Origin: a bacterium
Lineage (GTDB): Bacteria > Patescibacteriota > Minisyncoccia > Phycocordibacterales > UBA9973
NCBI GenBank assembly: GCA_021824345.1
Contig: JAKAKW010000003.1
Span: 1 to 60,150 of the forward strand
Length of the DNA: 60,150 nt
Reading direction: 5' to 3'
Part shown: positions 1 to 60,150 of the stretch, in pieces
How positions within the stretch are numbered: position 1 is the first letter of the stretch
Layout of the letters: every line of letters begins with the position of its first letter
Translations under genes and position numbers: made by a program
The notes under the pieces: generated by a model
Database searches by the model: none
What the model saw: only the letters and a program-made list of their open reading frames with translations
What the model was told of the DNA's origin: nothing

Positions 1-200
1 TCGGCGCGCGCAAAATAATAAATTGCGAAGAAAACTTTTTTGCGGGACAGCGAGCGAAGCGAGCGGCGGCGGGGCGGAGCGTCAATTTCGTTCAAAGAAA
101 TCTCGCGCAAAGTTTAGAATATCCCACTGCCATAATCTATCCTGTGGACAAAATTCTTTCGCCCGGCGGGCATTTATGGAATAATGAAAGGATGCGGGGA

Positions 201-1271
201 ATGAAAAATCTCATAGCCGGAATTTCAGCCGCGGCGCTTTCGGCGCTTACACCGTTCGCGGCTTCCGCCCACGAAGTGTATGTGCTCAATTCGAATCAGA
301 TTTCCCAGGCTGTAGATTCTTCTTCCTTCAATCTGCTGGACGTAATTTCCCGCAATCTCGGCAGGTTTGAATTCTGGGCGCTTATCGGCATCATTTTGGT
401 TTTCTGCATCTTCTTTATCTCCACTTCGCGATATCTGGAGCGCAAGCTGGATCCGTTTCTTGAGAAAATCAGAAAATACGGGCCGTTCATCGCGCGCTTC
501 ACTATCGGCATTTCTTTCATTGCCTGCGCGTATTACGGAGCCACATTCGGTCCCGAGCTTCCGCTTTCTTCAACTTTCGGCGTCTTTTCCGGATTGCTCG
601 TATGGGTATTCTTGATTCTGGGAGCGCTATCCATCCTGGGCCTATATGCCCGCCCCGCCGCATTTGCCGCTCTGGTAATTTTCATCTGCACCATAGCCTC
701 GCACGGCGCATACATGCTCACTTACGCAAACTATCTCGGGGAGATAATAGTATTGCTCATCCTCGGAGCGCACAGCTTGAGTTTGGATTCATATATTGCC
801 AAGAGGCGCGAATTGTCGGGAAAGACAAGGCCGGCGCCATACCGCGGCCGGCTTTCGCAATTAAGGGAATATCTGGCCCCGAGAAGCTTTTCCATCCTGC
901 GGGTTCTTTTCGGGGTCGCCCTCATCTTTGCTTCCGCTTACGCCAAGATCATCCACAACAATCTGGCGCTCTTTACCGTGGAGCAGTATCATTTGGACAA
1001 ACTGCTGGGTTTTGAGGCGCATTTCCTGGTGCTCGGAGCGGCCATCGTGGAAATTCTTATCGGCCTTTTCTTCATTCTCGGATTTGAAATACGCTTTACC
1101 GCTTTCTTCCTTTTGTTCTGGCTGACCGTTTCCCTCATTTTCTTCGGCGAGATCGTATGGCCGCACCTCATATTGATCGGCATACCGATCGCCTATATTT
1201 TCTACGGCTACGACAAATATTCACTGGAGATGCGCTTGGCGGGAAAAAAAGGATATCAGCCCGTGCTATAA
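201..1271 (+). CDS. Multi-pass membrane protein with two DoxX-like halves
   Basis: Signal-like N-terminus and many TM helices; two DoxX-like segments (RFTIG...LGLYARPAA; RVLFG...EILIGLFFILGFEIR). Start taken at ATG 201. Confidence 0.6.
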   Translation: MKNLIAGISAAALSALTPFAASAHEVYVLNSNQISQAVDSSSFNLLDVISRNLGRFEFWALIGIILVFCIFFISTSRYLERKLDPFLEKIRKYGPFIARFTIGISFIACAYYGATFGPELPLSSTFGVFSGLLVWVFLILGALSILGLYARPAAFAALVIFICTIASHGAYMLTYANYLGEIIVLLILGAHSLSLDSYIAKRRELSGKTRPAPYRGRLSQLREYLAPRSFSILRVLFGVALIFASAYAKIIHNNLALFTVEQYHLDKLLGFEAHFLVLGAAIVEILIGLFFILGFEIRFTAFFLLFWLTVSLIFFGEIVWPHLILIGIPIAYIFYGYDKYSLEMRLAGKKGYQPVL

Positions 1272-1278
1272 TACAAAG

Positions 1279-1818
1279 ATGCAAATAGAAATACCCGAAC
1301 CGAAGGTTTCCCGCGTAATCTTCGCCGACACGCGCCTGGCCTGGCTGTGGCTCATTGTGCGCCTTTTTGTCGGCTGGCAGTGGTTCTCCGCAGGATTGGA
1401 AAAAGTGCAAAGTTCCGCGTGGGTCGGAAGTTCCGCCGGTTCCGCCCTGAAAGGATTCCTTTCCGGCTCTTTGGCCAAAACAGCCGGTGCGCACCCGGAT
1501 GTGCAGGGATGGTACGCTTCATATCTTCAAGGATTCGTGATTCCGCATGCCGCGGTATTCTCCAACATCGTGGCTTTCGGCGAACTTCTGGTGGGCATCG
1601 CCCTTGTCATCGGCGCCTTTACCGGCGTAGCCGCTTTTTTCGGGATTTTCATGAACGCGAGCTACTTGTTCGCCGGAACGGTCAGCACCAATCCGATCCT
1701 TCTGCTTCTCGGGATCTTCCTGCTCTTGGCGTGGAGAGTGGCGGGCTGGTACGGGGCGGACAAATATCTCCTTCCGCTCATAGGCACGCCCTGGCAAAAA
1801 GGCAAGGCATTCCAATAA
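1279..1818 (+). CDS. DoxX / TQO small subunit DoxD-family membrane protein
   Basis: RLFVGWQWFSAGLEKV and GELLVGIALVIG are typical of DoxX/DoxD. Confidence 0.8.
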   Translation: MQIEIPEPKVSRVIFADTRLAWLWLIVRLFVGWQWFSAGLEKVQSSAWVGSSAGSALKGFLSGSLAKTAGAHPDVQGWYASYLQGFVIPHAAVFSNIVAFGELLVGIALVIGAFTGVAAFFGIFMNASYLFAGTVSTNPILLLLGIFLLLAWRVAGWYGADKYLLPLIGTPWQKGKAFQ

Positions 1819-1825
1819 TCGCCGG

Positions 1826-1996
1826 CTACAACCGCTTGCTTAATTTATATCCGTAATATATTCCCGCCACCGCCCCGATTCCGCTGGTGATAAATCCGGC
1901 AAAAGAGAACGCGCCTCCGCCCCAGATGAGGGGAATGAATCCGCCGACAGTAGAACCGACAATCATTCCGATCCAAACGAAAGCTTTTGAGTTCAT
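1826..1996 (-). CDS. Small Gly-rich two-TM membrane protein
   Basis: 56-aa hydrophobic ORF MNSKAFVWIG..., filling the gap between genes. Confidence 0.55.
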   Translation of the reverse strand: MNSKAFVWIGMIVGSTVGGFIPLIWGGGAFSFAGFITSGIGAVAGIYYGYKLSKRL

Positions 1997-2019
1997 TATC
2001 GTTTGATTGTAACACAAAA

Positions 2020-2047
2020 GGCCGCCCCGGCCCAGGCCGGGGCGGCC
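2020..2047 (-). terminator. Intrinsic terminator after the VIT1 gene
   Basis: Perfect 13-bp GC stem GGCCGCCCCGGCC/GGCCGGGGCGGCC, followed by a U-run on the minus strand. Confidence 0.7.
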
Positions 2048-2059
2048 GCTTTCTCTATC

Positions 2060-2572
2060 TTAAATCTTCGGTACAAGTATCCCCGCCAAGAACCCGACTC
2101 CGATAGCCATTCCTCCGATCAGCGCCATTCTCAATCCGTTCTTAAGGATGCTTACTCCCGATATCTTTGCTCCGATTATGCCGAGAATAAACAGGGCGAT
2201 TATGGAAAAAATTATGGAAACGATCAGCGCCGTGCCGACCGGCCAGACCAGATAGGGGAACAGGGGAACAAACCCGGAAACGAAATATGAAAAAAACATG
2301 ATTGTTCCCGCCACCAGATTTTTGCGCACAGTTGCTCCTTCCTTTTTTGCAAATCTTTCAGCGGAAGATTCAGACAGGAAACTGCCTGCGCCCATGGAAA
2401 AGGCCTCCACGAAGATGAGCACCACTCCGGTCAGGAAAATGACATTCCGGGGCATATCCGCAATGGCGATGCCCGAAAGCAAGCCCACAGTGGAAACCAG
2501 GCTGTCTTCCACTCCGAATATAAAGTTCCGAAAGTATGATATGGCTTTTGAGCTTTTCTGTTCTTCCTCCAT
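2060..2572 (-). CDS. VIT1/CCC1 family Fe/Mn transporter
   Basis: FGVEDSLVSTVGLLSG and EAFSMGAGSFLSE motifs; start trimmed to MEEEQ. Confidence 0.9.
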   Translation of the reverse strand: MEEEQKSSKAISYFRNFIFGVEDSLVSTVGLLSGIAIADMPRNVIFLTGVVLIFVEAFSMGAGSFLSESSAERFAKKEGATVRKNLVAGTIMFFSYFVSGFVPLFPYLVWPVGTALIVSIIFSIIALFILGIIGAKISGVSILKNGLRMALIGGMAIGVGFLAGILVPKI

Positions 2573-2701
2573 AGTTATATTTAAGCATTTAGAAGGGCTG
2601 GAGTCCATCGGCCGGCGCCCTTTCCTTGTTTTTTGCCTGTTTTTTGATACTATGTTTTTAGTTCTTTTTATTTTTACGCGCGTACTTAGTGCGCGCAATA
2701 T

Positions 2702-3007
2702 TCCGGAGTAGCTCAATGGTAGAGCAATCGACTGTCAAAAGGCAGCTTTTCGGTAAAAGCCGAATTGTCAAACGAGGTGAATTCGGGGAAACCCACAAAG
2801 TAAATTTGGGGGCAATCCCGAGCCAAGCTCTGAATTTTCAGAGAAGGTGTAGAGACTATCCGTCTAGCGGAGTAGTCCGATGCAAATCGGACGAAGCGCC
2901 TCGCTCCTAAATCTCAAAAGAGACATGGAGATGATATAGTCCACGCTCCTAGCAATAGGGGATAAAGTGTAATCGATTGGTTGTAGGTTCGAGTCCTACC
3001 TCCGGAG
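2702..3007 (+). tRNA. tRNA-Asn(GUU), intron-split; exons 2702-2735 and 2970-3007
   Basis: Joined exons give a 72-nt cloverleaf: acceptor TCCGGAG/CTCCGGA, anticodon stem ATCGA/TCGAT, loop CT-GT|T-AA, T-loop TTCGAGT. Confidence 0.95.
2736..2969 (+). ncRNA. Group I self-splicing intron (IC3-like), no ORF
   Basis: P1 CUGU|C-AAAA-GGCAG with U.G at the splice site; P3 2773-2779/2897-2903; P AATTCGGGGAAA, Q AATCCCGAGC, R GTAGAGACTA, S GATATAGTCC; terminal omega-G at 2969. Confidence 0.95.
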
Positions 3008-3096
3008 CAAGCTTGACAAGACAGCCATCTCATTGTTAGAGTGAGAAAAATTGCTCTATAAAACAAATACTACATCAATTATATTTCGGAGGAAGT

Positions 3097-3741
3097 ATGT
3101 CTGGTAATACTAGTGCCAAGATTGAAATGGCCTCTATAAAAGAGGCTCAAAAATACATCAAAGCCATCATTCATAATCGAAGACCAAGAATAGCAGTAGT
3201 GCTTGGTTCTGGTCTTGGTGGCTTAGGGAAAAAACTAAAAAACAAAGTTATTATATCCGGCAGTGGCAAAACCTATTTATCTCAAAGACTGATAAAAAGA
3301 ATCCAGGCAGTTTACATAGATAAGGATAAGATTGATGACGCATTTACGACAAGCCGTATTGGTCACACTTATGAAAAATTCAAGCCGTATGTGCATAAAA
3401 TAATGTATGCGATAGCCTCAATAAATTTGAAATTAGGTAATTCCGTGATACTAGATTCTCCCTTTACCAGAAGGTATATGGGCAATCCGGACTGGATTAA
3501 ATTTATTAATAATTTTGCAAAAAAGCATAAGGCGATAATCAAAGTGCTGTGGTGTGAAGCTCCAAACCATATTAGAAAAAGAAGAATTATAAAGAGAAAT
3601 CACGAAAGAGACAGGGAGAGACACAAAGAGATGGATGAATTCATTGGCAGGGCAAGAAGATTTGATATACCCTTTGAACATAAGTATATTGAAACAAACA
3701 AAGCTGATTGGAAAAACATATTAAATTTTTTAAAAAGATAG
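3097..3741 (+). CDS. Chimeric ORF: PNP N-terminal fragment joined to an AAA_33-like P-loop kinase domain (possible pseudogene)
   Basis: IAVVLGSGLGGL (PNP motif) followed by a truncated Walker A IISGSGKT, then VILDSPF and the AAA_33-like lid RKRRIIKRN. Confidence 0.6.
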   Translation: MSGNTSAKIEMASIKEAQKYIKAIIHNRRPRIAVVLGSGLGGLGKKLKNKVIISGSGKTYLSQRLIKRIQAVYIDKDKIDDAFTTSRIGHTYEKFKPYVHKIMYAIASINLKLGNSVILDSPFTRRYMGNPDWIKFINNFAKKHKAIIKVLWCEAPNHIRKRRIIKRNHERDRERHKEMDEFIGRARRFDIPFEHKYIETNKADWKNILNFLKR

Positions 3742-3769
3742 CCGGTAAGATTTTTCTTTCAAGATAGCG

Positions 3770-3795
3770 TTTCGAACATAGTCCCAGGTTCGGAG
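3770..3795 (+). repeat. 26-bp direct repeat, copy 1
   Basis: TTTCGAACATAGTCCCAGGTTCGGAG; 24/26 identical to 4547-4572. Confidence 0.85.
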
Positions 3796-3845
3796 CCAAC
3801 TTGATACATTTTTGAATATTTCCCCATTTTGTATATAATGGCTGT

Positions 3846-4196
3846 ATGGAAACCCGGATCGTCAAAGATCATATAGGTATGGACGAAGTGAAAGCTCTGG
3901 CTCACGAGCAATATCAAGATATCATCAAAGCGGTGGTTGACGTAGAGCAGGAGATTATGGGAATCGGCGGGGAGCTCCATGTGGATATACAGTCGCTCTT
4001 GGTTGAAAAAGAAGGCTCAAAAGGAGCGGATACTTGGGGCATAAACCTGTACTTGGATAAGACCGGAGACGATTTCATTGAATTTGATTCAATGATCAAT
4101 CTGAAGCCGAATTCTGGCAATCGCTCACGGGATGTCGAGGACGAAGAGATAAAGAAGAAGATACGGGAGATTGTCGGCAAGTTGGTAAAAAAATAA
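3846..4196 (+). CDS. DUF5674 family protein
   Basis: KAVVDVE..IMGIGGELHVD, WGINLY and IEFDSMINLKP...NRSRDVED recognised. Confidence 0.85.
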   Translation: METRIVKDHIGMDEVKALAHEQYQDIIKAVVDVEQEIMGIGGELHVDIQSLLVEKEGSKGADTWGINLYLDKTGDDFIEFDSMINLKPNSGNRSRDVEDEEIKKKIREIVGKLVKK

Positions 4197-4198
4197 TC

Positions 4199-4519
4199 AT
4201 GGCAAACATATCAGCAGAAAGATGGCATCAATTGTCGCTCGCCGAACAGCTCGGCAATATCGGGAGCGAGGTAGGGCGCGCGGCCAAATGGCAGGGGAAG
4301 GACGAGAACTCTTTCTGGAGCGCTGTATCACGCGCCCTGGAGCTTTTTGACCTTACCCAGAGCGACAGGCGGTGGGGCTCTCGGCGCAAGGAGCTTGACC
4401 GCACCAGAGAAGTTTTCGCGGACGCAGTGCTCGGCGGGAAAGAATACAAAAGCAATCTCGAAGATCTGGAAAAATATTTCATGCCGTTTGCCCTGAGAGC
4501 TATTTCTGAAAGATCTTAA
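4199..4519 (+). CDS. Helical hypothetical protein, partner of DUF5674
   Basis: RWHQLSLAEQLGNIGSEVGRA...ALELFDLT...KELDRTRE; starts 2 nt after the DUF5674 stop. Confidence 0.75.
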   Translation: MANISAERWHQLSLAEQLGNIGSEVGRAAKWQGKDENSFWSAVSRALELFDLTQSDRRWGSRRKELDRTREVFADAVLGGKEYKSNLEDLEKYFMPFALRAISERS

Positions 4520-4546
4520 TTACGCATATATTTTCCCGTTATCTCA

Positions 4547-4572
4547 TTTCGAACATTCTCCCAGGTTCGGAG
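4547..4572 (+). repeat. 26-bp direct repeat, copy 2
   Basis: TTTCGAACATTCTCCCAGGTTCGGAG. Confidence 0.85.
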
Positions 4573-4616
4573 TAAGATATTCTTTTCTCACTTTCTGGTG
4601 TGATACAATCAAATAC

Positions 4617-5267
4617 ATGACTATGCTGAATTATGAATCGGTGAAAATAGATGAATCAGGAGAACCACTCGTTGATTTGCAACAATATAGTTTCATTCTT
4701 GAACCGGCATATTTTAAACAGGGATTATCCCGCGATCCTGATATGTTTTTAAGAAAATCTGTTGCGGATAAATTATCAGAAATTCAAAGACATCTCTCTC
4801 CTTTCAGATTCAAAATATGGGATGGATTTCGCCCAAGAGAGGTACAACATGCTATTTATGAAAAATTTTTGGGTGAACTGAAGAAGAAACATCCTGAATG
4901 GGATGCGGAAAGGCTTGAAAAAGAAACAGGAGTATTCGTGACAAATGCGAAAAATCCGCAAAGAATTCCGCCTCATGCCACCGGAGGAGCTGTTGACCTA
5001 ACTTTGGCTTATTTTGACGGAAAGGAACTGGATATGGGAACCGGTTTTGATTATTTCGGACCGGAAGCGGCTTCTTTGTATTTTGAGAATAACAAAAAGA
5101 ATCTGACAGTAAGAAAAAATAGAAAGATGTTGAGAGAAGCCATGCAGGCAGGCGGTTTTTCCATAGACAAGGAAGAATGGTGGCATTTTGATTTTGGAAA
5201 TCAAAAATGGGCTCTTGCGTTAAACAAGCAGAATGCCTTCTACGGGGAAATAAGGGATAACGAATAA
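4617..5267 (+). CDS. M15D D-Ala-D-Ala dipeptidase (VanX/DdpX-like)
   Basis: IWDGFRP, PHATGGAVDLTL and EEWWHFD zinc motifs. Confidence 0.9.
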   Translation: MTMLNYESVKIDESGEPLVDLQQYSFILEPAYFKQGLSRDPDMFLRKSVADKLSEIQRHLSPFRFKIWDGFRPREVQHAIYEKFLGELKKKHPEWDAERLEKETGVFVTNAKNPQRIPPHATGGAVDLTLAYFDGKELDMGTGFDYFGPEAASLYFENNKKNLTVRKNRKMLREAMQAGGFSIDKEEWWHFDFGNQKWALALNKQNAFYGEIRDNE

Positions 5268-5388
5268 ACTACCTTGACACCAATTCTGCGAGTGAGGCAT
5301 AATTAGGGTATAAATAGGCTATTCGCTCGCAGTAATCGTGGGTTGGAAAGGGACATTCATTTTATTATAAAAAAATAATGCAAAATCT

Positions 5389-5823
5389 ATGGAAAAACCG
5401 CCTGAAATTATCGGACCGGAAGGCGAGCTGGCGAAGGAAGCCAAACGCTATGGTTTGAGTTTGGAAATTTTCCGTTATTACGAAGGAGTAACTGCGTGCA
5501 CAATTACGTCCGGGTTTGACAGCATGCCGGTTGAAGAAAAAAAGAAAGCACCCGCCGAAATTGCGCGCATTGCCTCAAAAATCAAAGATCTGTTTTCGGA
5601 AAAAATAAAACAAGAAAATCTTCATTTGCGTTTGGACGGAGGAAAGAAATTCATCGCATATTCCAGCCCCGGAGGGGATAAAAGCGGTCCGGCCATAAGA
5701 TTTTATTTGGAAAATTTTGCGAATGGAAAAGAAAGCGAAAAAGACAGCTCAAAGGAAGAATTGGATAAAATCATAAAATATGCCAAATCGCTGGGTTTGA
5801 GAGTTGAGGGGGATTGGAACTAA
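5389..5823 (+). CDS. Hypothetical protein
   Basis: 144-aa ORF downstream of a TTGACA...CATAAT promoter; no motif recognised. Confidence 0.6.
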   Translation: MEKPPEIIGPEGELAKEAKRYGLSLEIFRYYEGVTACTITSGFDSMPVEEKKKAPAEIARIASKIKDLFSEKIKQENLHLRLDGGKKFIAYSSPGGDKSGPAIRFYLENFANGKESEKDSSKEELDKIIKYAKSLGLRVEGDWN

Positions 5824-7295
5824 AATCCAAGTATTGCGCTTGCGGCCATTTTCAGCTGGTCGAACAGCATGCTGGTGGGGGATGTTTGCGTGGTCGGGGC
5901 GGGAGCTGGCGCAGGAGCCTGTTGAGGCATTGGCGCTCCTTGCTGAATCGGTTGCCCGGGCTGTCCATTGGGCGGAGGCGGCAGTTGTTGCCCGGGTTGC
6001 CCGTTCGGTGGCGGCATCTGTTGTCCAGGCTGGCCGTTAGGCGGAGGCAACATTCCCGGCTGTCCGTTTTGCGGACCTTGTTGCGGTCCATACTGGCCCG
6101 GTTGCCCGTTCTGCGGTCCTTGATTGGGCCCGAATTGTCCCGGCTGTCCATTTTGCTGTCCGTTCGGTCCTTGTGGCATCATCTGTCCCGGCTGGCCGGA
6201 TCCGTTTTGCGGCCGGGGAGGCATAAAATTCTTGCATTCATCGGGGTGGCTGGAGCAGTAAGTATTGCACTCTTCCGGAGTCTTGCATCCTCCCGGCCCG
6301 ACGAAATTACCGCCCGGCTGTCCATTCTGCGGTCCCTGGCCTTGTCCCGGTCCAAATTGTCCGGGCTGGCCACCTTGACCGGGGCCGAATTGTCCCGGCT
6401 GTCCATTTTGCGAGCCCTGTCCCTGTATTTGCTGCGGAGGAAATTGCTCAAAGCATTTCTGCATTTTGTCTCCGTTATCTTTAGTGGGCGAAACATTGCT
6501 TAAATCACTGCCGAACGCGGCCACTAAACAATCCTTCAATTTCCCGGTGGCGTTTAGCAAGCCTTGCTTGAATTGTTGCTGTCCCTCCTGCATTTTCTGC
6601 AAATCCGCTTGGCTCATAAACCCCGCCGCCACGGCGAACTTGGTGCATTCATCCTGGTGGGCAGGATCCGAACAATATTTGTCGCAAGCATCTTTTCCCT
6701 GGCAGGACGGGGGATTCACCCCGGCCTTAATGGCTTTTAGCATTCCTTCCGCGTTTGTTTTTTCCTGTCCGGTTATCAGGCCGGCCGCAAGAGCGAAAGT
6801 GGTGCATTCCTCCATATGAGCCGGCTGGCTGCAATATACATTGCATTCTTCTTTGTTCTTGCAGTTCGGCGGCTGCACTCCCCGCTTCAAAGCGTTCGCA
6901 ATTTTTTCCGCCTGGGCCAGGTCCTGCGGGGGCATGAGATTGTTTGCTTTGGCGAAAGTGACGCATTCTTCAATGTGGCTTATGTCGTTGCAGTATGCCT
7001 GGCACTGATCCTTGCTGGTGCATCCCCCGGGGCCGTTTAGCTGTCCGCTGGTGAGTTTCTTGGCCGTAGCCACTTCTTGCTGAGTCATCAAGCCGTTCTT
7101 TTGGGCGAAGTCCAAGCACGCGCCGGCGTGCGCCGGATCGTCGCAATATGTTTTGCAGGCGGATTGGCTCGCGCAATTTCCCAATTCCGCCACCGGGTAC
7201 TGCACGTTTGAAGTTTGGGCCAAGGCCATATTTGCGGCCAGGCCGAGAACCAACAGCGCCATGCCGATTCCTGCGAATTTGAAATATTTTTTCAT
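5820..7295 (-). CDS. Secreted Cys-repeat protein with Gln/Pro/Gly-rich tail
   Basis: Signal peptide; five C-x5-C-x2-Y-C-x6/8-C repeats; many NGQPGQ repeats. Confidence 0.85.
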   Translation of the reverse strand: MKKYFKFAGIGMALLVLGLAANMALAQTSNVQYPVAELGNCASQSACKTYCDDPAHAGACLDFAQKNGLMTQQEVATAKKLTSGQLNGPGGCTSKDQCQAYCNDISHIEECVTFAKANNLMPPQDLAQAEKIANALKRGVQPPNCKNKEECNVYCSQPAHMEECTTFALAAGLITGQEKTNAEGMLKAIKAGVNPPSCQGKDACDKYCSDPAHQDECTKFAVAAGFMSQADLQKMQEGQQQFKQGLLNATGKLKDCLVAAFGSDLSNVSPTKDNGDKMQKCFEQFPPQQIQGQGSQNGQPGQFGPGQGGQPGQFGPGQGQGPQNGQPGGNFVGPGGCKTPEECNTYCSSHPDECKNFMPPRPQNGSGQPGQMMPQGPNGQQNGQPGQFGPNQGPQNGQPGQYGPQQGPQNGQPGMLPPPNGQPGQQMPPPNGQPGQQLPPPPNGQPGQPIQQGAPMPQQAPAPAPAPTTQTSPTSMLFDQLKMAASAILGF

Positions 7296-7299
7296 AAGA

Positions 7300-7509
7300 T
7301 TATTGGAAAGGATTAGTCTTTATGTTGTTAAAAGGATTCGCTTTGTCCACCGGGTTCAAGTCCGGCGCTTTTTGCAAAGGATTTGCTCCGACGCTCACCG
7401 CGGGAGCTGTTGTGACGCTTTGTTGCTCTATTTTTTTTGAAGAAAAGTAAAGCATTGCCGCGATTACGACTATCGCCGCAACGGCTATTATTATGATTTT
7501 TTTGTTCAT
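7300..7509 (-). CDS. Small membrane-anchored protein with NP/NPF repeats
   Basis: N-terminal TM; C-terminus ANPL...LNPV..ANPF...TNPF. Confidence 0.7.
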   Translation of the reverse strand: MNKKIIIIAVAAIVVIAAMLYFSSKKIEQQSVTTAPAVSVGANPLQKAPDLNPVDKANPFNNIKTNPFQ

Positions 7510-7607
7510 CTATGAATTATATTATTATTTTCCGAGACAGGGTGTGGATAACCGGCCTGTTTTAGCCAAAAGAAAGACAAAACGGGAATTAAGCGTATAA
7601 TGGGCAG

Positions 7608-8990
7608 GTGAAAAAACGAAAGAAACGGAAAGGTTACCTGGCGCTGGTTTTGTCCATTGCCGTACTGTTCGGATTATATCTGCTCATATTTCGGAGTTCG
7701 GTATCGGAGATTTACGCCAAAAGCTCCGAGCTGGCCCGGATTTCTGACATAGCAGGACCTTCCGCCCCTGATCCGGCGTCTCCCTTGGGAGGATACAACG
7801 TGCTCATCGCCGATGAGGGAAACAGCCGGCTGATAGAAGTCACGCCGGAAAAGAAAACAGTGTGGGAATATGATTTTCATTTTCCCAAGGAAGACGTCGG
7901 AGCGGACGACGCTTTTTTTATTGACGGCGGAAAAAATATCAGCGTAAACTTGGAATCATACAATTTGCTGGAAACGATAAATTACGCGGACAAGAAAGTA
8001 GTCTGGAGCTACGGAGTGCCGGGCCGGGCCGGACATACCGCCGGGTATCTGAATACTCCCGATGACGCGTACAAACTGCCCAACGGCGATACCATAGTGG
8101 CGGACATAAAAAACTGCCGGGTTATTGAGATATCTCCGGCAAAAGAAATTGTCCGGCAGTACGGCCATACCAAAGTTTGCGGAACTAGGGACGGATACCT
8201 GGACAGCCCGAACGGCGACACTCCGCTTCCGAACGGCCATATCCTGATCAGCAACATTCAGAGCAAAAACGTGATTGAACTTGATCAGAATTGGGAAAAA
8301 GTTTTTTCCATGCCTTTGCCGGTGAAGTATCCTTCCGATCCTCAAATGACGAAAGCCGGCAATATTCTGGTCGCCGACTACAGCAATCCCGGGAAAATAG
8401 TGGAAGTTTCCAAAAGCGGAAAGGTGGTATGGGAATACACAGGGGAGGGCAACACGCGCCTGGACAGGCCGTCCTTGGCCATTGAGCTTCCGAATGGCAA
8501 CATTCTTGCCAACGACGACTACAACGACAGGGTAATCGTCATCGACAAAAAGACGGACAAAATTATCTGGCAATACGGAACTACCAAAAAGCCCGGCAAC
8601 GGAGAAAACCAGCTGAACGGTCCGGACGGAGTGGACATCATAATGCGCGGTCCGTCCGCGGTTCAAGCGCCCGCGGTTTTGACGCCTCCGACTCCCGCAG
8701 CCGCTCCGCTTTCCATCGGAGCGGTTTCCAGGCACCCTCAGGATTTTTCCGGCAAGGAGGTCGCCGTCAGCGGGTATGTGCTGGCAAAAGAAGGGACGTA
8801 CGATATTTTATCGGACGAGAAAGGAGGAACGATCGGATACTACGATCTGCCGGTGAGCGGTCCGGGCGTTCAAACGATCCAGCCGAAAGTAAAGTATGTT
8901 TTTACCGGAATATTGAAGAAGGGAAGACTTGGTTCACTGACAAAAAATCCGTATCATCTCGAGCTCTCCGCGCCTATTTCTGTTCCTTGA
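7608..8990 (+). CDS. Membrane-anchored beta-propeller (PQQ/NHL/arylsulfotransferase-like) protein
   Basis: N-terminal TM; repeated blades (P.DA..LPNG..L.AD..N.RVIE, VVWEY/IIWQYG); GTG start. Confidence 0.75.
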   Translation: MKKRKKRKGYLALVLSIAVLFGLYLLIFRSSVSEIYAKSSELARISDIAGPSAPDPASPLGGYNVLIADEGNSRLIEVTPEKKTVWEYDFHFPKEDVGADDAFFIDGGKNISVNLESYNLLETINYADKKVVWSYGVPGRAGHTAGYLNTPDDAYKLPNGDTIVADIKNCRVIEISPAKEIVRQYGHTKVCGTRDGYLDSPNGDTPLPNGHILISNIQSKNVIELDQNWEKVFSMPLPVKYPSDPQMTKAGNILVADYSNPGKIVEVSKSGKVVWEYTGEGNTRLDRPSLAIELPNGNILANDDYNDRVIVIDKKTDKIIWQYGTTKKPGNGENQLNGPDGVDIIMRGPSAVQAPAVLTPPTPAAAPLSIGAVSRHPQDFSGKEVAVSGYVLAKEGTYDILSDEKGGTIGYYDLPVSGPGVQTIQPKVKYVFTGILKKGRLGSLTKNPYHLELSAPISVP

Positions 8991-9501
8991 ATTCGGCGAT
9001 AATATCCAATTTCACTTCGTCCGAGGCGATCACTCCGCCTCCTTCCACCGGCGCGTTCCAGGTCAGTCCGTACTCCTTGCGGGAGAGCGATCCGGAAACT
9101 TCAAAGCTGGCCACTCTTACCCCGTCCATGTTCTTTGCGATGCCGTTAAGCGAGGCATTCATGGAAATTTCCTTGGTTACTCCGCGCATGGTGAAATCTC
9201 CGGAAACGGAGTACTCATTTCCGCCTTTCTTCTCTATGCTCTTCGATTTGAAGGAAAGCTCGGGGAACTTGGCCGAGTCAAAGAAATCCGGCGAACGCAG
9301 ATGGTTGTCCCGCATTTCATTGCCCGTGTCGACGCTCGCCGTTTCAGCGGAAAAGGTTATTTCCGCCTTGGTGAAGTCATCCTCGGGCATGAGAATTTCC
9401 CCTTGAAACTTTATAAATTTGCCCCGCACTGTGGAAATCATCAGGTGCTTCACCCGAAAGCCGATTTCCGTATGGGCGGGATCTATGGTCCATTTATTCA
9501 T
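8974..9501 (-). CDS. yceI: YceI family polyisoprenoid-binding protein
   Basis: WTIDPAHTEIGFRVKHLMISTVRGKF and RDNHLRSPDFFD. Confidence 0.95.
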   Translation of the reverse strand: MNKWTIDPAHTEIGFRVKHLMISTVRGKFIKFQGEILMPEDDFTKAEITFSAETASVDTGNEMRDNHLRSPDFFDSAKFPELSFKSKSIEKKGGNEYSVSGDFTMRGVTKEISMNASLNGIAKNMDGVRVASFEVSGSLSRKEYGLTWNAPVEGGGVIASDEVKLDIIAEFKEQK

Positions 9502-9640
9502 GGCTGTTATATATTTAGTAGTAATCCTTATATTATACCAGCCCTGTCAAGCTCGCCCCAGTTTGGCGCTATTGACGGATCGTTTTTTAAATGTGCTACA
9601 ATATAACCAGCGTTATTAATCTAATTTTTTTATAAAAAAT

Positions 9641-10717
9641 ATGCGCACGAAAATACTTTTAGGTTTGCTTTCCGCCGTCATTCTGGCCGTTGCGCCGATG
9701 ATGGCCTCGGCCGCCACTTTTCAGGCGGAGCAGAATTATTCGCTCGGATCTTCCGCCGCGGTTAACGACAATCTTTACGCGGCCGGCGCGGACGTGAACG
9801 TGGCCGGCAAGGTTACGGGAGATCTTTTCACTGCCGGAGCGAATGTGGGCGTTTCCGGTTCCATTGGGCAGGATGCATTGGCCGTCGGGGGCACGGTAAG
9901 CGCCAGCGGTCCGGTTGCCGGCAATCTGCGGGTGGCCGGAGGAAATATTCTCATTTCCAGCGCGGTGGGAGGGGAAACCCTGGCCGCGGGAGGCAGTGTG
10001 AACTATTCCGGAAGCACGGCCAAGAACGCCTACCTGTACGGCGGAAAAGTTTACATCAATGGAACGGTTGACGGGAATCTTGAAGCGGCCGGCAAGGAAG
10101 TCACTCTCGGCCCCAGCGCCGTGATCAGCGGAAATTTCAGCTATTCTTCTCCCGCGGAGGCGGTCATTGAAAAAGGAGCGGTGGTGAAAGGGGAGACGAA
10201 CTTTACCAAGACGGAAGTCGGCCAGGAAGCGTCCCATATGTTCTGGCAATTCGTCACTTTCTCCGCCGTGCTGAAGTTCTTGGCAATCATACTCGGAGCC
10301 CTGATCGCCCTTTACGCCTTCAGGCGCGGAAGTACCGCGGTGGCGGAAAAAGCTTCTTCCGATTTCTGGAGAGAGGCGGGCAGGGGATTCGTCATCATGG
10401 CGGTGCTGTCGGTTTTCGCCGTTGTGTGCTTCATCTCCCTAATCGGCGCTCCGCTCGGAATACTCGCGATCTTTTTGTGCGGAGTGGTATTCCTTTCTTC
10501 CATCTTCCTTTCTCCGCTTGTCTTTGCCCGGCTGTGCATGAAGCACATCTTCAAGAAAGCGGATTATGAAATGAATTGGTGGATGGTGATTCTTTCAGTG
10601 CTGGTTCTGGCCCTGATCGCCCTGATTCCGATAGCAGGATGGATATTCACGGTTCTGCTTTTCCTTGCTTCCTACGGTACATTGGCAACATACCTTTACG
10701 GAAAGCTGAAAGCGTAA
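9641..10717 (+). CDS. Polymer-forming (bactofilin-like) repeat protein with C-terminal TM bundle
   Basis: Signal peptide; repeated V.G.V.GDL..AG beta-helix units; about 5 C-terminal TMs. Confidence 0.8.
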   Translation: MRTKILLGLLSAVILAVAPMMASAATFQAEQNYSLGSSAAVNDNLYAAGADVNVAGKVTGDLFTAGANVGVSGSIGQDALAVGGTVSASGPVAGNLRVAGGNILISSAVGGETLAAGGSVNYSGSTAKNAYLYGGKVYINGTVDGNLEAAGKEVTLGPSAVISGNFSYSSPAEAVIEKGAVVKGETNFTKTEVGQEASHMFWQFVTFSAVLKFLAIILGALIALYAFRRGSTAVAEKASSDFWREAGRGFVIMAVLSVFAVVCFISLIGAPLGILAIFLCGVVFLSSIFLSPLVFARLCMKHIFKKADYEMNWWMVILSVLVLALIALIPIAGWIFTVLLFLASYGTLATYLYGKLKA

Positions 10718-10818
10718 AATACTGGAAAAAGCCTGTAATATTATCGTTCCTGATTCGTAATTATAATAAAGGTCGCAATTATTTATTTCTATCTTTATTA
10801 GTAATAAATCTCAAAGTT

Positions 10819-11298
10819 ATGTCAAAAAAGCTTATATTTTCAATTCTGGCGCCGGCCTTCGTGCTTATCGCGGCGGCGGCCGTGATGCCCGCCTCCGCTT
10901 CGGCCCAGACCTCCTCGCCGTTTCCTCCCGGATGTTCTTCCGGATTGGGTTACAGCGTGACTACCGCCGCGCCCTGCAACGGCACCGGAGCGGCCACTCC
11001 GAAGCCTATGCCCGGGTGTACGACCGCTCTGGGTTTCAGCGTGACCACCGGCCGTGCCTGCAGCGGAACCAATGTGGTGCTGAATAATTATCTGGCAGGC
11101 TGTACTTCAGTGCTCGGATACAGCACTTTTGACGGCGCTCCCTGCAACGGCACCGGCGTGGTTACGCATTACGCGCCGAATACGCCCGGCTTCCCGGTAA
11201 CCGGTTCGGGAGAGAACGCTCCGGCTTACGCGGCGCTCGCCGTTTTGACCGGCCTCATCGCTTTCTTCGGAATACGCCGGCTCGTCAAGCGCGCGTAG
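10819..11298 (+). CDS. Secreted Cys-repeat protein with an xPxTG sorting signal (putative sortase substrate)
   Basis: Signal peptide; three GC-x4-G[YF]S-x6-C repeats; FPVTG then a hydrophobic helix then RRLVKRA. Confidence 0.8.
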   Translation: MSKKLIFSILAPAFVLIAAAAVMPASASAQTSSPFPPGCSSGLGYSVTTAAPCNGTGAATPKPMPGCTTALGFSVTTGRACSGTNVVLNNYLAGCTSVLGYSTFDGAPCNGTGVVTHYAPNTPGFPVTGSGENAPAYAALAVLTGLIAFFGIRRLVKRA

Positions 11299-11328
11299 CC
11301 GAATCTGGCAGACCGGCAAATTTCCATT

Positions 11329-11979
11329 ATGGCTAAAAGGAAGAAAAAAGGAGATATCCTTACGATTCTTATCGTGCTCGTTTCCCTCTGCATCGTCGCC
11401 GTAATTATTATGGACGCATTCTTCTACGCGCCCGCCGGAGAATCAAGCGGAATTTCCCTGCCGGAAAATTTGTCTCGGGGAATGCCCGTTCCGGGAGCGC
11501 GCGGGGAATCGGCGGGGAACAAAATACCGATTTCTCCCTTGGATCCTTCCAGGCTGATCATTCCTTCCATCGGAGTGAACGCCAATGTGCAATACGTGGG
11601 CGTTACCGCCTCCGGCAATATGGGAACCCCGGACAATTTTTCCGACGTGGCATGGTATCGGGACGGAACTCTGCCGGGAAACAGCGGCAACGCGGTGATA
11701 GCCGGACACGTGAACGACGGCTTGGCCCTTCCGGCGGTTTTTTGGAATCTCGGAGAATTGAAGGCCGGCGACGATATCTATGTGCAAAGAGCAAACGGCA
11801 ACATGCTGCATTTCGTGGTGACCGGCTCCGAAACGTTTGCTTATAACGCGAAAACCACCGGAGTGTTTGACGGAGGGAATGAACCGCAGTTGAAGCTCAT
11901 TACCTGCGCCGGCACTTTTCTTTCCTCCATTCACACTCACAATGAGCGCCTGGTGGTGACCGCCCGCCTGGTTTCGTAG
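11329..11979 (+). CDS. Class F sortase
   Basis: N-terminal TM; RLIIPSIGV; catalytic IAGH, LITC and ERLVV. Confidence 0.92.
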   Translation: MAKRKKKGDILTILIVLVSLCIVAVIIMDAFFYAPAGESSGISLPENLSRGMPVPGARGESAGNKIPISPLDPSRLIIPSIGVNANVQYVGVTASGNMGTPDNFSDVAWYRDGTLPGNSGNAVIAGHVNDGLALPAVFWNLGELKAGDDIYVQRANGNMLHFVVTGSETFAYNAKTTGVFDGGNEPQLKLITCAGTFLSSIHTHNERLVVTARLVS

Positions 11980-12082
11980 AAGTCGGAAAGCCGGTTTTTG
12001 CGAATAAAAAACCCGGCGCAAATCGATCCGTTCCGCTTTACGCGAGGCTTTTTTTGCGTTAATATATCAAGCGTGCAAAAGC

Positions 12083-12155
12083 GGGCCATTAGCTCATTTG
12101 GTAGAGCGCGCCCATGGCATGGGCGAGGTGACCGGTTCGATCCCGGTATGGTCCA
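12083..12155 (+). tRNA. tRNA-Ala(GGC)
   Basis: Cloverleaf with G3.U70, A32/U38 and T-loop TTCGATC. Confidence 0.95.
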
Positions 12156-12162
12156 CAAAATC

Positions 12163-13584
12163 ATGGATTCTGTTCAAAGCGCACAGCCTAATAATGAAGG
12201 CGGAAAGAACCTGTATTCGGCCTTGAAGAATCTGATGATCCAGCGGGTGCCGGCTTACGCCAACCGCGTTTTCTATTCCCTCGGATTTCTCTCCATGACT
12301 TCCTTTCTTTTGGTGGTGCTCTCCGGCATGGTGCTGGTGCTTTTCGGTCCCGACTGGTGGCTGACCACCCGCTTCGGGCTCTTTACCCGGAGCATACATT
12401 TATGGGCCACCCAGGCATTTATTGTGTTTATATTGCTACACTTGCTGATAGTCTTCCTTACTTCCGGATACAAAAAGCCCCGCCGGCTCACATGGGTGTT
12501 TGGAGCCCTGATGCTTTTTCTGGCCATGTTTGAAGCGGAGTTCGGATACGGATTGCGCGGGGATTTCTCCTCCCAGTGGCGCACCTTGCAGGCATCTGAT
12601 TTTTACAACGGGTCCGGGCTCGGGCATTTGATAAACAACCTGAACTACGCGCAGATTTACGGCATTCATATTATTTTTATTCCCATTATTCTTCTGGCGC
12701 TTCTTTTTTTGCACTATCTCCTGGTGCGCACCCGCGGAATCGCCAAGCCGTACCGGAAAGATGTGAAATATGAGATGGTGCGGGCGAATCACAAGGTTCT
12801 TTTCTTGCGCGGAACGGTGCTGGCGGGGGCCATTGTCGTTCTTGCTCTCGTTTTTCCTTCTCCGCTCATTTTGCCCACGACCATCAAGGATGTGGCGGAG
12901 CAGTCGCCGGCTCTTACAGCCCGGACAATTATCTCGGAAATCGCCCGCACTTCCGACACCGCCACCTATATGGACAACATTGATCCATACACTTTTGATA
13001 CGAGAAAAATATACGCAGAGAATCCGTACAGCCAGTACATTGCCATAAGCGGGGGAACGAATAGGATGTCCGGCTTTTTGGCGGAAAGCGTTTCCGCGCA
13101 GAATGCGGATATGCAGTCTGCGACTGAATATTTTTCAAGCGGAGGATCGCTCAGTTTTGATCCTAGTGAAAAGAATCCTGTAATTTCCATAGCAAGCGAT
13201 CTGACTAAAATGGCACAAAGCGGACTGTATTCAGCCGCTCTAGAGAGCCAGGAAGGGGAGAACGGATTGAACGGAACATATGTGGACCGATTCCTTTCCG
13301 ACACCGGACTTTTGGAAGCCAAAGCGCAGAACCTTGGCATTACCACTGATCAGTACGGCATGTTGCATGAAGAAAACGGATTCCTGCCCGGCGCCTGGTG
13401 GCTGGCTCCGCTCGGAGTGCTTGATCACACCATTTTGGCCTCCGATCCGAACCAAGACCGGGACGGCGCGGAAATTCTCGGGATCCTCATTCTCTTGCTC
13501 GTAGCATTTCCTTACATTCCGGGACTAAATCGCATACCGGAAAAACTCGGCGTGGAAAAATTCTTCTGGAAGCAACGCCCTTGA
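12163..13584 (+). CDS. Cytochrome b/b6 N-terminal domain protein with a large extracytoplasmic extension
   Basis: Two heme-ligand His pairs (RSIH...LLH, 14 apart; YGIH...FLH, 15 apart); start placed after the tRNA. Confidence 0.85.
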   Translation: MDSVQSAQPNNEGGKNLYSALKNLMIQRVPAYANRVFYSLGFLSMTSFLLVVLSGMVLVLFGPDWWLTTRFGLFTRSIHLWATQAFIVFILLHLLIVFLTSGYKKPRRLTWVFGALMLFLAMFEAEFGYGLRGDFSSQWRTLQASDFYNGSGLGHLINNLNYAQIYGIHIIFIPIILLALLFLHYLLVRTRGIAKPYRKDVKYEMVRANHKVLFLRGTVLAGAIVVLALVFPSPLILPTTIKDVAEQSPALTARTIISEIARTSDTATYMDNIDPYTFDTRKIYAENPYSQYIAISGGTNRMSGFLAESVSAQNADMQSATEYFSSGGSLSFDPSEKNPVISIASDLTKMAQSGLYSAALESQEGENGLNGTYVDRFLSDTGLLEAKAQNLGITTDQYGMLHEENGFLPGAWWLAPLGVLDHTILASDPNQDRDGAEILGILILLLVAFPYIPGLNRIPEKLGVEKFFWKQRP

Positions 13585-13611
13585 TTTAAAAATATAACGT
13601 ACTTCACGATT

Positions 13612-13632
13612 AAGCCGCGAGGGCGGCTTTTT
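13612..13632 (+). terminator. Intrinsic terminator
   Basis: AAGCCGC-GAGG-GCGGCTT followed by TTT. Confidence 0.7.
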
Positions 13633-13706
13633 CGTTTCAATCTTTCATTTTTCCCTCTATTTTGGTATATTAAATCAGCAAAATCGCCGTTTTTAATGAA
13701 ATATTT

Positions 13707-13778
13707 GCGTCTTTAGCTCAGGGGTAGAGCGTTCCGTTCACATCGGAAAGGCCGTAGGTCCGATTCCTACAAGACGCA
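13707..13778 (+). tRNA. tRNA-Val(CAC)
   Basis: Acceptor GCGTCTT/AAGACGC, anticodon stem TTCCG/CGGAA; atypical T-loop TCCGATT. Confidence 0.9.
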
Positions 13779-13916
13779 CAAAGGCGCGAAAAGCAGACGA
13801 ACTGTTTCGTATGCGAGCGCCTTTGTGAGCCGGAGCCATGGCTCTGCCAGCAGGCAGAGCAGGTGAGGCGGGGTCGCGGAATTTTGCGAGCGACGGCGGG
13901 CAAAATATCCGTGACC
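13777..13916 (+). other. Highly structured inter-tRNA spacer element
   Basis: Three hairpins: 13777-87/13817-27, 13841-48/13853-60, 13872-87/13900-16. Confidence 0.6.
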
Positions 13917-13924
13917 AGGGGCGA

Positions 13925-13995
13925 GGGCCTGTAGTATAGTGGTAATACATCGCATTCGCATTGCGGAGACACGAGTCCGATTCTCGTCAGGTCCA
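13925..13995 (+). tRNA. tRNA-Ala(CGC)
   Basis: G3.U70, D-stem GTAT/ATAC, anticodon CGC; atypical T-loop TCCGATT. Confidence 0.88.
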
Positions 13996-14069
13996 CAAAA
14001 TTGTTCACGTCTGCTTTTGCAAGATATGCACATTTCTGAGCGGGGGGAATGGGTATATAATATGTGTTA

Positions 14070-16448
14070 ATGACTTCGTCCGTTCAAATCGATACGGCCA
14101 ACGCGGGCCTGACTAGCCAGGAAGTTGAGCAAAGAATAAAAGAATACGGAAAAAATGAAATTCCGGAAAAAAAGAAGAGTCTCCTTCTGAAGATTTTGAA
14201 GTGGCTCGTTTCGCCCATCGCCCTGATGCTTCTGGCGGCTGCCTTTCTTTCGCTTTGGAGCGGAAAGGTTTTTGATTTTTGGTTCATTCTCTTCCTTTTG
14301 ATTCTGAATTTCGGGGTAAGTTTCTGGCAGGAGCGCAAAGCAGACAATGCCATCAAGAAACTGCAGGAAAGCCTGGCCATAGAGGTGCGCGTCCTGCGCG
14401 ACGGGGCCTGGAAATGGATTGATTCCAGAGTGCTGGTTCCCGGCGACACGGTAGAGCTCATGGTGGGGGATATTATCCCGGCGGACGGAGACCTGACTTC
14501 CGCCGAAAATTTGACCGTGAACGAGGCGGTGCTCACCGGAGAATCCTTGCCCAAGGACAAAGCGATAAAAGACAAAGTATATTCCGGCTCATTTGTGGCG
14601 ACCGGCGGAGGAGCCATGGTTGTGACGGCCACCGGCATAAAAACCAATTTCGGCAAGACCATCACTCTGGTTGAAAAAGTGCGCAAGCGGAGCATTTTGG
14701 AAAAAGACATTCTGACCATTTCAAAATTCCTGACCGCGGTGGCGCTTGCCGGCGTGGCCGTAGTGACAGCCGTCTTTCTCCTGCAGAACGCCCCCTGGCA
14801 GGATATTCTGGTGCTTGATCTTTCCCTGGTGATCGCCGGCATTCCGATCAGTTTGCCCACCGTCATGACTCTCATCATCAGCCTTGGTGCTCTGGAGCTT
14901 GCCCGGAAGAAGACCATAGTGCGCAGGCTTTCCGCTTTGGAAGACTTGGCCAATGTAAACATGCTTCTGACGGACAAGACGGGGACCCTTACCAACAATC
15001 TCATTACCGTGTCCGGCATTATCGGCTACGGCGGATGGGCGGAAAGCAAAGTGGCGTATTACGCTTCCGCCGCCGCGCCGGAAGACACCAAAAGTTCCAT
15101 AGATAAAGCCATTAATCAAAAAGCTTTGGAGCTGGGAATGAAGCGCGATTTCTCCGTGACGGATCTGACTCCGGCCGATTCGGAACGCAAGCGATCCACC
15201 GCGGTCGTTTCTTTCGGAGGAATGAAAACCATCGTTTCCGTCGGCGCCACTCAAGTGATTGAGGGGCTTTGCGACATTGACGGCGATTTGAAAAAGAAAT
15301 ACGAAGCGGACGTGCAGAAAGCGGCCGATCAGGGGTACAGGGTGCTCGGGGTTTCCATGCGGGACAATTCAACAGAGGAAAAAAACATGACCCTGGTCGG
15401 CATCATGATGCTCTCCGATCCGCTTACGGGGGACGCCGCGGAGGTGATAAAGTTCTTGGAAGACAACGGCATCGGAGTGAAGATGCTCACCGGGGACAAT
15501 CTGGCCATTTCCAAGCGCACCGCCCAGGAACTTTCTCTCACCGGCCAAGTCCTGCCCCGCGACCAAGTGGACTGGAAATCCGCCGATCCGGCGTATTTCA
15601 ACAGCATCGGCGCTTTCTCCCAGATTCTGCCCGAAGACAAATTCGACCTTGCCAAACTGGCCCAGAACAACGGCTATATAGTGGCCATGACGGGGGACGG
15701 AGTGAACGACCTCGGAGCTATTAAAGAGGCGAATGTGGGCATCGCGGTGAAAAATGCGGTGGACGCGCTCAAGAGCGCCGCCGATATCGTGCTTCTTTCC
15801 CCCGGCATTACCGTCATTAAAAATGCCCTGATTGAAGCGCGAAAAATTTTCTCCCGTCTTTACAGCTATTCCATTTATCGCATTTCCGAAAGCTTCCGCC
15901 TGATCATCACCATCGTCGTTCTGGGCATCATTTACAAAACATATCCGCTCACTCCCGTCCAGCTGATCTTGATCGCTCTCATGAACGACGTGCCCATCAT
16001 TTCGCTTGCTTTCAATCGGGTGAAAAATTTCAGCCGGCCGGCAAAGATAAAGGTGATGGAGCGGTTCACTCTCGGATCCCTCTACGGCGTGGCGGGCATA
16101 ATGAACAGCTTGATCCTTTTCTTCCTGATGAAAGATGTATTGCATCTGAATTGGGACATCATTCAGACGGTCTTCTTCCTGAAGCTCATGGTGTCCGGCC
16201 ACATGCTTATTTACGTGGCCCATACAAAGGAACGCTGGTACAAGTTCCTGCCGAGCTCTCAAGTGATCTGGGCCACCTCCATCACCCAGGTGATCGCGAG
16301 CCTCATGGCCCTCTTTGGAATATTTATGACAGGCATTCCCATTCTCTACGTGATCCTGGTCTGGATATGGTCTTTCTTCTGGATGCAGATAACCGAGCTG
16401 GTGAAAATCATAGACCAGAAATTCGTGGTGCCGAGATTTGAGAAATGA
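14070..16448 (+). CDS. P3A-type (plasma-membrane proton-efflux) P-type ATPase
   Basis: TGES, DKTGTLT, TGDN, GDGVND; TM4 GIPISLP, TM5 YRISESFR, TM6 LMNDV. Confidence 0.88.
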   Translation: MTSSVQIDTANAGLTSQEVEQRIKEYGKNEIPEKKKSLLLKILKWLVSPIALMLLAAAFLSLWSGKVFDFWFILFLLILNFGVSFWQERKADNAIKKLQESLAIEVRVLRDGAWKWIDSRVLVPGDTVELMVGDIIPADGDLTSAENLTVNEAVLTGESLPKDKAIKDKVYSGSFVATGGGAMVVTATGIKTNFGKTITLVEKVRKRSILEKDILTISKFLTAVALAGVAVVTAVFLLQNAPWQDILVLDLSLVIAGIPISLPTVMTLIISLGALELARKKTIVRRLSALEDLANVNMLLTDKTGTLTNNLITVSGIIGYGGWAESKVAYYASAAAPEDTKSSIDKAINQKALELGMKRDFSVTDLTPADSERKRSTAVVSFGGMKTIVSVGATQVIEGLCDIDGDLKKKYEADVQKAADQGYRVLGVSMRDNSTEEKNMTLVGIMMLSDPLTGDAAEVIKFLEDNGIGVKMLTGDNLAISKRTAQELSLTGQVLPRDQVDWKSADPAYFNSIGAFSQILPEDKFDLAKLAQNNGYIVAMTGDGVNDLGAIKEANVGIAVKNAVDALKSAADIVLLSPGITVIKNALIEARKIFSRLYSYSIYRISESFRLIITIVVLGIIYKTYPLTPVQLILIALMNDVPIISLAFNRVKNFSRPAKIKVMERFTLGSLYGVAGIMNSLILFFLMKDVLHLNWDIIQTVFFLKLMVSGHMLIYVAHTKERWYKFLPSSQVIWATSITQVIASLMALFGIFMTGIPILYVILVWIWSFFWMQITELVKIIDQKFVVPRFEK

Positions 16449-16480
16449 CAACGCCAGCGCGCTGGGATGCGCGCGGGGCG

Positions 16481-16501
16481 GTGGGAGGCCTTGCCTCCCA
16501 C
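16481..16501. repeat. REP-like palindrome family 2, copy 1
   Basis: GTGGGAGGC-CTT-GCCTCCCAC. Confidence 0.8.
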
Positions 16502-16576
16502 TTTTAAAAAACATGGCAAAATAAATTCAGAAAAAAGTCGTTTAGCAATTATCAGTTATTAATATTTTTTACAAGC

Positions 16577-16993
16577 ATGCATAAAAAAACATTGCGGGAA
16601 ATCGCGAAGTTCGCCTCGGGCCTGGTTATGGGGGACTTTCTGTGCGGGCTGTGGCTTTGGACCGGAGGATTCTTGCCCGCTTCCTTCTTCGGCTTCACCT
16701 TTCATACCCAGAACGTAGTCTTTTGGATGGTCTTTGACGTTTTGTTCTTCGCTTTCCTGGTGCACTACGGCTGGCGCAAGCACGATGAGCCGAGAACGGA
16801 ACGCGAAAGGAAATTCCATTTGATTGCCGGCTGGGTTTTTCTGATTGTGGCCATCTTGCACCTTTTGCGGGTGCTCTTCGGAGTGGAACTGATGCTCGGC
16901 CTGTGGGACGTGCCGTATTGGATAAACGGCCTGGCTGCCATCATTACCGCGTTCCTGTCCTACGCGAGCTTCAAGTTGGCAAAGAGGGAATAG
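16577..16993 (+). CDS. Four-TM hypothetical membrane protein
   Basis: Hydrophobic helices; clean ORF. Confidence 0.7.
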   Translation: MHKKTLREIAKFASGLVMGDFLCGLWLWTGGFLPASFFGFTFHTQNVVFWMVFDVLFFAFLVHYGWRKHDEPRTERERKFHLIAGWVFLIVAILHLLRVLFGVELMLGLWDVPYWINGLAAIITAFLSYASFKLAKRE

Positions 16994-17085
16994 GGTTCGG
17001 AGAAAGTTCTGATTGGCTCAGATTCAGACGCCTGCTTGACAAATTGTGCTAAAGTGGCATAATAGTGTCAAAATAGGAGGGCAAA

Positions 17086-17289
17086 ATGTTTGAAAAAGAA
17101 ATAAATGCCTTGGTTGCGGAAATGATCTGGCTACTGAAAAAGGTCATCTTCCCCGGAACAGTAATTTGCTTGATTTCCTTTTCCATGAGCCATGCAGGTT
17201 TTATGGAAAACATTAATCAAGTTGAATTAATGTTCGCCGCACTCTTCTTGGTTGCGGCAGTAAACAGGGCGAGAAAAGGCAAAAAATAG
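17086..17289 (+). CDS. Small AT-rich membrane ORFan
   Basis: Upstream TTGACA/CATAAT promoter; GGAGG SD at 17076-80. Confidence 0.55.
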   Translation: MFEKEINALVAEMIWLLKKVIFPGTVICLISFSMSHAGFMENINQVELMFAALFLVAAVNRARKGKK

Positions 17290-17351
17290 CCATGCGATGT
17301 ACATATCGTATGGCTATTTTATTTTTCCCAAAAATATGGCATAGTATTTGC

Positions 17352-17681
17352 ATGAATAATGAAATGCAAAATCCATTAAAAAGGTTCACTAATCCAAGCG
17401 CCAAGTCTTTGGAACATGAGCTGACAAGCGCAGGTGTGATAGAACCAAACCGCCAGGGCGACACGGTGATCTCTTCAGGCACCGAGGAGCCTGGACCCGA
17501 ATATGAATTCGTACGCTGGGTTTATTTGACCGGCGAAAAAACGAAAACCGGCGTGTATAAGCTTAAGGAAGATAATGAAAAAGAAGAAGAAAGGAAAAGA
17601 GAAAATGAAGATAAAGATGATAAGTACAAAATACCATTCATACACCATCTCTATTTACTAAAAACCACAAAGGAAGAATAA
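17352..17681 (+). CDS. Hypothetical protein
   Basis: ORF with a charged C-terminus; no motif recognised. Confidence 0.45.
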   Translation: MNNEMQNPLKRFTNPSAKSLEHELTSAGVIEPNRQGDTVISSGTEEPGPEYEFVRWVYLTGEKTKTGVYKLKEDNEKEEERKRENEDKDDKYKIPFIHHLYLLKTTKEE

Positions 17682-17689
17682 TATTTCTT

Positions 17690-18052
17690 ATGGCCAACAC
17701 CGCTAAACTTTTGAAAGAAATCCTCGCTTTCCGGGAAGCCCGGGATTGGAAGCAGTTCAATAATCCAAAAGACATGGCTCTCTCTTTGTGTTTGGAAGCG
17801 GCCGAAGTTTTGGAGCATTTCCAATGGAAGCCGGCGGTGGAAGTGGAGAAATACGTCAAGACTCACCGGAAGGAAATAGGGGAGGAAATTGTAGACGTGC
17901 TCTACTGGGTAATATTGATCGCTAACGATTTGGACATTGACCTTGAGAAAGCTTTCATGGCGAAAATGAGAAAGAACAAGAAGAAGTATCCAGCGATGAA
18001 ATTTAAAGGAAAACATCCACTAAAAACAAGAAACGGAATCAAGGCGAAATAA
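17690..18052 (+). CDS. MazG-like nucleotide pyrophosphohydrolase
   Basis: REARDWKQFNNPKDMALSL..EAAEVLEHFQW...EEIVDV. Confidence 0.92.
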   Translation: MANTAKLLKEILAFREARDWKQFNNPKDMALSLCLEAAEVLEHFQWKPAVEVEKYVKTHRKEIGEEIVDVLYWVILIANDLDIDLEKAFMAKMRKNKKKYPAMKFKGKHPLKTRNGIKAK

Positions 18053-18062
18053 GATATGCTTT

Positions 18063-18341
18063 ATGGACGGACTGGTGCAGATTAAAAAAGATATAGAAGA
18101 CATAAAAGCCCGAAACGCCCGAGTGGAGCTGGACAAGGCCTGGGAAACCAGCTGGACTCGCCGAATTCTCATTTTGATCCTGACCTATATTGTGATCGTA
18201 CTTTTCTTTTACTTCGCGCGTTTACCGGAGCCGTTTCTAAATGCCATTGTCCCCGCTGTCGCATTCTTGCTTTCCACCCTTTCCGTTTCGTATGTGAAGA
18301 AGGTTTGGGAGGGGAAGAGAAAGCAAAACTTAAATTCTTGA
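18063..18341 (+). CDS. Two-TM hypothetical protein
   Basis: RNARVELDKAWETSWTRR followed by two TMs. Confidence 0.75.
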   Translation: MDGLVQIKKDIEDIKARNARVELDKAWETSWTRRILILILTYIVIVLFFYFARLPEPFLNAIVPAVAFLLSTLSVSYVKKVWEGKRKQNLNS

Positions 18342-18393
18342 CAAATATGCCTTCTTATTCTATAATATAGGAAATAAATTAGGAGATTGAAAA

Positions 18394-18636
18394 TTGAGAC
18401 AATTTTTCATTTTAGTTTTCACGAATCATAGGTGGTTCGTGGGAACGGTTACTGTCATTGGGGCAGTGACTTTGTTCTTATGGCACCTCGCGGACCCTAG
18501 CGGATTCGCAGTTTCCATAAATTCCTTTTTAAAGGATATATGGACAATATTTATCTTCCTATTCATTCTCGGTATTATGGTCGCCGGCCTTGGCTTCATG
18601 ATCCGAGGAGTATTCCGAGGAGGACGCAGGCATTAA
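18394..18636 (+). CDS. Small membrane ORFan
   Basis: TTGACA-17-TATAAT upstream; TTG start; two TMs. Confidence 0.45.
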   Translation: MRQFFILVFTNHRWFVGTVTVIGAVTLFLWHLADPSGFAVSINSFLKDIWTIFIFLFILGIMVAGLGFMIRGVFRGGRRH

Positions 18637-18743
18637 TTCTCAGCCCGAGCAAAATAATTTTGCAAGGGCTGTATTCATTTTGCCTCATAATTTTTAAGTC
18701 GGTTATGAAAGATTACGCGCTATTTTTCCGTCATAATTCTGCT

Positions 18744-19040
18744 ATGGTGAAAAAGATAAAAAAACGGCTTGAAAAATTCTGCGCGGTCTGCGGCCAAAAA
18801 ATGAAAATAATCAGTTACGCCGACCGCACTTACCGCGGCGGGCATCATTTCGGCAGGTTTCCGCTTTGCACTAAAAAAGCGGTGAACGAGGTTCTCAAGG
18901 CCGGTACAAAAAAAGAAACAATCTTCGGTATGGAAATACAGGTTCTGAAGAAAGATCCGAAACTGTACAGATACGCGGAGTACTGGGAGTGCCCGAAATG
19001 CTACTGGGGAAAATATCCGAGGGGATTGTTTAAGAGATAA
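18744..19040 (+). CDS. Small zinc-ribbon-like protein
   Basis: CAVC near the N-terminus and EYWECPKC near the C-terminus. Confidence 0.7.
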   Translation: MVKKIKKRLEKFCAVCGQKMKIISYADRTYRGGHHFGRFPLCTKKAVNEVLKAGTKKETIFGMEIQVLKKDPKLYRYAEYWECPKCYWGKYPRGLFKR

Positions 19041-19114
19041 ACTATTTTAAGAACTTAACGATTTTTGGACGGTTTTAAATCAAAACCCGTGAATCCAGGC
19101 CATTTTCCGCACAA

Positions 19115-19154
19115 ATTCACGCAAATTTGCTAAAAATGCGTGAATGAGTATAAT
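19115..19154 (+). promoter_or_regulatory. Fic promoter with inverted-repeat operator
   Basis: ATTCACGCA-N13-TGCGTGAAT spanning the -35 region; TATAAT at 19149-54. Confidence 0.55.
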
Positions 19155-19160
19155 AAGGGA

Positions 19161-20042
19161 ATGGCAAGCGCACAGTCAGTAAAAGACAAGATAAACGTCC
19201 TGAAAACAGAATTCAACTCCTTGAAAAAAGGAAAGGAGGCGCTTTTGGCCGTGCTCGACGAAGCGGAGATACCGGAAAATGTTTATAACTCCAACGCGAT
19301 AGAAAATTCCACTCTTACTCTCAAAGAGACTGAAAAAATCCTGCTGAACGAAAAAATTTCCAGGGAAGTTTCCGTCCGGGAAGTGTTTGAAGCGAAAAAC
19401 CTGGCGCAGGTGGTGAGCTACAAGCACAACCACCCGCGGGAGCCTCTGACTAAAGAGCTGATTCTCGAACTTCACCGGATGCTCATCGGCGGGATAGATA
19501 ATTCCATCGCCGGCCGTTTTCGCGGATCCGGGGAATATGTGCGGGTCGGCTCGCACGTGGCGCCCGCCCCGGAGCACGTGGAACGGATGGTAGAGGCCAT
19601 CCTGCTCGAATACGAAAGCGATCACCAGGCGTACTTCTTGGACAAGATCGCCAAATTCCATCTGGAGTTTGAGACGATCCATCCCTTCAACGACGGCAAC
19701 GGCCGCATCGGCCGGGTGCTTTTGAATTACCAACTGCTCGCTCTCGGATTTCCTCGCGTAATCATTCGGGACAAAGAAAAGGGCCGATATTACGACGCCT
19801 TCGGGGCTTTCAAAGACAAAGAAAATGCCAAGCCGATGGAAAAGATCGTTTCTCTCGCCCTCATGGAATCATTGCACAAGAGGATAGCGCATCTCGGGGG
19901 AGAAAAGATCATCACCTTGTCCGAATTTGCCAAAGCGCGCAAGCTTTCTCCTTCCGCCCTAACTAACGCCGCCAAGCGCCAGAGCATTCCGGCGTTCCGG
20001 GAGAGAGGGGTGTGGAAGATTGGAACGGGATTTGAAATATGA
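19161..20042 (+). CDS. Fic family protein with a C-terminal HTH-like domain
   Basis: HPFNDGNGRIGR canonical Fic motif; C-terminus ITLSEFAK...IPAFRERGVWKI. Confidence 0.93.
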   Translation: MASAQSVKDKINVLKTEFNSLKKGKEALLAVLDEAEIPENVYNSNAIENSTLTLKETEKILLNEKISREVSVREVFEAKNLAQVVSYKHNHPREPLTKELILELHRMLIGGIDNSIAGRFRGSGEYVRVGSHVAPAPEHVERMVEAILLEYESDHQAYFLDKIAKFHLEFETIHPFNDGNGRIGRVLLNYQLLALGFPRVIIRDKEKGRYYDAFGAFKDKENAKPMEKIVSLALMESLHKRIAHLGGEKIITLSEFAKARKLSPSALTNAAKRQSIPAFRERGVWKIGTGFEI

Positions 20043-20155
20043 ATGAGAAAACAAATTCTATCAAAGGATGCCAGGTTTGCTTTTTGGAATATGAATGTTA
20101 TTCTAAAATTGAAATTGAAATTTAAATAATTATTTATTAATTGGCGGAGGTTGTC

Positions 20156-20584
20156 ATGGGAAGTATTGATGTTCTTAGCCAAGTTTTCATTGACTTGGGA
20201 TCAATCTCAGAACAGGACATTAAACGTGTTAATACGTCTGTTCTGGAAAATATAAAAGTGCAGGAAAAAAGCGTCGGATACCTTTCTGAAGACGGGAGAA
20301 GGATATATTGTTTATGCCTAATTTTTGAAGAAAAAATACAGGACAAAAACATATATTTTATTGAAAACGAGCCCGGAAACACAGATTTTGCCGAGATAGA
20401 AGAAACTAGTGACAAAGTGGCCTTATTAAGGCTTCTTCTCACTATGGAAATTAGAGAATCAATAGAGAGTGAGAGCGACTCCACTATTGAGGTGGAGATA
20501 AGAAAAAATTGGGAAGTAGCTCAAGTAAGATCGATGCCTGAAAAAGACGCTGACCTTACAAGCATTCCCGACCACCTAAGCTAA
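20156..20584 (+). CDS. Acidic AT-rich ORFan
   Basis: GGAGG SD at 20146-50; followed by a terminator. Confidence 0.6.
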   Translation: MGSIDVLSQVFIDLGSISEQDIKRVNTSVLENIKVQEKSVGYLSEDGRRIYCLCLIFEEKIQDKNIYFIENEPGNTDFAEIEETSDKVALLRLLLTMEIRESIESESDSTIEVEIRKNWEVAQVRSMPEKDADLTSIPDHLS

Positions 20585-20600
20585 GATGGACTTTAAAATT

Positions 20601-20629
20601 TCCCCTGTAATATTTTACAGGGGATTTTT
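20601..20629 (+). terminator. Intrinsic terminator
   Basis: TCCCCTGTAA-TATT-TTACAGGGGA followed by TTTTT. Confidence 0.7.
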
Positions 20630-20723
20630 AATATCAAAGCATTACAGTAAACAAAAAAATAGTTTGTTGATTATTTCTTGCCAATGTAAACAAAAAAGCG
20701 TATAAAGCTTGTATCCATAGATC

Positions 20724-21386
20724 ATGCCGCGGCTAAAAGACACGCCCAAGGTAGATTTCCCTCGAGAGAAACTAGCAAAATACGGGCCGGACAAACTGTC
20801 GGACCGGGAGCTTTTGGCATTACTGCTCGGCTCGGGCATAAAAGGCGCGAATGTGCTGGAGCTTTCCGGAAAAGTTTTGAAGCTCGGCGCAAAAATCGGT
20901 TTTGATAAATTAAGTGCGAAAGACCTGCAAGAAATAAAAGGACTTGGCAAAGCGAAATCCTCACAGATTATCGCCCTGCTTGCGCTCGGACGAAGATTAA
21001 ACACAAAAGAAGTTGCCGAAATACTTTCCCCGCAAAAAATATTTGAACTGTGCGCCGACATCAAGAATTCCAAGAAAGAACATTTCCTCGCTTTCTACCT
21101 GGATACCCAGAATCGTCTCATTGAAAGGCAGATAATATCTATTGGCACTCTTGATTCCAGCTTGGTGCATCCGCGGGAAGTTTTCGAGCCGGCTGTGCGC
21201 CTTTGCGCCGCCTCCGTCATTGTCGCGCACAACCATCCTTCTGGTGTCCTTGAGCCCTCGGCGGAAGACAGGGAAGTGATGTACCGCCTGCGGGAAACAG
21301 GTAAAATGCTTGGCATAGAGCTTTCTGATCACGTGATAGTAAGCGGGACCGGGTTCTTCAGCTTCAAACGGAAAAACTTGCTCTGA
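20724..21386 (+). CDS. radC: RadC/UPF0758 (JAB/MPN domain) protein
   Basis: PREKL..YG...LSDRELL, VHPREVF, AHNHPSG...SAED. Confidence 0.95.
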   Translation: MPRLKDTPKVDFPREKLAKYGPDKLSDRELLALLLGSGIKGANVLELSGKVLKLGAKIGFDKLSAKDLQEIKGLGKAKSSQIIALLALGRRLNTKEVAEILSPQKIFELCADIKNSKKEHFLAFYLDTQNRLIERQIISIGTLDSSLVHPREVFEPAVRLCAASVIVAHNHPSGVLEPSAEDREVMYRLRETGKMLGIELSDHVIVSGTGFFSFKRKNLL

Positions 21387-21387
21387 C

Positions 21388-21421
21388 TTGCCCTTTTGAA
21401 TCATGTACGCTATAATGTACA
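21388..21421 (+). promoter_or_regulatory. TA promoter with YefM-type TGTAC operator repeats
   Basis: TTGCCC-17-TATAAT; TGTACG at 21404 and TGTACA at 21416, 12 bp apart. Confidence 0.7.
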
Positions 21422-21425
21422 CATT

Positions 21426-21797
21426 ATGACCACAGTAAAAACAACCATTCCAATATCCGAAGCTCGCAAGCGCATTTTTGAAATCATGGACGAGGTGCAA
21501 GCGCCGCACAAGGTCTTTACCCTTACTTCCGATGGCAAACCAAAGGCCGTCGTAATGTCGGCTGATGAATATGAATCTTTAATGGAAACAATTGAAGTGG
21601 AACGCATTTTCCCCGACTTGGACAAAGATATCGCCGAGGTAAAAAAGGCTATGAAAACGGGCGTGTGGAAAAAATGGTCGACATTGGAGGACCTTGAAAG
21701 GAAATGGGGAATGAGTCCTTTAGTAGCCGAAAAACCAAAACGGAAATATGGCGTATCAACTTCTGGTAACAAAAAAGGCCGAAAAAAAGCTAGATAG
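21426..21797 (+). CDS. Phd/YefM family antitoxin
   Basis: TIPISEARKRIFEI...LTSDGKPKAVVMSADEYESL.ET. Confidence 0.9.
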   Translation: MTTVKTTIPISEARKRIFEIMDEVQAPHKVFTLTSDGKPKAVVMSADEYESLMETIEVERIFPDLDKDIAEVKKAMKTGVWKKWSTLEDLERKWGMSPLVAEKPKRKYGVSTSGNKKGRKKAR

Positions 21798-22002
21798 CCT
21801 GCCGTTGCCGTATAAGATAAGGATACGGGAGATGCTTGTTTACATTTCCCTGGACCCTTATTCCGGCAAGAAATTGTCCGGCAAGAAGAAAGGCCAGTAC
21901 TCCGTGCGGGTGTGGCCATACAGGATTATTTACCGAATAGAGAAAAAGGAACTGATCATAATCGTGATTGATGTTGACCACAGACAAGGGGTGTATAAGT
22001 AA
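21748..22002 (+). CDS. relE: RelE/ParE family toxin
   Basis: AEKKLDSL...GKKLSG...YSVRVWPYRIIYRIE...DHRQGVYK; overlaps the antitoxin. Confidence 0.9.
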   Translation: MAYQLLVTKKAEKKLDSLPLPYKIRIREMLVYISLDPYSGKKLSGKKKGQYSVRVWPYRIIYRIEKKELIIIVIDVDHRQGVYK

Positions 22003-22027
22003 AAAATTTATAACGCTTATCATAAAA

Positions 22028-22147
22028 TTTCAGTTATCAAGAATTATTTAATAACTGAAATAGCGGTAGGGAGTTGTAGAGGATTCCTCGGCAACTGAAA
22101 CCGCGGCGAGGCAGTTGTAAAGAATTTCTTGACAACTGAAACCGCCG
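22028..22147. repeat. Array of three 27-bp variable-core palindromes (CAGTTRT-N13-RYAACTG)
   Basis: Units 22031-57, 22071-97 and 22112-38; period 40/41; linkers start AAA(T/C)(A/C)GC; homologous unit at 22387-22413 inside rhuM. Confidence 0.85.
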
Positions 22148-22178
22148 AATTTTTGTGATAAAATATGCTTGCAACAAT

Positions 22179-23195
22179 ATGGATAAATCAAAAAAAGAAT
22201 GGATAAATAAATCAGATTTTCTTCTATACACCGCTCCCGGGGGTAATGTAAAAATTGAAGTTATTTTTCAAAATGAGACGGTATGGCTTAGCCAAAAGCG
22301 AATGGCCGATCTTTTTGGCATCGGAGTTCCGGCCATTAATAAACATTTAACGAATATATTTAAAAGCGGTGAATTAAGCCCAAAATCAGTTATTTCCATT
22401 TTGGAAACAACTGCGAGCGATAAAAAAAGGTACAAAACAAAATTCTACAATCTGGATGCCATTATTTCCGTCGGCTATCGCATTAATTCAGTTCAAGCTA
22501 CGCATTTCCGTATTTGGGCGACGAAGACCCTCAAAGAATATATTATCAAAGGATTTGCTTTAAATGATGAACGCCTTAAACAAGGCCCCAAACCTTTCGG
22601 CCGGGATTATTTCAGCGAGCTATTGGAACGAGTGCGTTCCATCCGAGCCAGCGAAAGGCGAATCTATCAAAAGATTACGGATATATTCGCAGAGTGCAGT
22701 ATTGATTATGATCCCGATTCAAAAATTACAAAGGATTTTTACGCCATGGTGCAAAATAAATTTCATTTCGCCATCACCGGGCAAACCGCCGCGGAAATCA
22801 TATATAAAAAATCGGATAAAACAAAGCCATTTATGGGCCTCACGACATGGAAAAACAATCCCAAAGGAAGAATATTAAAATCAGACGTCTTAATCGCTAA
22901 AAATTATCTCAAAGAAGACCAGATAAAACGTCTTGAGAGGACAGTTTCCGGATTCTTTGATTACATAGAAAACATAATTGAAAATCGCCAAAAACTTAAG
23001 ATGCGTGATTTAGCGGATAGCGTAGACAAATTTTTGAGTTTCAATGAGTATAAAATATTGCGAGGCAAGGGCAGAATTTCCCGAGAACTGGCGGAGAGAA
23101 AAGCCGCGGCCGAATATGACGATTTCAACAAAACGCAAGAGATAGAATCAGACTTTGACAGGGAAGTGGTAAGGCGGCTGAAGGATGCGGAGTAG
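22179..23195 (+). CDS. rhuM: RhuM family protein
   Basis: LLY...VFQNETVWLSQKRMADLF, YNLDAIISVGYRINS.QAT.FR.WAT, RIYQKITDIFA. Confidence 0.93.
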   Translation: MDKSKKEWINKSDFLLYTAPGGNVKIEVIFQNETVWLSQKRMADLFGIGVPAINKHLTNIFKSGELSPKSVISILETTASDKKRYKTKFYNLDAIISVGYRINSVQATHFRIWATKTLKEYIIKGFALNDERLKQGPKPFGRDYFSELLERVRSIRASERRIYQKITDIFAECSIDYDPDSKITKDFYAMVQNKFHFAITGQTAAEIIYKKSDKTKPFMGLTTWKNNPKGRILKSDVLIAKNYLKEDQIKRLERTVSGFFDYIENIIENRQKLKMRDLADSVDKFLSFNEYKILRGKGRISRELAERKAAAEYDDFNKTQEIESDFDREVVRRLKDAE

Positions 23196-23291
23196 TGTCT
23201 TTCGAGTTATGTATTTGCCCAAGATCTCTAGCTGAAGCTGTGCAAAAAGCCCTAGAAAGCAGGGTGATTTCGTGGTAGAATCAACGCAACA

Positions 23292-25115
23292 ATGAGCAAA
23301 ACAAAGGTCCCAAAAGTGGCCAGAACCTCGGAAGACATAGATGACCAAAACCTACAGAAACTGCGGACAGCATTTCCTAATTTTGTAAAAGACAACAAAG
23401 TAGATTTTGACGCCCTGAAGGCATTCATGAATAAAGACGGAATTCTAGCCGGAGAGGAAAAATACGGTCTTTCTTGGGCTGGCAAGAGCAACGCTTTCAA
23501 GGCTATCAAGACCCCGGCTACGGGAACACTGGTTCCCCAGCCAAAAGAAAGCAAAAATTGGGACGAAACGGAAAACATTTTCATAGAAGGGGACAATCTT
23601 GAAGTTCTGAAACTTCTCCAGAAACACTACCGGGAGAAGATAAAGATGATTTACATAGATCCGCCCTACAACACCGGGAAGGATTTTGTATACAAGGATA
23701 ATTTTACCCAAGGAGTTTCCGATTACTACGAACAGACCGGGCAGACAAAAGATAGCATTAAAATGACCGCCAATACCGAGAAGAACGGCCGGTATCACAG
23801 CGACTGGCTCACCATGATGTATCCGCGACTTTTTCTGGCGAAGAATCTTTTGAAAGAAGACGGGGTCATTTTTGTTTCCATTGACGATCACGAGGTTGCA
23901 AACTTGCGGCTGATAATGGATGAAATTTTTGGAGAGGAAAATTTTGTGGCAAGTGTAATTTGGGAAAGAGCATATTCCCCAATTAATTTAAAAAAATATT
24001 TTTCTGAAAATCACGATTATGTTTTAACTTATGCAAAATCTTTAAACTCAATTCCTTCTTTAAATCTTTCTCGTAATGAAGAATCTGATTCTAGATACAC
24101 AAATCCGGACGATGATGTCAGGGGACCATGGAAGAGCACTGATTTTTCTGTAGGGCCTCGTGTAAACGATAATGTATACGAAATTAAAACACCATCTGGT
24201 AGGATCGTTTTACCTCCCACAGGAAGAAGTTGGATTGTATCGGAAGATAAATACAAAGTCCTTAATAAGGATAATCGTATATGGTTTGGTCCCGATGGTA
24301 ATTCAGTTCCTTCTAAAAAAAGTTTTCTCTCAGAAGTTAAAGGAGGTATAACTCCCATGACGTTATGGAAATATTCTGAAGTCGGACATAGCCAAGATGC
24401 TACAAAGAAACTCAAGGAACTTTTTGATGAAAAATCAGTATTTGAATATCCTAAACCTGTAGGATTGATAGAAAGAATGATAGAAATTTCTACATCAGAA
24501 AAGGATGTTGTTCTTGATTTTTTTGCGGGTTCAGGTACTACAGCACACGCCGTAATGGATTTAAACAAAGATGGGAGAAATATGAAATGGATTTGTGTTC
24601 AATTACCTGAAGTCATTGAAAAGGATAGTGAGGCATATAAAGTAGGTTATAAAACTATTGCAGACATAGCTCGTGAACGCATAAAAAGAGCTGGGAAGAA
24701 AATTCAGAAAGGAGATATTGGCTTTAAATCTTATAAGCTTTTATCCTCGAACTACAGGCAATGGAATACTATAACAGATAAAGATGATGAAAAAGAGATT
24801 CTTAAACAATCAAAGCTTTTCTTGGAAAAACCTCTGATTGATAATTTTGACGAGGAATCAGTCGTTTATGAAATATTACTAAAGGAAGGTTTTGATTTAA
24901 ATGCAAAAATAAAACAAGAAAAAGGAGAATTGAAACCATGGGTTGTTGAAGAGGAAAATAAAAAGGTTGTAATAACTTTTGCAAAATCTATATCAAAAGC
25001 GCAGATAGATAAACTGGAATTGTCCGAGAATGATGTGTTGGTGTGTTTTGATAATGCGATTAACGATACGATAAAAATAAATATTATAAATACTCTTAAC
25101 ATTAAGACTATATAA
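23292..25115 (+). CDS. mod: Type III R-M Mod subunit (adenine methyltransferase)
   Basis: IEGDNLEVLK, IYIDPPYNTG, DFFAGSGTTAHAV. Confidence 0.93.
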   Translation: MSKTKVPKVARTSEDIDDQNLQKLRTAFPNFVKDNKVDFDALKAFMNKDGILAGEEKYGLSWAGKSNAFKAIKTPATGTLVPQPKESKNWDETENIFIEGDNLEVLKLLQKHYREKIKMIYIDPPYNTGKDFVYKDNFTQGVSDYYEQTGQTKDSIKMTANTEKNGRYHSDWLTMMYPRLFLAKNLLKEDGVIFVSIDDHEVANLRLIMDEIFGEENFVASVIWERAYSPINLKKYFSENHDYVLTYAKSLNSIPSLNLSRNEESDSRYTNPDDDVRGPWKSTDFSVGPRVNDNVYEIKTPSGRIVLPPTGRSWIVSEDKYKVLNKDNRIWFGPDGNSVPSKKSFLSEVKGGITPMTLWKYSEVGHSQDATKKLKELFDEKSVFEYPKPVGLIERMIEISTSEKDVVLDFFAGSGTTAHAVMDLNKDGRNMKWICVQLPEVIEKDSEAYKVGYKTIADIARERIKRAGKKIQKGDIGFKSYKLLSSNYRQWNTITDKDDEKEILKQSKLFLEKPLIDNFDEESVVYEILLKEGFDLNAKIKQEKGELKPWVVEEENKKVVITFAKSISKAQIDKLELSENDVLVCFDNAINDTIKINIINTLNIKTI

Positions 25116-25119
25116 AACT

Positions 25120-26535
25120 ATGAAAAAGAATTGGGGTTTTAAGGAAGTTGCATTGAAGAATTTAATTCTTTGGGACAATAATCCACGTACTTTTGATAAA
25201 AATTCTCCTAATCCTAAGCAAAAAGATATCATATCAAGATATGATATAGATAAGCTTATACGTATTGCAAAAAATATTATTAAATACCAAGATAGCAACT
25301 TACAACCAGGTGAACTAACGGCAGTCAAAAAAGGGAAAAAATATATTGTTTATGATGGAAATAGACGTATTTCCGCTTACAAAATTTTGCTTGATCCTAA
25401 TCTAGTAAGCGAAAAAAAAGATAAAGTAAAAAAACTTTCTGTTAAGTTAAATTTTAAGGATACAAAGAAACTTCATTTCAATATAGCTCCAGATATTCAA
25501 TCTGCTCTTTCAAGGATTAATGATCTGCATAACGATAATTTTCACGAAAATTGGAATCCTACTGCGAAAACAAATTTTACACTTCTAAATATAAATGGAA
25601 AAATCAAAGAGTTAAACCAAAAAAAGACACATCTAAAAAGGGCCTCACTGTATGAAAAAATTAAATCTTTTAATTTCTCAACAGAAGTACAGGAAATTAT
25701 TTCTGATCCCGCAAAATTTAAAATAACAAGCCTTGAGAGAATAGTAGATAGTAATGTTGGTAAAAAATATTTATATTATCATTTTGATGAAAAAGGAGGA
25801 ATTGTTATTGATGGAGACGAGGAAAGGTTTAATGAAATTCTTAAAAAAATAATAGAGGATGTCGCTCTTGGAGTAGCAGATTCCAGAAAACAGCATAATA
25901 ATGAACAGAAAAAAGAATATTTTAATACTCTGCTTAAGGATCTTAATTTAAAGGAAAATAGTAGTAAAAATGAAAATGCTGCTAAAAAGAACACGCTCGG
26001 AAAACTTTCTAAGGAAGTTGAACTTATTCCGAGACGAAATTCTGTAAGATATACAAGTGAAAAGGCCGCCGAAATTGTTAAATATATTTTAATACACTTT
26101 GACTTTGTTGCCGAACAATTAAAAACGAGACATGATGGAAGACCTACCATTATTATTAATGATGAGTACGATGTCCAAGATCTTTTACACGCAATCTTAT
26201 CAATGTTTTTTGAAGATGTTGTAAGTGAAGAATGGAATCCTTCAGATGGAGCCTCCCCATCAAGACCCGATTTCTTATTAATGGATAATGGATCCATTAT
26301 TGAAGTAAAAACAACTTTAACAAGAAAATCTCAAGAATCTACTTTGAGAAAAAAATTAGAAGAAGAGTTAAATAATGATTTAATAAAATATAGCCGTAGA
26401 TCTGATTGTAAAAATATTTATTTATTTATTTATGATCCAGAACATAAAATTAAAAAACATACTACTTTTGAAAGAGGAATGTCGACTAAAAAGCTTGATG
26501 GTATAAGTGTTTTTACTCATATTAATAGAGGATAA
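25120..26535 (+). CDS. ParB-like N-terminal domain fused to a REase_DpnII/MboI-like nuclease
   Basis: YIVYDGNRR (ParB/Srx-like); C-terminus DEYDVQDLLHAIL...RPDFLL...IIEVK (PD-(D/E)XK). Confidence 0.75.
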   Translation: MKKNWGFKEVALKNLILWDNNPRTFDKNSPNPKQKDIISRYDIDKLIRIAKNIIKYQDSNLQPGELTAVKKGKKYIVYDGNRRISAYKILLDPNLVSEKKDKVKKLSVKLNFKDTKKLHFNIAPDIQSALSRINDLHNDNFHENWNPTAKTNFTLLNINGKIKELNQKKTHLKRASLYEKIKSFNFSTEVQEIISDPAKFKITSLERIVDSNVGKKYLYYHFDEKGGIVIDGDEERFNEILKKIIEDVALGVADSRKQHNNEQKKEYFNTLLKDLNLKENSSKNENAAKKNTLGKLSKEVELIPRRNSVRYTSEKAAEIVKYILIHFDFVAEQLKTRHDGRPTIIINDEYDVQDLLHAILSMFFEDVVSEEWNPSDGASPSRPDFLLMDNGSIIEVKTTLTRKSQESTLRKKLEEELNNDLIKYSRRSDCKNIYLFIYDPEHKIKKHTTFERGMSTKKLDGISVFTHINRG

Positions 26536-26540
26536 CTTAT

Positions 26541-27395
26541 ATGAAATTTTATTCTCCATTAAGATACCCAGGTGGAAAAAATAAATTGGCAAAATTTATT
26601 TCTTTAATTTGCGTAAGAAATAATATTAATGGCCATTATGTAGAACCGTACGCTGGCGGTGCATCCGTTGCTCTATATCTTTTAATGAATGGTTATGTTG
26701 ATAAAATAACCATTAATGATAAAGACAGGGCAATTTACGCTTTCTGGTATTCAGTTCTCCATTATAATGAAAAACTTTGCAACAAAATTAAAACAACGCC
26801 AGTCACAATGGAAAGTTGGGAAAAATATAAAAAAATATACGATAACAAGAAATATGAATCATTGTTTGATTTAGGTTTCGCAACCTTCTTTTTAAATAGG
26901 ACAAATCATTCGGGAATCATTGATGGCGGGGTGATAGGTGGCAAAGATCAAAAAGGAAATTATAAAATCGATTGCAGATTTAATAAAAAAGATTTGATAA
27001 GGAGAATAAAACTTATTGCGAAATACAAAAGTAAAATTAACTTATCAAATTTGGACGCCTTGGATTTAGTGAAAGAAATAAAGAAACAGAGTGAAAAACA
27101 AAACACAATATTTTATTTTGATCCGCCATATTATCTAAAAGGTCCATCATTGTATATGAATCATTATAAGCAAATTGACCACAAGAAAGTAAGTAAAAAA
27201 ATTCAGAATATAAAGGGTATAAGATGGATTGTCTCTTATGACAACGTTCCGGAGATTGAAAAATTATATTCTCGTTCAAGAAAAAAGGAGTATTCTTTTT
27301 TCCATACAGCGCAGGAAATAAAAAAAGCAGAGGAATTTCTATTTTTCAGCAGAGATTTAATTATTCCTAGAATTTTAGAGCCGACAAAAGTATGA
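26541..27395 (+). CDS. D12-class (Dam-like) N6-adenine DNA methyltransferase
   Basis: SPLRYPGGK, EPYAGG, YFDPPYY. Confidence 0.93.
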   Translation: MKFYSPLRYPGGKNKLAKFISLICVRNNINGHYVEPYAGGASVALYLLMNGYVDKITINDKDRAIYAFWYSVLHYNEKLCNKIKTTPVTMESWEKYKKIYDNKKYESLFDLGFATFFLNRTNHSGIIDGGVIGGKDQKGNYKIDCRFNKKDLIRRIKLIAKYKSKINLSNLDALDLVKEIKKQSEKQNTIFYFDPPYYLKGPSLYMNHYKQIDHKKVSKKIQNIKGIRWIVSYDNVPEIEKLYSRSRKKEYSFFHTAQEIKKAEEFLFFSRDLIIPRILEPTKV

Positions 27396-27423
27396 GAAAA
27401 CACAAAAATTCCAGTCTAATTTT

Positions 27424-27471
27424 TTCTCGTAATCGGTAAAATCGCTAAAGCGATTTTACCGATTACGAGAA
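27424..27471. repeat. Perfect 23-bp inverted repeat with a 2-nt spacer
   Basis: TTCTCGTAATCGGTAAAATCGCT-AA-AGCGATTTTACCGATTACGAGAA. Confidence 0.9.
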
Positions 27472-27566
27472 CGAATGTCAAGCAAAGCATTACGGTTGAT
27501 ATAGGTATAGATGATTTACTGAAAAGCATAAAATTTTTAACTGAATATATTTTATCAAAGAAAAAG

Positions 27567-30164
27567 ATGAAATTCAAATTTTCAAAAAACCTTGATTTCC
27601 AGCTTGACGCGATAAAAGCAATCGCTGACCTTTTTGATACGGGGAAGAATATTGTCCAGGCGGGCTCCTCTTTTGATTTGCAAAGCCTCTCGCCGGTTAT
27701 CGCAAACAGACTGGAAATTGATACCGGCCGAATTCTGAAGAATCTTCAGGTCATTCAGAAAAATAACAATATTGAACAGTCGGAAAATGTGAATTCTTTT
27801 GATTTTTCCGTTGAAATGGAAACAGGGACGGGGAAGACGTACGTGTATTTGCGCACCATTCTTGAGTTGAACAAAAAATACGGGCTGAAGAAGTTTATAA
27901 TTTTGGTGCCTTCCGTAGCCATTCGAGAAGGTGTGTTGAAAACAATTGAGCAGACAAAAGAACATTTTCGGGAGATTTACAACATAGGCTTCGGATATTT
28001 TGCCTATGATTCGGACAAGCTAAGCAAGGTAAGGGAATTTGTAAGTTCAAATGATGTACAGATAATGATCATGACCATACAGTCCTTTAATACCGATACG
28101 AATATCATGCGGCAGACCCCGGACCGTTTTCATGGAGACAGGCCGATTGACCTAGTGGCGGAAACGAAGCCGGTGGTAATCATGGATGAACCGCAGAATA
28201 TGGAATCGGAACTTGCAAAGGCTTCTATTTCCGACCTTAATCCGCTATTTAAGCTGCGTTATAGCGCAACTCATAGAGAAATTCATAATTTAGTTTATCG
28301 GCTTACTCCCGTTGACGCGTATAGAAGAGGACTAGTGAAAAAGATAGCGGTCTGCGGGGTAAAGGAAAGCGACCCGGGCGCTTTTATTTTTAAAGTGAAG
28401 GATATCATAACCAAAAGAGGAGAAAACCCCAAAGCAAAAGTAATTATTGAGGTGAAAAATGCAAACGGTGAGTATGGAGAAAAAGAAATTACCATAACGG
28501 CCGGAGACGATATTTTTAGGAAATCCAAGCAGAACCCGAAATACCACGACATTTTTGTGGAGGATGTGAATGCTACCCATGCGAGAGTAGAACTTTCTGA
28601 TGGAAAATTCTATGAACTAGAAGAAATGACGGAAGACAAGGAACTGATTTTCCGTACCCAAATCAAGGAAACTATCAAAGCGCATTTTGACAAACAGGAA
28701 GAAGTCGGAGATGAAATAAAAGTGCTTTCACTTTTTTTCATAGACAAGGTGGATAACTATGTGCACGAAGACAGCTTGATCCGTAAATTATTTATTGAAG
28801 AATTTAACAGACTGAAGAGAAATTATGACCGATTTAAAAAACTGGATGCAGAATCGGTTCATAAAGGATATTTTGCAAGCAAAAAAACAAAGGGAGTTGT
28901 TGAATATCAAGACAGTACCACTGGGGCTGCCAAGGCGGATAAAGAAGCTTATGATTTGATAATGAAAAACAAGGAACAACTCCTATCCTTTAGTGAGCCT
29001 GTTTCTTTTATATTCTCGCATTCCGCCCTAAAAGAAGGATGGGATAATCCAAACATTTTCCAGATATGTACTCTTCGCGAGACGAGGTCGGAAATGAAAA
29101 AAAGGCAAGAAATAGGCCGGGGATTGCGATTGCCTGTGGATATAAACGGAGACCGGGTAGAGAACCAAGATATAAATATTTTGACTGTGGTGGCTAATTC
29201 AAGCTACGAAGAATATGCTAACGGGCTTCAGGAAGAATTCAATGAGGCCGGATATACTGGAGAAATACGTCCGAGGAACGCGAAAGAAAAGAAAATAACT
29301 GTAAAGACCACGAAGTATCTAGTTTCGGAAGAATTTAAAGAATTATGGAAAAAAATCAGTAACCGAACGAAGTTTAGCTTGGAAGTGCTGACGGATAAAC
29401 TTATTAAGAACTCTGTAGAGAAAATAAATAAATTAGATATACGCAAAATCGTAGTTAGTGTGGAAAAAGGGGAGATTCATTTCAATGAGCTTGGACAAAT
29501 AAGCAGTAGTCGGGAAAATACTTCCATAGGACAGAGAATAGAAAGATATACCGCTGTCGGGAATTTCATTGATCGTATAGCTTCAGAAACCAGTATAACC
29601 CGAAAAACAATTTTTAATATTATTTCTAAGGTAAATAATCTATATCTCATATTTGAAAATCCAGAAGAATATATACGGAGCGTAATTTTGACAATTAAAG
29701 CCGAACTGAACGATATGCTTGTGAGTGAGGGATTAAAGTATATTCCTACAGGAGAAGTATGGGAAATAAAATTATTATTTTCCGATTTTGAGGCATTACC
29801 TAGCAGAAGTATAAAAAGCGAAAGATCCGTTTTTGAAAGAACTGTCTTTGACAGTAAGGGCGAAGAGGAATTTGCAAGAAATTTGGAACAAAATTCACAT
29901 ATAAAAGTATATACAAAGCTACCCCGAGGTTTTGTAGTAGATACTCCTCTTGGCTCTTATATACCCGACTGGGCTATTGTGTATAAAACGCCTGAAGGAG
30001 AGAAATTGTATCTTGTGCGAGAAACAAAGTTTGATTATGAAAATCTTGAGCGAGAGCTTACCTGGGAAGAAAAACAGAAAATAAAATGCGCGGAGAAGCA
30101 TTTTGCCGCCATAAAAGTGGATTATAAAGTTTCCGTCAAAAAAGATTTAAGCGATTTGAGATAA
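27567..30164 (+). CDS. res: Type III R-M Res subunit (helicase plus endonuclease)
   Basis: METGTGKT, MDEPQ, LKEGWDNPNIFQICTL, QEIGRGLRL; C-terminal YIPDWAIV. Confidence 0.93.
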   Translation: MKFKFSKNLDFQLDAIKAIADLFDTGKNIVQAGSSFDLQSLSPVIANRLEIDTGRILKNLQVIQKNNNIEQSENVNSFDFSVEMETGTGKTYVYLRTILELNKKYGLKKFIILVPSVAIREGVLKTIEQTKEHFREIYNIGFGYFAYDSDKLSKVREFVSSNDVQIMIMTIQSFNTDTNIMRQTPDRFHGDRPIDLVAETKPVVIMDEPQNMESELAKASISDLNPLFKLRYSATHREIHNLVYRLTPVDAYRRGLVKKIAVCGVKESDPGAFIFKVKDIITKRGENPKAKVIIEVKNANGEYGEKEITITAGDDIFRKSKQNPKYHDIFVEDVNATHARVELSDGKFYELEEMTEDKELIFRTQIKETIKAHFDKQEEVGDEIKVLSLFFIDKVDNYVHEDSLIRKLFIEEFNRLKRNYDRFKKLDAESVHKGYFASKKTKGVVEYQDSTTGAAKADKEAYDLIMKNKEQLLSFSEPVSFIFSHSALKEGWDNPNIFQICTLRETRSEMKKRQEIGRGLRLPVDINGDRVENQDINILTVVANSSYEEYANGLQEEFNEAGYTGEIRPRNAKEKKITVKTTKYLVSEEFKELWKKISNRTKFSLEVLTDKLIKNSVEKINKLDIRKIVVSVEKGEIHFNELGQISSSRENTSIGQRIERYTAVGNFIDRIASETSITRKTIFNIISKVNNLYLIFENPEEYIRSVILTIKAELNDMLVSEGLKYIPTGEVWEIKLLFSDFEALPSRSIKSERSVFERTVFDSKGEEEFARNLEQNSHIKVYTKLPRGFVVDTPLGSYIPDWAIVYKTPEGEKLYLVRETKFDYENLERELTWEEKQKIKCAEKHFAAIKVDYKVSVKKDLSDLR

Positions 30165-30167
30165 ATT

Positions 30168-30530
30168 ATGAATTTTAATCCCTTCACCCCCGCCGAAAAA
30201 CGCATAATCATAGACAAAGGCACGGAAGCGCCTTTCACCGGAGAATATGTGAACAATAAAGAAACGGGCGTTTACGTTTGCCGGCAGTGCGGGGCGCCGC
30301 TATACGATTCCAAGATGAAGTTTGAGTCCACTTGCGGGTGGCCGAGCTTTGACGACGAGATTCCGGGAGCAATTCACAAAAGTCTGGATACTGACGGCAT
30401 GCGCACAGAGATAACTTGCGCCAAGTGCGGAGGGCATCTTGGGCATCTTTTCACCGGCGAAGGCTTGACCGAGAAGAACATCCGCCACTGCGTGAATTCC
30501 ATTTCCATGAAGTTTATTCCGGGGAAATAA
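30168..30530 (+). CDS. msrB: Peptide-methionine (R)-S-oxide reductase
   Basis: [32 protein letters not shown]. Confidence 0.97.
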
Positions 30531-30541
30531 TCATAAAGCGG

Positions 30542-30632
30542 GCGCCGGGCGTGGCAAGGTAAATTAAAGGACTCGGCGGATTTGGTTCAGCATACCGAGC
30601 CCTTTACCCGACCCACGGGCACGACAAACCTT
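30542..30632 (-). ncRNA. Candidate orphan long-hairpin RNA
   Basis: About 80-nt irregular hairpin whose non-Watson-Crick pairs are G.U only on the minus strand; minus-strand TATAAT at 30644-30639. Confidence 0.45.
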
Positions 30633-30670
30633 AAGCATATTATACTTCTTTAGGTGATATAATCCTAAGT

Positions 30671-30802
30671 ATGGATGAAGAACTATTTGAATTTGCCAAA
30701 GAAAACGATCTGGAATACGACGAGGCGCTGGAGGTCCGGGATTTTGCCGATGAAGAAGGACTTGATCTGGACGAGGCATACGAGCTTTGGCAGGAAATGT
30801 GA
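30671..30802 (+). CDS. 43-aa highly acidic microprotein (not in ORF track)
   Basis: MDEELFEFAKENDLEYDEALEVRDFADEEGLDLDEAYELWQEM; extended -10 TGATATAAT just upstream. Confidence 0.7.
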   Translation: MDEELFEFAKENDLEYDEALEVRDFADEEGLDLDEAYELWQEM

Positions 30803-30889
30803 GTTTCCGGGAAATTTTGCCTTATGCGCAAGCATCTAAACATTAGAATATTCGGGCGGGTGCACGACGTGAATTTTCGTTCGGCCTCA

Positions 30890-30964
30890 AGAAAAGCAGC
30901 CCTCCTTGCGGAGGGCTGCCCTTGGATGTAATACCCTTAGAGTTTTATGGAAAAACTCCAAGAC
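30890..30964 (-). ncRNA. Candidate orphan sRNA of about 75 nt
   Basis: Minus-strand TTGACT-17-TATAAT (30999-30971); 10-bp terminator stem 30896-30919 plus UUUU; no AUG inside. Confidence 0.55.
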
Positions 30965-31001
30965 ACGCGTATTATATACTTTTAAAGGTCCGAAGTCAAA
31001 G

Positions 31002-31010
31002 TTATCCACA
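31002..31010 (+). promoter_or_regulatory. Consensus DnaA box
   Basis: TTATCCACA, 2 nt from the -35 of the minus-strand promoter. Confidence 0.55.
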
Positions 31011-31048
31011 TTAATAAAGAGAGATAAGATAAATGTTATAATCTCCCC

Positions 31049-31798
31049 ATGTCCCAATACTACAAATCATCTCGCGGTCCCGCTTGGAACTACGGCGGAA
31101 AGAACTGGAAGCTTTCCCGCAGTAAAATAGATCTCTTTCTTGAATGTCCCCGCTGTTTCTATCTGGATAATAAGCTTGGGGTAAAGCGCGTGCCCGGCTT
31201 TCCGTTTTCCTTAAACAGCGCGGTAGACCATCTCTTGAAACAAGAATTTGATTTTCATCGCGCTCGCGGAGAGCAGCATCCCTTGCAGAAAGAATACGGC
31301 ATAGACGCGATTCCCGCTCCGCATGAAGAGCTTGATACTTGGCGGGAAAATTTCAAGGGAGTGCAGTACATGCACGAGCCCACTGGAATGCTGGTGAGCG
31401 GGGCCATAGACGACCTTTGGATCAACGGCAAGGGCGAGTACATCGTGGTGGATTACAAGTCCACTGCCAAAGAGGAAGCGGTGACGGAGCTTGATAAGGA
31501 ATGGCAGGACGGCTACAAGCGCCAGATGGAAGTGTATCAGTGGCTCTTGCGGCAAAACGGCTTGAAAGTCTCGGACACCGGATACTTTGTGTACTGCACG
31601 GGGCGCCTGGACCGGAAGGCGTTTGACAAAAAGATTGAGTTTGACGTGAATCTGATTCCCTACGAAGGGGACGATTCGTGGGTGGAAGGAACGCTTGCCG
31701 ACATCAAAGAGTGTTTGGAAGGGGAGGAAATCCCCGCTTCCGGTTCAAGCTGTGACTGGTGCGCGTACGCGAGCGCAAGGAAGGGAGTGGAAGAATAG
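31049..31798 (+). CDS. PD-(D/E)XK (RecB-like) nuclease family protein
   Basis: LSRSKIDLF.ECPRCFY, GAIDDLW, VVDYKST, QMEVY, C-terminal CDWC. Confidence 0.9.
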   Translation: MSQYYKSSRGPAWNYGGKNWKLSRSKIDLFLECPRCFYLDNKLGVKRVPGFPFSLNSAVDHLLKQEFDFHRARGEQHPLQKEYGIDAIPAPHEELDTWRENFKGVQYMHEPTGMLVSGAIDDLWINGKGEYIVVDYKSTAKEEAVTELDKEWQDGYKRQMEVYQWLLRQNGLKVSDTGYFVYCTGRLDRKAFDKKIEFDVNLIPYEGDDSWVEGTLADIKECLEGEEIPASGSSCDWCAYASARKGVEE

Positions 31799-31935
31799 GA
31801 AACGTTGCATGAGAAAGCCGGACTACTTCTTGCGGAGTTTCTTTTTGGGTGTTGACAACTAGTGGGGCGAGTGGTAATTTGAAATGAGATTTGAAAATTA
31901 AATAACTATTTTTTAATTATTTCCCGGAGGAAGAA

Positions 31936-32289
31936 ATGTTCTATATTTGCAGATCAGCAGGAGAAGTTATCGGTACCAAGATAACTTTTCAAAGTACTTT
32001 TGGAGTTCTTTGGGGAGAAGTAATAAAAATTGCCCAAGAAGGAAAAAATTTTTCCCTTCTTGAAAATTGTTCAGTGTATTGGGTGGGGCGAGGTGTAAAT
32101 ATTGATTTTTACACTATGGTCCGGATTGCGGATAAATTCGGAATTCTAAAGGGGAAGACAGTTATACAGCCTAAGGGAACCATATCCGATGATCTCCTTT
32201 TCCAAGAAATTAAGGAGATCAAAAAAAATCTCGGAAAAAAATTAAACAAAAAATTCTTGCGGGAAGAATTTTTTGCAAGGATGAAATAA
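31936..32289 (+). CDS. AT-rich ORFan
   Basis: TTGACA promoter upstream; GGAGG SD at 31926-30. Confidence 0.55.
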   Translation: MFYICRSAGEVIGTKITFQSTFGVLWGEVIKIAQEGKNFSLLENCSVYWVGRGVNIDFYTMVRIADKFGILKGKTVIQPKGTISDDLLFQEIKEIKKNLGKKLNKKFLREEFFARMK

Positions 32290-32308
32290 AAATAGATACG
32301 GAGGATTT

Positions 32309-32539
32309 ATGGAAAATGTTCAAATCCCAAAACAGAAACTTTCCATTGAAGACGTGAAAAGTCTCTGTCAAAGTTTGCCGTTCCCCACGGCAAAGAAAGT
32401 TCTTCAATTCTCTTTTACCATTTCCCAAAACGAATTGTGGAAATTGGTAAAAGAAGCCAACTCCAGCCGGCAAATTCCTGGCGGAGTTACATTTTTTCTT
32501 AGCAATACTGGCGATTGCGCCAGTTTCTACTGTTTATAA
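32309..32539 (+). CDS. Small AT-rich ORFan
   Basis: GGAGG SD at 32300-04; followed by the hairpin GATCCC...GGGATC-TTTT. Confidence 0.5.
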   Translation: MENVQIPKQKLSIEDVKSLCQSLPFPTAKKVLQFSFTISQNELWKLVKEANSSRQIPGGVTFFLSNTGDCASFYCL

Positions 32540-32613
32540 AAAAGTTTGTGATCCCTGGATATTCCGGGGATCTTTTATTTTTGGTATAATATAAAGGTCA
32601 ATATTTTAATGCC

Positions 32614-33009
32614 ATGCAAACCGCCGTTTGGTACGCATCCTTAATAAAGCCGTCATTTGCCCCGCCCGCTTGGGTTTTTGGGCCGGTGTGGAGCGTGCTT
32701 TATGTTTTGATCATAATCTCTTTCGGCGCGCTCTTTATCAAAGCCATAAAGAGGGAAGTGCCGCGCTGGACGGCCCTGCCCTTTATTCTTAATCTCGCTT
32801 TCAATCTGCTCTTCAGTCCGATCCAATTCGGGCTGCAGAATAATTTTCTAGCCATGCTGGATATACTTTTAGTGCTCGGAACTTTGATTTGGGCCATGGC
32901 GGCAGTCTGGCGCAAGGTAAGATGGATCGCTCTCGTAAACATTCCGTATCTCTTGTGGGTGCTCTTTGCCACGGTCCTGCAGGTAAGCATTACTGTTTTG
33001 AATCGGTAG
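32614..33009 (+). CDS. tspO: TspO/MBR family protein
   Basis: WYASLIKPSFAPPAWVFGPVW, LIPYLLWV.FAT. Confidence 0.95.
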   Translation: MQTAVWYASLIKPSFAPPAWVFGPVWSVLYVLIIISFGALFIKAIKREVPRWTALPFILNLAFNLLFSPIQFGLQNNFLAMLDILLVLGTLIWAMAAVWRKVRWIALVNIPYLLWVLFATVLQVSITVLNR

Positions 33010-33116
33010 TATTTTTCGCAAAATAGTCATGCCCTTTACATTTTATCAAAAAATGGTAATTTGGGAGTAAATAATTTTTCATTGAAATAAGCTTCACAAA
33101 ACCGAAGGAGGTAAGT

Positions 33117-33818
33117 ATGGAAGCAGTTACAGAAAATAGTTTTATCGGAAAATTCATGCCGATCTGGGAAGCCTCATTTCTTCTGGAGCATGTTTATCGA
33201 TGGGGAGGTGGTATTAGTAAAAATGGGAATGGTCTTCAGCCTACAGTTGTACATATTAACCAATTTCAGCAGTTTGCTGATGCTGCTTTAATAGTTATTA
33301 ATCCGTATTTTATCGAGAGAAAAAAATGTACACTTGATACAAGCCTTATCTTGCAGTGCGTTAAATTTCATGATAATGGGGAGACTCGGGGAGATACCTT
33401 GGCTAGGTTAAAAAACGAAAAAAGGGATTTAAAAGAATATAGGATTTTTATGAGATCAATATGCAAGCTTCCTGATCTCATTAAAAAAAGTTTTGAAGAA
33501 GCTTTTCTTCTTCAATTTTCTTTAAATATCCCGCAATCTTTTCCAAAACGGGCTAAAAAAATAATGAAAAAATTAGCAAAGGACAGATTTTACGAGGCCG
33601 TAGTATTTAAAGGATTGGAAAAGTTTGAATATCTTTTCTTCCCGATTTGGTCAAAAAACAGCGACTTACTTCGCAGAGTCATTTGGGACGAGATCGCTGA
33701 TTATAGATATTTTTCAGAAAAAATTCCCGGTTTTCGGGAAGAATTTTTCACAGAAGAACTAGAAAATTGGATGCTGGAGTGCATTTACCCTCTTCAGCAT
33801 TCCCTTCAATTTACATAG
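33117..33818 (+). CDS. Divergent HD-domain-like protein
   Basis: KFHDNGE and EAVVFKGLEKFE resemble YfbR-like HD hydrolases; GGAGG SD; terminator at about 33820-33855. Confidence 0.5.
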   Translation: MEAVTENSFIGKFMPIWEASFLLEHVYRWGGGISKNGNGLQPTVVHINQFQQFADAALIVINPYFIERKKCTLDTSLILQCVKFHDNGETRGDTLARLKNEKRDLKEYRIFMRSICKLPDLIKKSFEEAFLLQFSLNIPQSFPKRAKKIMKKLAKDRFYEAVVFKGLEKFEYLFFPIWSKNSDLLRRVIWDEIADYRYFSEKIPGFREEFFTEELENWMLECIYPLQHSLQFT

Positions 33819-33916
33819 CCTCTTGATGGAAAGTCTCCATTGAGAGGCTTTTCCATTTTTGGGGCGATTTTTGGGGCGATGCACGGCGCAAATTTCCATG
33901 CTATAATCTGTAGATT

Positions 33917-34498
33917 ATGAAAAAATCATCTTTAGCTTTGCTGGTGATCGCCGCGGTGGCGGTGGCGGTCGTTGCCAGTCTTGTATTCTTTAACAGCCCT
34001 GAATCCGCGACCAGCGAGCTCAAAGAGCCCCGGCAGGAAACAGGCGAAAATCCCGCCCAAACGCCCGCCAATACCGCGAACCAAACCGGCCAGGCAAACC
34101 AATCCGGCGCCGTTGCGGTCCTTTCCGGCGCAAAGTGTTTCTCCCGTTTGCAGAAAGCGACCGCGAGCGCTCCGTATACGGTGGACGAGAAGATCAAGCT
34201 TGATATAAGCGGGGAGAAAGTTACCGGAACAAAAAGCGGAACTCAAATCGGGCCGGACATGACCAACGGGTATACCGGCACGCTTGCCGGCACTTACAAA
34301 GACAACGTGATAGACGTTTTGTATTCATATACAGTTGAAGGATCGCAGAACAAGGAGCAGGAAGAATATGATGTGACCGCGAACGGCCTGGTGAAGAAGC
34401 GCTGGCCGCTCAAAGACGAGAATGGAATCCTGGTGCCGGACAAGACGCAGACATCAGCGGATATTACGTATAATTCTGTGGATTGTTCGACTATCTAG
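33917..34498 (+). CDS. Membrane-anchored/secreted hypothetical protein
   Basis: N-terminal TM, low-complexity linker, beta-rich domain. Confidence 0.75.
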   Translation: MKKSSLALLVIAAVAVAVVASLVFFNSPESATSELKEPRQETGENPAQTPANTANQTGQANQSGAVAVLSGAKCFSRLQKATASAPYTVDEKIKLDISGEKVTGTKSGTQIGPDMTNGYTGTLAGTYKDNVIDVLYSYTVEGSQNKEQEEYDVTANGLVKKRWPLKDENGILVPDKTQTSADITYNSVDCSTI

Positions 34499-34534
34499 CA
34501 AAAAAAGAATTTGCCGGTCTCATTAAAAAGAAGA

Positions 34535-34574
34535 AAAGCCTGTTTCTCTCCCTTTTATGAGAAACAGACTTTTT
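34535..34574. terminator. Bidirectional terminator-like hairpin
   Basis: CTGTTTCTC/GAGAAACAG stem with A- and T-runs on both sides. Confidence 0.6.
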
Positions 34575-34582
34575 AATTAGAA

Positions 34583-34672
34583 GTAGGTCCTTTTGGTCGT
34601 ACGACCAATTTGGAAGGAAACCCGGGCGGACGCCGTCCGGGGTCTGAAATTTTTTAAGTAAGATGGACCTAC
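34583..34672 (-). ncRNA. Candidate three-way-junction RNA (strand uncertain)
   Basis: Closing stem GTAGGTCC/GGACCTAC; inner TTGGTCGTACGACCAA palindrome and 9-bp GC hairpin 34621-41. Confidence 0.4.
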
Positions 34673-34794
34673 GCTCCGCAATATATCATAAACAAAAATA
34701 ATATCAAATTATAGATACTGGCCTCACTCCTTGCCATCAAGGAAAATTTGGCTATAATACACCACGTATTAGAAACTAATTTCATATTTTATAT

Positions 34795-35148
34795 ATGCCA
34801 AAAACAAAAGAAAAGTCCGGCCCAAAAGGCAGTAAGGCCGGCGGAAAAAGCGTAAATGTCATTCCGGTCGGGGCTCGCGTACTGGTGGAGCCCGAAGAGG
34901 AGAAAAAACAAAAAGATAAGACCGAATCAGGGATATATATTCCGGAAAGCAATTCGTCCGAGAAACCCGAGCGCGGAAAAGTGATCGCGGTGGGCGAGGG
35001 AGAATACCAGGACGGAAAGCTCATACCGCTCAAGGTAAAAGTCGGAGACAAAGTAATCTTTTCCAAGTACGGTTACGATGAGATAAAAGTGGACGAGAAG
35101 AAATACTTTGTGATCAAGGAAGAAAATATTTTAGCAGTAATCAAGTAA
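34795..35148 (+). CDS. groES: Co-chaperonin GroES
   Basis: PVGARVLV, KTESGIYIP, GKVIAVG, VIFSKY. Confidence 0.97.
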   Translation: MPKTKEKSGPKGSKAGGKSVNVIPVGARVLVEPEEEKKQKDKTESGIYIPESNSSEKPERGKVIAVGEGEYQDGKLIPLKVKVGDKVIFSKYGYDEIKVDEKKYFVIKEENILAVIK

Positions 35149-35153
35149 TGCAA

Positions 35154-36845
<1,692 letters not shown>

Positions 36846-36855
36846 GATTTGGAAG

Positions 36856-36876
36856 GGCGGAGGGTTACCCTCCGCC
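36856..36876. repeat. REP-like palindrome family 1, copy 1
   Basis: GGCGGAGGGT-T-ACCCTCCGCC. Confidence 0.85.
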
Positions 36877-36881
36877 TAAAA

Positions 36882-36917
36882 GCCGGCCTGCCCCGGCTTC
36901 GGCCGGGGCAGGCCGGC
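36882..36917 (+). terminator. 16-bp GC hairpin with C(UUCG)G loop
   Basis: GCCGGCCTGCCCCGGC-TTCG-GCCGGGGCAGGCCGGC; no U-tract. Confidence 0.55.
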
Positions 36918-36952
36918 GTCCTTGTCAGTCGTGCTATAATACAAGAAACACC

Positions 36953-37555
36953 ATGACATGCCCGGGAAACAAGAAAATACTTTTTTGGGGAATTGTCGTT
37001 GTATTTGCGCTCATACTTGTTTTCGCTTTTCTCTCCGGTCCGCAACCGGTTCAGGCGCCGAAAGAGCCGCCGTCCGCGTCCGGCGCCTCTCAGAATGCGG
37101 CGGTTGAAAACTCTCAGAATATGATACTTGTCAAAGACAAGAGCGCGGGAGTTTCTTTCATGTATCCGTCCAGCATCCAAACCGATCCGGAATATATCTC
37201 TACCTCGGACTGGCCTCCGAAGGTGCGGGCGCTCTCCGAAAAATTTTCTTGCCTGAATGCCGGGCAGGAAACCATGCAGGGAGGAAAAACGGAAGAGAAG
37301 ACCCTAAACGGCATTCCCTTCTGCGTGACAACGGAAAGCGGAGGAGCGGCCGGCAGTACATATGCCAATTACGCCTACGCTTTTGAAAAAGAAGGGAAGA
37401 AAGTTGTGCTGACCTTCGCCCTGCGCTACGTGCAATGCCTGAATTATTCCGAGCCGAAAACGTCCGCCTGCCAGGCGGAACAGAAATCTTTCAGCCCCGA
37501 GCATGTTGACAGCATGGCATATCTGATTGCCAATACGGTAAAATTCCTGAAATGA
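36953..37555 (+). CDS. Membrane-anchored hypothetical protein
   Basis: N-terminal TM; extracellular domain with 4 Cys. Confidence 0.75.
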   Translation: MTCPGNKKILFWGIVVVFALILVFAFLSGPQPVQAPKEPPSASGASQNAAVENSQNMILVKDKSAGVSFMYPSSIQTDPEYISTSDWPPKVRALSEKFSCLNAGQETMQGGKTEEKTLNGIPFCVTTESGGAAGSTYANYAYAFEKEGKKVVLTFALRYVQCLNYSEPKTSACQAEQKSFSPEHVDSMAYLIANTVKFLK

Positions 37556-37628
37556 AATAGAGCTTGCAACGTTGCGTATAATGATAAGAAGACCGGCCTT
37601 TCATTATAAGTTTTAATATAAAATATAT

Positions 37629-38027
37629 ATGAAAATAAATTTGCAAGGGAAAAATATTGAACTGACCGACCAAATCAAAGAGCATATACAAAAAAACGTT
37701 GCCAGCCTTGAAAAATTAATTTCCTCGGCGGAAAAAGAAGGCGCGGAAGCCTTGCTTGTTTTTGAAGTGAGCAAGAGCACCAAGCATCATAAATCCGGCC
37801 CGGTCTTCCATTCGGACTGCCATCTTACCTTAAACGGAGAAACGTATTATTCAAGTTCCGACGAGGAGGACCTCTACCGGGCCGTGGACGCCGTGCGGGA
37901 GTCGCTCTTTCGGGAGATAAGCAAGAAAAGGGACCGCAAGCATACCCTTTTCAAGCGGGGAGCCCTTTCCGTTAAAAAGATGATGAAGCGCCTGACCCGG
38001 CGCAATCCTGCTACCGCGAAGTATTGA
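37629..38027 (+). CDS. hpf: Ribosome hibernation promoting factor (short HPF/RaiA)
   Basis: INLQGKNIELTDQIKEHI, DLYRAVD. Confidence 0.9.
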   Translation: MKINLQGKNIELTDQIKEHIQKNVASLEKLISSAEKEGAEALLVFEVSKSTKHHKSGPVFHSDCHLTLNGETYYSSSDEEDLYRAVDAVRESLFREISKKRDRKHTLFKRGALSVKKMMKRLTRRNPATAKY

Positions 38028-38886
38028 TTTTCCGGAAAACCTCGTAAGCCATTTCCTTTTTTCCTTCCGGAATCACTTTCTGGATTTCAAATTTGCCGTC
38101 CGAGAGGGCGGCTTTTGTGATTACGATCCGCTTGCCGTCTTGGAAGAAAAAGGTGCGGGGCCATTCGGCATAGGCGCGGAATTTGTTGTAGTTTTTTACC
38201 GGATCGTCCGACAGGTCCAGATGCCCGTCTTCTTTTGAAATTTTTCCGCAAAAAACCGCTCGTGATTCATCTTGCGGTTCCGGCTTGATTTTTCCTTCGG
38301 CGATTTCCGGCAGGGTCCGCTCCAGCATTTCTCCGCCGATCTTTATCAGCCGTTCCCGCAATTCGGGCGCGGTTTCGTCTGGACCGATCGGCATTTTTTG
38401 CACGGCCAAAATCGGCCCGGAATCCATTTTTAATTCCATCTGCTGGATTGCCACGCCCGTTTCCGTTTCGCCGGAGAGTATGGCCGATTCCACCGGCGAG
38501 GCTCCGCGATATTTCGGCAGAAGGGAATAGTGGATATTTATGGAACCGAGCCGGGGCATTGAAAGGATTTTTTTCGGCAGGATTTTTCCATAGGCGACTA
38601 CGATGAAGAGATCCCATGTTCCGGCCGGTCCGGCGGGGCCTCCGCTTGCCAGAGAAGACAGTTTCTCCGCGAATTCTGCGTCCGGCTTCTCCGGCTGAAG
38701 GCACGGCACGCCGTTTTTCTCTGCCCAAATTTTTACCGGCGGGGGAGCGACTATCATTTTTCTTCCTTTCGGCCTGTCCGGAGAAGTCACCACCAAGGCC
38801 GGTATATATCCGGCCTCTTTCAATATTTCCAGCGTTTTACTGGCCACTTCCGGCGTTCCGAAAAAAGCGAATTTCAAATTTTTCAT
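38011..38886 (-). CDS. fmt: Methionyl-tRNA formyltransferase
   Basis: FFGTP, VVTSPDRPKGR, NIHYSLLPKYRGASP, MDSGPI. Confidence 0.97.
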   Translation of the reverse strand: MKNLKFAFFGTPEVASKTLEILKEAGYIPALVVTSPDRPKGRKMIVAPPPVKIWAEKNGVPCLQPEKPDAEFAEKLSSLASGGPAGPAGTWDLFIVVAYGKILPKKILSMPRLGSINIHYSLLPKYRGASPVESAILSGETETGVAIQQMELKMDSGPILAVQKMPIGPDETAPELRERLIKIGGEMLERTLPEIAEGKIKPEPQDESRAVFCGKISKEDGHLDLSDDPVKNYNKFRAYAEWPRTFFFQDGKRIVITKAALSDGKFEIQKVIPEGKKEMAYEVFRKINTSR

Positions 38887-38902
38887 ACAATTTTTTATCA
38901 AT

Positions 38903-38939
38903 ATGTCCAGGGCGGAGGGTTACCCTCCGCCCTGGACAT
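38903..38939. repeat. REP-like palindrome family 1, copy 2 (18-bp arms)
   Basis: ATGTCCAGGGCGGAGGGT-T-ACCCTCCGCCCTGGACAT. Confidence 0.85.
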
Positions 38940-39505
38940 TATGGCAATTCCTCCTTCACGTCTCTGGCCGTATCCGTGAAAAGCGTTCCTTTCAAATGAT
39001 CCGTTTCGTGCTGGAAGATTTGGGCCAACAGCCCGCTTCCCCCTCGGGTGAATTTTTTGCCGTTCTCGTCATAGGCCGTCACCGTCGCTTTCTTGGAGCG
39101 ATGCACTTGGCCGTAAAGCCAGCGCACCGAAAGGCATCCTTCCGGCAGCCACGCTTTTTCTTTTGAAAGCTTGGAGATTTTCGGATTTATGAAAATCATG
39201 TCTTTCGGCCGTCCGGCGGACACGCTTCGGCTTTCCGCCGGGGCTGTTTTCCCTCCAGAATATTTCGCTTCCCGCCCTTCCAAAAAATCTTTGTCGAAAA
39301 CTTTTCCCGATACCACGAAAATGGAAAGCAGATATCCTATCTGCGGGGCCGCGATGGCTACGCCGTCGTCCTGGCTCTTCAGGGCCTCGGACATTTCTTT
39401 CACTATTTTGCGTATTTTCGGAGAAGTAATCTCCTTCACCGGAACGTCCTTGGTCGTTCCGCGCAAAACAGGGTCTCCTTCTCCTTTTTGCAGTATCTTT
39501 TTCAT
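38939..39505 (-). CDS. def: Peptide deformylase
   Basis: GVAIAAPQIG, EGCLS, QHETDH. Confidence 0.97.
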   Translation of the reverse strand: MKKILQKGEGDPVLRGTTKDVPVKEITSPKIRKIVKEMSEALKSQDDGVAIAAPQIGYLLSIFVVSGKVFDKDFLEGREAKYSGGKTAPAESRSVSAGRPKDMIFINPKISKLSKEKAWLPEGCLSVRWLYGQVHRSKKATVTAYDENGKKFTRGGSGLLAQIFQHETDHLKGTLFTDTARDVKEELP

Positions 39506-39553
39506 TGTGTGCGCTTTTCGCAGGCCGCTTGCCCGGATTGCCAGCCGGCCGGA

Positions 39554-40942
39554 TTACTTCAGCTCCTTCAGGTACTCCAAGAGCTTTTCAATCCTCACCG
39601 TTTCCTGGGATCTGCTTTCCATATTCCGCACGATCACCGAATTTTCCAAGGCTTCTTTCACTCCGAAAATTATCACATATGGAATGCCCAGCTTCTCGGC
39701 GATGGAGAGCTGGCTTCCCAGCGAATCCCGGGAAAGTGATTGGGAAATCGGAATATGCGCTTTGCGCAGAATGTCTATGATGTTTAAGCTTTTCAATTTC
39801 GCTTCGGTTCCGAGCTGGATGAAACATATTTTAGGCTTCTTGATGATGCGGGGGGAAAGATGCTTGTACCAGGAAGATTCAACTATCCTGTCCACTCCCA
39901 TGGAGAATCCCACCGCCGGCACGTCTTTCTTCCCTCCGAGGGCTCTGGCCAGGTAGTCGTACCGTCCGCCCCCGGCGATGGCGATCAGGTTTTTCATCCC
40001 TTCTTTTTCTCCCTCTGCCGGATCGCTTTTTTCCGCTTCAGCTTTTTTCGCTTCTTGTTCCTTTCCTTTTTCCTCCGGCTCCACTTCCGCCATCACTTCG
40101 AATACCGTCCGGGTATAATATGAAAGCCCTCGCACCAGATTTTTGTTGATGTTGAACGGAATATCCATCTCTTCCAAATATTCCAGCACCTCTTTGAAGT
40201 GTTTTTTGCAGGAGGTGCACAAATAGCTCACCGAGTCCGGAGCTTCCTCGTTTATCTCCATGGTTTTCGGATCCTTTGAATCCAAAATGCGCAGAGGATT
40301 GGTTTTCAAGCGTTCGCGATCAATCGCCGACAGCGATGAAATATGCTTGCGGTAATATGCCGTCAACTCTTTGACGTACGTTCCTCGGCATTCCTTGTCC
40401 CCGATGGAATTAATGTCTATGGAAAGATTCTTTGCGCCGGCGTCTTCCAGGATGCTCATGCCCGCTTTGATCACCAGGGCGTCCATGATGCTCTTTTCGC
40501 TGCCGAGCGCGTCCAGGTCGAATTGGCGGAATTCCCGATAACGCCCTTTCTGCGGATTGTCATGTCGGAAAACCGGCCCGTATTTGTACAAAAGCACCGG
40601 CTGGGGCAGGGTCTGCATGCCGTCCTCAATGTACGCTCGCATTAATCCGGCGGTAAACTCCGGACGGAGAGCCAGATGGTCTCCGCCTTTTGTCTTCAAG
40701 GTGTACATTTCTTTGTCTATGATGTCGGTGCCCTCGCCCACTCCGCGCTCGAAAATGTCCACGTATTCCAATACCGGCGTCTGGATGGGTTTGAATCCGT
40801 AGTACACTGCCACTTCCTGGGCTTTCTCAAAAAACCCCTGGAAGGAATAATATTCCTTGTCCATGATGTCCCGCATTCCTTTCGGAGAGGAAATTTCTTT
40901 TTTGCTTGATTTTTTCACTGGCTGTTTCTTGCTCTTGCTCAT
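39554..40942 (-). CDS. hisS: Histidine--tRNA ligase
   Basis: PKGMRD, ALRPEFT, GRYREF.Q, LVRGLSYYT, GGGRYD. Confidence 0.98.
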   Translation of the reverse strand: MSKSKKQPVKKSSKKEISSPKGMRDIMDKEYYSFQGFFEKAQEVAVYYGFKPIQTPVLEYVDIFERGVGEGTDIIDKEMYTLKTKGGDHLALRPEFTAGLMRAYIEDGMQTLPQPVLLYKYGPVFRHDNPQKGRYREFRQFDLDALGSEKSIMDALVIKAGMSILEDAGAKNLSIDINSIGDKECRGTYVKELTAYYRKHISSLSAIDRERLKTNPLRILDSKDPKTMEINEEAPDSVSYLCTSCKKHFKEVLEYLEEMDIPFNINKNLVRGLSYYTRTVFEVMAEVEPEEKGKEQEAKKAEAEKSDPAEGEKEGMKNLIAIAGGGRYDYLARALGGKKDVPAVGFSMGVDRIVESSWYKHLSPRIIKKPKICFIQLGTEAKLKSLNIIDILRKAHIPISQSLSRDSLGSQLSIAEKLGIPYVIIFGVKEALENSVIVRNMESRSQETVRIEKLLEYLKELK

Positions 40943-41547
40943 TTTGTCTGGCCGGGCAGGCTTGCCGCCTTGTATTCCCCGGGCATGATTCCAAGATCGT
41001 TAAGAGGCAGAAGCCTGACCAAGACTCTGCCGGACATAAGGTCGCGGGGGACGGCTCCCCAGGAACGCGAATCGGAACTGGCGCTCCGGTTGTCGCCCAT
41101 CACGAAATACTGGCCCTCTTTCAAGTTGAAAGTCATATCGTTGTCTCCGGGATTTTTAACGAAAGGCTCCGGAATTTGAAACCCCTCCGGATGATCCTTG
41201 TTCACAATGGTGATGTTGTTGCCCAATATTTTAACCGTTTCGCCCGGCAAGCCGATCACCCTTTTTATAAAAAATTTGCTCGGATCCAAGGGGTAGTGGA
41301 ACACCACCACGTCGTACCTTTGCGGATCTCCGGTACGGTAAGAAAGTTCATCCACGATGAGGTAGTCACCGTTTTGGAAGGTGGGGTACATGGAGGATCC
41401 GGAGACCACGAACGGCTGAGCGACGAAAATGCGGATGGGAATGACGATGATCAGAGCCAGGATGATGAAGCGGACCATTTCCCAGGCGGATTGTTTCTTG
41501 GTCGGCTTCGCGTTTTCTTCGTTTGAGCCGATATTTTCGCTTTCCAT
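40939..41547 (-). CDS. lepB: Signal peptidase I
   Basis: VSGSSMYPT, FIKRVIG, GDNR.ASSDSR. Confidence 0.97.
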   Translation of the reverse strand: MESENIGSNEENAKPTKKQSAWEMVRFIILALIIVIPIRIFVAQPFVVSGSSMYPTFQNGDYLIVDELSYRTGDPQRYDVVVFHYPLDPSKFFIKRVIGLPGETVKILGNNITIVNKDHPEGFQIPEPFVKNPGDNDMTFNLKEGQYFVMGDNRSASSDSRSWGAVPRDLMSGRVLVRLLPLNDLGIMPGEYKAASLPGQTK

Positions 41548-41611
41548 TGGGATAATATATCACTAAAATCCCCTTGACACAATAGAAAAAACTTTGGTAT
41601 TATTGAATGCA

Positions 41612-42196
41612 ATGAAATTAGTGGCGGGACTGGGAAATCCTGGAGAAGAATACGAGAACAGCCGGCATAACACCGGCTTCATCATGCTTGATTTTATTCT
41701 GGGCAAGAAAGCGGACTGGAAGGAAAGCGGGAAAGCCAAAGCCCTGTATTATCGGGAAGGTTCCGGCAAGAAGGAGGTGGAATACTTGAAGCCGGTGTCT
41801 TTCATGAACAATTCCGGCGGACCGGTGTTGCACGCCAAAGAGAATCACAAGATCAAGCTTTCGGACATCGCGGTGATATATGACGACATTGATCTGCCCA
41901 TCGGATCCATGAAAATTTCTTTCAACAAAAGTTCCGGCGGGCATCGCGGGCTGGAATCCGTGATCAAGAAGCTAAAATCAAAAGAATTTATGCGCATTCG
42001 CATCGGCATTTCCCCGGCCACTCCTTCCGGAAAGCTCCGCAAGCCGAAAGGGGAGCAAGCCGTTTTGAAATTCCTGCTCGGCAAGTACAAGGAGAGCGAG
42101 TTGAAAGAACTGAAGAAACTTTCCAAGAAAGTGGCCGGCGCCTTGGAGGCTTTCGTGGCTGAAGGCAAGGAAAAGGCTATGAATCTATACAACTAG
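41612..42196 (+). CDS. pth: Peptidyl-tRNA hydrolase
   Basis: GLGNPG, RHNTGF, YDDIDL, GGHRGLES. Confidence 0.97.
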   Translation: MKLVAGLGNPGEEYENSRHNTGFIMLDFILGKKADWKESGKAKALYYREGSGKKEVEYLKPVSFMNNSGGPVLHAKENHKIKLSDIAVIYDDIDLPIGSMKISFNKSSGGHRGLESVIKKLKSKEFMRIRIGISPATPSGKLRKPKGEQAVLKFLLGKYKESELKELKKLSKKVAGALEAFVAEGKEKAMNLYN

Positions 42197-42198
42197 CA

Positions 42199-42223
42199 AT
42201 GGCGGAGGGTTACCCTCCGCCAT
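42199..42223. repeat. REP-like palindrome family 1, copy 3
   Basis: ATGGCGGAGGGT-T-ACCCTCCGCCAT. Confidence 0.85.
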
Positions 42224-42304
42224 AAAGAGCCCCGCCCGGCCAAAGGCGGGGGCTTGACCGTAAACAGACAATATGTCATTCTGAAAAAGAGGGAGGTGAG
42301 TATA

Positions 42305-42493
42305 ATGTTTATTGTCATAATAATACATTGGTTGACAATATTTCTAACTGTTCTTTGCGGATTAATATGTTTAATAAACTACCTTTTCTTTGGAAAGGTT
42401 AATCCGTTAACGATACTATCGTCATTTCTGTTTTTAACAGGGCTTCTTGCCTTGTTTGAATTTAATAAAATTTTTCCAATCCGGCATTTCTAA
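42305..42493 (+). CDS. Small AT-rich two-TM ORFan
   Basis: GGAGGTG SD 8 nt upstream; hydrophobic. Confidence 0.45.
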   Translation: MFIVIIIHWLTIFLTVLCGLICLINYLFFGKVNPLTILSSFLFLTGLLALFEFNKIFPIRHF

Positions 42494-42547
42494 TTCTTCT
42501 GCCGGATTTTTTTATGCCCTTTTGTTCAGCACTGCCCCGGATGATTC

Positions 42548-45500
42548 CTATACTTCCTTCACCGCTTCAATCACGATGCTCTTTTCTCCGTTGCGCAGGG
42601 AAACCTTTCCGGAAAGGGCGATGCATTTTTCCGGCTGAAGCACGTCCGCCGATCCAGCATAGATGGAAGGGAAGGCCACCGCTTCAATGGTTCCGGTTAG
42701 GTCCAGAATTTTTACGAAGGCCATGCGATCATTCTGCTTGGTGATAACCGGCCGGCAGGATTCTATGATGCCGGCGATAGTGACGGGCATGCCGTTACCG
42801 ATGTCCTCTTTTATTTTTTTAATGTTTATGTCGCGCTTCTCCAGCTTCTCGCGCAGGCGATCCAAAGGATGGCCGGAAATATACAGTCCGAGCAGTTCTT
42901 TTTCCCAGGCCAATTTTTCCGCCTGAGTGGCGGCCGGAGCGTCTTTAAGCCTGAAAGCGGGAAGTTCTTCGCTTGTCATTCCGCCGAAGAGGGATCCTTG
43001 ATTTTCGTTCTGCCTGGAAGATTCGTGGTTATAGGCGAGCATGTCTTCCATATTGTGAAGAAGCGTACCCCTGTCTCCGAAAGCGTCCATGCTTCCGCTC
43101 TTGATCAGCGCTTCCATGGATTTCTTGTTCAAATTTTTGTGCTTGATGCGTTCCAGGAATCCTGAAATGGATTTATACCTTCCGTTGGCTTTGCGTTCGA
43201 CGATAATGGCGTCCGCGATGTCCGTTCCCAGGTTTTTGATCGTATAAAGCCCGAAGCGTATTTTATCGCTCTTGTTTTCCGGGCCGATCGGATGTTCCGG
43301 GTTTTCCGGCAGGCAAGTGAATCCGCCGAAGGACTCATTTATATCCGGCGGAAGGACAGGTATGCCCATGTTCTTGCATTCGTTGATTATTTCCGCCACC
43401 TTCTCCGTGTCTCCGCTTTCGGCGGTCAGGATGGCCGCCATGTATTCCACTGGATAGTGCGCTTTCATATAAGCGGTTTGGTACGCCACTCGGCCGTAGC
43501 TTGCTGCATGGGCCTTGTTGAACCCGTAGGCTTGGAAAGGTTCAAAGAGCTTCCACAAATCTTCGGCGAATTTTTTTGTCTGGCCGTTCGCCACCACTCC
43601 CTTCACGAATTTTTCGTGCTGGGCCGCCATTTCCTTCGGAATCTTTTTTCCCACCGCCTTGCGGAACTTGTCCGCTTCCTCCCAGTTGTATCCGGCCAGC
43701 TCAATGGCGCAGAAAAGAAGATCGTCCTGGTACACGATGAGGCCGTATGATTCTTTCAGGAATTTTTTCATCCGCGGATCAAGATAAGTTATCAGCTTCG
43801 GATTGTGCTTTCGCCGGATATATTCCGGAATTGATTCCATGGGTCCCGGGCGGTACAGCGCCACCATGGCGTTGATGTCGTGAATGGTGGTGGGGCGCAG
43901 TTCCTTCAGATATCTGGTCATGCCGGCGCCGTTCAATTGGAAGAGTCCTTCCGTTTGTCCGCGCGAAAGCAGGGAAAAAGTTTTTTTGTCGTTCAGGGGG
44001 ATTTTTTCCAAGTCCACTTCCTCTCCGTAGAATTTTTTCACCAGCCGGACGCTGTCCGCCAGAATGGAAAGGTTCCTGATCCCCAGAAAGTCAAACTTCA
44101 AGAGGCCGGCGTCTTCCACGCTGTGCATGTCGTACTGGGTGATGATTTTTCCTCCGCGCGGGTCCAGCTGGAGCGGCACGTATTCGGTCAGGGGTTTCGG
44201 AGAAATAACCACTCCGGCCGCGTGCACAGAAATATGCCGGACGCATCCTTCCATTTTCTTTGCCAAGTCGATTATTTCTTTCGTGTCTTTTTCGTTCTTG
44301 TAAGCCTCCTTGAGTTCCGGCGTTATTTCCATGGCCTTGTCTATGGTCATGGGCATGCCCTGGCTGCCGAGCGGTATCATTCTGGAAATGCGATCTCCGA
44401 TGGAATAAGGATAGGCCAGAGCCCGGGCCACGTCCCGCACCGCTCCGCGCGCCATCATGGTTCCGAAAGTTCCGATCTGCGCCACTTTGTCTTCGCCGTA
44501 TTTTCCTTTGGCGTATTCTATCATCTCGTCCCGGCGGTTGTCCGCGTAGTCCATGTCTATATCGGGCGGGGAAGGGCGGTACGGGTTCAAGAACCGTTCA
44601 AAGGGAAGTTTGTACTCTATGGGGTTTACGTTGGTGATTCCGATCAGGTAGGTGACCAGGGAGCCGGCCACCGATCCGCGGATGGTGGTCAGAATGCCGT
44701 TTTCCCGCGCGTGCCGGAGCAGGTCTCCCACCACCAGGAAGTATGGAGAATATCCTTTTTTCTTGATAATTCCGAGTTCATATTCCATTCGCTCTTTCAT
44801 CTCCGGAGTTTCTTTCACTCCGAGCCGGTCAAATCCGGCATAGGCAAGCTCTCTCAATTTTTCGTCGGCGTTTTTTCCGCCTTCAATCTCAAAATCCGGG
44901 AATACCCACTCGCCCAAAGGAATTTCCAGATTGCACATTTCCGCCACTTTCACGGTATTGGCCACCGCTTCCGGAATGTCTTCGAAAAGCTCTTCCGCCT
45001 TCTCCGGGCTGATGAAGGAGTAGTCGTCGCCCCCGAAGGAGAATTTGTTTTCGTCTTTTACGTCTGAATTCGTCTGTACCGAAAGGAGAGTGTCGTGCGC
45101 TTTGGCGTCCTCTTCGCAGGGATAATGGGAATCTACCGTGGCAACGAGCGGAATATTGAATTTTTTGCCGAGAGCCACCACCGCCTTGCGCACCTCCTCT
45201 TCTCCTTCCACTTTCGGATGTTTCATTACTTCCAGAAAGTAATTTTCCTTGCCGAAAATTTCCTGATGCTCCTTGACAATTTTTTCCGCTTTTTCCGAAT
45301 CTTTGGCGGAAAGGGCTCGAGCTAGTTCTCCACCCATGCATCCGGAAAGGGCGATAATCCCGCTGGAATATTTCCGCAGGATTTCCTTGTCCATGCGGGG
45401 CTTGTAATAGTATCCCTCCAGGTTGGCCAGAGTCACCAGCCGGATCAGGTTCTTGTATCCTTCCAAATTTTTGGCCAGGAGAGTGAGGTGGTACCGCTTG

Positions 45501-45766
45501 TTGTCTATGCCGGGCTCCTTGTCCAGGCGGGAGCGGTTGGCCACGTACGCTTCCACGCCCACGATCGGCTTTATGCCGGCTTTTTGGGCCAGCTTGTAGA
45601 ATTCTATGGCTCCGTACATGTTGCCGTGGTCGGTGATGGCCAGAGCCGGCATTTTGTATTTTTTGGCGAGCTCCACCAGCCTTTCCACCTTGGAAAGTCC
45701 GTCCAGCAGGGAATAGTGCGAGTGGGTATGCAAATGCGCGAATTTCGCTTTTTCCTCTTTTTCCAT
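42548..45766 (-). CDS. dnaE: DNA polymerase III alpha subunit
   Basis: HLHTHSHYS PHP domain, RGSVAGS, PDIDMD, FNKAHAASY, C-terminal OB fold. Confidence 0.99.
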   Translation of the reverse strand: MEKEEKAKFAHLHTHSHYSLLDGLSKVERLVELAKKYKMPALAITDHGNMYGAIEFYKLAQKAGIKPIVGVEAYVANRSRLDKEPGIDNKRYHLTLLAKNLEGYKNLIRLVTLANLEGYYYKPRMDKEILRKYSSGIIALSGCMGGELARALSAKDSEKAEKIVKEHQEIFGKENYFLEVMKHPKVEGEEEVRKAVVALGKKFNIPLVATVDSHYPCEEDAKAHDTLLSVQTNSDVKDENKFSFGGDDYSFISPEKAEELFEDIPEAVANTVKVAEMCNLEIPLGEWVFPDFEIEGGKNADEKLRELAYAGFDRLGVKETPEMKERMEYELGIIKKKGYSPYFLVVGDLLRHARENGILTTIRGSVAGSLVTYLIGITNVNPIEYKLPFERFLNPYRPSPPDIDMDYADNRRDEMIEYAKGKYGEDKVAQIGTFGTMMARGAVRDVARALAYPYSIGDRISRMIPLGSQGMPMTIDKAMEITPELKEAYKNEKDTKEIIDLAKKMEGCVRHISVHAAGVVISPKPLTEYVPLQLDPRGGKIITQYDMHSVEDAGLLKFDFLGIRNLSILADSVRLVKKFYGEEVDLEKIPLNDKKTFSLLSRGQTEGLFQLNGAGMTRYLKELRPTTIHDINAMVALYRPGPMESIPEYIRRKHNPKLITYLDPRMKKFLKESYGLIVYQDDLLFCAIELAGYNWEEADKFRKAVGKKIPKEMAAQHEKFVKGVVANGQTKKFAEDLWKLFEPFQAYGFNKAHAASYGRVAYQTAYMKAHYPVEYMAAILTAESGDTEKVAEIINECKNMGIPVLPPDINESFGGFTCLPENPEHPIGPENKSDKIRFGLYTIKNLGTDIADAIIVERKANGRYKSISGFLERIKHKNLNKKSMEALIKSGSMDAFGDRGTLLHNMEDMLAYNHESSRQNENQGSLFGGMTSEELPAFRLKDAPAATQAEKLAWEKELLGLYISGHPLDRLREKLEKRDINIKKIKEDIGNGMPVTIAGIIESCRPVITKQNDRMAFVKILDLTGTIEAVAFPSIYAGSADVLQPEKCIALSGKVSLRNGEKSIVIEAVKEV

Positions 45767-45827
45767 TTTTCCTTATCTTACCATAAATCCACTTTGCATA
45801 ATCTTTCTATGTTGATACAATATACAA

Positions 45828-46862
45828 ATGGAGAAAAAGCTAAGAGTTGCCATAAACGGTTTGGGAAGAATAGGGAGATCGTTCTTGAAAATCGCCTGGG
45901 AGCGTCCGGAAATTGAAATCGTGGCCGCCAATGACCTGGGGGACAAAGAGAACATGGCCTATCTTTTGAAGTACGACACCGTTCACGGAAAATGGAATCA
46001 TGAAGTGAAAGTGGACGGGGACAATCTTGTAATTGACGGCAAGAGCGTGAAGATTCTGGGCGAGAAAGAACCTGCCATGCTTCCTTGGAAAGATTTGGGC
46101 ATAGACGTGGTGGTGGAATCCACCGGGTTCTTCACTTCATACGAGAAGGCGGGCGCCCATCTCAAGGCGGGCGCGAAGAAAGTGGTGATTTCCGCTCCGG
46201 CCCGCGAAGGCGGAGAAGACGGAACTGTTCCCGGAGCCACGGTGCTCATGGGGGTGAATGAAGAGAAGCTTAATGCTTGCGACGTGAGTTCCAACGGATC
46301 CTGCACCACAAATGCCGCCAGTCCTCTGATCGCCATTTTGCATGAGGCCCTCGGAATCGAGAAAGCCATTTTGAATACCGCTCACGGATATACCGTTTCC
46401 CAGGCTCTGGTGGACGGACCGAATAAAAAGAGTTTCCGCGAAGGAAGAGCGGCGGCTCAGAACATAGTGCCCGCTTCAACCGGTGCGGCTATCGCCGTAA
46501 CCAAAGCGTTCCCGGAATTGACCGGCATGTTTGACGGAGTTTCCATGCGGGTGCCGGTGCCGGCCGGGTCCATCGTGGACGTGACTTTCATTTCCAAAAA
46601 AAATACCACCGCCGAGGAAGTGAATGACATTCTGCGCAAAGCGGCCAAGGAAGACAAATGGAAAAGCGTTTTTTCCGTTACCGACGAAGAACTGGTCTCA
46701 AGCGATATTCTGGGCAGTCCTTACGGCTCCATCGCGGATTTGTCCATGACCAGGGTGGTCGGAGGAAATCTGGTGAAAGTGCTGGGCTGGTATGACAACG
46801 AGATGGGATATACGTATACCCTGGTGGATCATGTGATCAAAACGGGGAAGAATATCAAATAG
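45828..46862 (+). CDS. gap: Type I glyceraldehyde-3-phosphate dehydrogenase
   Basis: INGLGRIGR, ESTG, SNGSCTTN, WYDNE. Confidence 0.98.
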   Translation: MEKKLRVAINGLGRIGRSFLKIAWERPEIEIVAANDLGDKENMAYLLKYDTVHGKWNHEVKVDGDNLVIDGKSVKILGEKEPAMLPWKDLGIDVVVESTGFFTSYEKAGAHLKAGAKKVVISAPAREGGEDGTVPGATVLMGVNEEKLNACDVSSNGSCTTNAASPLIAILHEALGIEKAILNTAHGYTVSQALVDGPNKKSFREGRAAAQNIVPASTGAAIAVTKAFPELTGMFDGVSMRVPVPAGSIVDVTFISKKNTTAEEVNDILRKAAKEDKWKSVFSVTDEELVSSDILGSPYGSIADLSMTRVVGGNLVKVLGWYDNEMGYTYTLVDHVIKTGKNIK

Positions 46863-46866
46863 CATA

Positions 46867-47352
46867 ATGAAAATATTCGTCGGTACAGACCATGCCGGAT
46901 TCGGATTAAAGGAAAGGCTCGTTCCTTTTTTGAAGGGGTGGGGGCATGAGGTGGTGGACAAGGGCGCTTTTGAATACAACGAGGAAGACGATTATCCGGA
47001 TTTCGTAATTCCGGTGGCGCGGGAAATTTCCAAAGACCCAGACAATGTCAGAGGAATAATCTTCGGATCTACGGGGCAAGGAGAGGCGATAACCGCCAAC
47101 CGCTTTCCGCATGTGCGGGCGGTGGTATATTACGGCGAAGCGAAGCGCGTCGTGGACAACGAGTCGGACGTGATTGAAAGATCCCGAGAGCACAACGATT
47201 CAAACGTTCTGTCTCTGGCGGCCAGGTATCTTACGGAAGACATGATGCTTGAAGCGGTGAAGAGATGGCTGAATACCCCTTTCTCAAACGGAGAACGTCA
47301 TATCCGCCGGCTGAGCAAGATAGACGCCATAAAGATTCCTTCGGAACAATAA
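46867..47352 (+). CDS. rpiB: Ribose-5-phosphate isomerase B (Glu-base type)
   Basis: GTDHAGF, DDYPD, GSTGQGE, REHNDSNVL. Confidence 0.93.
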   Translation: MKIFVGTDHAGFGLKERLVPFLKGWGHEVVDKGAFEYNEEDDYPDFVIPVAREISKDPDNVRGIIFGSTGQGEAITANRFPHVRAVVYYGEAKRVVDNESDVIERSREHNDSNVLSLAARYLTEDMMLEAVKRWLNTPFSNGERHIRRLSKIDAIKIPSEQ

Positions 47353-47372
47353 AAGTGGAAAGAGAGGCGGAA

Positions 47373-47410
47373 CGGGAGGCCTAGGGGGAGTGGGAGGCCT
47401 TGCCTCCCGC
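47373..47410. repeat. REP-like family 2, half copy plus full copy 2
   Basis: CGGGAGGCC half copy, then GTGGGAGGC-CTT-GCCTCCCGC at 47390-47410. Confidence 0.8.
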
Positions 47411-47437
47411 TTCTCGGTTTTGTGGTAAAATCAAGAG

Positions 47438-48133
47438 ATGGCGGAAGTGACTCCGGCAATACTGCCGAAAAATTATGAGGACCTGAAAGACAAGGCCGAC
47501 AAAATGCGCGGGCTTGTTCCGATGGTGCAGGTGGACATCTGCGACGGATCATTCGTGAAGAATCGCACCTGGCCTTTTACTTCTGGCAAAGAATTGGATT
47601 CCGACTTTTTGAAAATATTGAGCGAAGAAGAGGGGATGCCTTTCTGGGAGAATTTGGATTACGAACTGGACCTGATGGTGGCCGACAGCGTGGAAAATTT
47701 CGATCTTTATGCAAAACTCGGCGCCAGAAGCATGATTTTTCATATCGGCGCGGTGGGGGACCTGCGCTCTTTTGCGGAATTCCTGGAGGGCATGGACACA
47801 TATATCCGGGACAGCATGGACGTCGGAGTGGCTTTAGACCTTGATTATATGCCGGAAGATTTCTTTCCCCTGGCCAACTACGTTGATTTTGTCCAGGTGA
47901 TGGGCAACGCAAAAATCGGAGTTCAAGGAGAGCCCCTGGAAGAAAAATGCCTCTCATACGTCAGAATATTAAAGGAAAAGTTCCCGGATCTTCCAATATC
48001 CGTGGATATAGGGGTGAATCTAGGCACCGCCCCGACAATCCTTTCAGCCGGCGCCGATAGGCTTATAGCCGGTTCGGCTATTTTCGGCGCTGATGATATA
48101 ATTGGGGCCATAGAGGAATTTAAAGCCCTCTAG
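47438..48133 (+). CDS. rpe: Ribulose-phosphate 3-epimerase
   Basis: PAIL, QVDICDGSFV, QVMG, VDIGVN, AGSAIF. Confidence 0.9.
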   Translation: MAEVTPAILPKNYEDLKDKADKMRGLVPMVQVDICDGSFVKNRTWPFTSGKELDSDFLKILSEEEGMPFWENLDYELDLMVADSVENFDLYAKLGARSMIFHIGAVGDLRSFAEFLEGMDTYIRDSMDVGVALDLDYMPEDFFPLANYVDFVQVMGNAKIGVQGEPLEEKCLSYVRILKEKFPDLPISVDIGVNLGTAPTILSAGADRLIAGSAIFGADDIIGAIEEFKAL

Positions 48134-48192
48134 GCAAAAAGAGCGAAAGGTCATTTATTTATCAGTAAGGCGGTATTTTGCCGCAAAAAATT

Positions 48193-48915
48193 ATGAAATT
48201 AAAAATATTAGCAATCGCCGGAATATTAGCTTTGGCTTTGCCGGCCGTATCATTGGCTCAGACGACCGGCACCACGACCGGCGCTGCGTCCGGATCGAGC
48301 AGTACCACCAGCACTGCCGGCACAACCAGCACAACAAGCACCGCTGTTCCGGTTCCGGTTCCCGCTCCGACGCCATCCACTTCCTGCGCCATGCCGGTCA
48401 ACCCGCAAAGCGCGAGCGATTTATTGAGCGTCATTACTTGTCTGCAGAGCCGGATAAACAATCTGGAAGCGAAAGTGGCCCAGCTCCAATCCAGCGGACC
48501 TACGGTTGTACTTCCTTCTTCCGCTTCCTCCACCGCCGTATCGGCCGTGCAGGGAATTAAGAGCTCAAGCGAAGACACCAAAGCCATCCAAGATTTCTTG
48601 AAAGCGGAAGGATCCTTTACCTATCCATCGGTTACCGGATATTACGGCCCGATCACCACTCAGGCAGTGAAGGCTTTCCAGGAGAAAGAAGGGCTTGACG
48701 CGACGGGAGAAGTGGACGACAGCACCCTGCAGAGAATGCAGCAGCTGGCTCCTTCTGTCGCTCCGTCTGCCAGTTCCGCCCTTCAGCAGATCCAGGTTCA
48801 GACTCAGACCCAGACGCAAAACTCCGGACAGACTCAGCCTCAGAATCAGGTTCAGAACCAGACCCAAAGCCAGGTTCAGTACAAAGTTCCCGGATCTGAA
48901 GGCGGAGACAACTAG
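48193..48915 (+). CDS. Secreted peptidoglycan-binding domain protein
   Basis: Signal peptide; Thr/Ser linker; QDFL...TGYYGPIT.QAVKAFQ...ATG.V; Gln-rich tail. Confidence 0.88.
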   Translation: MKLKILAIAGILALALPAVSLAQTTGTTTGAASGSSSTTSTAGTTSTTSTAVPVPVPAPTPSTSCAMPVNPQSASDLLSVITCLQSRINNLEAKVAQLQSSGPTVVLPSSASSTAVSAVQGIKSSSEDTKAIQDFLKAEGSFTYPSVTGYYGPITTQAVKAFQEKEGLDATGEVDDSTLQRMQQLAPSVAPSASSALQQIQVQTQTQTQNSGQTQPQNQVQNQTQSQVQYKVPGSEGGDN

Positions 48916-48944
48916 CCTTTACGCACGCGTTTTGAACAAAAAAT

Positions 48945-48968
48945 CCTCCCTTGCGGAGGATTTTTTGT
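48945..48968. terminator. Bidirectional terminator
   Basis: AAAAAATCCTCC-CTTGC-GGAGGATTTTTT; coordinates approximate. Confidence 0.65.
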
Positions 48969-48994
48969 TTGACTGTGCTATAATTTTCCAATAA

Positions 48995-49855
48995 ATGCCT
49001 TTTCTTTCCGATGAAAAAGTAAAAGAACTTGAACTCAAAGCGAACGATATTCGGGAGTCCGTTATTCAAATGCTTCTTTCCGCCGGCAGCGGGCATACCG
49101 CCGGGCCTTTGGGCATGGCCGATGTCTTCGCTCTTTTTTATTTCCATATTCTCAAACACGACCCCAAGAATCCAAAGTGGGAAGATCGGGACAGAGTGGT
49201 GCTTTCCAACGGCCACATTTGCCCTGTGTATTACGCCGCCATGGCTCACAGCGGATATTTCCCGGTGGAAGAATTAGGGACTTTGCGAAAATTCGGTTCC
49301 CGTCTCCAGGGGCATCCCCATCGAGAATTCATGCCCTGGCTTGAAACGAGTTCCGGCCCTTTGGGGTCAGGCCTTTCCCAAGCCTCTGGCATGGCCTTGT
49401 CTGATAAAATGGACGGCAAAGACGGGAAGAGATATATATACTGCTTCATGTCCGACGGAGAGTGCGACGAAGGCAATACTTGGGAAGGGGCGATGTTCGC
49501 CGGCAAGAACAAGCTCAGAAATCTGATCGCCATAGTTGACCGGAACAATATCCAAATAGACGGTTTTACCGAGGACATTATGCCGGTGGAACCATTCGCC
49601 GACAAATGGAAATCCTTCGGCTGGAACGTGATAGAGTCCTCCGGCCATGATTTCCGCGCTCTAAACGAAGCGGTGGAGGAGGCGCAGGATACGTATGAAA
49701 AACCGAGCGTAATAATCGCCCATACCATTCCCGGCAAAGGAGTGAAAGAATTTGAGCGGGATTACCGCTGGCACGGCAAACCGCCGGATGCGAAGGAAGC
49801 AGAGATGGCGCTAAAAGAACTGCGCACCTTGGGCGGGAAAATAAAGAGCGAATAA
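48995..49855 (+). CDS. tkt: Transketolase, N-terminal (TPP-binding) subunit
   Basis: SGHTAG, DRVVLSNGH, LQGHP, SDGECDEG..WE. Confidence 0.95.
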   Translation: MPFLSDEKVKELELKANDIRESVIQMLLSAGSGHTAGPLGMADVFALFYFHILKHDPKNPKWEDRDRVVLSNGHICPVYYAAMAHSGYFPVEELGTLRKFGSRLQGHPHREFMPWLETSSGPLGSGLSQASGMALSDKMDGKDGKRYIYCFMSDGECDEGNTWEGAMFAGKNKLRNLIAIVDRNNIQIDGFTEDIMPVEPFADKWKSFGWNVIESSGHDFRALNEAVEEAQDTYEKPSVIIAHTIPGKGVKEFERDYRWHGKPPDAKEAEMALKELRTLGGKIKSE

Positions 49856-49862
49856 TAAAAAA

Positions 49863-49896
49863 GTGGGAGGCCAAAGAGGGAGGCCTTGCCTCCCAC
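49863..49896. repeat. REP-like family 2, half copy plus full copy 3
   Basis: GTGGGAGGCC half copy, then GGGAGGC-CTT-GCCTCCCAC at 49878-96. Confidence 0.8.
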
Positions 49897-49912
49897 AAGC
49901 CAAGTAAAAAAA

Positions 49913-50917
49913 ATGCTGAATCCGAAATTAAAATTAAATCCGAAGCTTTTCAATCCGGACGCGGAGCAGGCGCCGATACGCAAAGGTTTCGGCAAAGGGC
50001 TATTGCGAGCGGGAGAGGAAAATCCGCAAGTGGTGGCGCTCTGCGCCGATCTTACGGAATCCACCCACATGAATCTTTTTGCCGAAAAATTTCCGGAACG
50101 TTTTGTGGAGATGGGCGTGGCGGAACAGGATTTGGCCACTGTTTCTTCCGGCATGTCCGCCATGGGCAAGATTCCTTTTTGCTCCTCATACGCGATGTTC
50201 TCTCCGGGCAGGAACTGGGAACAGATACGCACCACTATCGCTTACAACGATCGCAAGGTGGTGCTGGTCGGTTCGCACGCCGGAGTTTCGGTGGGCCCGG
50301 ACGGCGGAACCCATCAGGCTCTGGAGGATATGGCCATCATGCGTACCATGCCGAACATGGATGTGGTTTCTCCCTGCGATGCCTTGGAAGCGGAACGGGC
50401 CACTCTGGCTTTGGCCAAAACGAAAAGGCCGGCGTATCTCCGGCTGGCCAGGGAAAAGACTCCCATAATCACTACGGAAGAAACCCCATACAAGCACGGC
50501 AAAGCGGAAATTTACTGGATGCCGGACATCGGCCTTGCTCAGGTCGGCATTATTGCCACCGGCGCGCTCGTGCACCGCGCCCTTCTGGCTGCCAAAGAAT
50601 TGGAAGGAAAGGGAATTAAAACGAAAGTATTGAATTTGGCTGTGGTGAAGCCGATTGATGCTGAAGAGATAATCGCTCTGGCCAAGGAAACCAAAGCCAT
50701 CGTGACGGTGGAGGAGCACCAGATCATGGGCGGAATGGGAAGCGCCGTATCGGAAGTGCTATCGCAGAATTATCCCGTGCCGATGGAATTCGTGGGCGTG
50801 CAGGACAAATTCGGCCAGTCCGGAAAGCCGGACGAGCTCATTGAGCACTACGGCATGGGGGTCTCCCACATTGTTTCCTCCGCGGAGAAGGTGCTCAAAA
50901 GAAAAGCTACTTATTAA
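49913..50917 (+). CDS. tkt: Transketolase, C-terminal subunit
   Basis: EMGVAEQ, GPDGGTHQ, VEEH, FGQSG. Confidence 0.95.
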   Translation: MLNPKLKLNPKLFNPDAEQAPIRKGFGKGLLRAGEENPQVVALCADLTESTHMNLFAEKFPERFVEMGVAEQDLATVSSGMSAMGKIPFCSSYAMFSPGRNWEQIRTTIAYNDRKVVLVGSHAGVSVGPDGGTHQALEDMAIMRTMPNMDVVSPCDALEAERATLALAKTKRPAYLRLAREKTPIITTEETPYKHGKAEIYWMPDIGLAQVGIIATGALVHRALLAAKELEGKGIKTKVLNLAVVKPIDAEEIIALAKETKAIVTVEEHQIMGGMGSAVSEVLSQNYPVPMEFVGVQDKFGQSGKPDELIEHYGMGVSHIVSSAEKVLKRKATY

Positions 50918-51074
50918 ACTCTTTAATGATTTTTCTTAGCACCTCTAGATCCTCCTGGGACAATTTTTCTCGGTTGTTTAATTTTTCGAGTACCTTTCGT
51001 CCTTTATCAATCAGATCATCTTTGTTTGTGTCTTCTATGTTGTTGTGAATTATAGTTTCATTATTATTTTCCAT
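50907..51074 (-). CDS. Small AT-rich hypothetical protein (55 aa, not in ORF track)
   Basis: MENNNETIIHNNIEDTNKDDLIDKGRKVLEKLNNREKLSQEDLEVLRKIIKEFNK. Confidence 0.4.
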   Translation of the reverse strand: MENNNETIIHNNIEDTNKDDLIDKGRKVLEKLNNREKLSQEDLEVLRKIIKEFNK

Positions 51075-51115
51075 ATTGTTGTTATGTATCTATATATGTA
51101 ATGCGCTGCGACCTT

Positions 51116-51358
51116 TTAATTTTTCTGCTTATCTAATAATTTTTCCGACGATTCCTTGGTTTTTTCAACTATCTCGGACTTTTCCGCGATATTGGCAATG
51201 TTATTTATGGATTCCTTAATAGTCGGATCTTTCTCGCCCTTATTTATCTTTTTTTTGAGTTCCAAAATTTTATTAGCCGGTTCAACCAGCTCTTCAATTC
51301 CTTCGGCAAGGGCATCAGTGCTTATTTTTTTCGGATTTGAATCGAATTTTTCCTGCAT
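51116..51358 (-). CDS. Small charged hypothetical protein
   Basis: 80-aa coiled ORF right after pfkB. Confidence 0.5.
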   Translation of the reverse strand: MQEKFDSNPKKISTDALAEGIEELVEPANKILELKKKINKGEKDPTIKESINNIANIAEKSEIVEKTKESSEKLLDKQKN

Positions 51359-51361
51359 GGC

Positions 51362-52402
51362 CTAATTTTTCTTTATCGGCTTATATCCCGCCGGGGCGGT
51401 TTTAAGATATTCTTCCAGTTTTTCTCGGGAGAGCAATCCCGCCTGGGCGCCGATCTCCTGCACTACCGCCATTGAATTGATCGGTCCCCAGGCAAGCGCT
51501 TCCAGGGGAGTTTTGCCGAGCGCCAGCGCCGCGGTAAAGGTGGAAGAAAAGGCGTCTCCGGCGCCGGTGCGCTCTTTTGGCGGAGTCTTGTCCGGATATA
51601 TGGGCATGGACCACATTTCCTCATTCATATACATGTACGCGCCCTTCGGCCCGTCTGAAATTACCACGATCTTCGGGCCGAGCTTGGCGATGCCTTTGGA
51701 AAGTTCCATGGGATCTTCGCTTTCCGTCTTTAAAATTCTGCTGGCCTCTTCCAGATTGCAGAAGAAGGCGTCCGAGCGGGCGTAAATATCTTTCAATTTT
51801 TCCGTGCTGAATTCCATCTGATAAGTGCCGGGCTGAAAAGCCAGCCTTACGTCCGGATGTCTGGCTAGATACGCGCTGATTTCCGCGTGGAAGGGCAGGG
51901 AATCTTCTCCAAGCGAAGAAAGATAAATCCATTTTGGCGGAGCATACATGCCCGCTTCCTTCGTGTCCGGCCACTCCCGATCGTACTTTTCATGCTTGAT
52001 GAGAATGGTGCGGTCCACGTCGTACCACAGGACGTAGTGATGGTTTGTCAGCTTTCCCTTTTCAATTTTTATGAAAGTCCGGTCTATGTTTTCCTTCTCC
52101 AGTTGAGCCAAGCAGTCTCCGCCGTTCCGATCGTCGCCCATGTTGGTCATCAGGGCGGTTTTGAGGCCCAAGCGCGCGGCGGAAACCGCGGCGTTCGGGC
52201 TGTTGCCCACGGCCGGAAGCGTCACTGCCAGCTCAAACGGAATCTTGTCTCCGAAATTCATGCACAATTCGCATTCCTCCGAGTTTACCTTGCAGTGCAC
52301 ATGCGCGTCCTTGATCTTTATAAAAGTATCAGTGACGATGTCTCCGATGGCCAGAAAATCCAACTGCTTGCCGTTTTTGCTATTGTCTTCGCTCGCATCC
52401 AT
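51362..52402 (-). CDS. PfkB family carbohydrate kinase
   Basis: GNSPNAAV, ERTGAGDAF. Confidence 0.93.
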   Translation of the reverse strand: MDASEDNSKNGKQLDFLAIGDIVTDTFIKIKDAHVHCKVNSEECELCMNFGDKIPFELAVTLPAVGNSPNAAVSAARLGLKTALMTNMGDDRNGGDCLAQLEKENIDRTFIKIEKGKLTNHHYVLWYDVDRTILIKHEKYDREWPDTKEAGMYAPPKWIYLSSLGEDSLPFHAEISAYLARHPDVRLAFQPGTYQMEFSTEKLKDIYARSDAFFCNLEEASRILKTESEDPMELSKGIAKLGPKIVVISDGPKGAYMYMNEEMWSMPIYPDKTPPKERTGAGDAFSSTFTAALALGKTPLEALAWGPINSMAVVQEIGAQAGLLSREKLEEYLKTAPAGYKPIKKN

Positions 52403-52510
52403 GGTATGATTGTAGCACAAGAGGGCCTTGAGTCCCAATTAAAAGTATTTTTGTCTTGAAGTCATCCGGGCAAAATTAACCCCAGATCGCCAAGAGCGGC
52501 AAAAATATAA

Positions 52511-53701
52511 ATGCTCAAAAAAATATCGTTTGCGCGCGCTTTGCGCGTTTCGTTTTCGGCGCTTTTGCTGTGCCTGGCGCCTTTGTTCGGCCTTGCCCCC
52601 TCCGTTTTTGCCGAAGGAACGGGAGGCGGAGTCTATATCAGCGAGATAATGTACGATTCCGAAGGAGCCGACATCGATTGGCTGGAAGTATCCAACGGAG
52701 GAAGCTCGGACGCGGACATCGCCTCGCTGAAGCTTCTGGTCAGCAATTCCGTTTCCAATCACGCCATCAAGCCGTATTCCGGCTCTTCCGTAATTTCCGC
52801 GGGGGAGTACGCGGTAATCGTCGCCAACTCGCAGGTTTCCGCCTATCTGGACAAATACGGAAATTCCGGAAATATTTTTACCGCGAGCTTCAGCCTGCCG
52901 AACGTGGCGGAAGATCAGACCGCCACCGTGGAGCTTAACGCCGGCGACAAAAACGCTCCCGTTAATTCCGTTTCCTACGAAGCGATTCTCGGCGCGGGCG
53001 GAGACGGCAATTCTCTCCAGCTCATTGAAGGGGCCTGGAAAAGTTCCGCGCCCACTCCCGGGCGGGAAAACGTATTTACCGAAAATGGCTCGGGCGAAGG
53101 CGCGGATTCCGAGTATTCGGACGCTTCCGGCGGAGTTGCGGCGAAGGAACCGCCGGTCAGAGCGAAAATATTTTCCTCGCTTTACGCTTTTGCCGGGGAG
53201 CCCGCGGAATTCCGGGGCGCCATCCTTGAGAGAGGAAAAGAAGTCGTGCACTACGGCAAGTTCTATTGGAATTTCGGCGACGGATCTTCTTCAACGGAAG
53301 GCGGTCCGCCCGAAAAGTTCAGCCATGTGTACGCTTTTCCCGGGGACTACGCGGTTTTCCTGGAATATTATCCGTCTTCTGTTTCCGGCGAACCGGAATT
53401 TTCGCAAAGGATGGCTCTGAAAGCGGTTCCGATAGAATTGTCCGTGAAGGGGGCGGGGAACGGAAAGAATTTCGGCGCGGTCCTTTTGAACTCCTCGGCT
53501 TATGAGATAAACATTTCAGGCTGGAAGCTCTCGGCCGGAGAAAAAACTTTCGTCTTTCCCAGAAACAGCGTAATCCTGCCCAAAAAATCCGTGGTCATTT
53601 CCGGACAGGCCACCGGCTTTCTGCCGGAAGACGAAAAAAGCCTGAAACTGATTTCAGGCTTGGGAGAAACGGTATCAAGTTTTCAGTCTTACGATTACTG
53701 A
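52511..53701 (+). CDS. Secreted lamin-tail-domain / PKD protein
   Basis: Signal peptide; ISEIMYD...DWLEV (LTD); WNFGDG...HVY..PG.Y (PKD); second LTD-like segment. Confidence 0.85.
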   Translation: MLKKISFARALRVSFSALLLCLAPLFGLAPSVFAEGTGGGVYISEIMYDSEGADIDWLEVSNGGSSDADIASLKLLVSNSVSNHAIKPYSGSSVISAGEYAVIVANSQVSAYLDKYGNSGNIFTASFSLPNVAEDQTATVELNAGDKNAPVNSVSYEAILGAGGDGNSLQLIEGAWKSSAPTPGRENVFTENGSGEGADSEYSDASGGVAAKEPPVRAKIFSSLYAFAGEPAEFRGAILERGKEVVHYGKFYWNFGDGSSSTEGGPPEKFSHVYAFPGDYAVFLEYYPSSVSGEPEFSQRMALKAVPIELSVKGAGNGKNFGAVLLNSSAYEINISGWKLSAGEKTFVFPRNSVILPKKSVVISGQATGFLPEDEKSLKLISGLGETVSSFQSYDY

Positions 53702-54537
53702 GCCGGAGAATCGGCGCCGGTGTTCGTTTCTGAAGATCCGGAAGAGTCGTTTTCCGGATTTACTCCCGCGTCCGTCTTGCTCGAGGCTGAATTTCCGTCT
53801 TCCATGGCAGGCAGGCTTTCGGTTCCGCTCGCGCTTTTGTCACCCTCGCCGGAGAGCAGTTTGCTTTCCGCTTGGTATTCATTGTTCAAATTGTCCTTGA
53901 AATTGGAAAGGCTGTCATTGATGGAATTCAAATCATCGTTGGCTTTGATTTGGCTGCCGATTTTGTCCTGGCGCGCGTCAATGGAGGTCTGCAGATTCTG
54001 CTTGGCCTCTTCCGCCGCCTGAGGGTTTCCTTTGTTTATTTCCTCAATGTCGCTGTTTATCTTTTCCTTTTCCACCTGGATTTCGGAGTTCACGATGGAA
54101 AGAGTCTCCGGGGTGACCTTGTTTTCCTTGATCAATTTTTCCATTTCGGTGAACCTTTCCTGTATTCTTTTTTCCCGCAGGGCTATCTTCTGGGCGGGAG
54201 CAAAGGTGAGCTTGTCTTCAATGCCTTCCTTCAGGTTGATCTTGATGGGGTAGAGCAGGTCTCCGGGCAGGGCGCTTCCCGAAGCGTATGTAAGGCCTCC
54301 CATTACGAAGAGAAGCGACAGGGCGGACACCGCGCCTATTTTTCCGAAGGTCTTCCAAGAGAAATGAAAGCGGGAAGGAACGCCGAAATGCTTGAGGTAC
54401 GGGGAAGACACCGGCGTTTCTTTCCAGTTTCCGTTTTCAATGGAAGCGAACAGCTCCGCCCGCAGGCGCGCTTTTTCTCCGGCGGTCATCCCGCTTCGCT
54501 TCATTGCCTCTATCATTTTGTCCATTCTGTTTTCCAT
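53695..54537 (-). CDS. DUF5667-domain membrane protein (putative anti-sigma factor)
   Basis: Single TM followed by ALPGDLLYPIK; directly after the ECF sigma. Confidence 0.8.
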   Translation of the reverse strand: MENRMDKMIEAMKRSGMTAGEKARLRAELFASIENGNWKETPVSSPYLKHFGVPSRFHFSWKTFGKIGAVSALSLLFVMGGLTYASGSALPGDLLYPIKINLKEGIEDKLTFAPAQKIALREKRIQERFTEMEKLIKENKVTPETLSIVNSEIQVEKEKINSDIEEINKGNPQAAEEAKQNLQTSIDARQDKIGSQIKANDDLNSINDSLSNFKDNLNNEYQAESKLLSGEGDKSASGTESLPAMEDGNSASSKTDAGVNPENDSSGSSETNTGADSPAQ

Positions 54538-55059
54538 TTATTTTTCTTGCCCCAATATGTTCTTCAATTTTTCCACCGCTCGGTGGATTCTGACTGACAC
54601 GGTGTTTTCGCTTTTCCCGAGAATCTTCGCCATGTCTTTCACGCTCATGTCTTCCACGAAGCGGAGGATGATCACCTCCTTGTATTTTTCGCCCAGCTCC
54701 TCGATGGTCTCCAAGGCCATCTTCGCTTCAAACACTTTCTCCCTGATCGTTATCTCGCTTTCTTCGCTTGAAAGCTCGAATCCGTTCTCCCTCATCGTGT
54801 CCAAGGATTCGGCTTTTTTCTTGCGACGTTCGTCAATGATCAGGTTTCGGGCCACTCTGTACAGGAAGGGCCTCAGATTGTCTATGTCCTTGCCTCCCGA
54901 GAGGTATTCCAGCGTCTTAATGAAAGTGTCCTGGGTTATATCCAGGGCCTTCTCTCGGCTGGAAGTGTGAAAATAACAGTAACGAAAAATCGCGTCCGCG
55001 AACTCCTCGTATGCTTTTTCCAGCGTTATCTTTAAGTTTTTCTTTTCTACCTCTGCCAT
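54538..55059 (-). CDS. ECF (sigma-70 group 4) sigma factor
   Basis: YEEFADAIFRYCY, DITQDTF, PFLYRVARN, region 4 SVRIHRA. Confidence 0.95.
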   Translation of the reverse strand: MAEVEKKNLKITLEKAYEEFADAIFRYCYFHTSSREKALDITQDTFIKTLEYLSGGKDIDNLRPFLYRVARNLIIDERRKKKAESLDTMRENGFELSSEESEITIREKVFEAKMALETIEELGEKYKEVIILRFVEDMSVKDMAKILGKSENTVSVRIHRAVEKLKNILGQEK

Positions 55060-55244
55060 ATATGACGATTTTAGGGCTTTTTTCTTACATTATCCCTATA
55101 AACCGCAATTGTTTTAAAATTTACCCGATTTACCCTTTATATTATACTATACGTCCGTTTGGACCATTAGGTTGCCCGTCGGAAAACGGCTTGCCCGGGG
55201 CGTAGAAAGGGCGGAGAAAGGGCGGGGGAAAGGGTTGCGTATTC

Positions 55245-55299
55245 TTGACAGGCGAAAGCGAAAAGCATATATTATCCGTTAGTTAGTCAAACTAACTAA
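55245..55299 (+). promoter_or_regulatory. marR promoter and palindromic operator
   Basis: TTGACA-17-TATATT; TTAGTTAGT-CAA-ACTAACTAA at 55279-99. Confidence 0.8.
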
Positions 55300-55308
55300 T
55301 TTAAATAC

Positions 55309-55746
55309 ATGTCGGCAGAAGCAAAAAACAACCCGCATGCCCTGGAAGACCGTTTTGAGAAATTCATATCCACATTTCACGGCGCGATACTCGGGACCAT
55401 TCGCCGGGAGGCGTTCAAATGCCATTTGAACATGTCCCAAGTGGAGGTGCTCCGCTATGTGACGGAGCGCGGCAATCCGACCATGAAAGAGGTCGCCGAA
55501 TATATCCACATCAAGCCTCCTTCCGTCACTTCCATCGTCGAGTCCTTGTCCAAGAGCGGGCTTCTTCACCGCCAGCCGGACAAAAAGGACAGCCGGATTG
55601 TCCGAGTTTCCATCACTCCGAAAGCTTCCCGCGTCATTGCGAATATGCGGGAAAAGAAAAAAGAGGAAATAAAGAAAATGTTCGCCAAGCTTCCGCAATC
55701 AGATCGGGGAGAGTTCGCCAGGATACTGCAAGTTTTAGACGATTAA
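55309..55746 (+). CDS. MarR family regulator
   Basis: SQVEVL, TMKEVA, SVT.IVESL...GLL.R..DKKD.R. Confidence 0.93.
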   Translation: MSAEAKNNPHALEDRFEKFISTFHGAILGTIRREAFKCHLNMSQVEVLRYVTERGNPTMKEVAEYIHIKPPSVTSIVESLSKSGLLHRQPDKKDSRIVRVSITPKASRVIANMREKKKEEIKKMFAKLPQSDRGEFARILQVLDD

Positions 55747-55762
55747 AAATTAAAATATCAAA

Positions 55763-56857
55763 ATGAGAAAACACATAATCAAGCATTTGGAAAATACCAA
55801 AGTCATCATCCCCGCCGCTGTGATCGTTGCGGCGGTTTTGGGATTTTTTGCCTATCGCGATCTGGGAACGGTGCCGAAAGTGGATAAAAGCATGCTGAAC
55901 GAAAGCATCTCTTCCGCCTCCGCGCACCCCTACGGATTTCAAGACGGCGAAGAAGCAAGCCTCGCCTTCGCCAAAGGCGGAAGAGTGAGCACCGTTTACG
56001 TGCGTCCCGGCGACCTGGTGCAGAAAGGGGAAAAATTGGCCGAGCTGGATTCCACCGGAGCCAGAGGAGCTTTGGACCAAGCCCGGTCCGCATACGAGGC
56101 GGCCAAGGCGAACTATGAAAAAATTCTGAACGGAGCATCCGATTCCGAATTGGATGTCCTGAAGACCGCCGTGAGCAACGCGGAGAATAATCTTTCCAAG
56201 ACACAAGATACGGAAGCGACGCTGGTAAAAAACGCGTATGCCAGCCTTTTGAATTCCGATCTGAAAGCGGTGCTCGCGGACGGCACCAGCGATTTTGCCG
56301 CTCCCGCCGTGAGCGGAACGTACGCTCTGGGGAAAGAAGGAACCATCAAAATACATTTATACTTCAGCACCGGAGGATTGAGCTTCGTCGCTTCGGGGCT
56401 GGTGTCCGGAACGGGCATGAGCAACACCGTCACTCCTCAGCCGATCGGGGACTCGGGCCTTTACATAACTTTTCCGAGCAGCAGGACATATTCCGTGCAG
56501 GATTGGGTGATTGACATTCCGAACAAGCAAGCCTCGAATTACTCCGCAAACCAAAATGCTTACCAGCTGGCTCTGGCCGGACAATCCCAGGCGGTGTCGG
56601 CCGCGCAAGCTGTCTTGGATCAGGCGCAAGCCGCGCTGGATGCCAAGCTTTCCGTTCCGCGGTATGAAGACATCGCGGCCGCCAAGGCGCAAATGGACGG
56701 AGCCTCCGGCGCTCTGCAGTCCGCCCAAGACGCATACAACAACGATTTTCTGTACGCGCCGGAAGGCGGAAGCATTACGGTGGTAAATGTCCGCCCGGGC
56801 GACATCGCCCAGGCGGGAGCGGAAGCGGTCGGCATGGTGGTGAAGATTAGCAATTAA
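55763..56857 (+). CDS. Membrane-fusion (HlyD-like) protein lacking the C-terminal beta-barrel
   Basis: TM, lipoyl half 1 (GGRVSTVYVRPGD), long coiled coil, lipoyl half 2 (APEGGSITVVNV.PGD), then stop. Confidence 0.8.
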   Translation: MRKHIIKHLENTKVIIPAAVIVAAVLGFFAYRDLGTVPKVDKSMLNESISSASAHPYGFQDGEEASLAFAKGGRVSTVYVRPGDLVQKGEKLAELDSTGARGALDQARSAYEAAKANYEKILNGASDSELDVLKTAVSNAENNLSKTQDTEATLVKNAYASLLNSDLKAVLADGTSDFAAPAVSGTYALGKEGTIKIHLYFSTGGLSFVASGLVSGTGMSNTVTPQPIGDSGLYITFPSSRTYSVQDWVIDIPNKQASNYSANQNAYQLALAGQSQAVSAAQAVLDQAQAALDAKLSVPRYEDIAAAKAQMDGASGALQSAQDAYNNDFLYAPEGGSITVVNVRPGDIAQAGAEAVGMVVKISN

Positions 56858-56897
56858 GAAACACTTTCCGATTTCGTCCCGTGGCGAAACCGGGGAA

Positions 56898-57590
56898 ATG
56901 AAAAAAATGGATCCTGACAAACAAATGGAAAAATTGGAAGAAGAGGAAAAGAAATCGGAGGAAAATCTGAAAAAGAAATTCTTTTCCGAAAAATGGTTTA
57001 AAAACCTCGGCGTGATCGTTTTGGTATTTGCCGCCGTGGGCGCCTTCGCCTTTTGGCGGGATACCGCGGGCCGGGTGAGCATAGAAAATTCATACATAGA
57101 GGCGCAGGCAATCAATTTGTCCCCCTCGATTCCGGGAGTGCTTTCCGACATTTATGTAAAGGAAGGGCAAACAATTTCCGCCAACGCCCCGGTGGCAAAA
57201 GTGGGGAATCAGGTGATAATTTCCCGGGTGCCGGGCGTGGTGACGTACGCAAGCAAACAAATAGGGCAGTACTTTAATCCCGGTTCCACCGTCATATCAA
57301 TGTTCAATCCCGCCGATATGCAGGTGGTGGGAAAAATTGACGAGAACAAAGGATTGTCCGACATCGCGGTCGGCCAGCCGGTATCTTTCACCGTGGACGC
57401 GTTCGGAAGCAGGGTTTTTTACGGAGTGGTGAGCGAGGTCAGCTCTGTGTCGGACGATCCCAGCGTGATGTTTACCATTTCCGACCAGCGTCCGGTGAGG
57501 CAGTTTGACGTCAAAGCGGACTTTGATGTTTCCAAATACGATTTTCTGAAGCCGGGCATGTCCGCCAAGATGACTGTGTTTGTGAAATAG
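56898..57590 (+). CDS. EmrA-like membrane-fusion protein lacking the alpha-hairpin
   Basis: TM, adjacent lipoyl halves, beta-barrel ending LKPGMSA. Confidence 0.8.
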   Translation: MKKMDPDKQMEKLEEEEKKSEENLKKKFFSEKWFKNLGVIVLVFAAVGAFAFWRDTAGRVSIENSYIEAQAINLSPSIPGVLSDIYVKEGQTISANAPVAKVGNQVIISRVPGVVTYASKQIGQYFNPGSTVISMFNPADMQVVGKIDENKGLSDIAVGQPVSFTVDAFGSRVFYGVVSEVSSVSDDPSVMFTISDQRPVRQFDVKADFDVSKYDFLKPGMSAKMTVFVK

Positions 57591-57593
57591 GCT

Positions 57594-59078
57594 ATGGAGA
57601 AGAAGCCCGAAAGCAATCTGCGCTGGTGGGTTCTTTTTACCGTAATCATCGGGACGTTTTTGGGCCGGCTGGACCAGACCGTGGTGAACCTGGCCATGCC
57701 AAAGATGATAGACGCGTTCAGCATCACAATCACCGCCGCCGGCTGGATTGCCACAGCATATATTCTTGCCAACGCCGTTTTCGTTCCCATCTGGGGCAAG
57801 CTCGGCGATACCATCGGCAGAAAGAAAGTTTACATACTCGGATTTTCCATATTCATTTTCGGCTCGGCCTTGGCGGGCCTCGCCTGGAACCTTACTTCCA
57901 TGATCGTTTTTCGAATAATCCAAGCGGTGGCGGCCAGCGCCGACTATCCCACCGCCATGGCCATTCTGGCGGTGACTTTCAGCGAGGGAAAAGAGCGGGC
58001 GCAGGCGCTCGGCATATGGTCGTCGTCGTTTGCGACTGCCACGGTTTTCGGGCCCCTTATTGGAGGTCCGCTCATAGACAATTTCGGCTGGCGCTCCATT
58101 TTTCTGGTGAACATTCCGGTAGGCATTGCCGGCATTTTCATGGCCATGCGCTTCATCAAGGAATCCAAAGCGAAAGTGGCTGCCACGTATTTCGACTGGT
58201 GGGGAGCTATGGCGCTCGGAGGATTTTTGTCCGCCCTGGTGCTGGTTTTGGATCAGGGACTTTCCTGGGGCTGGCTTTCGGTTCCTTCCCTCATTTGCTA
58301 TTTCTTCATAGTGGCGCTATTCGCGGCGTTCATTCGCATTGAACATAAAGTGAAGGAGCCCATCGTGGATCTTAAATTCTTCAAAATTCCTCCTTTCGTG
58401 AACGCGCTTCTGAACAGCTTCATCGTGTTCATGGCCATGATGGGCGCCATGTTCCTTCTGCCGATTTTCGCTCAGACATTTCTGGGATATACCGCCACCC
58501 AAACGGGGTATTTGTTCATACCCATGGCGCTGACCATGGTGGTCATGGCATATCTGGGCGGAACTTTGGCGGGCAAGGTGGAATCAAGATTCGTGATTTT
58601 TGCCGGAACGATAGTGGCGGGAATAGGAATGTTCATGTTCGTGGGGCTTGATCCGCGCTCAACCGCTCTGGACGTGATGATACCCCTTTCCGTGATGGCG
58701 GCGGGCTTGGGCTTCGGCATGGCTCAGCGCACGAACATCGTGGCGTCGGTGGTGAATCCCGACGAAATCGGGGTGGCCTCTTCCGTGCTTGCCCTGGTGC
58801 GCAACGTGGCCGGCGCCTTCGGCATCGCCATTTTCGGAACCATCTTGAGCAACGCCACATACGGCAATATTTTTTCCATCAGCCGGTACAGCCATCTTTT
58901 CAGCGCCGGCGCCTCGGCGGTGAAGGAATTCGCGGCCCTGGTAGAACTCAAGGCCCAAGTGTCCGCATATTCAAACGTATTCTTCGTTGCCGCGGTGGTG
59001 ATAATAATCGGAGCGATACCGGTGCTCTTTTTGAAGATCAAGAACGAGCGGACGGATATAAAAGTGCAGGTGGAATAG
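57594..59078 (+). CDS. DHA2 (EmrB/QacA) MFS efflux permease
   Basis: GTFLGRLDQTVVNLA, GKLGDTIGRK, GPLIGG, about 14 TMs. Confidence 0.95.
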   Translation: MEKKPESNLRWWVLFTVIIGTFLGRLDQTVVNLAMPKMIDAFSITITAAGWIATAYILANAVFVPIWGKLGDTIGRKKVYILGFSIFIFGSALAGLAWNLTSMIVFRIIQAVAASADYPTAMAILAVTFSEGKERAQALGIWSSSFATATVFGPLIGGPLIDNFGWRSIFLVNIPVGIAGIFMAMRFIKESKAKVAATYFDWWGAMALGGFLSALVLVLDQGLSWGWLSVPSLICYFFIVALFAAFIRIEHKVKEPIVDLKFFKIPPFVNALLNSFIVFMAMMGAMFLLPIFAQTFLGYTATQTGYLFIPMALTMVVMAYLGGTLAGKVESRFVIFAGTIVAGIGMFMFVGLDPRSTALDVMIPLSVMAAGLGFGMAQRTNIVASVVNPDEIGVASSVLALVRNVAGAFGIAIFGTILSNATYGNIFSISRYSHLFSAGASAVKEFAALVELKAQVSAYSNVFFVAAVVIIIGAIPVLFLKIKNERTDIKVQVE

Positions 59079-59099
59079 CGCACAGCGCATTGAAGAAAA

Positions 59100-59130
59100 G
59101 GCCCGGCGGGAAGCACAGCTTCCCGCCGGG
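59100..59130 (+). terminator. Terminator-like hairpin
   Basis: GCCCGGCGGGAAGC-ACA-GCTTCCCGCCGGGC. Confidence 0.65.
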
Positions 59131-59159
59131 CATCTTTGTGATAAAATTAAAAGCGATAC

Positions 59160-59963
59160 ATGAAAAAGACTATCGCATTCCTGCCTCTCGTCCTTGCCCT
59201 GATATTCCTCGGCGGTCTTGCGCCCGCGTTTGCAGAGAGTGGCGCTTCTTCGCCGACCATCATAAACGCGCGGATCCTGCCGACCGTATGGTACTCCTCC
59301 TTGTCCGTGGAAGAAGGGCAGAGCGTGAAAATATTCGCCGGCGTGCAGAACAACTCCGGCAAAGATTTCACCGGCGTGGCATCTTTTTATGTTGACGGAA
59401 ATTCAATCGCGGAAATTCCTTTTTCTTCCGCCGGGGACAGTCTTAAAGATGTTTCCGCGTCCTGGACCGCGACGGGCGGAACCCATGACGTTGCGGTAAA
59501 AATTTCAGCGGCCCTTCCGGCCGGCGAAGTTCTTTTTTCCGCGCAAAGCGACAAGTCGAGCCTTGATGTCGGCAGAAAAATTACTTTGCAGGACGTGCAG
59601 AACGTTGCCGGAAGCGCGGCCTCTTCCATAGTTTCCGCCGTAAACGGGGCGGCCGACAACCTTGCCAATCAAGTGGAATCGCTGAAAAAGCCGGCTGTAT
59701 CCGGAAGCTCCGCCGGAGCCGTTGCTTCTTCTTCAAGTTCCGCGGGCAAAACAGGTTCCGGTTCCTCCATTCAAAATCTTTCCAAATCGGCGGGGAATGT
59801 GCTGGGCGCGTTTTCCGGTTCGGGCACTTTCGGACAAAAGGCGGCCAATGCCGCCCAAGGCGCTTTCAATCTGGCCATGGACGGCTTGGCCTTTCTGATT
59901 CGCAATTGGCCATGGACCTTGGCCGGAATTTTTCTCTTATATCTGGTGTTTAGGTTTTTCTGA
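59160..59963 (+). CDS. Secreted Ig-like (CARDB-like) protein with a C-terminal TM anchor
   Basis: Signal peptide; Ig-like beta domain (FYVDG...WTATGG.H.V); Ser-rich linker; terminal TM. Confidence 0.75.
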   Translation: MKKTIAFLPLVLALIFLGGLAPAFAESGASSPTIINARILPTVWYSSLSVEEGQSVKIFAGVQNNSGKDFTGVASFYVDGNSIAEIPFSSAGDSLKDVSASWTATGGTHDVAVKISAALPAGEVLFSAQSDKSSLDVGRKITLQDVQNVAGSAASSIVSAVNGAADNLANQVESLKKPAVSGSSAGAVASSSSSAGKTGSGSSIQNLSKSAGNVLGAFSGSGTFGQKAANAAQGAFNLAMDGLAFLIRNWPWTLAGIFLLYLVFRFF

Positions 59964-60150
59964 ATATGACCGGATAATCCGGCGGATTTGTCCACAGGTT
60001 ATGCACTTTTGTCAAATCCCAATCGTAATAGCTAATAATAAACGGTTACCGAAACCTGATTGTATAGATAATAATTCGGTTACCGGTTCGCTTGCTTTTT
60101 CTTTTTCGAATAATCGAGCTTTCGAGCAAGCTCTGTTTTAAGTGTGTATC

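Follow-up and report, generated by a model that had tools for sequence, protein, structure and literature searches.

Between positions 2702 and 3007 of the window, by which is meant the whole stretch of 60,150 nucleotides that was analysed, the sequence reads as a tRNA-Asn(GUU) gene split within its anticodon by a group I intron of 234 nt. The gene lies between a VIT-family gene upstream, encoded on the minus strand, and an AAA_33 kinase-like gene downstream. The parts of the gene and its leader are as follows.

2626-2653, + strand: promoter-like block, read from the sequence and putative in function, with a -35 element TTGTTT (2626-2631), a 16-nt spacer and a -10 element TACTAT (2648-2653)
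2678-2696, + strand: GC-rich 8-bp leader hairpin, GCGCGTAC-TTA-GTGCGCGC, 8/8 pairs, outside the intron and 5 nt 5′ of the tRNA
2702-2735, + strand: 5′ exon of tRNA-Asn(GUU), 34 nt, tRNA positions 1-35, ending C32 U33 G34 U35; sequence TCCGGAGTAGCTCAATGGTAGAGCAATCGACTGT
2736-2969, + strand: group I intron, 234 nt, ORF-less, apparently IA-like; 63.2 bits with Rfam RF00028, 203 bits with the family model R1, supported by covariation
2970-3007, + strand: 3′ exon of tRNA-Asn, 38 nt, tRNA positions 36-73, U36 A37 A38 ... G73; sequence TAATCGATTGGTTGTAGGTTCGAGTCCTACCTCCGGAG

The initial annotation had placed an intron of 234 nt in a tRNA-Asn(GUU) at 2702-3007, and the stretch from 2736 to 2969 is of exactly that length. 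CCA is not encoded, the discriminator G73 being followed by CAA. Joining of 2735 to 2970 in silico gave a 73-nt cloverleaf which was identified as tRNA-Asn(GUU) by ARAGORN, and uninterrupted tRNA-Asn(GUU) genes in sister genomes share 83-90 % identity with the joined exons. Some of the uninterrupted orthologues have exons identical to those of intron-bearing relatives. In its default mode ARAGORN overlooked the tRNA-Asn gene, the three tRNAs that it reported from the window all lying elsewhere, which bears out the earlier warning that standard tRNA callers can miss it.

The sequences place the intron between U35 and U36 of the tRNA (site 35/36), so that its excision would restore GU|U, as had been proposed. 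Three features support the junction: the U35.G wobble in P1, the omega-G at 2969, and the reading CTGT|TAA in uninterrupted sister orthologues. Empty sites with this reading occur in five genomes of the same genus (G002, G005, G018, G022 and G023), and the junction is set at 2735|2970 because no other junction regenerates their CTGTTAA. The register of P1 is fixed since GCAG and CUGU are constant while the neighbouring pair covaries: the guide GCAG is present in 35 and the exon CUGU in all of the 36 parsed homologous genes, and the pair between intron position +1 and the base 5′ of GCAG is C-G, G-C, A-U, U-A or G.U among these homologues. The omega-G is found in 36 of 36 homologous introns, and the exon that follows it starts with UAA in Asn genes and with CAC in Asp genes.

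When introns were permitted (option -i), ARAGORN reported the locus 2702-3007 as Thr(tgt)i(33,234), that is, as a tRNA-Thr(UGU) whose intron would start two bases nearer the 5′ end and separate U33 from the anticodon (33/34). This reading needed to be excluded because a U and a G flank its splice sites as well, a U preceding the 5′ site and G2967 the 3′ site. In P1, however, U33 forms a Watson-Crick pair with A2744, and the wobble is U35.G2742. The exons are Asn-like, starting with UCC and ending in the discriminator G73, whereas the tRNA-Thr(UGU) of a relative starts with GCC and differs from them. A tRNA-Thr(UGU) is, moreover, already encoded on contig C14, while an Asn gene would otherwise be absent from the genome, and homologous introns which end in ...ACG or ...AUG fit the Asn reading only. 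The program returned Thr or a similar miscall for 13 of 36 homologous genes, mostly those with introns ending in GUG. The tRNA-Thr(UGU) reading at 33/34 is thus scarcely credible and was rejected on the P1 wobble, the Asn-like exons, the empty sites and the existing tRNA-Thr(UGU) on C14.

A block similar to the promoter-like one (CTTGTTTTTT...TTAAGAT/TAATAT...GTTCTTT) is found upstream of tRNA-Asn in relatives of the same genus. A scan of the upstream region for consensus promoters and terminators did not call the promoter-like block, and the sole 'terminator' that it returned is the P1 hairpin. The leader hairpin at 2678-2696 was not found upstream of tRNA-Asn in relatives.

Architecture and class of the intron

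The Rfam model for group I introns (RF00028, Intron_gpI), with which the initial annotation had suggested that the intron be checked, matched 2674-2962 with 63.2 bits (E = 1e-13) against a gathering score of 50; in a search of the whole genome the match was 2725-2962 with 57.9 bits. Rfam placed P1 on the hairpin at 2678-2696; this was dismissed as an artefact of the model, since relatives lack the hairpin and the true P1 lies at 2732-2745. The minimum-energy fold recovered most of the intron helices, and none of 200 shuffled sequences folded as well (z = -4.28). The following elements were identified.

2732-2736 / 2741-2745, + strand: P1, CUGU|C with the guide GGCAG, loop AAAA; 5/5 pairs, with the wobble U2735.G2742 at the 5′ splice site
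2749-2754 / 2759-2764, + strand: P2 hairpin, UUCGGU with GCCGAA, loop AAAA; 6/6 pairs
2773-2779 / 2897-2903, + strand: P3, CGAGGUG with CGCCUCG; 7/7 pairs
2783-2788 / 2816-2821, + strand: P4, which encloses P5/P5a
2792-2799 / 2805-2812, + strand: P5/P5a, checked base by base
2822-2848, + strand: P6 (GCC with GGU) and P6a (2828-2833 / 2838-2843), checked base by base
2852-2858 / 2937-2942, + strand: P7, the guanosine-binding pseudoknot helix, G(A)GACUA with bulged A2853 and UAGUCC; 6/6 pairs
2859-2862 / 2868-2871, + strand: P7.1, between P7 and the 3′ strand of P3 (P3′); 3 covarying pairs
2875-2881 / 2886-2892, + strand: P7.2 with a GCAA loop, between P7 and P3′; 4 covarying pairs
2904-2930, + strand: P8 (CUCC with GGAG) and P8a (UCUC-AAAA-GAGA), checked base by base; helices 9 and 10
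directly 5′ of the P7 3′ strand (2937-2942), + strand: J8/7, AUGAUA
2946-2961, + strand: P9 hairpin, CUCCUA-GCAA-UAGGGG; 5 of 6 pairs covary (helix 11)
2969, + strand: omega-G, the final intron nucleotide, a G before UAA

The P1 with its U.G pair, P2, P3, the core, the GCAA-capped P9 and the omega-G, all of which had been described at the outset, were each present base by base. The word 'minimal', used in the same description, has to be withdrawn: the intron is compact, yet it is not minimal, because P7.1 and the GCAA-capped P7.2 are additionally present. P1 has only 5 bp and a 4-nt loop, and a convincing P10 cannot be drawn, so that exon alignment would depend on the anticodon stem. By its predicted architecture the intron is IA-like and stands outside the classical IC3 group of tRNA introns, since P7.1 and P7.2 are a hallmark of the IA type. 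An IC3 core is without them; here two covariation-supported hairpins (helices 7 and 8) lie between P7 and P3′.

Classical IC3 introns occur in tRNA-Ile(CAU) of Azoarcus (36/37), tRNA-Leu(UAA) of Anabaena and other cyanobacteria (34/35), tRNA-Arg(CCU) of Agrobacterium (36/37) and cyanobacterial tRNA-fMet (33/34). Like them, the window intron is a small group I ribozyme in the anticodon loop of a bacterial tRNA, with the same P1 drawn from anticodon-loop bases, a U.G wobble and an omega-G, and the same chemistry would be expected. It differs in site and host and in its P7.1 and P7.2, which the classical introns lack, also in Williams' alignment (bioRxiv 10.1101/2020.01.27.920355).

According to that preprint (Williams 2020), the four classical classes of tRNA and site, Leu.3Ug, Arg.5Ug, fMet.2Ug and Ile2.5Ug, are all IC3 and were extended there to 21; the four agree with the classical sites and hosts named in the initial annotation. 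The seed alignment includes Pam37.Asn.4Ug, Wba81.Asp.4Ug, Mba143.Tyr.4Ug and Mpe6.Lys.4Ug, position 4 in these class names corresponding to 35/36. The initial annotation's remark that 35/36 introns in tRNA-Asn and tRNA-Asp of Patescibacteria had been reported is right as to the introns, two of which (Pam37.Asn.4Ug and Wba81.Asp.4Ug) are listed in the preprint, and needs correction in so far as the type is not specific to Patescibacteria.

On its sequence the window intron is assigned to the catalogued class Asn.4Ug. As in that class, its host is tRNA-Asn(GUU), its site is loop position 4, the nucleotide at -1 is a U and the omega nucleotide is a G. In the seed alignment, Pam37.Asn.4Ug and the tmRNA introns have two extra hairpins followed by AGCGCC, and the window intron also has two hairpins between P7 and P3′, then AGCGCC. 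In a comparison by eye with the Pam37 sequence of that alignment, AAUUC..GGAAA, GAGACUA, the two hairpins, AGCGCC and GAUAGUCC were common to both. Pam37.Asn.4Ug comes from a different genome, and the P1-P2 region of the window intron is much shorter. The preprint contains no splicing assay, and a literature search found no published splicing assay of an Asn 35/36 intron. The papers retrieved on tRNA-Asn together with group I introns dealt mostly with organelles. Asn introns are unmentioned in a survey of cyanobacterial tRNAs (PMC5733544).

P7.1 and P7.2 between P7 and P3′ are shared by the window intron with IA-type introns such as phage T4 td and the tmRNA intron of Clostridium botulinum. 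The latter, situated in the T-loop, is reportedly of subgroup IA3. In Williams' seed alignment, tmRNA introns occupy the same P7.1/P7.2 columns as Asn.4Ug. Some phage introns carry an HNH-type endonuclease, like the mobile relatives of the window intron. The hosts of IA-type introns are protein genes or tmRNA, in contrast to the tRNA anticodon of the window intron, and the likeness holds at the IA level only.

Covariation, distribution and mobility of the intron family

The covariance model R1 was built from 8 relatives and covers 201 positions from P3 to omega-G; P1 and P2 were examined apart from it, as the model starts at P3. The window intron was the top scorer against R1 (203 bits). In an alignment of 37 sequences, 95.0 % of the helix cells held standard pairs, against 38-48 % when the partners were slid by 1-3 columns. 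Compensatory changes, with both sides altered, were seen in 39 of the 54 pairs of the 11 helices, and none of 500 shuffles matched the real alignment on any of five measures. P3 (helix 1) was paired in 97.7 % of cells, with 5 pairs changed on both sides, and in the P6a region (helix 5) both-side changes affected 6 of 6 pairs. In helices 2 and 3, the P4 and P5 region, P4 occurs in two forms, UCGGGG/CCCGA and UGCUGG/CAGCA, which are exchanged as a whole. P7 is identical in 37 of 37 homologues and most of P4 is invariant too; being invariant, P7 is uninformative for covariation, for or against. Among the 8 relatives, P2 showed compensatory changes at 6 of 6 pairs. The pairs were counted on an alignment that had been fitted to the R1 structure and is biased toward it; the structural conclusion is nevertheless safe because of the slid controls and the many distinct pair types.

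Homologues of the intron were detected at the BLAST level in 12 of 40 close relatives. A search of 301 genomes of the order with R1 gave a match at E ≤ 1e-4 in 146, and in 63 (about 21 %) the score reached 100 bits or more. Of the best 29 foreign loci, 27 were complete genes for tRNA-Asn with the split at 35/36; of the other two, one was an Asn 3′ exon lying at the end of a contig and one a tRNA-Asp with its split at 35/36. About one-fifth of the order, and members of other phyla, keep the split arrangement and show compensatory changes, which means that selection acts on the RNA structure.

A pattern consisting of the P7 3′ strand, 18-45 nt, a G and the tRNA-Asn 3′ exon was scanned for in one genome per species and matched at least 120 stretches. 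Among the matches listed, a 5′ exon ending in CTGT which pairs with the 3′ exon was found 206-590 nt upstream at 53 of 80 loci; all 51 loci tested had a full-length R1 match directly before the 3′ exon (27.6-190 bits), 50 of them above 54 bits. The hosts among these listed matches belong to at least eight phyla. They include, in the Patescibacteria, Paceibacterota, Saccharibacteria, Moranbacteria, Falkowbacteria, Portnoybacteria and others; in the Cyanobacteria, Microcoleus, Tychonema, Phormidium, Hormoscilla and Floridaenema; in the Acidobacteriota, Pyrinomonadaceae and Blastocatellia; and further Nitrospira, Elusimicrobia, Ignavibacteriae, Binatia, Pirellulales and Aminicenantales. This type of intron, also present in Cyanobacteria, Acidobacteriota, Nitrospira and elsewhere, is therefore not specific to Patescibacteria. 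The window intron is one among hundreds of copies of a very common type.

Within the genus, the intron is present in seven genomes (G001, G007, G008, G009, G015, G016 and G020) and absent from the five with empty sites, a polymorphism of presence and absence at a conserved site such as marks a homing intron. In 14 of 36 introns, with lengths of 538-591 nt, the P1 loop contains an ORF of 104-133 codons (171 in one reading). Its product matches an HNH endonuclease (PHROG 2255 at 1.8e-28), with the motifs CxxC...HH...CANCHRE, and scores 17-22 bits against Pfam HNH, near the cut-off of that model. An TGGTATAAT-like sequence stands in front of the ORF, the 3′ end of which overlaps the guide and P2. 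The window intron has a 4-base P1 loop and a longest ATG ORF of 19 codons, and tblastn with 13 HNH proteins of relatives found no homologue anywhere in its own genome. With neither an ORF nor an HNH homologue in the genome it cannot home unaided, in agreement with the initial annotation. In a tree of ribozyme cores it groups with ORF-less copies from the same genus. HNH-bearing forms, ORF-less forms and empty sites, the stages of the life cycle of such an element, are thus clearly seen within one genus. The intron of locus L072, where the host is a tRNA-Asp gene, falls within the Asn clade as sister of locus L075 (support 0.935). This shows that the intron has moved at least once from tRNA-Asn into tRNA-Asp, using the CUGU common to both; tRNA-Tyr and tRNA-His genes have this sequence too.

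The family of the tRNA-fMet intron of Synechocystis PCC 6803 is also patchy, some copies having a homing endonuclease and others being ORF-less. The enzyme of the Synechocystis intron, I-Ssp6803I, is of the PD-(D/E)xK type, whereas the relatives of the window intron carry an HNH gene in the P1 loop and the window copy itself is ORF-less.

The tRNA genes of the genome and a proposed splicing pathway

The assembly comprises 0.83 Mb in 16 contigs and has an estimated completeness of 99.97 %. ARAGORN found 44 tRNAs in it, none of them Asn or Asp. The intronless tRNA-Asn whose presence was to be checked according to the initial annotation did not turn up: a search of the 16 contigs with the joined exons returned only the two halves at 2702-3007. 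The second-best group I match of the genome (41 bits with Rfam, 58 bits with R1) is on contig C11, where an intron splits the sole tRNA-Asp(GUC) gene (about 4336-4613) after CUGU, i.e. at 35/36. The core of this intron, GGAUAACGGUGAAGGC..., resembles Williams' Tyr.4Ug type and is without P7.1/P7.2, so that it is a separate lineage using the same guide as the Asn intron. As no other tRNA gene for Asn or Asp was found, both introns would have to be excised for translation.

Very probably the locus is the one tRNA-Asn(GUU) gene that the genome has, and U35 is separated from U36 in it by a functional group I ribozyme of class Asn.4Ug which lacks an ORF. We infer promoter use, splicing chemistry and end processing as follows. 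Transcription of the precursor would start from the promoter-like block around 2626-2653, and the guide GGCAG would form P1 with C32-U35 and the first intron base. An external guanosine bound in P7 would attack at the U.G wobble, on the 3′ side of U35; the guanosine site would then be taken by omega-G2969, and the freed 3′-OH of U35 would attack after G2969. Ligation of CUGU to UAA would restore the anticodon loop CU-GUU-AA, and the tRNA would be completed by RNase P and the CCA-adding enzyme. The intron very probably derives from a mobile element, of which this copy has lost the HNH gene, and is now inherited as a fixed passenger, obliged to splice because there is no other tRNA-Asn gene.

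It is conceivable that the intron is instead a dead relic in a pseudogene, Asn codons being read by a tRNA-Asn outside the assembly or by one from a host cell. Organisms of this kind are believed to live attached to host cells, an assembly of 16 contigs could hide a second tRNA-Asn in a gap, and the window copy has lost its homing endonuclease. Such a relic would not, however, be expected to have all core helices intact and the highest family-model score (203 bits), nor two intact exons which form a normal cloverleaf; the completeness estimate of 99.97 % leaves little room for a missing gene, and the arrangement is maintained, with compensatory changes, in about one-fifth of the order and beyond it. 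We regard decay of the gene as very improbable.

A functional intron could also be excised in vivo only with the aid of a protein, a chaperone or maturase-like factor, and not be autonomous in cells. The short P1 of 5 bp, the P10 which is not evident, the failure of the literature search to find a splicing assay for Asn 35/36 introns, and the need of several group I introns for protein helpers (e.g. CYT-18 and CBP2) all point in this direction. The core is, on the other hand, complete, and GC-rich P3, P4 and P7.2 together with a pair of GNRA loops lend it strong stability; the window copy encodes no protein, and other bacterial tRNA group I introns, those of Azoarcus, Anabaena and Agrobacterium, self-splice in vitro. 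Dependence on a protein is considered unlikely, with some small weight left to it, and an autonomous ribozyme remains the preferred reading.

Tools for finding tRNAs miss the gene or label it tRNA-Thr(UGU), and because split genes are missed or mislabelled in this way, genomes appear to be without tRNA-Asn and tRNA-Asp. Such hidden tRNAs can mislead completeness checks as well as claims of a reduced translation machinery in CPR bacteria. That group I introns hide some CPR tRNAs from detection was remarked in passing by Lui et al. 2021 (PMC8172020), and tRNAscan-SE 2.0 was, according to its own paper, not designed for the detection of tRNAs with group I introns. The findings do not alter what is currently understood about group I introns; they draw attention to an abundant family of tRNA introns, IA-like and not IC3 in its predicted architecture, on which apparently no bench work has been done so far.

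Since the only tRNAs for Asn and Asp both stand behind guanosine-dependent ribozymes with CUGU/GCAG recognition, the two introns might act as a checkpoint which ties the supply of both tRNAs to the guanosine-nucleotide or Mg2+ state of the cell. This is an improbable conjecture; if true, it would mean that ribozymes throttle translation in ultra-small symbionts.

The two single-copy GUN tRNAs of the genome, Asn and Asp, are both split. Two further group I matches, on contigs C16 and C3, adjoin rRNA-like sequence.

Intron lineages in tRNA-Asp and in cyanobacteria

The only tRNA-Asp(GUC) gene in the assembly GCA_021824345.1, from which the window is taken, is likewise interrupted at 35/36, inside the anticodon:

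contig C11, approximately 4336-4613 (locus L002, 1552-1829): tRNA-Asp(GUC) split by a group I intron

The junctions are CCTGT|AGATTTTGCAGC ... GGATAAGTG|CACGCGAG, and the intron of 203 nt scores 41 bits with the Rfam model RF00028 (gathering score 50) and 58 bits with R1, the covariance model built from eight relatives of the window intron (P3 to omega-G). The hairpins P7.1 and P7.2, located between P7 and P3' in the window intron, are absent from the C11 intron, the core of which resembles that of Mba143.Tyr.4Ug, inserted at the same site (Williams, bioRxiv 10.1101/2020.01.27.920355). The C11 intron belongs to a lineage other than that of the window tRNA-Asn intron.

The Asn lineage itself is found in a tRNA-Asp gene of another genome:

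locus L072 (genome G226, contig C2), 1462-1773, minus strand: tRNA-Asp with an Asn-lineage intron at 35/36

This intron scores 141 bits with R1, contains P7.1 and P7.2, and is placed by the tree inside the Asn clade as sister of the L075 intron (support 0.935). It represents a switch of host between tRNA-Asn and tRNA-Asp, which have the sequence CUGU in common.

Filamentous cyanobacteria (Microcoleus, Tychonema, Floridaenema and Phormidium; loci L082, L089, L093, L106, L120 and L143) also carry a tRNA-Asn 35/36 intron of the same family as the window intron, with a length of 273-302 nt and R1 scores of approximately 87-90 bits. No Asn intron is listed in the 2017 survey of cyanobacterial tRNAs (PMC5733544).

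Other group I candidates

Two further matches in the window's own genome were below threshold, and another genome has an insert in tRNA-Met:

contig C16, 655-920: group I match, 31.7 bits
contig C3, 96848-97151, minus strand: group I match, 26.7 bits
locus L015 (genome G027, contig C2), 1390-1670: tRNA-Met(CAU) with insert

The C16 and C3 matches adjoin rRNA-like sequence, are both preceded by coding-looking sequence, and are probably rRNA introns with an ORF, a kind reported from CPR bacteria. The 208-nt insert of L015, after position 33, matches R1 and BLAST queries weakly and is probably a group I intron of the fMet/Met.2Ug type; the neighbouring tRNA-Met and tRNA-Asp genes are uninterrupted.

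Endonuclease ORF and upstream hairpin

In relatives with an HNH ORF in the P1 loop (L009, L013, L016, L058, L062, L064, L065, L067, L070, L078, L079 and L081), an extended -10-like sequence (TGGTATAAT or TTGATATAAT) precedes the ORF, the 3' codons of which run into the guide sequence and P2. These sequence features suggest expression of the endonuclease from its own promoter within the intron.

Upstream of the window tRNA-Asn lies a further structure:

window 2678-2696: perfect, GC-rich 8-bp hairpin, separated by 5 nt from the start of the tRNA

Its assignment as P1 in the Rfam model alignment is a mis-alignment. No counterpart was found upstream of tRNA-Asn in the relatives, and a leader structure or a small insertion are candidate roles.

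Annotation of split tRNA-Asn genes

Mislabelling by ARAGORN is a recurring annotation trap: with introns allowed, 13 of the 36 homologous split genes received a wrong label (including the tRNA-Asn genes at L006, L008, L011, L057, L061-L063, L067, L073 and L074). Most of these genes were read as tRNA-Thr(UGU) interrupted at 33, chiefly where the intron 3' end is GUG, and there were single cases of 'Stop(tta)' and 'Thr(ggt)'.

Follow-up and report, generated by a model that had tools for sequence, protein, structure and literature searches.

The O initiator of phage lambda binds, through its N-terminal DNA-binding domain, to the iterons of ori-lambda that lie inside gene O itself. Bacillus subtilis parS lies inside spo0J/parB, and in sopC of the F plasmid a 43-bp repeat occurs 12 times in tandem, with SopB binding the 7-bp inverted repeat that every copy contains. 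C proteins, which carry a helix-turn-helix, bind palindromic C-boxes upstream of an R-M operon and time its expression. In type III toxin-antitoxin systems such as ToxI/ToxN, tandem repeats of ~36-40 nt are located directly 5' of the toxin gene.

RhuM (COG3943, PADLOC PDC-S05) is among the commonest passenger genes of R-M operons. It has been proposed to be a toxin in R-M islands (PMC3710099) and is enriched beside invertible hsdS genes (PMC9881135). The rhuM locus described here is located in a window of 60,150 nucleotides, which is the whole stretch of bacterial DNA that was analysed. The interval between parE and rhuM holds three 27-bp palindromic units (U1, U2 and U3), and rhuM itself contains a fourth (Table 1). 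An earlier note on this DNA knew of no description of such a system, and a literature search for the rhuM palindrome element or the array likewise found none. As judged by comparative sequence analysis, the upstream units most likely serve DNA-binding proteins of the RhuM family as docking sites, and not as spare parts for rewriting the gene.

The similarities to described systems are partial in each case. Like lambda O, rhuM has dyad-symmetric sites within the gene itself at a two-domain junction, and the predicted specificity shifts together with the N-domain, as specificity does between related phages; the lambda sites also form a short array. However, ori-lambda serves as a replication origin and has four in-gene iterons, whereas rhuM has one in-gene site and nothing suggesting replication, and the rhuM array is located outside the gene and is of a non-cognate class. 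The parS site resembles the rhuM unit in residing within the gene of its binder, and sopC resembles the array in its period (~41-43 bp) and in having one palindromic candidate protein site per repeat. In contrast to both, the array comprises 2.8 diverged copies, and rhuM site classes are hypervariable whereas parS is conserved. No ParA/ParB-type genes were present among the neighbours scanned against Pfam.

C-boxes are also palindromic sites just upstream of an R-M operon. They were rejected because the GACT...AGTC pattern does not fit the units, because the list of ORFs beside the R-M genes (the larger of which were profile-scanned) holds no candidate for a small helix-turn-helix (C) gene, and because the predicted binder is a toxin-like protein domain. 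The array shares with ToxI/ToxN the presence of short tandem repeats before a toxin-like gene, but rhuM-type units also occur singly and inside genes elsewhere. An antitoxin RNA of the type III class was rejected, given that the repeats are 72% alike, that no terminator precedes the gene and that RhuM is not a ToxN/AbiQ RNase. REP/REPIN and Rickettsia palindromic elements are short dispersed intergenic palindromes that sometimes reside in frame within genes, as are the units described here; unlike these elements, the units have an AT-rich centre, sort into discrete classes in step with a DNA-binding helix, and occupy a single codon position throughout a gene family. Intrinsic terminators were dismissed for want of T-runs, and the array lacks the defining features of a CRISPR-like array.

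Table 1. Features of the rhuM locus, with positions numbered along the window
Feature	Position	Strand	Sequence	Description
phd/yefM-parE toxin-antitoxin pair	21396..22002	+		upstream; parE stop 28 nt 5' of U1
Tandem array (palindrome + 13-14-nt linker)	22031..22145	+		period 40/41 bp; GAAA after every unit
U1	22031..22057	.	CAGTTATCAAGAATTATTTAATAACTG	free-standing 27-bp unit; half-sites ATCAAGA / ATTAAAT
U2	22071..22097	.	GAGTTGTAGAGGATTCCTCGGCAACTG	free-standing; core GAGGATTCCTCGG
U3	22112..22138	.	CAGTTGTAAAGAATTTCTTGACAACTG	best-preserved free-standing unit, 12/13 pairs
Predicted sigma-70-type promoter of rhuM	22136..22164	+		-35 CTGAAA, 17-nt spacer, TG-extended -10 TAAAAT
rhuM	22179..23195	+		338 aa; N-terminal winged-helix domain and RhuM domain
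Codons of predicted recognition helix	22326..22367	+	VPAINKHLTNIFKS	residues 50-63; AlphaFold2 model
In-gene unit, TTCCA class	22387..22413	.	CAGTTATTTCCATTTTGGAAACAACTG	residues 70-78 (SVISILETT), first wing strand
Type III R-M system	23292..30164	+		mod 23292-25115, res 27567-30164

Organization of the upstream array

The earlier note had located four units, starting at 22031, 22071, 22112 and 22387, and all four were found there. Its translations of the upstream units (SVIKNYLIT, GVVEDSSAT and AVVKNFLTT) and of the in-gene unit (SVISILETT) are correct, as is the shift of frame between units. The upstream units are indeed stop-free, but nine codons without a stop are not significant alone. 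A chance origin of the units is ruled out by the enrichment of their pattern at the locus and by a tandem-repeat call. Specifically, CAGTT-N17-AACTG with at most one mismatch occurs five times in the window, four of them at the rhuM locus, against an expectation of 1.2, and Tandem Repeats Finder reports a period of 41, 2.8 copies and 72% matches for 22031-22145. The linkers between the units are homologous (AAATAGCGGTAGG, AAACCGCGGCGAGG and AAACCGCC), and the outer 7-bp arms are the sole sequence common to all four units.

U1 is the most degenerate copy, with 10 Watson-Crick pairs, one G-T pair and two mismatches, and its DNA hairpin energy of -2.5 kcal/mol (z -1.8) bears out the previous description of its core as only partly self-complementary. 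The corresponding energies are -6.1 kcal/mol for U2, -7.1 kcal/mol for U3 and -6.7 kcal/mol for the in-gene unit. The centre of U2 is TCC, which makes pair 12-16 a G-C pair, whereas in-gene alleles keep TTC (Phe) and thus a G-T pair. U2 and U3 differ at 6 of 27 positions, and four of these constitute two compensatory pairs (9-19 and 12-16; G-C to A-T). One compensatory pair (6-22) likewise distinguishes U1 from U3. Jointly, these compensatory pairs have p ~0.005 under random placement, a rough estimate.

The predicted rhuM promoter was called from its match to the consensus, and transcription would start at ~22171. Relative to this predicted start, the unit centres are located at approximately -46, -87 and -127, and the spacing of 40/41 bp, equal to four helical turns, places the units on one helix face. 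U3 shares 3 nt with the predicted -35 element. RNA coverage at the locus was zero in three metatranscriptomes from the same study.

The array adjoins a type III R-M locus, as had been proposed: rhuM is followed by mod (PADLOC MTase_III, E 6e-198) and res (REase_III, E 1e-222). The latter two are interrupted by an inserted PD-Lambda-5_A-like/DpnII-type REase gene (25120-26535) and a Dam-type MTase gene (26541-27395); the order rhuM-mod-res is uninterrupted in relatives. Among the neighbouring genes, whose larger ORFs were profile-scanned, are those for Fic, RadC, Phd, ParE, R-M methyltransferases and restriction endonucleases.

A coding palindrome that tracks the predicted recognition helix

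The RhuM protein matches PF13310 (E 1.2e-104, 349.6 bits, cut-off 33.7) and the PADLOC defence candidate PDC-S05 (E 3e-149), and a search for RhuM proteins found 26,840 representatives at 50% identity. Solved structures yielded no sequence match and no significant fold match. The AlphaFold2 model is of moderate quality (pLDDT 64 overall, 70-90 in the N-domain) and places a wing strand at residues 72-78.

The earlier note had supposed that the in-gene segment varies among homologues and yet stays palindromic, and the comparison upholds this: of 114 rhuM genes compared, from different phyla, 113 retain the palindrome. It occupies a fixed position in the codons of the first wing strand, directly 5' of a DGK-x-Y motif, and is odd-centred with a length of 25-29 bp. 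Pairing is bipartite: counted from the centre, pairs 2-7 and 10-12 are 97-99% Watson-Crick (86 unique sequences), and pairs 8-9 are unconstrained. Evidence for covariation includes wholesale compensatory replacement of the half-sites (TTTCCA/TGGAAA, TCCGGA/TCCGGA and GTGCA/TGCAC), by which the protein is altered, and the outer arms also swap together, from CAGTT/AACTG to CAACT/AGTTG. In Bro-N genes, the unit is present in a different reading frame. Mismatches on the sense strand of in-gene units are more often A.C (29) than G.U (12), and thus carry no signature of a sense-strand RNA, and many classes are palindromic right up to the central base. On these two grounds a sense-strand RNA hairpin was rejected for the in-gene unit, and we read the coding palindrome of RhuM and Bro-N genes as an element that acts at the DNA level.

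The class of the palindrome core is closely tied to the predicted recognition helix. Core class explains 0.70, 0.81, 0.90 and 0.98 of the column entropy at residues 48, 51, 52 and 55, respectively, compared with 0.13-0.39 for nearly all other variable N-domain columns and 0.4-0.6 for a few low-entropy ones. The rule holds in 196 unique helix/wing combinations, which include representatives at 50% identity, although the helix and the palindrome are ~45 nt apart and linkage therefore adds to their covariation. In the RhuM of the window, the helix GVPAINKH is paired with a TTCCA core, in line with the family rule, and the in-gene unit is presumed to be this protein's own site. As the earlier note had it, the in-gene palindrome and the upstream units are members of a single element family. 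However, U1-U3 are of the xRAGR half-site class, which differs from the TTCCA class and does not match the recognition helix of this RhuM. In other rhuM genes, the xRAGR class pairs in-gene with helices such as TKQN[IV]SLH or CSADNVSLH.

Several sets of related loci bear on this rule. L088 and L262, which are near-isogenic (for the most part 83-100% identity in 30-nt windows), differ in one tract of ~270 nt in which both helix and core are replaced. A single clade (the L232 group) lacks the in-gene palindrome (4/13 pairs) and has a perfect matching-class unit 190-250 bp upstream, in the longest 100%-conserved block (33 nt) within diverged non-coding surroundings. Cognate upstream operators were nevertheless rejected as a general rule of autoregulation, given that rhuM loci other than this group and a fragment at L071 have no cognate copy within 3 kb. 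A short palindrome upstream of the closest relatives was ruled out as a RhuM-class operator, since it is the same before SILE-class and KEFL-class alleles. In two sets of tandem paralogues (L035 and L051), cross-class sites are absent from the intergenic spacers.

Units in other genomes

The earlier note had likened the translated upstream units to variants in RhuM homologues, and each upstream unit matches units elsewhere at 25-26 of 27 positions, at comparison loci that were fetched by patterns derived from the units themselves. U1 matches viral and gut-phage units (CAGTTATTAAGAATTACTTAATAACTG) at 25/27 positions, and U3 matches one viral unit at 26/27. The core class of U3 also occurs in-gene in sister rhuM alleles, which was one of the checks that had been suggested. 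In a comparison of printed sequences, U3 matches the in-gene unit of the L261 sister allele at 24/27 positions, and a 32/33 match to U3 resides in-gene in other rhuM homologues from the same metagenomes. These matching-class genes occur at a different sequencing depth and hence are probably from other organisms. The 13-nt core of U2 is also found free-standing 5' of rhuM at L023.

Free-standing units are present at 22 viral loci for the U1 class, 22 for the U2 class and 35 for the U3 class, with fewer than one expected by our own estimate, and several of them are located ~15-45 nt 5' of a start codon. The cultured-phage database is almost devoid of U3-like units. No RhuM-N/Bro-N genes occur beside the free-standing viral units in 1.15 Mb of loci, excepting the rhuM genes of L135, L140 and L141, in which the U1-like match corresponds to the in-gene copy. 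Arrays at other loci, for which the earlier note had suggested a scan, did not materialize: relatives of the whole array are absent from viral contigs, and a metagenome scan yielded a gut-phage pair and L195 alone.

Candidate functions of the array

We propose that all four units represent a single family of odd-centred, dyad-symmetric elements of 25-29 bp, on which dimers of the winged-helix N-domain of RhuM (and Bro-N) proteins would dock. Normally there would be one such site per rhuM gene, in the codons of its own first wing strand, and the inner half-site (positions 8-12) would set the specificity class, matching the start of the recognition helix. U1-U3 would then be an array of another class that was duplicated locally and subsequently diverged. 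Because this class goes with other helices, the binder would be another protein of the RhuM/Bro-N type and not this RhuM. We therefore regard U1-U3 tentatively as operators for a non-cognate RhuM-type protein, a reading to which we give appreciable weight but somewhat less than an even chance. The window encodes no partner RhuM-type protein for U1-U3, and the binder may be encoded elsewhere, by a paralogue or by a gene of a plasmid or phage. Its binding near U3 and the -35 element would put rhuM under its control, possibly together with the type III R-M genes. Here we infer protein binding, the identity of the binder, the promoter and the sign of regulation. The helical phasing, the overlap with the predicted promoter and the compensatory changes between units at the locus argue for operators, whereas the partial degeneration of U1 and U2 argues against them. 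Operators for RhuM variants had been among the three options raised in the earlier note, and this option is the best supported of them owing to the covariation of helix and core, except that the units are not of this RhuM's own class.

Another of those options, a record of earlier alleles, corresponds to the view that an earlier gene or allele of the rhuM/Bro-N type at this position left behind just the palindrome and a few bases around it, which slippage then duplicated. The array would now be functionless, and its palindromy would be owed to template-switch (quasi-palindrome) correction or to its recency. We regard this as the chief rival account, though a rather unlikely one, and comparable remains exist. 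At L023 and L072, fragments of the rhuM 5' region with stops or frameshifts end just past the palindrome, 12-18 nt 5' of the rhuM start, and the upstream units at these loci are non-cognate, demonstrable relics of such fragments. Bare units lie 31-45 nt 5' of the rhuM start at L037 and L004, a 50-bp fragment at L071 copies the in-gene unit of its own gene, and L140 has a relic beside three paralogues. The decay of U1 and U2 fits this account, and the class of the array is that of sister alleles at orthologous loci. However, coding similarity around the units is undetectable, which also agrees with the previous conclusion that the array did not arise as a simple relic of gene duplication. Furthermore, three copies with homologous linkers of 13-14 nt imply a step of duplication, compensatory changes in the arms postdate it, and the allele difference between orthologues lies within the gene and thus does not explain a relic placed upstream. 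The same linkers weigh against an improbable alternative in which selfish or mobile mini-palindromes are copied to new places and the array is a landing cluster, because they indicate local duplication and not independent insertions. Near-identical units do occur in unrelated contexts, such as in-frame copies where prohead protease and scaffold meet and within acidic linkers of phage proteins, or overlapping units at L198, and a unit length of 27 nt equals nine codons. Nevertheless, no pair of empty and filled sites emerged and no transposase was found, and the class-specific conservation and helix covariation would demand recognition in any case.

The docking-site reading must also be weighed against a role in RNA, whereby the units fold in the parE 3' UTR or the rhuM leader as signals for processing, stability or termination. 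The intergenic RNA of 178 nt has a predicted fold of -55 kcal/mol (z -5.6), every unit is followed by GAAA in the direction of transcription, and free-standing units elsewhere are often located just 5' of ribosome-binding sites. Despite these features, we find such a role quite unlikely. No terminator-like sites were called in 22003-22178, where the units lack a T-run, and an Rfam 15 search of the array gave chance-level matches alone (E at least 1.4, far under gathering scores). The predicted transcription start is downstream of the array, and U1 scarcely folds. A palindrome that is perfect to its central base, as in many classes, is unusable by a hairpin loop; the excess of A.C over G.U mismatches in-gene points the same way, and the recurrence of exact 27-mers in unrelated genomes is more than a generic hairpin would call for. 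Least probable by far is the remaining option of the earlier note, silent donor cassettes, from which a core would be copied into rhuM and thereby change its wing segment. The 7-bp outer arms present in all four units, the stop-free reading in the frame of the gene and the variation of the segment among homologues are compatible with such a mechanism, but the contigs compared proved invariant. Of 14 contigs with this protein, four compared base by base show 0 differences, and the other 10 were listed as similar places. Contigs of four runs show the form in the window alone and no switched allele, although rare variants can hide in contigs, and the flanks of U3-like copies in these runs differ at 6 of 47 nt, which assigns these copies to other genes. 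No recombinase or reverse transcriptase is encoded among the neighbouring genes scanned, and the shared arms measure just 7 bp. Moreover, a swap restricted to the core would break its link with the recognition helix, the ~270-nt allele difference between orthologues includes the helix and extends beyond the 13-bp core, and U2 would place Ser where the family keeps a hydrophobic residue.

If docking on class-coded sites is correct, then a site located in the wing codons, with classes that track the helix, would be an unusually compact coupling of protein and site during horizontal transfer, and the family would supply a ready table of helix-to-site specificities that is directly testable. Free-standing copies at defence promoters and in phage genomes would mark cross-talk between defence islands and mobile elements. 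Even if the array were merely a relic, it would show that palindromes outlast the genes that bore them. A broader, decidedly speculative and doubtful view is that RhuM/Bro-N domains and 27-bp palindromes make up a portable, class-coded 'address' system of defence islands and phages. Each gene would hold its own address inside, phages would carry free or in-frame copies, and a defence locus would show foreign addresses at its promoter, such that the matching phage or plasmid protein switches the toxin/R-M operon. Alternatively, the array might titrate the matching protein, and it would then be a multi-site sensor pad and not a relic. A pair of xRAGR-class units is also located 29 nt 5' of hsdS in an unrelated type I R-M operon.

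A palindromic array between parE and rhuM

The 176-bp intergenic region separating parE from rhuM (start codon as adopted by public gene calls) carries three 27-bp palindromic units, U1, U2 and U3, and a fourth, of equal length and with matching ends, resides within rhuM, as the earlier note had described. Each upstream unit is followed by a related linker of 13–14 nt that starts with GAAA, and Tandem Repeats Finder reports a single array with a period of 41, 2.8 copies and 72% matches. With at most one mismatch, CAGTT-N17-AACTG occurs five times in the window compared to 1.2 expected, and four of these five are at the rhuM locus. The palindrome is nearly perfect in U3 and in the in-gene unit, U2 has two mismatches and one G-T pair, and U1 pairs only in its outer 7-bp stem. 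Four of the six differences between U2 and U3 constitute two compensatory pairs, and one further compensatory pair distinguishes U1 from U3.

Coordinates of features in the window and in comparison loci (L-numbers)
Feature	Sequence	Position	Details
parE stop	window	22002
U1	window	22031 (start)	half-sites CAAGA/TAAAT
U2	window	22071 (start)	half-sites AGAGG/CGAGG
U3	window	22112 (start)	half-sites AAAGA/CAAGA
Tandem Repeats Finder array	window	22031-22145
Predicted promoter	window	22136-22164	TG-extended −10
rhuM	window	22179-23195 (+)	start ATG 22179
In-gene unit	window	22387-22413	TTCCA class
Inserted genes	window	25120-27395	PD-Lambda-5_A-like/DpnII-type REase and Dam-type MTase, between mod and res
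Perfect 48-bp palindrome	window	27424-27471	24-bp arms; between Dam-type MTase and type III res
Perfect 40-bp palindrome	window	35154-35193	12 nt upstream of groEL-like gene
groEL-like gene	window	35205-36845
GC-rich REP-like palindromes	window	36856, 38903, 42199; 16481, 47389	GGCGGAGGGTTACCCTCCGCC, GTGGGAGGCCTTGCCTCCCAC
Free-standing unit	L232	4318-4344	TTCCA class, perfect
Unit pair	L195	3382-3453	U3-like and U1-like, 16-nt linker
Unit pair	L119	7682-7744	gut-phage family
50-bp copy of in-gene unit and short flanks	L071	4174-4223	49/50 identical; 200 bp past rhuM stop
rhuM (KEFL class) beside DGR	L263	1-1933	bAvd, reverse transcriptase; TR 712-748, VR 6-42

The in-gene palindrome is conserved as a symmetry

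An odd-centred palindrome is present at exactly the same codons in 113 of 114 rhuM genes, which were drawn from 80 loci spanning all major phyla and archaea (62–71% protein identity) and from loci added later. The segment is thus both variable and palindromic, as had been proposed: its arms are wholly different between genes while complementarity is kept (TTTCCAtttTGGAAA, ATCCGGAAAATCCGGAT, TGTGCAAATTTTGCACA, GTCAAGGATTTCTTGAC, ACCGAGGATTTCTCGGT). Outer arms CAGTT/AACTG are replaced by CAACT/AGTTG or GTGGTT/AACCAC in other genes, and these replacements change the encoded peptide (SILE, RKFR, AKFA, KDFL, EDFS and others). Among 86 unique sequences, pairs 2–7 and 10–12 from the centre are Watson-Crick in 97–99% of cases, and pair 8 in only 55%. 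Sense-strand mismatches are more often A·C (29) than G·U (12), and many classes are palindromic through the central base, where symmetry has no value for a hairpin because the loop cannot use it. Bro-N genes adjoining rhuM carry a similar unit in another reading frame (QLYEKIVQL). Together, the compensatory arms, mismatch spectrum, central symmetry and Bro-N frame point to double-stranded DNA symmetry as the probable constraint, rather than the peptide or a sense-strand RNA hairpin.

Loci L001–L080, whose RhuM proteins show 62–71% identity, derive from Bacteroidota, Proteobacteria, Patescibacteria, Planctomycetota, Spirochaetota, Firmicutes and Methanosarcinales, a spread that implies extensive horizontal transfer. 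Tandem rhuM paralogues in one locus (three in L140, two in L035 and L051) always differ in helix and palindrome class, and L140 also carries a short relic. The L263 rhuM gene is not a target of the DGR that it adjoins.

Palindrome class covaries with the predicted recognition helix

The AlphaFold2 model of RhuM (overall pLDDT a moderate 64; 70–90 across most of the N-domain) predicts an N-terminal winged helix with helices at residues 39–46 and 50–63 and a beta hairpin at 72–78/84–90. The in-gene palindrome encodes residues 70–78, the first wing strand of the model. Grouping genes by palindrome core also groups them by the start of helix 50–63: TTTCCA accompanies G[VI]PAISKH; GTTCCA, QRPAITKH; GTGCA, [ED]R[ST]VITKH; TCCGGA, DVRTVxEH; TTCGGA, KSTISEH; and CGAGG/CAAGG, xxDN[VI]SxH or TKQNISxH. 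The same rules are followed by 196 unique helix/wing combinations, drawn from 26,840 hits among 1.8 billion representatives together with a set of 270 proteins. Of the entropy at residues 48, 51, 52 and 55, core class accounts for 0.70, 0.81, 0.90 and 0.98, respectively, compared to 0.13–0.39 at almost every other variable N-domain column and 0.4–0.6 at a few low-entropy columns. Because phylogeny and linkage are common to all N-domain columns, the difference between columns favours a specific coupling of the core to recognition-helix residues, with linkage not fully separable from covariation.

Two natural experiments fit the protein and its putative own site travelling as a single module. 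The in-gene palindrome is lost in one clade only (L232, L241, L249, L250 and L260; EVVSTFEVT, 4/13 pairs, helix VQLPAISKH), and this clade has a perfect free-standing TTCCA-class unit 190–250 bp upstream. Including the six bases before it, that unit makes up a 33-nt block without any variation, longer than any other such block in non-coding DNA that has visibly diverged. Between the orthologous SNF2-rhuM-mod-res loci L088 and L262, identity is 83–100% in most 30-nt windows, except in a tract of ~270 nt (rhuM +90 to +360), where the recognition helix changes from GIPAVNKH to TKQNVSLH and the core changes with it, from TTTCCA to TCAAGG.

In L256, an L232-type free-standing unit is present without a rhuM gene. 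A 17-bp palindrome upstream in L088 and L262 (CGTGACAAAATGTCACG) is unchanged, and L086 has a compensatory variant (CGTTACAAAATGTAACG).

The upstream units belong to another class

U1–U3 fall into the xRAGR super-class of half-sites, which differs from the TTCCA class of the window's RhuM. By direct comparison, U3 equals the in-gene unit of sister alleles (72–76% identical overall to the window's RhuM, helix TKQNVSLH) at 24 of 27 positions, and low-depth contigs from the same metagenomes contain a 32/33 match located within other rhuM homologues. The U2 core (GAGGATTCCTCGG) recurs unchanged in a Pseudidiomarina genome (L023), within a free-standing unit that lies upstream of rhuM. Its centre, TCC, gives a G-C pair at 12–16, whereas in-gene alleles have TTC for a conserved hydrophobic residue; U2 thus obeys the DNA rule rather than the coding rule. 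U1 matches a gut-phage-family unit at 25 of 27 positions and is also similar to the IKKYLI class found in other rhuM genes.

In 2.9 million viral contigs, class-specific scans returned 22 U1-like, 35 U3-like, 22 U2-like and 34 SILE-class loci, where our own estimate of the expectation is <1 per class. Outside any ORF of at least 300 nt were 12 of 18 distinct U1-like and 20 of 34 U3-like contexts, and several free-standing units lie ~15–45 nt upstream of a start codon. Unrelated phage proteins also contain units in frame, for instance where prohead protease and scaffold meet (SVVKDFLTT) and in acidic linkers (PVVEESSVT, TVTEDSSVT) (L149, L156, L173, L181; L198, L203, L208; L204, L205, L214). 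A metagenome scan for tandem pairs gave one further restriction-modification case, the L195 type I operon, whose pair lies 29 nt before hsdS.

The gene order of L195 is hsdM, an AlbA/Schlafen-like gene, the two free-standing units, hsdS and hsdR. In L198, two units overlap and share AACTG. A gut-phage family (L119, L107, L122, L183–L194, L196–L197) has a pair of 27-bp units 20 nt past a gene stop. The last ~100 nt of this gene vary between contigs mainly at AAC/NNC codons (...GFSVRCVRDK*) and look like a DGR-type variable region, and the palindrome pair may double as the cruciform used by DGR targets.

Possible roles of the array

The window belongs to a metagenome-assembled Patescibacteria genome from mine-drainage metagenomes. 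Fic, RadC and Phd/ParE genes precede the array, and the type III system (mod, res) follows rhuM; in the closest relatives (78–80% identity) a SNF2 helicase gene comes first, then rhuM, which directly adjoins mod, and finally res. The promoter, predicted by consensus match only, has its −35 element overlapped by U3, and the unit centres are at about −46, −87 and −127 from the inferred transcription start, a spacing of four helical turns. The RNA runs gave zero coverage.

The best account, which we put forward tentatively, is that the palindromes are putative protein docking sites, the in-gene unit being RhuM's own. The array would comprise duplicated, partly decayed sites, situated at the predicted promoter ahead of rhuM and the type III system, to which RhuM/Bro-N-type proteins of another class would bind. 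Against this account, the 60-kb window encodes no partner gene for the U1–U3 class. The earlier proposal of operators for RhuM variants is in this respect favoured, also by the helix-core coupling, but the upstream units are not of this RhuM's class.

An origin as relics of an earlier gene or allele is less likely. Non-cognate units lie 12–45 nt ahead of the rhuM start in L004, L023, L037 and L072, and those of L023 and L072 are the visible ends of decayed rhuM 5′ fragments, so genuine relics exist at other loci; however, this origin requires a duplication step and leaves the compensatory changes between units unexplained. It is improbable that the units are a selfish mini-palindrome, and a reading of them as RNA is equally doubtful. 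The weakest reading, silent donor cassettes as the earlier note had suggested, is very improbable. Four contigs compared are identical over 5–7 kb, with 10 more carrying the same protein listed as similar places, and a search for rhuM alleles carrying an array core gave only the window form in assembler contigs of four runs, where U3-like copies have diverged flanks. Moreover, there is no recombination enzyme nearby, and the allele difference between orthologous loci takes in the recognition helix.

In the full-text literature searched, RhuM figures only as a proposed toxin in restriction-modification islands (PMC3710099) and as a gene found beside invertible hsdS genes (PMC9881135), and we found no account there of a palindrome inside rhuM or of arrays of this kind. 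New here are the free-standing array at a predicted restriction-modification promoter and its non-cognate class, the exception clade lacking the in-gene palindrome, the joint replacement of helix and core between orthologous loci, and the copies of particular unit classes in viral contigs.

Several other palindromes are present in the window (table). The one preceding the groEL-like gene does not match the CIRCE consensus.
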